Of a stretch of DNA of 20,000 nt, positions 1 to 20,000 are shown piece after piece. The stretch lies in the IMG/VR virus record IMGVR_UViG_3300042987_001178, one strand, 5' to 3'. Origin of the DNA: an uncultured virus (IMG/VR IMGVR_UViG_3300042987_001178) (taxonomy: Duplodnaviria > Heunggongvirae > Uroviricota > Caudoviricetes). Position 1 is the first letter of the stretch. Every line of letters starts with the position of its first letter. The notes below the pieces were generated by a model. It was not told where the DNA came from. It saw only the letters and a program-made list of their open reading frames with translations, and made no database searches. The position numbers and the translations under genes were made by a program.

Positions 1-439
1 AATTTTGTGTTGGTGTTGTAGCAGGAGATAAAAACTCTTTTGCTTTATCAGTTACTAATTGAGATAAACTTGTTCCTTGAGTTCCTAATCCAACATAGTC
101 TCCACCAAATACTCCATACTGTGCTCCACCATATCCAGTAGGCATAAAAGATCCTAAACCAGCTTGACCAGCTCCACCGAATTGAAGATAGGGTGCCATT
201 GTTAAAGCAAGGCTAAGAGGATTTATTTTTCCTGTTCTTGCAGAACCTGCGATAGCAGCAATAGGTCCATATACTGGTCCTAAAAAAGGAGCGGCTATTT
301 TTAAAACTGGATCTAATTCTTTTGGTATAACAGCTTTAGCTACACTTTTAAGAAAGCTTCCTAAACCGTATTTTTCTCTACCTTGTGGTGTACTAATTCC
401 GTATAATTGTCTATTCATTTGTGACCGTGCTATTGCCAT
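1..439 (-). CDS. Probable internal virion/ejection (pilot-like) protein, 5' part; runs off the window edge
   Basis: Not in the ORF track. Manual translation from ATG at 437-439 is open to position 2: MAIARSQMNRQLYGISTPQGREKYGLGSFLKSVAKAVIPKELDPVLKIAAPFLGPVYGPIAAIAGSARTG... It is Gly/Ala-rich with hydrophobic/amphipathic segments and lies downstream of the tail genes. Function is inferred from composition and position. Confidence 0.6.
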   Translation of the reverse strand, partial: MAIARSQMNRQLYGISTPQGREKYGLGSFLKSVAKAVIPKELDPVLKIAAPFLGPVYGPIAAIAGSARTGKINPLSLALTMAPYLQFGGAGQAGLGSFMPTGYGGAQYGVFGGDYVGLGTQGTSLSQLVTDKAKEFLSPATTPTQN

Positions 440-483
440 ATTTGTTAATAGTTAAGGCAGGCTTAAAAACCTGAAAAATGAAT

Positions 484-512
484 AAATTACTATTCTTTTG
501 GCTTATCGTCAA
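484..512 (-). promoter_or_regulatory. Sigma70-like promoter upstream of the ejection-protein-like gene
   Basis: Minus strand TTGACG (507-512), 17 nt spacer, TAATTT (484-489). The -35 box lies inside the last codons of the upstream glycosyltransferase. Confidence 0.5.
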
Positions 513-1233
513 TAGGTTTTGGTTTAGAAAACATAGTGCTTAAACTACCATGAAACGCATGAGAACCAAAATGTGTTAGTGGTGTTTGTGTATCTGCATA
601 TATTTTACCACCTATATTTGTCCATAATCTACAAAAGGCAATGTCTTCTCCAAGATAACCATTTTCTGGATCTTGAGCAGTTTCAAAAAAAGTATACCAA
701 CCCTTCTCCATTGTTTCTACTTTATTACCTACTAATTGTTTATTGACTGTTTTTCTTTCAGGATATTCTTTTGCAAGTTTTTCAAACACTTCTCTTTTAA
801 TCATCATGAATCCAGTAGGTCCTGCAGTGATTTCTGCAAATCCTTCTTTATCGACTCTAATATTATCTTTATCTGGAAAATGAACTATGAATTGTAATTG
901 ATTATCTTTACCATATCCTTTCACTGGATAAGGTGTTAAACATAATGGCACATCTTTATCTATTAATCTATAAACAGCTTCTGGTTCAAATCCAATATCA
1001 GCATCTATAAAAATCATATGTGTACAATCTGAATTTAGAAAATAAGCAACACAATTATTTCTAGCTTGTGTTACTAATGCCATACCTGATTGCATATGAA
1101 CAGCAGAAGATACTGCTATAGATTTATGAGGTGTTGATACAAACTTTAATAAACTGTTTGCATAGTTAGTTGTAACTTGATGACCAAAAGCGGGTGTAGC
1201 TATAAATAGTTTAACGTGTTTTTTGTCTGACAT
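490..1233 (-). CDS. GT-A fold (GT2-like) glycosyltransferase
   Basis: N-terminal LFIATP strand, ARN motif, DxD motif (FIDADIGF), GFMMIKREVF, GEDIAFC acceptor/base motif and a late His (LTHFG). Confidence 0.75.
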   Translation of the reverse strand: MSDKKHVKLFIATPAFGHQVTTNYANSLLKFVSTPHKSIAVSSAVHMQSGMALVTQARNNCVAYFLNSDCTHMIFIDADIGFEPEAVYRLIDKDVPLCLTPYPVKGYGKDNQLQFIVHFPDKDNIRVDKEGFAEITAGPTGFMMIKREVFEKLAKEYPERKTVNKQLVGNKVETMEKGWYTFFETAQDPENGYLGEDIAFCRLWTNIGGKIYADTQTPLTHFGSHAFHGSLSTMFSKPKPIDDKPKE

Positions 1234-2140
1234 AATTTAAAAAATTTCTCCATTCTTGTATTCTTGTTTGCCAAGAATAATATTTGTTATAGTATTTCAC
1301 TTGCATCTCTAAGTCTTCTTTATACATATCTTGTTTATAATTGTCTAGTACAGAGTTTAAAGTTTCTGCATATCTCTCAATTAAATTACTAGCACTAGAA
1401 TCAAATTCTATTATAGTAGCAAATTCACCACATGTTTCTGGTAAAGCACCATAATTCGTTGTTACTACATGACAACCTGCTGACATAGCTTCTATTACAG
1501 CAAGACATGAAGTTTCTTCAAAGATAGATGGATAAGCATAGATGTGGGTATCTTCTAAAGATTTTCTTATTTCACCATTAAAAGTATAACCTTTAAAATT
1601 AACATTTTTAGTATTTCTACATAATTCAAATAGAGGTTCAAATTTATCTTTTTCTAATTCTTCAAATTTAGATCCATAAATTTTAGTAGATGAATGTATA
1701 TCTACTATAAAATCATTTCTTGTTTTATTTAATATTTCAACTGCTTTAATTAATATAGCAAGTCCTCTCCAGGGAGTAGATGTATATAATATTTTAATCT
1801 TATCAGTTTTTTGTTTTTCAATTGGATCAAATGCATGAGTAGCATTTTTAATAACAAATGATTTATATTCTGGAATTTGAAATTGTTCTCTAAACTTATT
1901 GTATTGCCAGTTACTTACATAGATAAAATAATCAATAGAATCCACATATTTACGATCTCGCATGTATTGAACATTAGGCTGATCATAACTTAAATGTTGC
2001 CATACTATATTTGTTTTATCTTTTTCAACTAATGATGGATGACATATAGAACCAATTAAATTAACGCCTTCTAATGATTCTTTAGGTAATTGAGCAAGTA
2101 ATTGTTCTTTTAAAATTTCTGTTCCGCCTCTAGGATTCAT
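1211..2140 (-). CDS. GT-B fold (GT4/Glycos_transf_1-like) glycosyltransferase
   Basis: GGTE near the N-terminus; YTSTPWRGL; YPSIFEETSCLAVIEAMSAGCHVVTTNYGALPET carries the E-x7-E signature. Start placed at ATG 2140 (the track start at 2146 is TTG). Confidence 0.85.
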   Translation of the reverse strand: MNPRGGTEILKEQLLAQLPKESLEGVNLIGSICHPSLVEKDKTNIVWQHLSYDQPNVQYMRDRKYVDSIDYFIYVSNWQYNKFREQFQIPEYKSFVIKNATHAFDPIEKQKTDKIKILYTSTPWRGLAILIKAVEILNKTRNDFIVDIHSSTKIYGSKFEELEKDKFEPLFELCRNTKNVNFKGYTFNGEIRKSLEDTHIYAYPSIFEETSCLAVIEAMSAGCHVVTTNYGALPETCGEFATIIEFDSSASNLIERYAETLNSVLDNYKQDMYKEDLEMQVKYYNKYYSWQTRIQEWRNFLNYVRQKTR

Positions 2141-2726
2141 ATGCAAATATTATTTTCCTTCCTCCCTTTTTAATTTCTTTAAAACCATTCCATATCAGAT
2201 GTTCACCTATCTTGTCAATGTTATGAGTATCTATATCATCAAATACATATACACATTGCTTAGGTTTTCTATCTAAAAAGAAATTTACCTCTTTCATAAC
2301 AGATTCTGTATCATGAGGTCCATCAAAGTGAACCATTTCATATTGTGTTAATAATTTTTTTTCATGATCATAAACAGGATATCCATCTGCAAATCTTTCA
2401 AAAAATTCACTATCTTCTAAATTAATAAAATTAAACTCTGGATAATCTTTAATGATTGCAAGTAAAGCATCTTGTTTCATTTTATTATTATAATTTAATC
2501 TTCCACCAGCATCACTATCAGATGATCTATAAAGAATATTGCCGTAAGGATCTATACCTAAATGATTTAGCTTTATACCAGAATGATATTTTCTATAAGC
2601 GTCTATAATACATTTAGTTCCCATACCAAGGCGAATGCCTATTTCAACACTTACACCAATTGGATTTTTTAATAATTTTACAGCTTCATCAAAGAATTCA
2701 TATTCTTTGCTATCTCCACTGATCAT
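2130..2726 (-). CDS. Class I SAM-dependent methyltransferase (Methyltransf_24-like)
   Basis: Motif I VEIGIRLGMGT, GIDPY, VHFDGPH and VFDD motifs. Confidence 0.7.
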   Translation of the reverse strand: MISGDSKEYEFFDEAVKLLKNPIGVSVEIGIRLGMGTKCIIDAYRKYHSGIKLNHLGIDPYGNILYRSSDSDAGGRLNYNNKMKQDALLAIIKDYPEFNFINLEDSEFFERFADGYPVYDHEKKLLTQYEMVHFDGPHDTESVMKEVNFFLDRKPKQCVYVFDDIDTHNIDKIGEHLIWNGFKEIKKGGRKIIFAYES

Positions 2727-2896
2727 GATTTACTAAACATTGGAATAGTCGGAACTATAATTTTAACATCACGTTTAATATCTTCAGGTTTAGCATTAAC
2801 ATCTGCTTTAACCTCTTCTTCATTTTTATAGACGTGTCCTGTCTTTATATTCTTAATTGTGATTTCTGAATCACAAATTATTTTTATTTCTTTCAT
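2723..2896 (-). CDS. Hypothetical protein, 57 aa (MKEIKIICDSEITIKNIKTGHVYKNEEEVKADVNAKPEDIKRDVKIIVPTIPMFSKS)
   Basis: Below the ORF-track cutoff. Fills the gap exactly, with a TAATG overlap upstream and an ATGA overlap downstream. Confidence 0.8.
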   Translation of the reverse strand: MKEIKIICDSEITIKNIKTGHVYKNEEEVKADVNAKPEDIKRDVKIIVPTIPMFSKS

Positions 2897-3231
2897 TATG
2901 TCGTTAATGATCCTCGGTTCACTTCTAATATAGACACAACTCCTGTTACAGCTGTGCTAGCAGCAGAAATTAATAAAGCATCTCCTTCTTCTAAAATAAT
3001 AGGTCCTTTTGCAACATTTTCTGTAGAATTAGAACCTAAACTAATATGAGCTATTTCTGTAGTAGTTGTTGCAGAAGAATCATAAATAAAAACTTCTACT
3101 GTATGACTACCTGATTGATTAGTTAATTGAATAGTTTGAATAACTGCTCTTGCCGTAGCGTTACAAGTATAGACAGTCGTATTAGCTGTTGTTGTCGGAA
3201 TATAGGTTGCGTTTTTATATACGTTAGACAT
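2896..3231 (-). CDS. Small beta-rich virion protein (putative tail-associated)
   Basis: 111 aa, Thr/Val-rich, with an IILEEGDAL motif; AAGGA just upstream; lies in the structural block after the nozzle-like gene. Confidence 0.6.
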   Translation of the reverse strand: MSNVYKNATYIPTTTANTTVYTCNATARAVIQTIQLTNQSGSHTVEVFIYDSSATTTTEIAHISLGSNSTENVAKGPIILEEGDALLISAASTAVTGVVSILEVNRGSLTT

Positions 3232-3237
3232 TATCCT

Positions 3238-3411
3238 TTATACTCTAATAAAATACCAAGCTTCAGCTTCATTAGCATCTTGTACATCTTGTGTAAAGGT
3301 ATTATTTAACTGAAGAACCATCTGTTCTAGTGTTCTAATAATCTGGTCCATTTGTTGTTGATTATATTGTGGAGTAGCGTTTGCTAATCTGGGTTGATCT
3401 AGTTTAGCCAT
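3238..3411 (-). CDS. Hypothetical helical protein, 57 aa (MAKLDQPRLANATPQYNQQQMDQIIRTLEQMVLQLNNTFTQDVQDANEAEAWYFIRV)
   Basis: Not in the ORF track. TAATG overlap with the stop of the 617-aa gene; amphipathic helix pattern; fills the gap. Confidence 0.8.
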   Translation of the reverse strand: MAKLDQPRLANATPQYNQQQMDQIIRTLEQMVLQLNNTFTQDVQDANEAEAWYFIRV

Positions 3412-5264
3412 TATCTCTTACCATCCAATTGTCCATCTACACGAAGTGTTCCAAATCTCCATGTACTATCTACATCTGAACTTATAATCTTAACTGCTGC
3501 TTGTCTACCACGAGCTCTAAAATCTACTTTAGTTGTTGTAGAATAAACCACCGTGCTTGATGCAACTGTTTGAACTGATCCAGGATATTGTCTTACTAGG
3601 AATTGTACATTAAGTGGTCCACTTTGATTTTTAAAATCAGGTATGTATCGTTTCATAAATAGATTATCATCTCCATCTACAATATCTATATCTCCTGAAG
3701 TAATATAAGCTGTAATCGGACTCGTATCATCATTAGTTCCTTTTTCTTGATCATATAAAGTAGATACACCACTTGTTAATCCAATAACGGTTGGTTGTGC
3801 AAGCGTTGTAGAATTTGGCATATATTTAGTAGCTAATGGATTTGCAAATACGTCTTTAGAAGCCCATGTAGTTCTAGCTAAAGTTCCAATGGTCCATACT
3901 CTTTCAAGATAATTATAAGTTACTACTTTATCTATTAATGTTGAATCACCTGAAGCATAGAACCAATTCACTTCTGAAAACTCAAGATTAACTCCTGCAT
4001 AAATTGTAGAGTGTTCATCTGGATTAACATCCTGGAATACATAATCTTGTACTGAACATGGTATTTCTTTAACAACCCCGTCAAACAGATAGAATGCACC
4101 ATCTGACATCCAATAAACAACGTTCTCCGCTTCTACCGCTGAATGTATTCCTAAAGCTCCACAGTTTGTACCAATTTGTTTAAATGAAAATGTATAAGGA
4201 GGTCCTACGAACTGCATAGAATGAGCAGACGTATTTGTTAATATTAATATATCTCCTCTTGTCGGAACTGCAGTTACAATCTGGTTACCAGAAGATAATC
4301 TTTGAAATCCTGCTGTATTCGTTGCATTAGGTGTAAAGTCAGTTAATGATTCTTGCGATCCAAATAACACAGACATTGGATCATAAGTTGTAGTTGTTCC
4401 AGGTGTTGTTTGTGTACCAAAGAAAATAACATGTCTATCTCTTGGTGATACCGTCATATAATTAGCTTGTGTTGGAGCATTGGATAATAATGTAGCTCTA
4501 GTATTTCTTGCTGGTAAAAATGCTGATGTATCAAAGTAATAAGTTTTACCACCAACAATTGTTGCTAACACATCTTCACCAAAGTTATCTATTTTCCATA
4601 TTCTTGGATTTGCTGTAATAACTCCTGATGGTCTTGGTGTATTCCAAGTAGAAAATCCCCATGCACCGGCTCCCCATCCATTACCAATAGTTGTAATATC
4701 TGCACCTATATTTATTTGAAATGCTGCACCCGATGCTGATCCTGATGTTGTAACCACACCTGGTGTTGCAATAGATCCAACATCAATTGTGAATGTATTT
4801 GCTGTTTTAATTTCTTGAATCTCAAATTCTTGAGCCATATTAGTATTAGTAATATTTACAACACTAACTCCTGTAACTCCTGAAAATGTAACAAAGTCTC
4901 CTGCTATCGCTCCATTAGAAGTTGCTGTAACATCCACGATCGTCGTTCCGGAAGTAAAGGAAAACACAGCGGGGATCGTTGTTGATAAAGGTGTAATGTC
5001 GTAAAAGTTATTATCGTAATATAGATATAATTTTCTATCAGTTCCAATGGCAGCTAATGAATCTCCTGCTAAATCTGTATAAGTGTGAATGTCTCTTGCA
5101 ACACCTATTAAGTTATTACCAACTGCTGGTTCCCATCCACCTATTTTTTCAGGAACACCATACCTAAAACGCACCATATCACAATCAACCCAACCGCCTT
5201 CTGCGCCGTATTGAGTGTTTTGTTTATCTATTCCTGGTCTAAATTGTAACTTACTTATTGGCAT
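3411..5264 (-). CDS. Tail nozzle / packaged-DNA stabilisation-like protein (P22 gp10 / T7 gp12-like role), predicted beta-propeller with an inserted beta domain
   Basis: 617 aa, beta-strand-rich, with propeller-type segments (VYWMSDGAFYLFDG, VVTYNYLERVW) and a C-terminal RARGRQ..K..S...WR motif. Position after the tail-fibre module fits. The family call is from recall, not a search. Confidence 0.6.
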   Translation of the reverse strand: MPISKLQFRPGIDKQNTQYGAEGGWVDCDMVRFRYGVPEKIGGWEPAVGNNLIGVARDIHTYTDLAGDSLAAIGTDRKLYLYYDNNFYDITPLSTTIPAVFSFTSGTTIVDVTATSNGAIAGDFVTFSGVTGVSVVNITNTNMAQEFEIQEIKTANTFTIDVGSIATPGVVTTSGSASGAAFQINIGADITTIGNGWGAGAWGFSTWNTPRPSGVITANPRIWKIDNFGEDVLATIVGGKTYYFDTSAFLPARNTRATLLSNAPTQANYMTVSPRDRHVIFFGTQTTPGTTTTYDPMSVLFGSQESLTDFTPNATNTAGFQRLSSGNQIVTAVPTRGDILILTNTSAHSMQFVGPPYTFSFKQIGTNCGALGIHSAVEAENVVYWMSDGAFYLFDGVVKEIPCSVQDYVFQDVNPDEHSTIYAGVNLEFSEVNWFYASGDSTLIDKVVTYNYLERVWTIGTLARTTWASKDVFANPLATKYMPNSTTLAQPTVIGLTSGVSTLYDQEKGTNDDTSPITAYITSGDIDIVDGDDNLFMKRYIPDFKNQSGPLNVQFLVRQYPGSVQTVASSTVVYSTTTKVDFRARGRQAAVKIISSDVDSTWRFGTLRVDGQLDGKR

Positions 5265-5272
5265 AAGACATC

Positions 5273-5301
5273 CTTATACCACCAAATATGTTGATTTACA
5301 C
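5273..5301 (-). promoter_or_regulatory. Possible extended -10 promoter and RBS for the nozzle-like gene
   Basis: GTGTAA, 17 nt spacer ending in TGG, then TATAAG, then 8 nt to ATG. AAGGA overlaps the -10 and could serve as SD. Confidence 0.3.
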
Positions 5302-5952
5302 TACTTTAGTGAATGGTGGTAATCCTAATAGAGGTCTTTTATCATATAAATTGGATTGTGCAAACTGTCCATTTACATGGTTATAATGCAAGAAAACTTG
5401 CGCACAAATATTACCAGTAAACTCTTCTCTCCAATGTTCTAATTCACAACCAGAATAAACTAACATATCACCTGGTTCTAAATCTACTTTAATGCCTTTT
5501 GGAGCATTAGGTTTCATTATGTTTTTATATTCATCTATTACGTTATTACTTCCTGTTGGATCAATAAATATTGGCCAAGCATCTCCACCAAGGTTTAATG
5601 TTGTAGATATCTCACAAGATGGTCTGTCTTTATGTCTTTTTAAAATAGAACCTTTCTCATAAACGCGCGCGTACGAGTATGTAGGAATTAAATCTAAATT
5701 AGTTTGTTGTTTCATTATAGGCATAACCTTCATTAATAATGTTTCCATAACAAAATCAGCATAATGGGAATATACATTTGGAACTTGTTGATCCTTCCAA
5801 GTACCTAACATCCCGTTCTCCGCTACTATATTATTTGAATATAGATAATTAACTGCCTCTCTTTTAAGTAGGAAATAGTTAAATATAAAATTAGCAAGTT
5901 CATATGGAATTGCTTTTTTAATTACTTGGTATTTATTCTGTTGAAAACTCAT
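5296..5952 (-). CDS. 2OG-Fe(II) oxygenase superfamily protein
   Basis: YSYARVY, HxD (LKRHKDRPSCEIS), distal His (EHWRE), QVFLHY. Start placed at ATG 5952, which forms an ATGA overlap with the upstream stop. Confidence 0.8.
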   Translation of the reverse strand: MSFQQNKYQVIKKAIPYELANFIFNYFLLKREAVNYLYSNNIVAENGMLGTWKDQQVPNVYSHYADFVMETLLMKVMPIMKQQTNLDLIPTYSYARVYEKGSILKRHKDRPSCEISTTLNLGGDAWPIFIDPTGSNNVIDEYKNIMKPNAPKGIKVDLEPGDMLVYSGCELEHWREEFTGNICAQVFLHYNHVNGQFAQSNLYDKRPLLGLPPFTKVV

Positions 5953-6542
5953 GTGATCATACAACGTTGCATGAAATTAAAACTCACTGAAATTCTAATA
6001 TCATTAGATTGATTTGGATCTACACAGTGATTCAGCCAGCTTGGAAACATAATTAATCTTCCTGCAACTGGTTCAAAATGAACTTCTCTCCATAAATAAG
6101 ATTCTAATGGTCCCTCTTTTCTTCTTGGCATAGACATTAAAGCTACTGACTTTGGATCTTCTACTTTTAAATGTCCACAATTTTGTGGAGTCTTAACATA
6201 ATAAACTCCAGACCATAATGAATTAGGATGCATGTGCGGTCTATTATATCCACCTGGTGGATTAATGTTTGCCCACATATTACCCAAAAATGGTTCTGAA
6301 TCTAAATTTTGATCTTTGTAAATATGAAACTGTGCTTGGAATAATAAATCTACGAGTTCTTTATATTCTGGTTTTGTATGCATATCATCTGTTGAATGCC
6401 AACCGTTCATGTTGGTTCTTGTCAAACCTCTATCTTGATTAGACCAATTAATAATGTTCTGTTCTAGACGTGCATTAAATTCTTGTGATCCAACATCTTT
6501 AACATAGATTGGTGTTGCAAAATATAATTCTCTATTCATCAT
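5949..6542 (-). CDS. 2OG-Fe(II) oxygenase, TIGR02466 / 2OG-FeII_Oxy_5-like
   Basis: WANINPPGGYNRPHMHPNSLWSGVYYV (HxH), FPSWLNHCV, RISVSFN. Confidence 0.85.
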   Translation of the reverse strand: MMNRELYFATPIYVKDVGSQEFNARLEQNIINWSNQDRGLTRTNMNGWHSTDDMHTKPEYKELVDLLFQAQFHIYKDQNLDSEPFLGNMWANINPPGGYNRPHMHPNSLWSGVYYVKTPQNCGHLKVEDPKSVALMSMPRRKEGPLESYLWREVHFEPVAGRLIMFPSWLNHCVDPNQSNDIRISVSFNFMQRCMIT

Positions 6543-7117
6543 TTAAATGGAGTTCCTCCAACCCAAAGTACTAAAGACTTTCTATTTCCTTTTGTAATTG
6601 GAACTACTCTATGTCTAATAAATGATGCAAAGAATATAGCTTGTCCTTGTTTAGGTCTTGCAATCTTTCCATCTGACATTAATTCTAATCCACCACCTTC
6701 AAATTCTGATTCATGTGATAATAAACAAGTCATAGATATTTTTCTAACCGGGGGTTCATTTGCACAATTAACATCTGAATCTATATGCCAATCATAAAAT
6801 CCACCTTCTGGGTACTCTGTATACTGTGCCGGTTCCGAAATTTGTAATCCTTCAAATCCAAAATGATTTCTATTAGTTTGATGTATTACTCTTTCTAATG
6901 TTGCATACATTTCTGGCATTTTGCTAAATGGAATCCAGCTAATGTGAGATGTTCTAGTTTTAGTATCTACAGTTCCTTTTGCACCGCCACCTACTTCTCC
7001 CATTTGAACTGGTTCAGATCTTCCTGCGTTTATAATTAATTGACACTGTTCTGGTGTAAATAGTGGAGTTGTTGTTTCAACTATTAAACTTTTCCATTTT
7101 GGTTCCGTGTGGATCAT
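6539..7117 (-). CDS. PKHD/prolyl-4-hydroxylase-like 2OG-Fe(II) oxygenase (2OG-FeII_Oxy_3-like)
   Basis: QYTEY..GGFYDWHID (HxD), RKISM, FEGGGL, HRVVP, RKSLVLW (2OG-binding Arg). Confidence 0.85.
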   Translation of the reverse strand: MIHTEPKWKSLIVETTTPLFTPEQCQLIINAGRSEPVQMGEVGGGAKGTVDTKTRTSHISWIPFSKMPEMYATLERVIHQTNRNHFGFEGLQISEPAQYTEYPEGGFYDWHIDSDVNCANEPPVRKISMTCLLSHESEFEGGGLELMSDGKIARPKQGQAIFFASFIRHRVVPITKGNRKSLVLWVGGTPFK

Positions 7118-7764
7118 TGTGCTCCTCTGTTAATTATTGGGTTATATAATACATCGCAGTTAGCTGCTAATGTTCTTCTTGTTTCTTGCGTGCCGTTGAA
7201 TGGATAGACACAGTGTCTCATATCATATGGAAATATATAAAAGTCTCTTAATTTCATTGGTGGTTCATAATCTACTTTTGCAAACTGTCCATTAGAAGCT
7301 CCTAGTATCTGTAATTTACCATTTTGTGGGGATTCTGATGCAGAATATTCTACACCATAAGTAGAAGGAAGTTTTAAAATCATTACTGAAGACAGTCCAG
7401 TGAAGATATTTCCGCTATGTATGTGAACGGGGTTAAATTCGTGAGCACGCATTTCGTTCACCCAAATTGAATTTAAGTGAGTTTGATAATTTCTAATATG
7501 ATTAAATTCTAAATAATGATGAAACATAGACATAAACCAATCAAGAACATTTTTAGGCAACATATTATGGCGTCGCATTTTTGACTCATCTTCCCCGTCA
7601 TAAAATAGAGAATGTTCGTCTTTAATCTTACCTACAAGTTGTTTATTAGCTGGTTCTAATTGATTAAATTTTTGTTCATATGTTTGATTAACTGCATGAA
7701 ATATATCTAATGGTGTTTCATAACGTAAAATAGATTGTCCTAAAAATGTGAAGTTAAAGTTCAT
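7114..7764 (-). CDS. 2OG-Fe(II) oxygenase, TIGR02466-like (HxH type)
   Basis: WVNEMRAHEFNPVHIHSG, LSSVMIL, FPYDMRHCVYPF, RRTLAAN. Confidence 0.75.
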   Translation of the reverse strand: MNFNFTFLGQSILRYETPLDIFHAVNQTYEQKFNQLEPANKQLVGKIKDEHSLFYDGEDESKMRRHNMLPKNVLDWFMSMFHHYLEFNHIRNYQTHLNSIWVNEMRAHEFNPVHIHSGNIFTGLSSVMILKLPSTYGVEYSASESPQNGKLQILGASNGQFAKVDYEPPMKLRDFYIFPYDMRHCVYPFNGTQETRRTLAANCDVLYNPIINRGAQ

Positions 7765-8108
7765 AGTCCCATCTCTTTTCTAATTTTAGTAGCCGATATT
7801 TCTTGTATTTCTTTTGGTAATACAATCTCTTCTATTTTGTAACCAACATCTCTACCATAACATATATTGGTAATGTTAGGTACTTTTACAACATCAAATT
7901 GATCTGCGTAATCTTTAAGCTTTTCTTCAATTCTTTTCTTTATATCTTCAAATTCAAATGGATTATTATTTGTTTGTGGCATTGTTCTAACCATTATACA
8001 AACTTGACCAGTCTTCTTTAATATCTCTTTAAATAAAGCTAAATGTCCATCATGGAATGGTTGCCATCTTCCAAGCATTTGTGCTGTTGGTTTAGAGTAA
8101 TCTATCAT
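7761..8108 (-). CDS. Minimal HxGH nucleotidyltransferase (cytidylyltransferase-like fold)
   Basis: GRWQPFHDGH (HxGH), NPF, and C-terminal ISATKIR (SxT/KMSKS-equivalent). Confidence 0.8.
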   Translation of the reverse strand: MIDYSKPTAQMLGRWQPFHDGHLALFKEILKKTGQVCIMVRTMPQTNNNPFEFEDIKKRIEEKLKDYADQFDVVKVPNITNICYGRDVGYKIEEIVLPKEIQEISATKIRKEMGL

Positions 8109-8481
8109 GTATCTCCTTTATTATGTTATCATAATTAAAATCAGTTATTTCAAAATCTACTTTTTTAGGTTTTTCAAATACTTTATTAGTATCTTCAAAT
8201 CTTCCTTTATTAATTGTATTCATCCAAATCTTCATATCATAGAAAGATCTATAAGATTCAAATGGACAAACAAAGTCTACAACGACGTGGTTGACTGCAA
8301 GATCACACATCGTCATCATTCTATTTGCTTGTCGTCTTCTACCTAAATCTGTAAAATCCCAATCTTCAAATAGCTTTCTAATATCATCTGCATTAAAGTG
8401 AGGTATCTTTTTATTTTCAACTAATTTTTTAGCAAAGGTAGTTTTGCCAGATCCTGGTAATCCAAATATTAATATCTTCAT
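8092..8481 (-). CDS. cysC: Adenylylsulfate (APS) kinase-like P-loop kinase, short form
   Basis: Walker A GLPGSGKT; NADDIR; DWDFTDLGRRRQ resembling the CysC D-x-x-F-x-x-x-x-R motif; VVDFVCP; FEKP. Only 129 aa, shorter than cellular CysC. Confidence 0.65.
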   Translation of the reverse strand: MKILIFGLPGSGKTTFAKKLVENKKIPHFNADDIRKLFEDWDFTDLGRRRQANRMMTMCDLAVNHVVVDFVCPFESYRSFYDMKIWMNTINKGRFEDTNKVFEKPKKVDFEITDFNYDNIIKEIHDRLL

Positions 8482-8690
8482 CTTATTTCTGCTTTCCCTT
8501 CTATCATTGTTAATTTACCAATACAACAAATATTCCATTTTTGTATTCCACCTTCAAAAGTGCATTCATCAAATACAGGAACTTTTATATTTAAATGTCT
8601 CGCTAAAGTTTCTTTACCATTCTCAAAAATTCTCCAAACTAAATCACTCTCACCATGTTTAGTGTTGTATCTAATATGATACTTGTTCAT
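8478..8690 (-). CDS. Hypothetical protein, 70 aa
   Basis: ATGA overlap downstream and a 4-nt start/stop overlap upstream; beta-rich sequence; same strand as its neighbours. Confidence 0.7.
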   Translation of the reverse strand: MNKYHIRYNTKHGESDLVWRIFENGKETLARHLNIKVPVFDECTFEGGIQKWNICCIGKLTMIEGKAEIR

Positions 8691-9502
8691 AATACAATAT
8701 GTCCATACGCACGTACGATACTTTCAGGTATCATTGCACGGTAAGGATTTGCTTCCTTTCTAATCTCTTCTCTAATAGTATGCATTCTATTTCCAACAAC
8801 TTTATCGTCATAAGACATACCATTAACTTTAAATTGATTCAAGCTTTTTAAATTATGATTAAATCTAGGTATTTCTAAAAAATCATATATTTTATTTATT
8901 TGGTTTTCTGTATCATTTACAAGTTCATCATATTTAAGAAAATGACACATATGTTTATTTTCTGGTCTTAATGCATTTTGAATTGCAATAAGATCTTTAG
9001 CAATTGCACCATCAATGTTCATTAGCATAAAAAGCTTTTCTTCTATTGTTTTCTTTCCATATTTATTAGGAAATGCGGAAGGTTCTGTTTCAAACCATTT
9101 AACATAAGATGCAAGAACATCTAATAAATCTCTCCAAATAACGATACATTTAATTGGTTGACCTAGGTGTTGTTTCATTAACATTAGATTTCCTGGTGTC
9201 ATTACAGGACCTCTATCTATGATATACTTATAATTCCAATCTTTATAATAAGAATTGTAGACTGTTGATAATACGTTATCTAATGATTTATGATCTGGAT
9301 AGTTTTGAAATACGTCAGTTTCTTTAAGAAGATAAATATCTTTCATTATTTCTAATGTAATAGAATTAGCAGTCACTGCTATATCTGGATTTTGGTTCAT
9401 AATAGAACCAAATAATGTATTACCGGATCTTGGTAGCGCTAATAAAAAGAATATCTTTTTATGAGGATTGCTTACCAAATGGTAATTGTTCTTTCTTATC
9501 AT
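8687..9502 (-). CDS. PAPS-dependent sulfotransferase (Sulfotransfer_3-like)
   Basis: 5'-PSB loop LPRSGNTL, 3'-PB motif WRDLLDVLASY, and KYDELV...IYDFL. Start uncertain (TTG 9508, ATG 9502 or further downstream). Confidence 0.85.
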   Translation of the reverse strand: MIRKNNYHLVSNPHKKIFFLLALPRSGNTLFGSIMNQNPDIAVTANSITLEIMKDIYLLKETDVFQNYPDHKSLDNVLSTVYNSYYKDWNYKYIIDRGPVMTPGNLMLMKQHLGQPIKCIVIWRDLLDVLASYVKWFETEPSAFPNKYGKKTIEEKLFMLMNIDGAIAKDLIAIQNALRPENKHMCHFLKYDELVNDTENQINKIYDFLEIPRFNHNLKSLNQFKVNGMSYDDKVVGNRMHTIREEIRKEANPYRAMIPESIVRAYGHIVL

Positions 9503-10133
9503 TTCCAAGTTGTTTCTCTTTCTTTATTCTGTCTATTGTATCTACTTGTGAAAGTACATTGAATACTTCAGCTTGTGAAGATCCTGGTGTAATTGAATTC
9601 TTTTTATGTTCCATGATTTGAGCTAAAGATTCAAATTGATGCGTATTAACATTTTTAGTGTCAAATGAACCATCATCATATTCAGCTTTAAATTTAGACC
9701 ATAGTTTAATTTCTCGCAGACGATCTTTTGCAACAAGTTCCATATTTGCTTTACCATAAATCTTTTCATCTAAATCTATTTGATAAAGTTCTCGTTTATA
9801 TTCATCTGTTTCTGTTTCTAATTTCTTTTGTAACCATTTAATCTTTGCTTCATTACGTCTGTAATCAAAAGATAAAGACATTAAATTTTCAAGAAATACG
9901 TTTTGTTCTCTAACACATTGCCAATATTTAGAAGCTCGTGTTGGATAACGACCATCATCTAAAACAGCAACTTTCATTTCTGTTTCAGTTCTGAATATTT
10001 GTTTTTTAGTCCAAGTATCACGAAGTTCTTCAACCATTGATTTAAATGATTTTAAATCTTCAGTTTCAAGTAAGTTATTTAAATGAACTTCTTCTTGTTG
10101 TATTAAGCTCTTAATATTTCTCTTCTCTGTCAT
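9459..10133 (-). CDS. Helical/coiled-coil hypothetical protein
   Basis: 224 aa, charged heptad-like segments, aromatic motif YPTRASKYWQCVREQ; no SD before the ATG. Confidence 0.7.
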   Translation of the reverse strand: MTEKRNIKSLIQQEEVHLNNLLETEDLKSFKSMVEELRDTWTKKQIFRTETEMKVAVLDDGRYPTRASKYWQCVREQNVFLENLMSLSFDYRRNEAKIKWLQKKLETETDEYKRELYQIDLDEKIYGKANMELVAKDRLREIKLWSKFKAEYDDGSFDTKNVNTHQFESLAQIMEHKKNSITPGSSQAEVFNVLSQVDTIDRIKKEKQLGNDKKEQLPFGKQSS

Positions 10134-10140
10134 TAGAGAT

Positions 10141-10169
10141 GATATAAGCTTTTATTATGATGTTGTCAA
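10141..10169 (-). promoter_or_regulatory. Sigma70-like promoter, possibly giving a leaderless transcript of the 224-aa gene and the modification cassette
   Basis: Perfect TTGACA (10164-10169, within codons Leu-Thr of the upstream gene), 17 nt spacer, TATATC (10141-10146), 7 nt, ATG. Confidence 0.55.
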
Positions 10170-11996
10170 GGTTTTGGAATTAGCTGTTGCTACTTCGCCT
10201 GTCCATCTTTCTGTTGCTGATGAATTTGCAGCACCTGTAAATCCACCTGCTGCTAAACCTGCTGTTTGAATACCTGATCCACCAGCAGTGCTTCTTGCTG
10301 TTGCCATAGATGGTAAATTTGTCCAAACGGATCCATTCCAAGATTCTGTTGCTCCTGTAATTGCGGTAGATGTTTCTCCACCAGCAGCAATAGCTGCTGT
10401 TTGTGTACCTATTGCACATACAGCATATCTAGCAGTTCCTAAACTATTTACTGCAGTCCAAGCAGAACCATTCCAAGACTCTGTTGCTCCACTAATAGAT
10501 CCATTATACCTTGAAATAGCTAAAGCAGCAGTTTGAGTTCCTGTTCCACTTACATATCCACTTGTTCCTAAACTAGCAGGATTTGTTGTCCAAGTTGATC
10601 CATTAAAAGATTCTGTTGATCCATAATATGTAGCTGGAATATTAAAACCACCAAAAGCTAAAGTGGCTGTTTGTAATCCTGCTGATCCTAAATTTCTTCT
10701 CGCTGTATTTAATCCTGTTGGATTAGAAGTCCAAGCTGTACCATTCCATAATTCTGTTGCTGCTGAACTTGCATTAGGAGGATTAATTGCACCACCAAAT
10801 GCTACGGATGAAGTTTGGGTTCCAGCTCCACCAAGTCTTCTTCTTGCAGTATTCATGGAATTAACTGAAGTCCATGAAGATCCATTATAAGATTCTGTTG
10901 CTGATATATCTACTGTTGTAAATCCACCAAAAATTAATGAAGCAGTTTGAGTTCCTGATCCAGCTCCAGCTCCTTGTCGTCTCGCCGTATTTAGATTCCC
11001 GCCGCTCGCCCAGGCAGCTGCGCTGTAAGAATAGACACCGAAGTTCCATTCATCTGTTATTGATGATGCGGCAGTAGTATAACCACCAGCTACAAAACCA
11101 GCTGTTTGAGTTCCAGTTGTTCCAATTGTTCTATATCCACCTGCTGTTGGTGTAGCAGTTGTAGCTGTCCAACTAGTTCCATTCCAAGATTCTGTAGATG
11201 TAACATATCCTGTTACTATAGATCCATTTGCTGCTATTGCTGCTGTTTGAATTCCAAAACCTGCTAAAGAATCTCTAGCTTGATTCATTGAATTTACTGA
11301 AGTCCATGAAGTACCATTATAAGATTCTGTTGCTGCTGAATAAGGTGGTGATGCAGGTGAGTTTCCGCCAAAAGCTAATGCAGAGGTATTAGAAGCTCCT
11401 GCTCCAGCTAAATATCCTCTTGCTGTGTTTAAACTTGGTGTGTTAGTCCAACTTGTACCATTATAAGATTCAGATGATGATATAGATCCGTGACCTCCAA
11501 AAGCTAAAGCTGATGTTTGTATACCAGCATTACCTCTATATCTTGTAGAAGCACTAGTTGTATTTCCTGTTGTCCAAGATGTTCCATTCCATTTTTCTGT
11601 AGCATTAGAACTTGTTCCTGGAATATCTAATCTTCCATCAACAGCAAGTCCAGCTGTTTGAGTTCCAATACCTCCAACTCTACTTCTAGCAGTATTCATA
11701 CTATTAACTGCTGTCCAAGCTATTCCATTATATGCTTCTGTTGTTGTAACTGGTGATCCTGGTTGTGTTGATCCACCTAAAACTAGACCAGCTGTTTGAG
11801 TTCCTAATCCACCAAGACCATATCTTGCTGTTCCTAAATTTCCTCCCGCTGACCAAGTGCCAGTAGGAAGCCATGACTTTAATGTAGCCGTGGTTGAGTT
11901 ATACCACACCTGTCCATCTGAATTAGAATCAACGTACGTTGGGTCGGATGATAAAAAGTTGACTCGTCTTCCCGCTATTTCATTATAAGTAGTCAT
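10155..11996 (-). CDS. Kelch-like double beta-propeller protein (12 blades), putative receptor-binding/tail protein
   Basis: Twelve ~45-aa repeats G[TIL]QTA.L.FGG...TE[SA][WY]NG.SW..... NTAR; N-terminal SDP...GQVWYN anchor; C-terminal KTLTTS. Confidence 0.75.
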   Translation of the reverse strand: MTTYNEIAGRRVNFLSSDPTYVDSNSDGQVWYNSTTATLKSWLPTGTWSAGGNLGTARYGLGGLGTQTAGLVLGGSTQPGSPVTTTEAYNGIAWTAVNSMNTARSRVGGIGTQTAGLAVDGRLDIPGTSSNATEKWNGTSWTTGNTTSASTRYRGNAGIQTSALAFGGHGSISSSESYNGTSWTNTPSLNTARGYLAGAGASNTSALAFGGNSPASPPYSAATESYNGTSWTSVNSMNQARDSLAGFGIQTAAIAANGSIVTGYVTSTESWNGTSWTATTATPTAGGYRTIGTTGTQTAGFVAGGYTTAASSITDEWNFGVYSYSAAAWASGGNLNTARRQGAGAGSGTQTASLIFGGFTTVDISATESYNGSSWTSVNSMNTARRRLGGAGTQTSSVAFGGAINPPNASSAATELWNGTAWTSNPTGLNTARRNLGSAGLQTATLAFGGFNIPATYYGSTESFNGSTWTTNPASLGTSGYVSGTGTQTAALAISRYNGSISGATESWNGSAWTAVNSLGTARYAVCAIGTQTAAIAAGGETSTAITGATESWNGSVWTNLPSMATARSTAGGSGIQTAGLAAGGFTGAANSSATERWTGEVATANSKTLTTS

Positions 11997-12010
11997 CTAA
12001 AGTGAACTCC

Positions 12011-12301
12011 TTATGGTAAGTTTATAGCAGTAGGTCTTTGTCTATTTAAATTTGTTTTTTGGTCTTCTGGTAATGCATCATAAGCGGCTTGAGCTTTTGC
12101 AACTTCACCGTCAACAATTGCTTGTGCTTCGGCTTTAGTTTTTTCAACTCCTCTTTCAGCCAACCATAGAGCTCCTTTTTCAGTTGCGCCAATTACCCAA
12201 ACATCGCCTGGATAACCACGTAAGAAAAAGTTCTGTCTATCTTGCGCTGTAAAGAAATCTTTACCGTAATTAGATGCTACACCGTATATAAAAAGTGCCA
12301 T
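12011..12301 (-). CDS. Hypothetical protein, 96 aa, within the propeller cluster
   Basis: Strong SD (AAGGAG) and its own promoter; beta N-terminal half and helical C-terminal half. Confidence 0.75.
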   Translation of the reverse strand: MALFIYGVASNYGKDFFTAQDRQNFFLRGYPGDVWVIGATEKGALWLAERGVEKTKAEAQAIVDGEVAKAQAAYDALPEDQKTNLNRQRPTAINLP

Positions 12302-12321
12302 ATTTTGCTCCTTGGTTAGTT

Positions 12322-12350
12322 ATTATAAGTCAATTTATCCATAATGTAAA
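12322..12350 (-). promoter_or_regulatory. Near-consensus sigma70 promoter
   Basis: TTTACA (12345-12350), 17 nt spacer, TATAAT (12322-12327), then AAGGAG SD and ATG at 12301. It occupies the only ~50-nt gap in the propeller cluster. Confidence 0.75.
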
Positions 12351-14180
12351 CTAACTTGTTGTTAATGTTTTATAGTTTAAAGTCGTTGATGGGCCTGTGA
12401 ATTCTTCTGTGGCTGATGAAATACCCGGAGCTAAATATCCACCAAATCCTAAACCAGCAGCTTGTGTTCCTGCACCAGCCATAGCGTATCTTGATGTTCC
12501 AAGTCCTGTTGGATTAGAAGTCCAACTTGATCCATTCCATAATTCTGTTGCATTTGTAACTGGTGATCCACCAAAAGCAAGTCCTGATGTTTGTGTTCCA
12601 GTACCTGCTCTATTACCTTTAGCAGTATTTAATGAACCAACAGTTGTCCAACTTGTTCCATTCCAAGATTCTGTAGCATTTCCAGGACTTCCACCACCAA
12701 ACGCTAAAGCAGCAGTTTGTAAACCTAATCCTCCTATAGAAGTTCTTGCTGTATTTAATGAATTAACTGAAGTCCATGTTGAACCATTAAAAGATTCTGT
12801 TGCTGCTGTAACAGGAGCAGACGGTCTTGCATCACCTCCAAAAGCTAAAGCTGATGAACTGGAAGCACCTGCTCCAGCTAATAAAAATCTTGCTGTATTT
12901 AATCCAGTTGGATTATTTGTCCATGCTGTTCCATTAAATAATTCTGTAGAACTTGAAACAGCTCCGGCACCATTATCTCCACCTGCAGATATTGCAGATG
13001 TTTGTGTTCCTGCTCCCATTCCATATCTATGAGTAGCATTATTCATATTTGCAGGAGATGATGTCCAACTTGTACCATTATATAATTCTGTTGCTAAACT
13101 AGCTCCAGGACCTCCAGTTATTGAACCAGCAAATGCAATTGCTGAAGTTTGAGTTCCTCCTCCACCTAAACCATATCTTGCCGTATTTAACGCTCCACCA
13201 CTGCTCCAGGATCCAGCAACGGGGACAACGACTGAACGATCCCATTCTTCTGTTGCTGATGAAGCTGCTGTTGTATAACCACCAAATGCTAAACCTGCTG
13301 TTTGTGTACCAGATCCACCTAATGAAGTTCTTGCTGTAGTTAAAGAAATTGGAGAAGATGTCCAAGAAGTTCCATTATAAGTCTCTGTTGCTGCAGAAAC
13401 TGCTGTTATATATCCACCGAATCCTAAAGCTGCAGTTTGTGTTCCACAACCTGCTAATAGTCTTCTAGCAGTATTCATAGAATTTACAGAAGTCCAAGCA
13501 GAACCATTATAAGTTTCTGTAGCTGCTGTATTGTTAGTATTAGGTAATGAAGCATTTCCACCAAAAGCTAAAGCAGATGTTTGAGTTCCTGCACCACCTA
13601 ATTGTCTTCTAGAAGTGTTCATACTTGGAGTATTAGTCCATGCCGTTCCATTATAAGATTCAGAAACATTTGTTGCTGCTCCAGGAATAGAATTACTTCC
13701 TCCAAAACCTAAAGCTGCTGTTTGTAAACCAGCTGCAGCTAATTGATTTCTTGCTGTATTCATAGTAGCAGGTAAAGTTGTCCAAGCACTTCCATTCCAA
13801 GATTCTGTTGCAGCCGAATAAGTTGTTGTAACACCACCAAAAGCAAGACCAGCAGTATTTGTTCCAGCACCACCTAAAGTTCCTCTTCCAGTATTTAAAG
13901 TAGAAGTTGCTGTCCATGATGTACCATTATAAGATTCTGAATTAGTTCTAGCAGGATCTCCACCAAATGCTAAAGAAGCAGATTGAGTACCTATTCCTGT
14001 TAATTCTTGTCTAGCAGTATTTAAATTTCCACCAGAACTCCAAACACCATAAGAACCTAAAGCCGTCTTAAACGTGCCACTCGTTGAGTTATACCAGATT
14101 TGTCCTTCGGCGTCCGTGGATGTTGGGTCGGAAGCGACGTTCTGTACGTATTTACCAAAGAGTTCTTTATATGTTGTCAT
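12351..14180 (-). CDS. Kelch-like double beta-propeller protein (12 blades), putative receptor-binding/tail protein
   Basis: Twelve repeats with linker EEWDRSVVVPVAGSW after blade 6; SDP...EGQIWYN anchor; KTLTTS end; TAATG overlap with the upstream gene. Confidence 0.75.
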   Translation of the reverse strand: MTTYKELFGKYVQNVASDPTSTDAEGQIWYNSTSGTFKTALGSYGVWSSGGNLNTARQELTGIGTQSASLAFGGDPARTNSESYNGTSWTATSTLNTGRGTLGGAGTNTAGLAFGGVTTTYSAATESWNGSAWTTLPATMNTARNQLAAAGLQTAALGFGGSNSIPGAATNVSESYNGTAWTNTPSMNTSRRQLGGAGTQTSALAFGGNASLPNTNNTAATETYNGSAWTSVNSMNTARRLLAGCGTQTAALGFGGYITAVSAATETYNGTSWTSSPISLTTARTSLGGSGTQTAGLAFGGYTTAASSATEEWDRSVVVPVAGSWSSGGALNTARYGLGGGGTQTSAIAFAGSITGGPGASLATELYNGTSWTSSPANMNNATHRYGMGAGTQTSAISAGGDNGAGAVSSSTELFNGTAWTNNPTGLNTARFLLAGAGASSSSALAFGGDARPSAPVTAATESFNGSTWTSVNSLNTARTSIGGLGLQTAALAFGGGSPGNATESWNGTSWTTVGSLNTAKGNRAGTGTQTSGLAFGGSPVTNATELWNGSSWTSNPTGLGTSRYAMAGAGTQAAGLGFGGYLAPGISSATEEFTGPSTTLNYKTLTTS

Positions 14181-15154
14181 TATGATACCGTTATTGTTCT
14201 AGTTGCTAATCCTGTAAAAGATTCTGTTGCATTTGTTGCACCTGTTGTATAACCGCCAGATCCAATTCCCGCAGTTTGTGTTCCACCACGAGCTAAAGAT
14301 TGTCTTGCAGTTGTCATTGAAGTAACAGTTGTCCAAGAACTACCGTTCCAAGATTCTGTAGCACCAGAACTTGAAGGACCTACTGCACCTCCAAAAGCTA
14401 ATGCTGCTGTTTGAGTTCCTGATTGTCCACCTTGTAAACTAGCTCTTGCTGTGTTTAATGTTGCTGGTAAAGTTGTCCAACTTGTTCCATTCCATGATTC
14501 TGTTATTCCTTGAGGTGTTGAATTACCACCAAACGCTAAAGCAGCAGTTTGAATGCCAGTTCCACCTAAAGCAGCTCTTGCTGTATTCATAGAATTTACT
14601 GAAGTCCACGAAGATCCATTCCAAGATAATGTAACAGCAGTTGAATTACCTCCTGAATCAACTCCTCCAAAATATATTCCTGCTGTTTGAGTTCCTGCAG
14701 TTCCTGCTGCTCTATTACCTGATGGTAGACTTGTAGAATTCGTCCAACTTGTTCCGTTCCAAGATTCAACTGGAGTTGCTTCAACTGTAGTATATCCACC
14801 TGCTCCTAATGCTGCAGTTTGAGTTCCGAATGGACCTATTTGTCGTCTTGCTGTATTCATAGAATTTACTGAAGTCCATGATGAACCATTATAAGATTCT
14901 GTAGATGCAACTCTATTTGCTTGTGCCGGCCCTGTTTGTCCACCAAATACTAAATTAGCTGTTTGCGTACCTGCGCCAGCTAAAGAAAATCTAGAAGTAT
15001 TTAAATTTCCACCAGCTGACCAAGTATTAACAGCTCTATAACCTTTTAAAGTTCCACTAGAACTATTATACCAAATCTGACCTGTCTCTGGATTTGATGG
15101 ATCTGAAGATACTACTTGTATCGCTGTACCTCTTATTCCTTTAAAGGTTGTCAT
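14180..15154 (-). CDS. Kelch-like single beta-propeller protein (6 blades), putative receptor-binding/tail protein
   Basis: Six G[TI]QT repeats; SDP...GQIWYN anchor; RTITVS end; GGAGG SD. Confidence 0.75.
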   Translation of the reverse strand: MTTFKGIRGTAIQVVSSDPSNPETGQIWYNSSSGTLKGYRAVNTWSAGGNLNTSRFSLAGAGTQTANLVFGGQTGPAQANRVASTESYNGSSWTSVNSMNTARRQIGPFGTQTAALGAGGYTTVEATPVESWNGTSWTNSTSLPSGNRAAGTAGTQTAGIYFGGVDSGGNSTAVTLSWNGSSWTSVNSMNTARAALGGTGIQTAALAFGGNSTPQGITESWNGTSWTTLPATLNTARASLQGGQSGTQTAALAFGGAVGPSSSGATESWNGSSWTTVTSMTTARQSLARGGTQTAGIGSGGYTTGATNATESFTGLATRTITVS

Positions 15155-15166
15155 TTCAAACCTCCG

Positions 15167-16189
15167 TTAATTATTCTGTAACAGCCAACCTTGAGTATTG
15201 TCAACAAATACAAGTGTGAATCCTGCTCTTTCTGTTGCAACTGTTAAATCTGTTGCTGAACCTTGGATGGGCTTACCATTTCTTGCTACTGTAAAATTAT
15301 TAGTGTCAAATGTTCCAGCATAATCAATGAATGATACGAAATCTCCAATTGTAGGTGAAGATGGTAACGTTGCTGTGATTGTAGTTGAAGTTGTATCTAC
15401 AAAATATCCTTCTTTTGCAGTTACATTAAATGAAGAAGTTTTAACTGCTTGCCATGCTGCACCACCAGATACAGTTGCAAAAGATAAATTACCTGATCCA
15501 TCAGTTTGAATAACTTGATTTGCTGCACCTGATGTTGTTGGTAAATTTAATGTGAAAGAAGATGATACAGTTGTTGAAGCTCTTAATCCAACATATTGAC
15601 CACCTGATGTATCTTGGAATCTTACTTCAGATTGAGTTAATAAATTAATATTGCTTGAGAATGTTCCATTTAAAATTGTAACTGTTGTACCATCATATGT
15701 GAAATTTGTATTACCGGCAAAAGATCCAGCATTATTATATTGAACGTTAGTAGTTGCTCCACCTGGACTTGCTGCAGGTACTGCTGAAATAACTGAAGTT
15801 GTGGCTGGATCCACAATTACATAATTTTTAGAACCCGTTGCAATAGATACTGTTGTAGAACCTCCTGATGAAATAGTAGCAGTTGCTCCTGAATTATTTA
15901 TAATTACATAATCTTTTTCTATATTTGGAACGGATACTGTAACGGTTGTTGCAGATAATGCTCCTGATAAAATAATTGTTTTATTTCTTCCAGCTTCATC
16001 TGTAAAAGTTGTAGAAGTTGCATTTGATGTAAATGCTAATGTTGTATTGCCTGTTAGTGTTATTGTTACAACACCAGCGATTGCATTATCTATTTCTTGT
16101 AAATTGACGTTTGTAAGGTCTCCCCATGTTCCAGAGTTTTCACCGGTCGCTTGTAGGTTTAAACCTAAATTACTAAATGTACTTGCCAT
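15167..16189 (-). CDS. Tail-fibre/hub protein with a C-terminal T4 gp9/gp10/gp34-like docking domain
   Basis: N-terminal virion-attachment-type segment (ATGENSGTWG...NL..ID.AI); fibre motifs VQYNNAGSFAG and QVIQTDGSGNLSF; C-terminal GYFVDT...TLPSSPTIGDFVSFID..GTF.TNN.TV.RNG..I.G...QGW domain. Domain identity is from recall. Confidence 0.65.
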   Translation of the reverse strand: MASTFSNLGLNLQATGENSGTWGDLTNVNLQEIDNAIAGVVTITLTGNTTLAFTSNATSTTFTDEAGRNKTIILSGALSATTVTVSVPNIEKDYVIINNSGATATISSGGSTTVSIATGSKNYVIVDPATTSVISAVPAASPGGATTNVQYNNAGSFAGNTNFTYDGTTVTILNGTFSSNINLLTQSEVRFQDTSGGQYVGLRASTTVSSSFTLNLPTTSGAANQVIQTDGSGNLSFATVSGGAAWQAVKTSSFNVTAKEGYFVDTTSTTITATLPSSPTIGDFVSFIDYAGTFDTNNFTVARNGKPIQGSATDLTVATERAGFTLVFVDNTQGWLLQNN

Positions 16190-16198
16190 ATTAAATTC

Positions 16199-16227
16199 TC
16201 CATATCACTTTTATTAAGTTATATCAA
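16199..16227 (-). promoter_or_regulatory. Possible promoter/RBS for the tail-fibre module
   Basis: TTGATA (16222-16227, within the last codons of the upstream gene), 17 nt spacer ending TGA, TATGGA; the GGAG SD overlaps the -10. Confidence 0.35.
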
Positions 16228-17146
16228 CCCAGTTTTGTCCTGTCGTTGGGTTTATAGCAGACCAGTTTTGACCTGTTGTTGGGTTTATTATTACCCAGCC
16301 GTATATAGTAGGATTTCCAGCGCTTAAAGTCAATTGATTTGATGTAGGTATAATAACTTGATCTGTTGAAATTATTATATTTCCAACACCTACGGTTACT
16401 TGATTTCCTGTTACATAATATCTTGATTCTATATTAACAGTACCAACGCTTATATTAACAGTTGATCCAGTAGCTGTAACTCCAGCTCCTAATGAGAATG
16501 TAGGAGTACCTAATTCAATAGTTACTTCATTACCATTTACATCTATAAAGTTTTTACCTATTACTTCAGCATTACCTACAGATAAAACAACACTTGATCC
16601 TGTAGCTTGAACAACGGTTGGTAAAGCAATTGTAACTTGACCTGTTCCAATTTGAACAGAAGAACCCGTTGCTGTAATGATATTATCTAAACTAAATGTA
16701 ACAGCTCCAGTTTGTATATCTAATTCTTGACCAACAACTGCATCAGTTACATTACCGCCTGCAATAATATTTGGATTTTGTACTAATAGATCTAATAAAT
16801 TTGTAGTTGTATCTACATTAGATTTACCAATAATTGTTGCATCACCAATTACTAAACTTAAACCATTTCCAGTTACTTGAACAATAGCTTGTCCAGTAAA
16901 CTCTATGGTTCCTGTTTGTAATTGTAAATTATTTCCAACTAAAGTGACTTCAGTTTTTCCTGATACAGATATTGTTCCTAAATTTAATAGTAATGGATCA
17001 ATTGGAACAGATTCATTCCAAGCGCCTTCTCCCCACGTAACTCGGCCCCAACCTTGTGAAATACCAACTTCTACAATGACATCAGTAGTCTGTTGTCCCC
17101 ACTCGCCTTGACTCCATGGATGTATTCCCCAAGTATTATTAGCCAT
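16214..17146 (-). CDS. Beta-rich repetitive virion protein with Trp-Gly motifs
   Basis: 310 aa, V/T/G/I-rich, with ~30-aa periodic V.vTG....l..G units, two N-terminal W-x4-W-x4-W motifs and a C-terminal duplicated INPTTGQNW. Confidence 0.6.
   Translation of the reverse strand: MANNTWGIHPWSQGEWGQQTTDVIVEVGISQGWGRVTWGEGAWNESVPIDPLLLNLGTISVSGKTEVTLVGNNLQLQTGTIEFTGQAIVQVTGNGLSLVIGDATIIGKSNVDTTTNLLDLLVQNPNIIAGGNVTDAVVGQELDIQTGAVTFSLDNIITATGSSVQIGTGQVTIALPTVVQATGSSVVLSVGNAEVIGKNFIDVNGNEVTIELGTPTFSLGAGVTATGSTVNISVGTVNIESRYYVTGNQVTVGVGNIIISTDQVIIPTSNQLTLSAGNPTIYGWVIINPTTGQNWSAINPTTGQNWVDIT
16229..16297 (-). repeat. 33-nt tandem coding repeat (2 copies; W-x2-INPTTGQN)
   Basis: ccagttttg[t/a]cctgt[c/t]gttgggtttat starting at 16229 and 16262. 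Confidence 0.85.
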
Positions 17147-17159
17147 AATTTTTTATGGC
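17142..17159 (-). promoter_or_regulatory. Hairpin sequestering the start codon of the 310-aa gene
   Basis: GCCATAA-AAAA-TTATGGC is a perfect 7-bp stem; the ATG (17144-17146) lies in the 3' arm. Confidence 0.55.
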
Positions 17160-17165
17160 GAACTA

Positions 17166-17603
17166 CTACGATATTCTCAAGATTGCGCTTGTTGAATTCG
17201 CTGCTGGGAACTGAATAGTAAAGTCGCCGTTCGTTGAAGTTTTATCACCACCGAAATCTAATACCACAACTGCTTTGCTTCCATTTGTTGTGTTATAAAT
17301 TAAAGCACATGATGCTGTAATAGTTGCTGTTGAAAAAGTTACATCAGCAAAATCTACGAATGCAACATTTTGTGCAACTGTTGGTGAAATATTTGTAAGA
17401 GTTGCTCCAGTAGCAGTATAACCTGTACCTGTCACTTCAACACTTGATCCGATTGTTGCAGCATACACAGTTGTTGTTGCAGCAGCAAAACCTGAAACAG
17501 TATTGTATAAAGCTAATTTAAATGTATCGCCTGTAGAAGCTGTAAAATCGTGAATCGCTTCAAATAATTCTTCTTTAAAACTATCTGGTACTATATTTGC
17601 CAT
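17166..17603 (-). CDS. Small virion structural protein (145 aa)
   Basis: SFKEEL...HDF, FKLALY, GY.A.GATL, AFVDFAD, VVVLDFGGDKTST.GDFTIQFP motifs typical of phage structural modules; strong unoccluded AAGGAG SD. Confidence 0.7.
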   Translation of the reverse strand: MANIVPDSFKEELFEAIHDFTASTGDTFKLALYNTVSGFAAATTTVYAATIGSSVEVTGTGYTATGATLTNISPTVAQNVAFVDFADVTFSTATITASCALIYNTTNGSKAVVVLDFGGDKTSTNGDFTIQFPAANSTSAILRIS

Positions 17604-17615
17604 ATTAACTCCTTA

Positions 17616-18299
17616 TTATTTACTTGGTGGCGGTGAATCTACTACAACTCTAGGTTCGCCGTCAACATATTCGTCTCTTCTTCTTCTACCTGTCTGTTCA
17701 ACACCAAATGATTCTCTGGCTTGTTGATAAGATTGTTCATACACTTGTATCATATCTGCTGGACCTTTCAAGTATTTATATGTTTCAACTAAAGAACCAT
17801 AAAGAAGTAAATCTTGAGCAAAAGTAGATATATAAGTCGTTGAAGTTGCTGAATTACCAGCAGTTATAGAAGTTCCTTGTGAATAATAAGCAATATTAAT
17901 TGCATAAGTTGTATTAGGAGTTGGAGCTACAAACCATGTTGTTTCATTCCAGTTTGCCCAATATCTTGGTTTTTCATAATAAGTAGAAGAGTTTGGAAAA
18001 TTATTAAATTCTGCCATGTAAGAACTATCTTTTTGTTCTAAATTACTAATTTCACCATCTGGAGAAATCATTTCAACATATCTAATATTACGAAGTCCTG
18101 ATGGTACAGAAATTGTAGTTGTTCCTGCAGTAGTTACCGCTGATGCATATAATCTGTAAGCGTCTATATTTAATTCTCTATAAATTCTATTTTCAGTATT
18201 TTGAACAATTACGGAAACTGTATTGTCAGATAATCCATTACTATCTACTTCTGTATAGTTTCTAATTTGAGTTACAAGTTGTGAATATGTTAGTGCCAT
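17616..18299 (-). CDS. Head-tail adaptor-like virion protein (227 aa)
   Basis: Start re-assigned to ATG 18299 (MALTYSQLVTQIRNYTE), just after the upstream stop. Helical N- and C-termini flank a beta core (PRYWA...VAPTP...Y; DLLLYGSLVE). Confidence 0.6.
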   Translation of the reverse strand: MALTYSQLVTQIRNYTEVDSNGLSDNTVSVIVQNTENRIYRELNIDAYRLYASAVTTAGTTTISVPSGLRNIRYVEMISPDGEISNLEQKDSSYMAEFNNFPNSSTYYEKPRYWANWNETTWFVAPTPNTTYAINIAYYSQGTSITAGNSATSTTYISTFAQDLLLYGSLVETYKYLKGPADMIQVYEQSYQQARESFGVEQTGRRRRDEYVDGEPRVVVDSPPPSK

Positions 18300-18300
18300 A

Positions 18301-19068
18301 TTATATTGTCTCCGCTGTCGCCGATCCGCCGCCAATCTTTGTCGTTAATAGACCCGTTCCTGACGATGCGTTAAAACGATAATTATCTAAATTAACAACT
18401 GTTATACTATATCCAGTTGAAGTTGTTAAGACTGATTGTTGAAATCCTGAAGATGTTAAAAATGAATTAACTACTGTTAAACTTTGAAATTGAACAGTAT
18501 TTCCTGTTACTTTACCATGATTAGGTTGATTAACTTGTATTGTAGAACTACCTGCTGTGACTTCAAAAGCATTATTAGGTAATGCAACTGCTGAAGGTCC
18601 TACAGATGGTTGTCCACCAAAGTTCCCACTCGCGCTCGCGGTGGTTTGAGCATTGATGGTGTATTGATTAGTATTAACTACTGTTAATGAAAATCCAAGT
18701 GTTGTATTTAACATATCATTGGTAAATCCATTAGATGCATTTACATTTGTAAATATAATTTTATTTCCAGTTGTTTTTTCATGACCTGGTTCATTAACTA
18801 AAATAGTAGAACTTCCTGCCGTTGATAATAATGGATTAAAAGATAATAACACAACTGACAATGGCTCTACACGATCTGGTCGTGCATTTAATAATCCTTG
18901 CGGATCATTTCCTGGAACTTTTGGTTCTAATTGTGGTTGTTTAGGTTCGTATTCGCTGAAATGAACAAATGATCCATTCCATTCTGTTACCATTTCGTCA
19001 TACGGGAATCGTTGGCCAGATCTATCTGATATGGCGTAAGCTTTCTTACCTGTAGCAAAACTTGTCAT
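18301..19068 (-). CDS. Virion protein with a conserved N-terminal module and two tandem H-G-x-x-T-G beta domains (FCCH-like)
   Basis: ISDRSG.RFPY.EM..EWNG...EPKQPQ N-terminus; internal duplication TAGSSTI.VN.P.H.K.TGN...F...GF...G[FY]S.TVVN...Y..NA. Confidence 0.6.
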   Translation of the reverse strand: MTSFATGKKAYAISDRSGQRFPYDEMVTEWNGSFVHFSEYEPKQPQLEPKVPGNDPQGLLNARPDRVEPLSVVLLSFNPLLSTAGSSTILVNEPGHEKTTGNKIIFTNVNASNGFTNDMLNTTLGFSLTVVNTNQYTINAQTTASASGNFGGQPSVGPSAVALPNNAFEVTAGSSTIQVNQPNHGKVTGNTVQFQSLTVVNSFLTSSGFQQSVLTTSTGYSITVVNLDNYRFNASSGTGLLTTKIGGGSATAETI

Positions 19069-19805
19069 TATACACCATCTCCATAGAATGTTTTTGGTGA
19101 TATAAATAATGAAGCAGCTTGTGAGTCTTGAGTTAATGCTCTTTGCATTTCGTCTTCATAAACTAATTTTAACATTTCTGTTTTTTCAGGTTTATAAGTA
19201 ATACTTAAATAGTAAGAAAGTCCTGAAGTTAAACACGGTAAAAATCTAAATACAACATCTGGAGTGTTTGTGTATTTTCCAGCATCTTCGATTCTTGCAA
19301 GATAATAAAATCTTAATTGATAATTGCTTGGTGTGCTTTGACTTGAAAATTGTGTTCCTGGTGTTTGATATAAAAATATACTCGGACTATATCCTCTTTG
19401 AACATAATATTGAGAAGGTGTTCCTTGTGATAATTTATTTGGTAAAGCTGCATAAGCAGATCTGTCTATTTTAGTTAATGAAGTATCTGTGGGTAGCGAA
19501 GCGTTTGGAGATGTATTATTTCTAATATATGCCTCTAATACATCGTTAATATCACTTGGATAGTTTGTAGGATCTGATGAATAACTATATTCAGCTTGTC
19601 CTAATACTAATGGAATTGTAGCTAATTTTACCTTCCATAAATGTACACCTCTATTATCCCACTCTGATAATAAAATATTTAAATTTCTTCTTGCTGCTCT
19701 TAAATGATAACCAGATCTTGTTCCTCCAATACCTACACGTCCAAAAGCTTCGTCAAAAAGCTCATCTAGTTCAAGATTAAAACTTGTAGTTCCGGAAGTA
19801 GTCAT
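19068..19805 (-). CDS. Head-tail adaptor-like virion protein (P22 gp4 / T7 gp11-like role)
   Basis: MTTSGTTSFNL.LDELFDEAF.R.G, ARR.LN.LL.EW.NRG..LW, G.P.QYY, FLPCL..GL.YYL pattern; GGAG SD; position at the head-tail junction of the module. Confidence 0.6.
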   Translation of the reverse strand: MTTSGTTSFNLELDELFDEAFGRVGIGGTRSGYHLRAARRNLNILLSEWDNRGVHLWKVKLATIPLVLGQAEYSYSSDPTNYPSDINDVLEAYIRNNTSPNASLPTDTSLTKIDRSAYAALPNKLSQGTPSQYYVQRGYSPSIFLYQTPGTQFSSQSTPSNYQLRFYYLARIEDAGKYTNTPDVVFRFLPCLTSGLSYYLSITYKPEKTEMLKLVYEDEMQRALTQDSQAASLFISPKTFYGDGV

Positions 19806-19814
19806 CTACTCTCC
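19794..19814 (-). promoter_or_regulatory. Hairpin occluding the SD, with the start codon in the loop
   Basis: GGA(G)AGTAG-ATGA-CTACTTCC gives 8 bp plus one bulge; the upstream stop codon abuts its 5' end. Confidence 0.55.
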
Positions 19815-20000
19815 TACTTGTCTATAAATAGCGTAATACTTAATGCACTACTATTAGCAGTTACACCAATTCCATCAACAATTGCTGTTCCATTTCTTTG
19901 AGCATATAAAACTCCGTCTTCTGGAATATTTAAAGTTTCAGTTTGGTTAGCACCAACTGCAACACTAATATAAACTTGTGTATTAGTTGAAGAACTAACA
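19814..20000 (-). CDS. 3' end of a small beta-rich virion protein (partial)
   Basis: Manual translation ...VSSSTNTQVYISVAVGANQTETLNIPEDGVLYAQRNGTAIVDGIGVTANSSALSITLFIDK*, with TAG at 19814-19816. Confidence 0.7.
   Translation of the reverse strand, partial: VSSSTNTQVYISVAVGANQTETLNIPEDGVLYAQRNGTAIVDGIGVTANSSALSITLFIDK

Follow-up and report, generated by a model that had tools for sequence, protein, structure and literature searches.

Metazoan PAPS synthase (PAPSS1/2; PDB 1x6v) converts sulfate to APS and then to PAPS by means of an APS kinase and an adenylyltransferase of the HIGH superfamily. The same route is proposed here for two small phage proteins, a 129-aa kinase and a 115-aa HxGH nucleotidyltransferase (NTase), and the kinase-then-transferase order of PAPSS1/2 is also that of the commonest fused relatives of this pair. 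The halves of 1x6v match the structural models of both phage proteins (kinase Z 14.9, transferase Z 6.5). PAPSS1/2 differs in having a Sat catalytic domain of ~200 aa plus an extra N-terminal domain, whereas the phage transferase is NadM-like and only 115 aa long; moreover, the phage kinase is lid-less, and the two phage halves are separate, overlapping genes.

Other described enzymes resemble one member of the pair or its overall logic. Sat-type ATP sulfurylase (PF01747, Thermus 1v47) shares the superfamily fold, the HxxH motif and the proposed reaction with the NTase, but the latter has about half the size of the Sat catalytic domain, belongs to another branch of the superfamily and does not match PF01747. 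Archaeal/NadM NMN adenylyltransferases (NMNATs; 1f9a, 2qjt; TIGR01527) have the motifs GRxQPxHxGH and SxTxIR in common with the NTase, which is ~50 residues shorter, carries an invariant YGRxVGY of its own and has sulfur rather than NAD genes as genomic partners. APS kinase CysC (PF01583, TIGR00455) and the phage kinase have a P-loop fold in common, the latter without ~20 lid residues. PPAT and dephospho-CoA kinase (CoA synthase) follow a comparable logic, in which a HIGH adenylyltransferase acts first and a P-loop kinase then phosphorylates the adenosine 3'-OH; the phage kinase, however, is nearer to APS kinases (Z 15.2–13.6), and its context is sulfur, not CoA.

Phage-borne CysC-family genes are known from lake viruses, among them some predicted to infect freshwater relatives of SAR11, and cysC and cysH are read there as aids to host assimilation (bioRxiv 10.1101/655167). 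In the main text of that paper, the word sulfotransferase does not occur, and its passages on viral CysC and CysH describe no partner nucleotidyltransferase (bioRxiv 10.1101/655167). Literature searches found no prior description of the NTase–kinase system.

An overlapping gene cassette in a phage tail module

The window, that is, the whole stretch of DNA analysed here, comprises 20,000 nucleotides of an uncultured virus (IMG/VR IMGVR_UViG_3300042987_001178; Caudoviricetes). As the preliminary description had reported, four successively overlapping minus-strand genes form one run in its tail module: a sulfotransferase, an optional 70-aa ORF, the kinase and the NTase. This cassette lies between tail-fibre genes and three 2OG-Fe(II) oxygenases, as follows:

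5949..6542, minus strand: 2OG-Fe(II) oxygenase, 197 aa (2OG-FeII_Oxy_5, 3e-29)
6539..7117, minus strand: 2OG-Fe(II) oxygenase, 192 aa (2OG-FeII_Oxy_3, 4.1e-14)
7114..7764, minus strand: 2OG-Fe(II) oxygenase, 216 aa (2OG-FeII_Oxy_5, 9.2e-08; phrog_81, 1.3e-17)
7761..8108, minus strand: NadM-like HxGH nucleotidyltransferase, 115 aa, proposed sulfate adenylyltransferase (CTP_transf_like, fold, context)
8092..8481, minus strand: minimal APS-kinase homologue without lid segment, 129 aa (Pfam APS_kinase below cut-off, fold matches)
8478..8690, minus strand: 70-aa ORF, optional insert (no family match)
8687..9508, minus strand: PAPS-type sulfotransferase, 273 aa from TTG 9508 or 271 aa from ATG 9502 (Pfam Sulfotransfer_1, Sulfotransfer_3)
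10155..11996, minus strand: repeat-rich tail-fibre-like protein upstream of the cassette, 613 aa (phrog_27227, 4.8e-128)

The overlaps between successive cassette genes measure 4, 4 and 17 nt, and the oxygenase at 7114–7764 shares 4 nt with the NTase gene; overlap throughout the cassette is compatible with coupled translation. The sulfotransferase starts at the TTG at 9508, and the ATG two codons further in, at 9502, is where the run had earlier been taken to end. The 70-aa ORF had been counted as a member of the run. It is indeed present and overlaps its neighbours, but it is outside the cassette core: by tblastn it is present in no more than 3 of 80 related loci (L011, L012, L036). Family-profile scans gave no match for it. 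These loci were drawn from 437 relatives in IMG/VR, of which 80, with an NTase 86–98% identical to that of the window, were kept; they are close relatives, and counts among them therefore do not represent independent events. The many relatives and the confident structural models of kinase and NTase show that these genes are genuine.

The surroundings are those of a tail module: upstream come SU10 adaptor proteins and genes resembling those of tail fibres, and a virion structural protein is encoded downstream. The 613-aa tail-fibre-like protein contains repeats of the form ATESWNGTSWT, read from its translation, and has a paralogue at 12351–14180. Judged by sequence, the source phage is related to SAR11 phages, one structural protein having 41–42% identity with its counterparts in pelagiphages HTVC027P and HTVC023P. 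The SAR11 host implied in the preliminary description is not supported. A blastn comparison of window positions 7000–10200 with cultured phages gave no match.

Sequence and fold of the kinase and the nucleotidyltransferase

By fold and sequence, the 129-aa protein is an APS kinase by descent, of a lid-less form. Its Pfam matches are P-loop families, and the P-loop itself (GLPGSGKTT) occupies residues 7–15. The score against Pfam APS_kinase (4.9e-04, 20.6 bits) falls just below the cut-off of 21.1, and that against TIGR00455 (20.1 bits, cut-off 138.7) is far below NCBIfam cut-offs; fused relatives of the same minimal kinase type pass the Pfam cut-off (P0016, 39.1 bits; P0035, 54.3 bits). The AlphaFold model (AF2; pLDDT 97.3) has APS kinases as all of its first five fold matches (Z 15.2–13.6 over 118–129 residues), followed by Kti12 (13.3), with dephospho-CoA kinases at Z 11.2–9.1. 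The top 23 chains matched by a profile of the fused family are all APS-kinase or APSK-like (best 1.6e-21), and relatives of the kinase grade from the minimal form to full canonical CysC. The APS-kinase-like character ascribed to the protein earlier is thereby supported.

APS kinases have a lid with the consensus RDxKGLYxKAxxGxIxxFTG. Relative to the canonical fusion P0084, the window kinase lacks ~20 lid residues in the family alignment. In that alignment R35, F43, R48 and P73 are conserved to 90% or more and align with canonical CysC fusions; they presumably correspond to the CysC motifs DGDxxR, FS..R and ISP. Gln takes the place of the Asn of the E-N motif. We infer that the lid-less kinase is active.

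Two other pathways that combine such proteins were considered and rejected. A NadR-like nicotinamide riboside kinase acting with an NMNAT was one; that kinase is absent from the 50 best fold matches and its profile match is weak (0.0038). The other was a Campylobacter-type phosphoramidate pathway, in which a CysC-like kinase acts on CDP-amidate; the window has neither a glutamine kinase nor an amidohydrolase.

The NTase matches CTP_transf_like above the Pfam cut-off (6.8e-07), contains HDGH at residues 19–22 and ISATKIR at 104–110, and is modelled by AF2 with pLDDT 96.7. Across 76 members of the family, G13, R14, Q16, P17, H19, G21, H22, R41, Y84, G85, R86, V88, G89, Y90, I104, S105 and R110 are nearly invariant. 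Its closest relatives by both sequence and fold are archaeal/NadM NMNATs: the best fold match is NMNAT 1f9a (Z 11.2, 104 residues aligned), which is also matched by sequence (3.3e-06), and the top Foldseek match is 1ej2 (5e-05). PPAT reaches Z 10.9. Sat-type sulfurylases score lower, Thermus ATP sulfurylase (1v47_B) at Z 8.9 with 112 residues aligned and other Sat structures at Z 5.8–6.5. Source annotations label proteins of the family PPAT or NMNAT.

All NCBIfam NMNAT and PPAT models score the NTase at 12–36 bits against cut-offs of 103–449, including the archaeal/NadM models TIGR01527 (28 bits vs 181.2) and NF002243 (32.9 vs 127). Compared with 1f9a, the stretch that links its core to the SxTxIR motif is ~24 residues shorter, and the C-terminal ~35 residues are missing. 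Residues 7–114 of the model thus cover residues 1–134 of the 164-residue NMNAT chain in the fold alignment, and residues 75–113 correspond to 71–133 of 1f9a in the sequence alignment. The NMN/nicotinamide site of 1f9a, we assume, falls in the distal part missing from the NTase.

The preliminary description had regarded the HxGH protein as a stripped-down Sat. The protein does have the HxxH motif and HIGH-superfamily fold of Sat, but PF01747 gives no match to it at E ≤ 0.1 and does not appear in the list of 25 families matched by the 76 members. The lone PF01747 signal comes from P0001, an internally duplicated protein, at 18.8 bits, below the cut-off of 24.3. The idea of a truncated Sat was dropped because there is no signal beyond this sub-threshold one, and the nearest relatives are archaeal/NadM NMNATs. 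Sat enzymes carry a GRDHAG loop and a QTRN sulfate site; the NTase family has an invariant YGRxVGY (mostly YGRDVGY) and GRxQP, which are possible counterparts at most. The predicted complex of kinase and NTase scored 0.00 in both runs, under the 0.32 mark from which a verdict is drawn.

Fusions, operons and sulfotransferases around the pair

The two proteins are often fused. In 63 of the 150 best representatives, NTase and kinase form a single chain, and phrog_10255 covers both window proteins. A survey for such fusions had been suggested in the preliminary description. The mini-NTase is also fused to full-length APS_kinase domains (canonical CysC) in both domain orders, with the kinase first in P0027 (5.9e-48), P0084 (1.3e-45) and P0122 (5.8e-59) and the NTase first in P0080 (5.7e-63) and L083 (2.8e-65). 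A genome search with the single protein P0080 returned mostly plain CysC, the NTase being carried only by L083 and L084.

Cellular relatives place the pair in sulfate assimilation. In one alphaproteobacterial order (that of genome G321), the NTase is present in 10 of 11 genomes and is 66–70% identical to that of the window. In 9 of these 10 it follows cysH at a distance of 867–905 bp and shares its strand, in an operon of the form cysH-DUF2061-kinase-NTase; the two operons examined read cobA/cysG, cysI, cysH, DUF2061, kinase, NTase. The CysC fusions in both orders and this conserved operon bear out, at the level of comparative genomics, the functional tie between the HxGH protein and an APS kinase. 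Sat occurs in 1 of the 11 genomes, and each has one PAPS_reduct-family match of cysH size, therefore no CysD; no other sulfurylase is seen in 10 of the 11, most of the cellular genomes used being incomplete assemblies of unstated completeness. Sat and CysD were not found in G153 (2.06-Mb contig) or G011 (5.9 Mb). A canonical sulfurylase accompanies the NTase in G189 (Sat) and in G400 and G242 (CysD), and CysD probably does so in G246 and G002, which means that not every genome needs the mini enzyme.

The sulfotransferase belongs to the PAPS-dependent families (PF00685 / PF13469), with Pfam scores above cut-off for Sulfotransfer_1 (1.3e-13, 51.4 bits vs 22) and Sulfotransfer_3 (3.2e-11, 44.3 bits vs 27) and similarity to solved PAPS-dependent enzymes. 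It matches phrog_27463 (function unknown) at 3.6e-48. In the PDB its family profile matches the CurM sulfotransferase (3.8e-09), TPST1/2 (protein-tyrosine sulfotransferase 1 at 7.9e-09) and cytosolic SULTs. We take PRSGNT (residues 26–31) and RDLLDVLAS to resemble the 5'-PSB and 3'-PB motifs.

Of the 73 related phage loci that could be assessed, 65 have a sulfotransferase upstream of the kinase, 55 of them directly and 10 at a distance of 209–1409 bp; these enzymes are just 22–64% identical to that of the window. The other 8 loci have the pair without a sulfotransferase. Neither a sulfotransferase nor a PAPS reductase is detectable in any of five other phage records with the pair (Sano, DLP6, Bacata, phiRSL1 and one T4-like contig). 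When three unannotated neighbours of the pair (L169:6943-7818, L032:4945-5631 and L222:6947-7933) were compared with the sulfotransferase profile by hhalign, none was significant (probabilities ≤1.6); Pfam assigned only L222:6947-7933, to Sulfotransfer_3. On the cellular side, Sulfotransfer_3 genes occur in 9 of 11 alphaproteobacterial genomes with the NTase versus 2 of 14 control genomes. They are within ~3 kb of the pair in 3 of the 11, adjoining it in G153 (Sulfotransfer_3, 1.7e-18) and ~3 kb away in G400 and G246; G011 has sulfotransferase matches at five places. The co-occurrence with sulfotransferases proposed earlier thus holds for most related loci and breaks down in 8 of them, in the five other phage records and in the cellular cysH operons. 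The pair exists independently there, an outcome that the preliminary description had counted against its proposal.

A proposed split PAPS synthase and its rivals

It is fairly likely that kinase and NTase form a minimal, split PAPS synthase that supplies the phage sulfotransferase, the cassette being a self-contained sulfation module; activated sulfate is thus probably of the phage's own making. Comparative genomics points to the NTase as a very small ATP sulfurylase not described before. The gene layout, the folds, the fusions and the operon contexts are observations; for the substrate used by the NTase, the supply of PAPS to the sulfotransferase and the molecule that is sulfated, we infer the following scheme. 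The 115-aa protein would adenylylate sulfate (ATP + sulfate → APS + PPi), the lid-less kinase would phosphorylate the 3'-OH of APS to give PAPS, and the sulfotransferase encoded immediately upstream would use that PAPS to sulfate an acceptor. The acceptor would probably be a hydroxyl group, carried either by a virion protein (of the tail fibre) or by a molecule of the cell surface and perhaps introduced by the adjoining 2OG-Fe(II) oxygenases; the 613-aa tail-fibre-like protein might be such a substrate. The NTase would represent a third kind of ATP sulfurylase, with its roots in the NadM/archaeal-NMNAT part of the HIGH superfamily and not in Sat or CysDN. The phage would have acquired it probably from streamlined alphaproteobacteria, where the pair sits in the assimilatory cysH operon. 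The original proposal of a minimal PAPS synthase for phage sulfation is supported in part by comparative genomics (kinase descent, fusions, cysH operon, sulfotransferase linkage in most related loci), but not as regards the descent from Sat.

The kinship of the NTase to NMNATs and PPAT, together with its annotation as one or the other, favours a different chemistry. The NTase might adenylylate a phosphate ester (NMN, 4'-phosphopantetheine or another phosphorylated acceptor) and the kinase 3'-phosphorylate the product, the pair making an NAD-, CoA- or PAPS-analogue cofactor and lying beside the sulfotransferase as a further element of a variable island. All five other phage records, which are without sulfotransferases, agree with this, as do some neighbours of fused genes. 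In Bacata, the flanking genes are annotated COG3236/GTP cyclohydrolase II and MazG, which suggests nucleotide, not sulfur, metabolism; Sano shares this arrangement, with a 147-aa neighbour whose annotation says no more than hypothetical. In one lineage (L202), a TET-associated glycosyltransferase adjoins the fused gene. We nevertheless hold such a cofactor pathway to be quite improbable. Full canonical CysC is among the domains to which the NTase is fused (scores up to 5.7e-63 and 2.8e-65), and the cysH-DUF2061-kinase operon, with cysG and cysI in the two examined, leaves no room for NAD or CoA chemistry. The NTase is also shortened relative to 1f9a, both before SxTxIR (~24 residues) and at the C-terminus (~35 residues), and NMNAT and PPAT models score it far below their cut-offs (12–36 bits vs 103–449).

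Sulfate activation could also serve the host. The pair would then act as auxiliary metabolic genes that boost assimilation by providing APS/PAPS for host CysH, and the sulfotransferase would draw on this supply incidentally or use host PAPS. The closest cellular homologues (66–70% identical) do lie in the assimilatory cysH operon, 8 of 73 related loci and other phages have the pair but no sulfotransferase, and viral CysC and CysH have been so read for lake viruses (bioRxiv 10.1101/655167). This role is unlikely given the sulfotransferase upstream in 65 of 73 loci (though just 22–64% identical to that of the window), the overlaps between the window genes, and the position of the genes in a late structural module instead of among early metabolic genes. 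Neither cysH nor cysI is found in the window or among the neighbouring ORFs scanned in 23 of 80 related loci. It is highly improbable that the small HxGH protein lacks catalytic activity and serves the kinase as a regulatory or nucleotide-binding partner, with APS coming from elsewhere (e.g. host Sat or AprAB). The analogy behind this idea is fungal ATP sulfurylase, which has an APS-kinase-like allosteric domain. The very small size of the protein and the presence of Sat or CysD in some pair-bearing genomes would fit. Against it, the 76 members show almost no variation in HxGH, ISxTxxR and several arginines, which would not be expected of a degenerate domain, and no other sulfurylase is seen in 10 of 11 genomes from the order of G321.

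A more far-reaching version of the PAPS synthase reading joins all parts into one account. The 115-aa protein would be a third, independently evolved, NadM-derived ATP sulfurylase and the missing sulfate-activating step of streamlined planktonic alphaproteobacteria, captured by the phage with the lid-less kinase as a late PAPS factory; the TPST-like sulfotransferase, after or alongside 2OG hydroxylation, would sulfate the repeat-rich tail fibres, tuning adsorption or host range. Taken as a whole, this account is unlikely to hold.

If the small protein is an ATP sulfurylase, it would be a third enzymatic solution to sulfate activation, achieved with barely 115 residues and overlooked by current annotation, which calls the protein PPAT or NMNAT. 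The sulfur metabolism of abundant streamlined bacterioplankton would then be read differently; one order has cysH, and cysI in the two genomes examined, yet no recognisable sulfurylase in 10 of 11 genomes. The counting of viral cysC genes as auxiliary metabolic genes would change as well. To our knowledge, sulfation has hardly been explored in phages. The placement of the cassette suggests sulfation of virion or cell-surface molecules, and this virus would carry donor synthesis and transferase together, inside its tail module.

Cassette anatomy and phage setting

In the window, phage structural genes and accessory genes follow one another in a single long run on the minus strand. From upstream to downstream, the run includes the following features:

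Most upstream, minus strand: two SU10-adaptor-like genes
Downstream of these, minus strand: several tail and tail-fibre-like genes
12351-14180 and 10155-11996, minus strand: two 609-613-aa paralogues (phrog_27227), among the tail-fibre-like genes
Between the tail-fibre-like genes and the sulfotransferase, minus strand: 224-aa gene without assigned function
8687-9508, minus strand: sulfotransferase
8478-8690, minus strand: 70-aa ORF
8092-8481, minus strand: 129-aa P-loop kinase
7761-8108, minus strand: 115-aa HxGH nucleotidyltransferase
Directly downstream of the nucleotidyltransferase, minus strand: three 2OG-Fe(II) oxygenases
5296-5964, minus strand: 222-aa protein downstream of the oxygenases (phrog_2954 "ferrochelatase", 2.7e-49)
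Downstream of the 222-aa gene, minus strand: 617-aa virion structural protein
2130-2726, minus strand: Methyltransf_24 methyltransferase
1211-2146, minus strand: group-1 glycosyltransferase

The cassette genes, from the sulfotransferase through the 70-aa ORF and the kinase to the nucleotidyltransferase, overlap successively by 4, 4 and 17 nt, and the nucleotidyltransferase overlaps the first oxygenase by 4 nt. The four-gene cassette is real: the ORF coordinates bear out the preliminary description of these genes as one overlapping run. The structural module contains glycan- or protein-modifying enzymes besides the sulfation cassette, since it also includes a glycosyltransferase and a methyltransferase further along this strand. 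The 222-aa protein has zero Pfam matches, and its "ferrochelatase" label looks unreliable. The two phrog_27227 paralogues (~610 aa) are made up of numerous repeats resembling ATESWNGTSWT or SESYNGTSWT, in which acidic residues stand next to Tyr or Trp; a Pfam scan of both matched no family.

One structural protein of the window is 49.7% identical to a protein of phage DSL-LC04 and 41-42% identical to proteins of Pelagibacter phages HTVC027P and HTVC023P. These identities thus place the phage near that pelagiphage group, as a matter of relatedness from which a SAR11 host does not follow. Pelagibacter is described as being without assimilatory sulfate reduction (PMC5069961).

Identity of the kinase and the nucleotidyltransferase

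In Pfam, the window kinase taken alone matches generic P-loop families and falls just under the APS_kinase threshold (20.6 bits, cut-off 21.1). Its AlphaFold model is very confident (pLDDT 97.3); among 48,161 solved chains, the top five fold matches are all APS kinases, namely M. tuberculosis CysC (Z 15.2), APE1195 (Z 15.2), human PAPSS1 (Z 14.9), Aquifex Sat/APSK (Z 14.2) and the Thiobacillus enzyme (Z 13.6), followed by Kti12 (Z 13.3) and gluconate kinases (Z 12.9). Alignment with 54 relatives shows the P-loop, R35, F43, R48 and P73 to be conserved, while ~20 residues are absent where canonical CysC fusions have the lid. By descent this protein is an APS kinase in reduced form, and we infer that it is still active on APS.

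The nucleotidyltransferase (mini-NTase) belongs to the Pfam family CTP_transf_like; the NCBIfam models for NMNAT, FAD synthase and PPAT also match it, all far under their cut-offs. The closest solved sequences are archaeal NMNAT 1f9a (3.3e-06) and NadM 2qjt. Its AlphaFold model (pLDDT 96.7) likewise matches 1f9a best (Z 11.2), ahead of NadM and PPAT (both Z 10.9), NadR (Z 9.3), Thermus ATP sulfurylase 1v47 (Z 8.9) and other Sat enzymes (Z 5.8-6.5), a ranking with which Foldseek agrees. The Sat model PF01747 does not match the window protein. Of 76 aligned family members, each scanned singly, 72 contain CTP_transf_like and 45 APS_kinase, and PF01747 is absent among the 25 families listed for them. 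The protein had been proposed to be a stripped-down ATP sulfurylase; with no PF01747 match and with NadM and NMNAT as its nearest folds and sequences, a truncated Sat is ruled out. It belongs to the NadM-like branch of the HIGH superfamily, ~50 residues shorter than NadM-like enzymes. A family-specific motif, YGRxVGY, is nearly invariant, alongside GRxQPxHxGH, R41 and ISxTxxR.

Fusion of the two ORFs, for which a survey had been suggested, is common. A search of 1.84 billion representatives yields 1471 mini-NTase relatives at E <= 0.001, and in 63 of the best 150 the same polypeptide also includes an APS-kinase-type domain; the HMM used for this count was built partly from the same proteins, so the figure counts architecture and is not independent discovery. 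Most fusions contain the minimal kinase, and some a full canonical CysC. The kinase precedes the transferase in relatives P0027, P0084 and P0122 (APS_kinase 5.9e-48, 1.3e-45 and 5.8e-59, each over the whole model); the order is reversed in P0080 (5.7e-63) and in a chromosomal gene from a single-cell genome of the OCS116 cluster (2.8e-65). In phrog_10255 ("kinase", 230 positions), the window kinase aligns at 2-121 and the transferase at 124-229. Fused forms also occur in cultured phages of Xylella (Sano, Salvo, Bacata), Stenotrophomonas (DLP6, Suzuki), Clavibacter (33) and Xanthomonas (AhaSv, Seregon). A different partner is seen in P0136 (432 aa), in which the mini-NTase is joined to a DHH/DHHA1 phosphoesterase (DHHA1 7.4e-05, under the cut-off; DHH and GGGH motifs present). 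The DHH/DHHA1 family includes the pAp phosphatase NrnA, an activity that would remove the by-product of sulfotransfer.

Four close relatives (P0007, P0008, P0012 and P0001; 61-67% identity) are probably assembly or gene-calling chimeras: they appear linked to pieces of a chorismate synthase, a 3-dehydroquinate synthase or a ubiquitin hydrolase, two of these partners being shikimate-pathway enzymes. P0001 has an internal duplication.

Probable consumers of the product in phages and cells

Of 437 relatives in IMG/VR, 80 loci were retained, and in all 80 the kinase and transferase occur together. One or two genes separate them in 14 loci, encoding a 2OG oxygenase, an Asp/Arg hydroxylase or unassigned products. 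Sulfotransferases were scored with an HMM of the lineage's own sulfotransferases in 73 assessable loci; the other seven start too near the kinase for an upstream check. The sulfotransferase ends <=150 bp from the kinase start in 55 of the 73 and lies 209-1409 bp upstream in another 10, whereas none is detected by HMM in eight (L021, L032, L033, L055, L061, L062, L072 and L076, of which L072 has a weak Sulfotransfer_2 match). The IMG/VR loci are mutually related, and these counts are not independent samples. Sulfotransferases of related loci are only 22-64% identical to that of the window while the transferase is 86-98% identical; the partner has therefore been exchanged without loss of the link.

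Cellular genomes give the same link independently of the phage lineage. The transferase is present in 11 of 401 sampled alphaproteobacterial genomes (one unpublished, G242). Of these 11, nine carry Sulfotransfer_3 genes, against 2 of 14 controls, and five carry Sulfotransfer_1. In genome G153, the gene right after the fused kinase-transferase gene is a Sulfotransfer_3 gene (1.7e-18); G400 and G246 each have one ~3 kb away. G011 has sulfotransferase matches at five places. Neither Sat nor CysD is found in G153 (one 2.06-Mb contig) or G011 (5.9 Mb).

A second setting is the cysH operon. In the order of genome G321, the transferase (66-70% identical to the phage protein) is found in 10 of 11 genomes searched. 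Each of the 11 has exactly one PAPS_reduct-family match, in an open frame of 234-288 aa, the size of cysH, and a second, CysD-like match is found in none; Sat is found in only one. In 9 of these 10 genomes, cysH is encoded on the same strand as the transferase and ends 867-905 bp upstream of it. Gene order was annotated in two genomes, G321 and G189: uroporphyrinogen methyltransferase (cysG/cobA), sulfite reductase hemoprotein (698 and 708 bits, cut-off 457), phosphoadenylyl-sulfate reductase (259 and 252 bits, cut-off 154), DUF2061 membrane protein, 168-aa minimal kinase and 117-aa transferase. Only the sulfurylase step of assimilatory sulfate reduction lacks a recognisable gene, and the transferase occupies the place where one would be expected. 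These assemblies span 0.6-1.2 Mb and their completeness is unstated, so the sulfurylase counts as "not found", short of proof of absence.

The small DUF2061 protein between cysH and kinase (L219:3487-3780 and L220:5854-6126; 7.7e-20 and 5.9e-22) also comes right after the fused gene in a marine T4-like contig (L194:6761-7015) and is fused to the mini-NTase in P0009; it might have a role in sulfate uptake or anchoring. In G391, a 1.3-Mb alphaproteobacterial genome, the split pair is flanked by a 355-aa protein, with Rieske-type CxH...CxxH motifs read by eye, and a HalD-like 2OG halogenase/hydroxylase (7.7e-11) (L209:407-1252, 2255-3322), which echoes the phage oxygenase neighbourhood.

Several observations count against the proposal. 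Among known enzymes, the nearest act on NMN or phosphopantetheine. Some pair-bearing genomes also encode a sulfurylase of canonical type, which is Sat in G189 and CysD in G400 and G242, and probably CysD in G246 and the gammaproteobacterial MAG G002. A TET-associated glycosyltransferase adjoins the fused gene in one marine lineage. In Bacata, the neighbours are annotated as COG3236/GTP cyclohydrolase II and MazG, and Sano has the same layout with a 147-aa neighbour annotated only as hypothetical. No match to Sulfotransfer_1, Sulfotransfer_3 or PAPS_reduct is obtained in any of five further phage records that contain the fused gene or its kinase (Sano, DLP6, Bacata, phiRSL1 and a T4-like 146-kb contig). 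Independence from sulfotransferases, named in the preliminary description as grounds against its reading, is thus seen in these records and in the eight loci, but 65 of 73 loci retain the link. Pairs free of sulfotransferases leave the sulfurylase reading untouched, since cysH also uses the product.

Casjensviridae phages that infect Xylella, Xanthomonas and Stenotrophomonas have the 147-aa gene in front of the fused gene (Sano L001 7172-7615; Bacata L166 4166-4609), with MazG and a 'cysteine dioxygenase' a few genes upstream; neither sulfotransferase nor cysH was found in these genomes.

Possible sulfation target and proposed role of the pair

The sulfotransferase family profile matches the CurM sulfotransferase (3.8e-09) and, over most of its length, protein-tyrosine sulfotransferases (TPST1 7.9e-09, profile positions 5-196), with cytosolic SULTs next. 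All of these enzymes are PAPS-dependent. The cassette lies within an island of modifying enzymes whose content differs strongly between close relatives. Across related loci, this island contains many 2OG oxygenases and Asp/Arg hydroxylases (beta-hydroxylases between kinase and NTase at L054:5475-6017 and L068:4122-4646), a tryptophan halogenase (L035:4219-5628), a carbamoyltransferase C-terminal domain (L076:3607-4140) and a CmcI-type methyltransferase (L047:2693-3529). In T4-like marine contigs, the fused gene lies among 2OG oxygenases, beside a neck protein and structural proteins rich in Cys or Pro. Tail-fibre proteins or a surface glycan are at most a reasonable guess for the target, on which hydroxylation followed by O-sulfation, or tyrosine sulfation, might take place.

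Full-text literature searches returned no account of this phage cassette or of a small ATP sulfurylase resembling NMNAT. In viral genomes from Lake Biwa, CysC (4 genomes) and CysH (17 genomes) were read as aids to host assimilation, and the word sulfotransferase is absent from the main text of that study (bioRxiv 10.1101/655167). Lake Baikal viral genes include cysC, cysD and cysH (PMC8066274).

The proposal of a sulfate-activating pair keeps its core, through the fusions to CysC, the cysH operon and the sulfotransferase link, and loses both Sat ancestry and exclusivity to sulfotransferases. The interpretation is right in this core, and the mechanism proposed for it is a putative one. Occurrence without sulfotransferases shows the pair to be a general putative sulfate-activation unit and not a dedicated sulfotransferase accessory.
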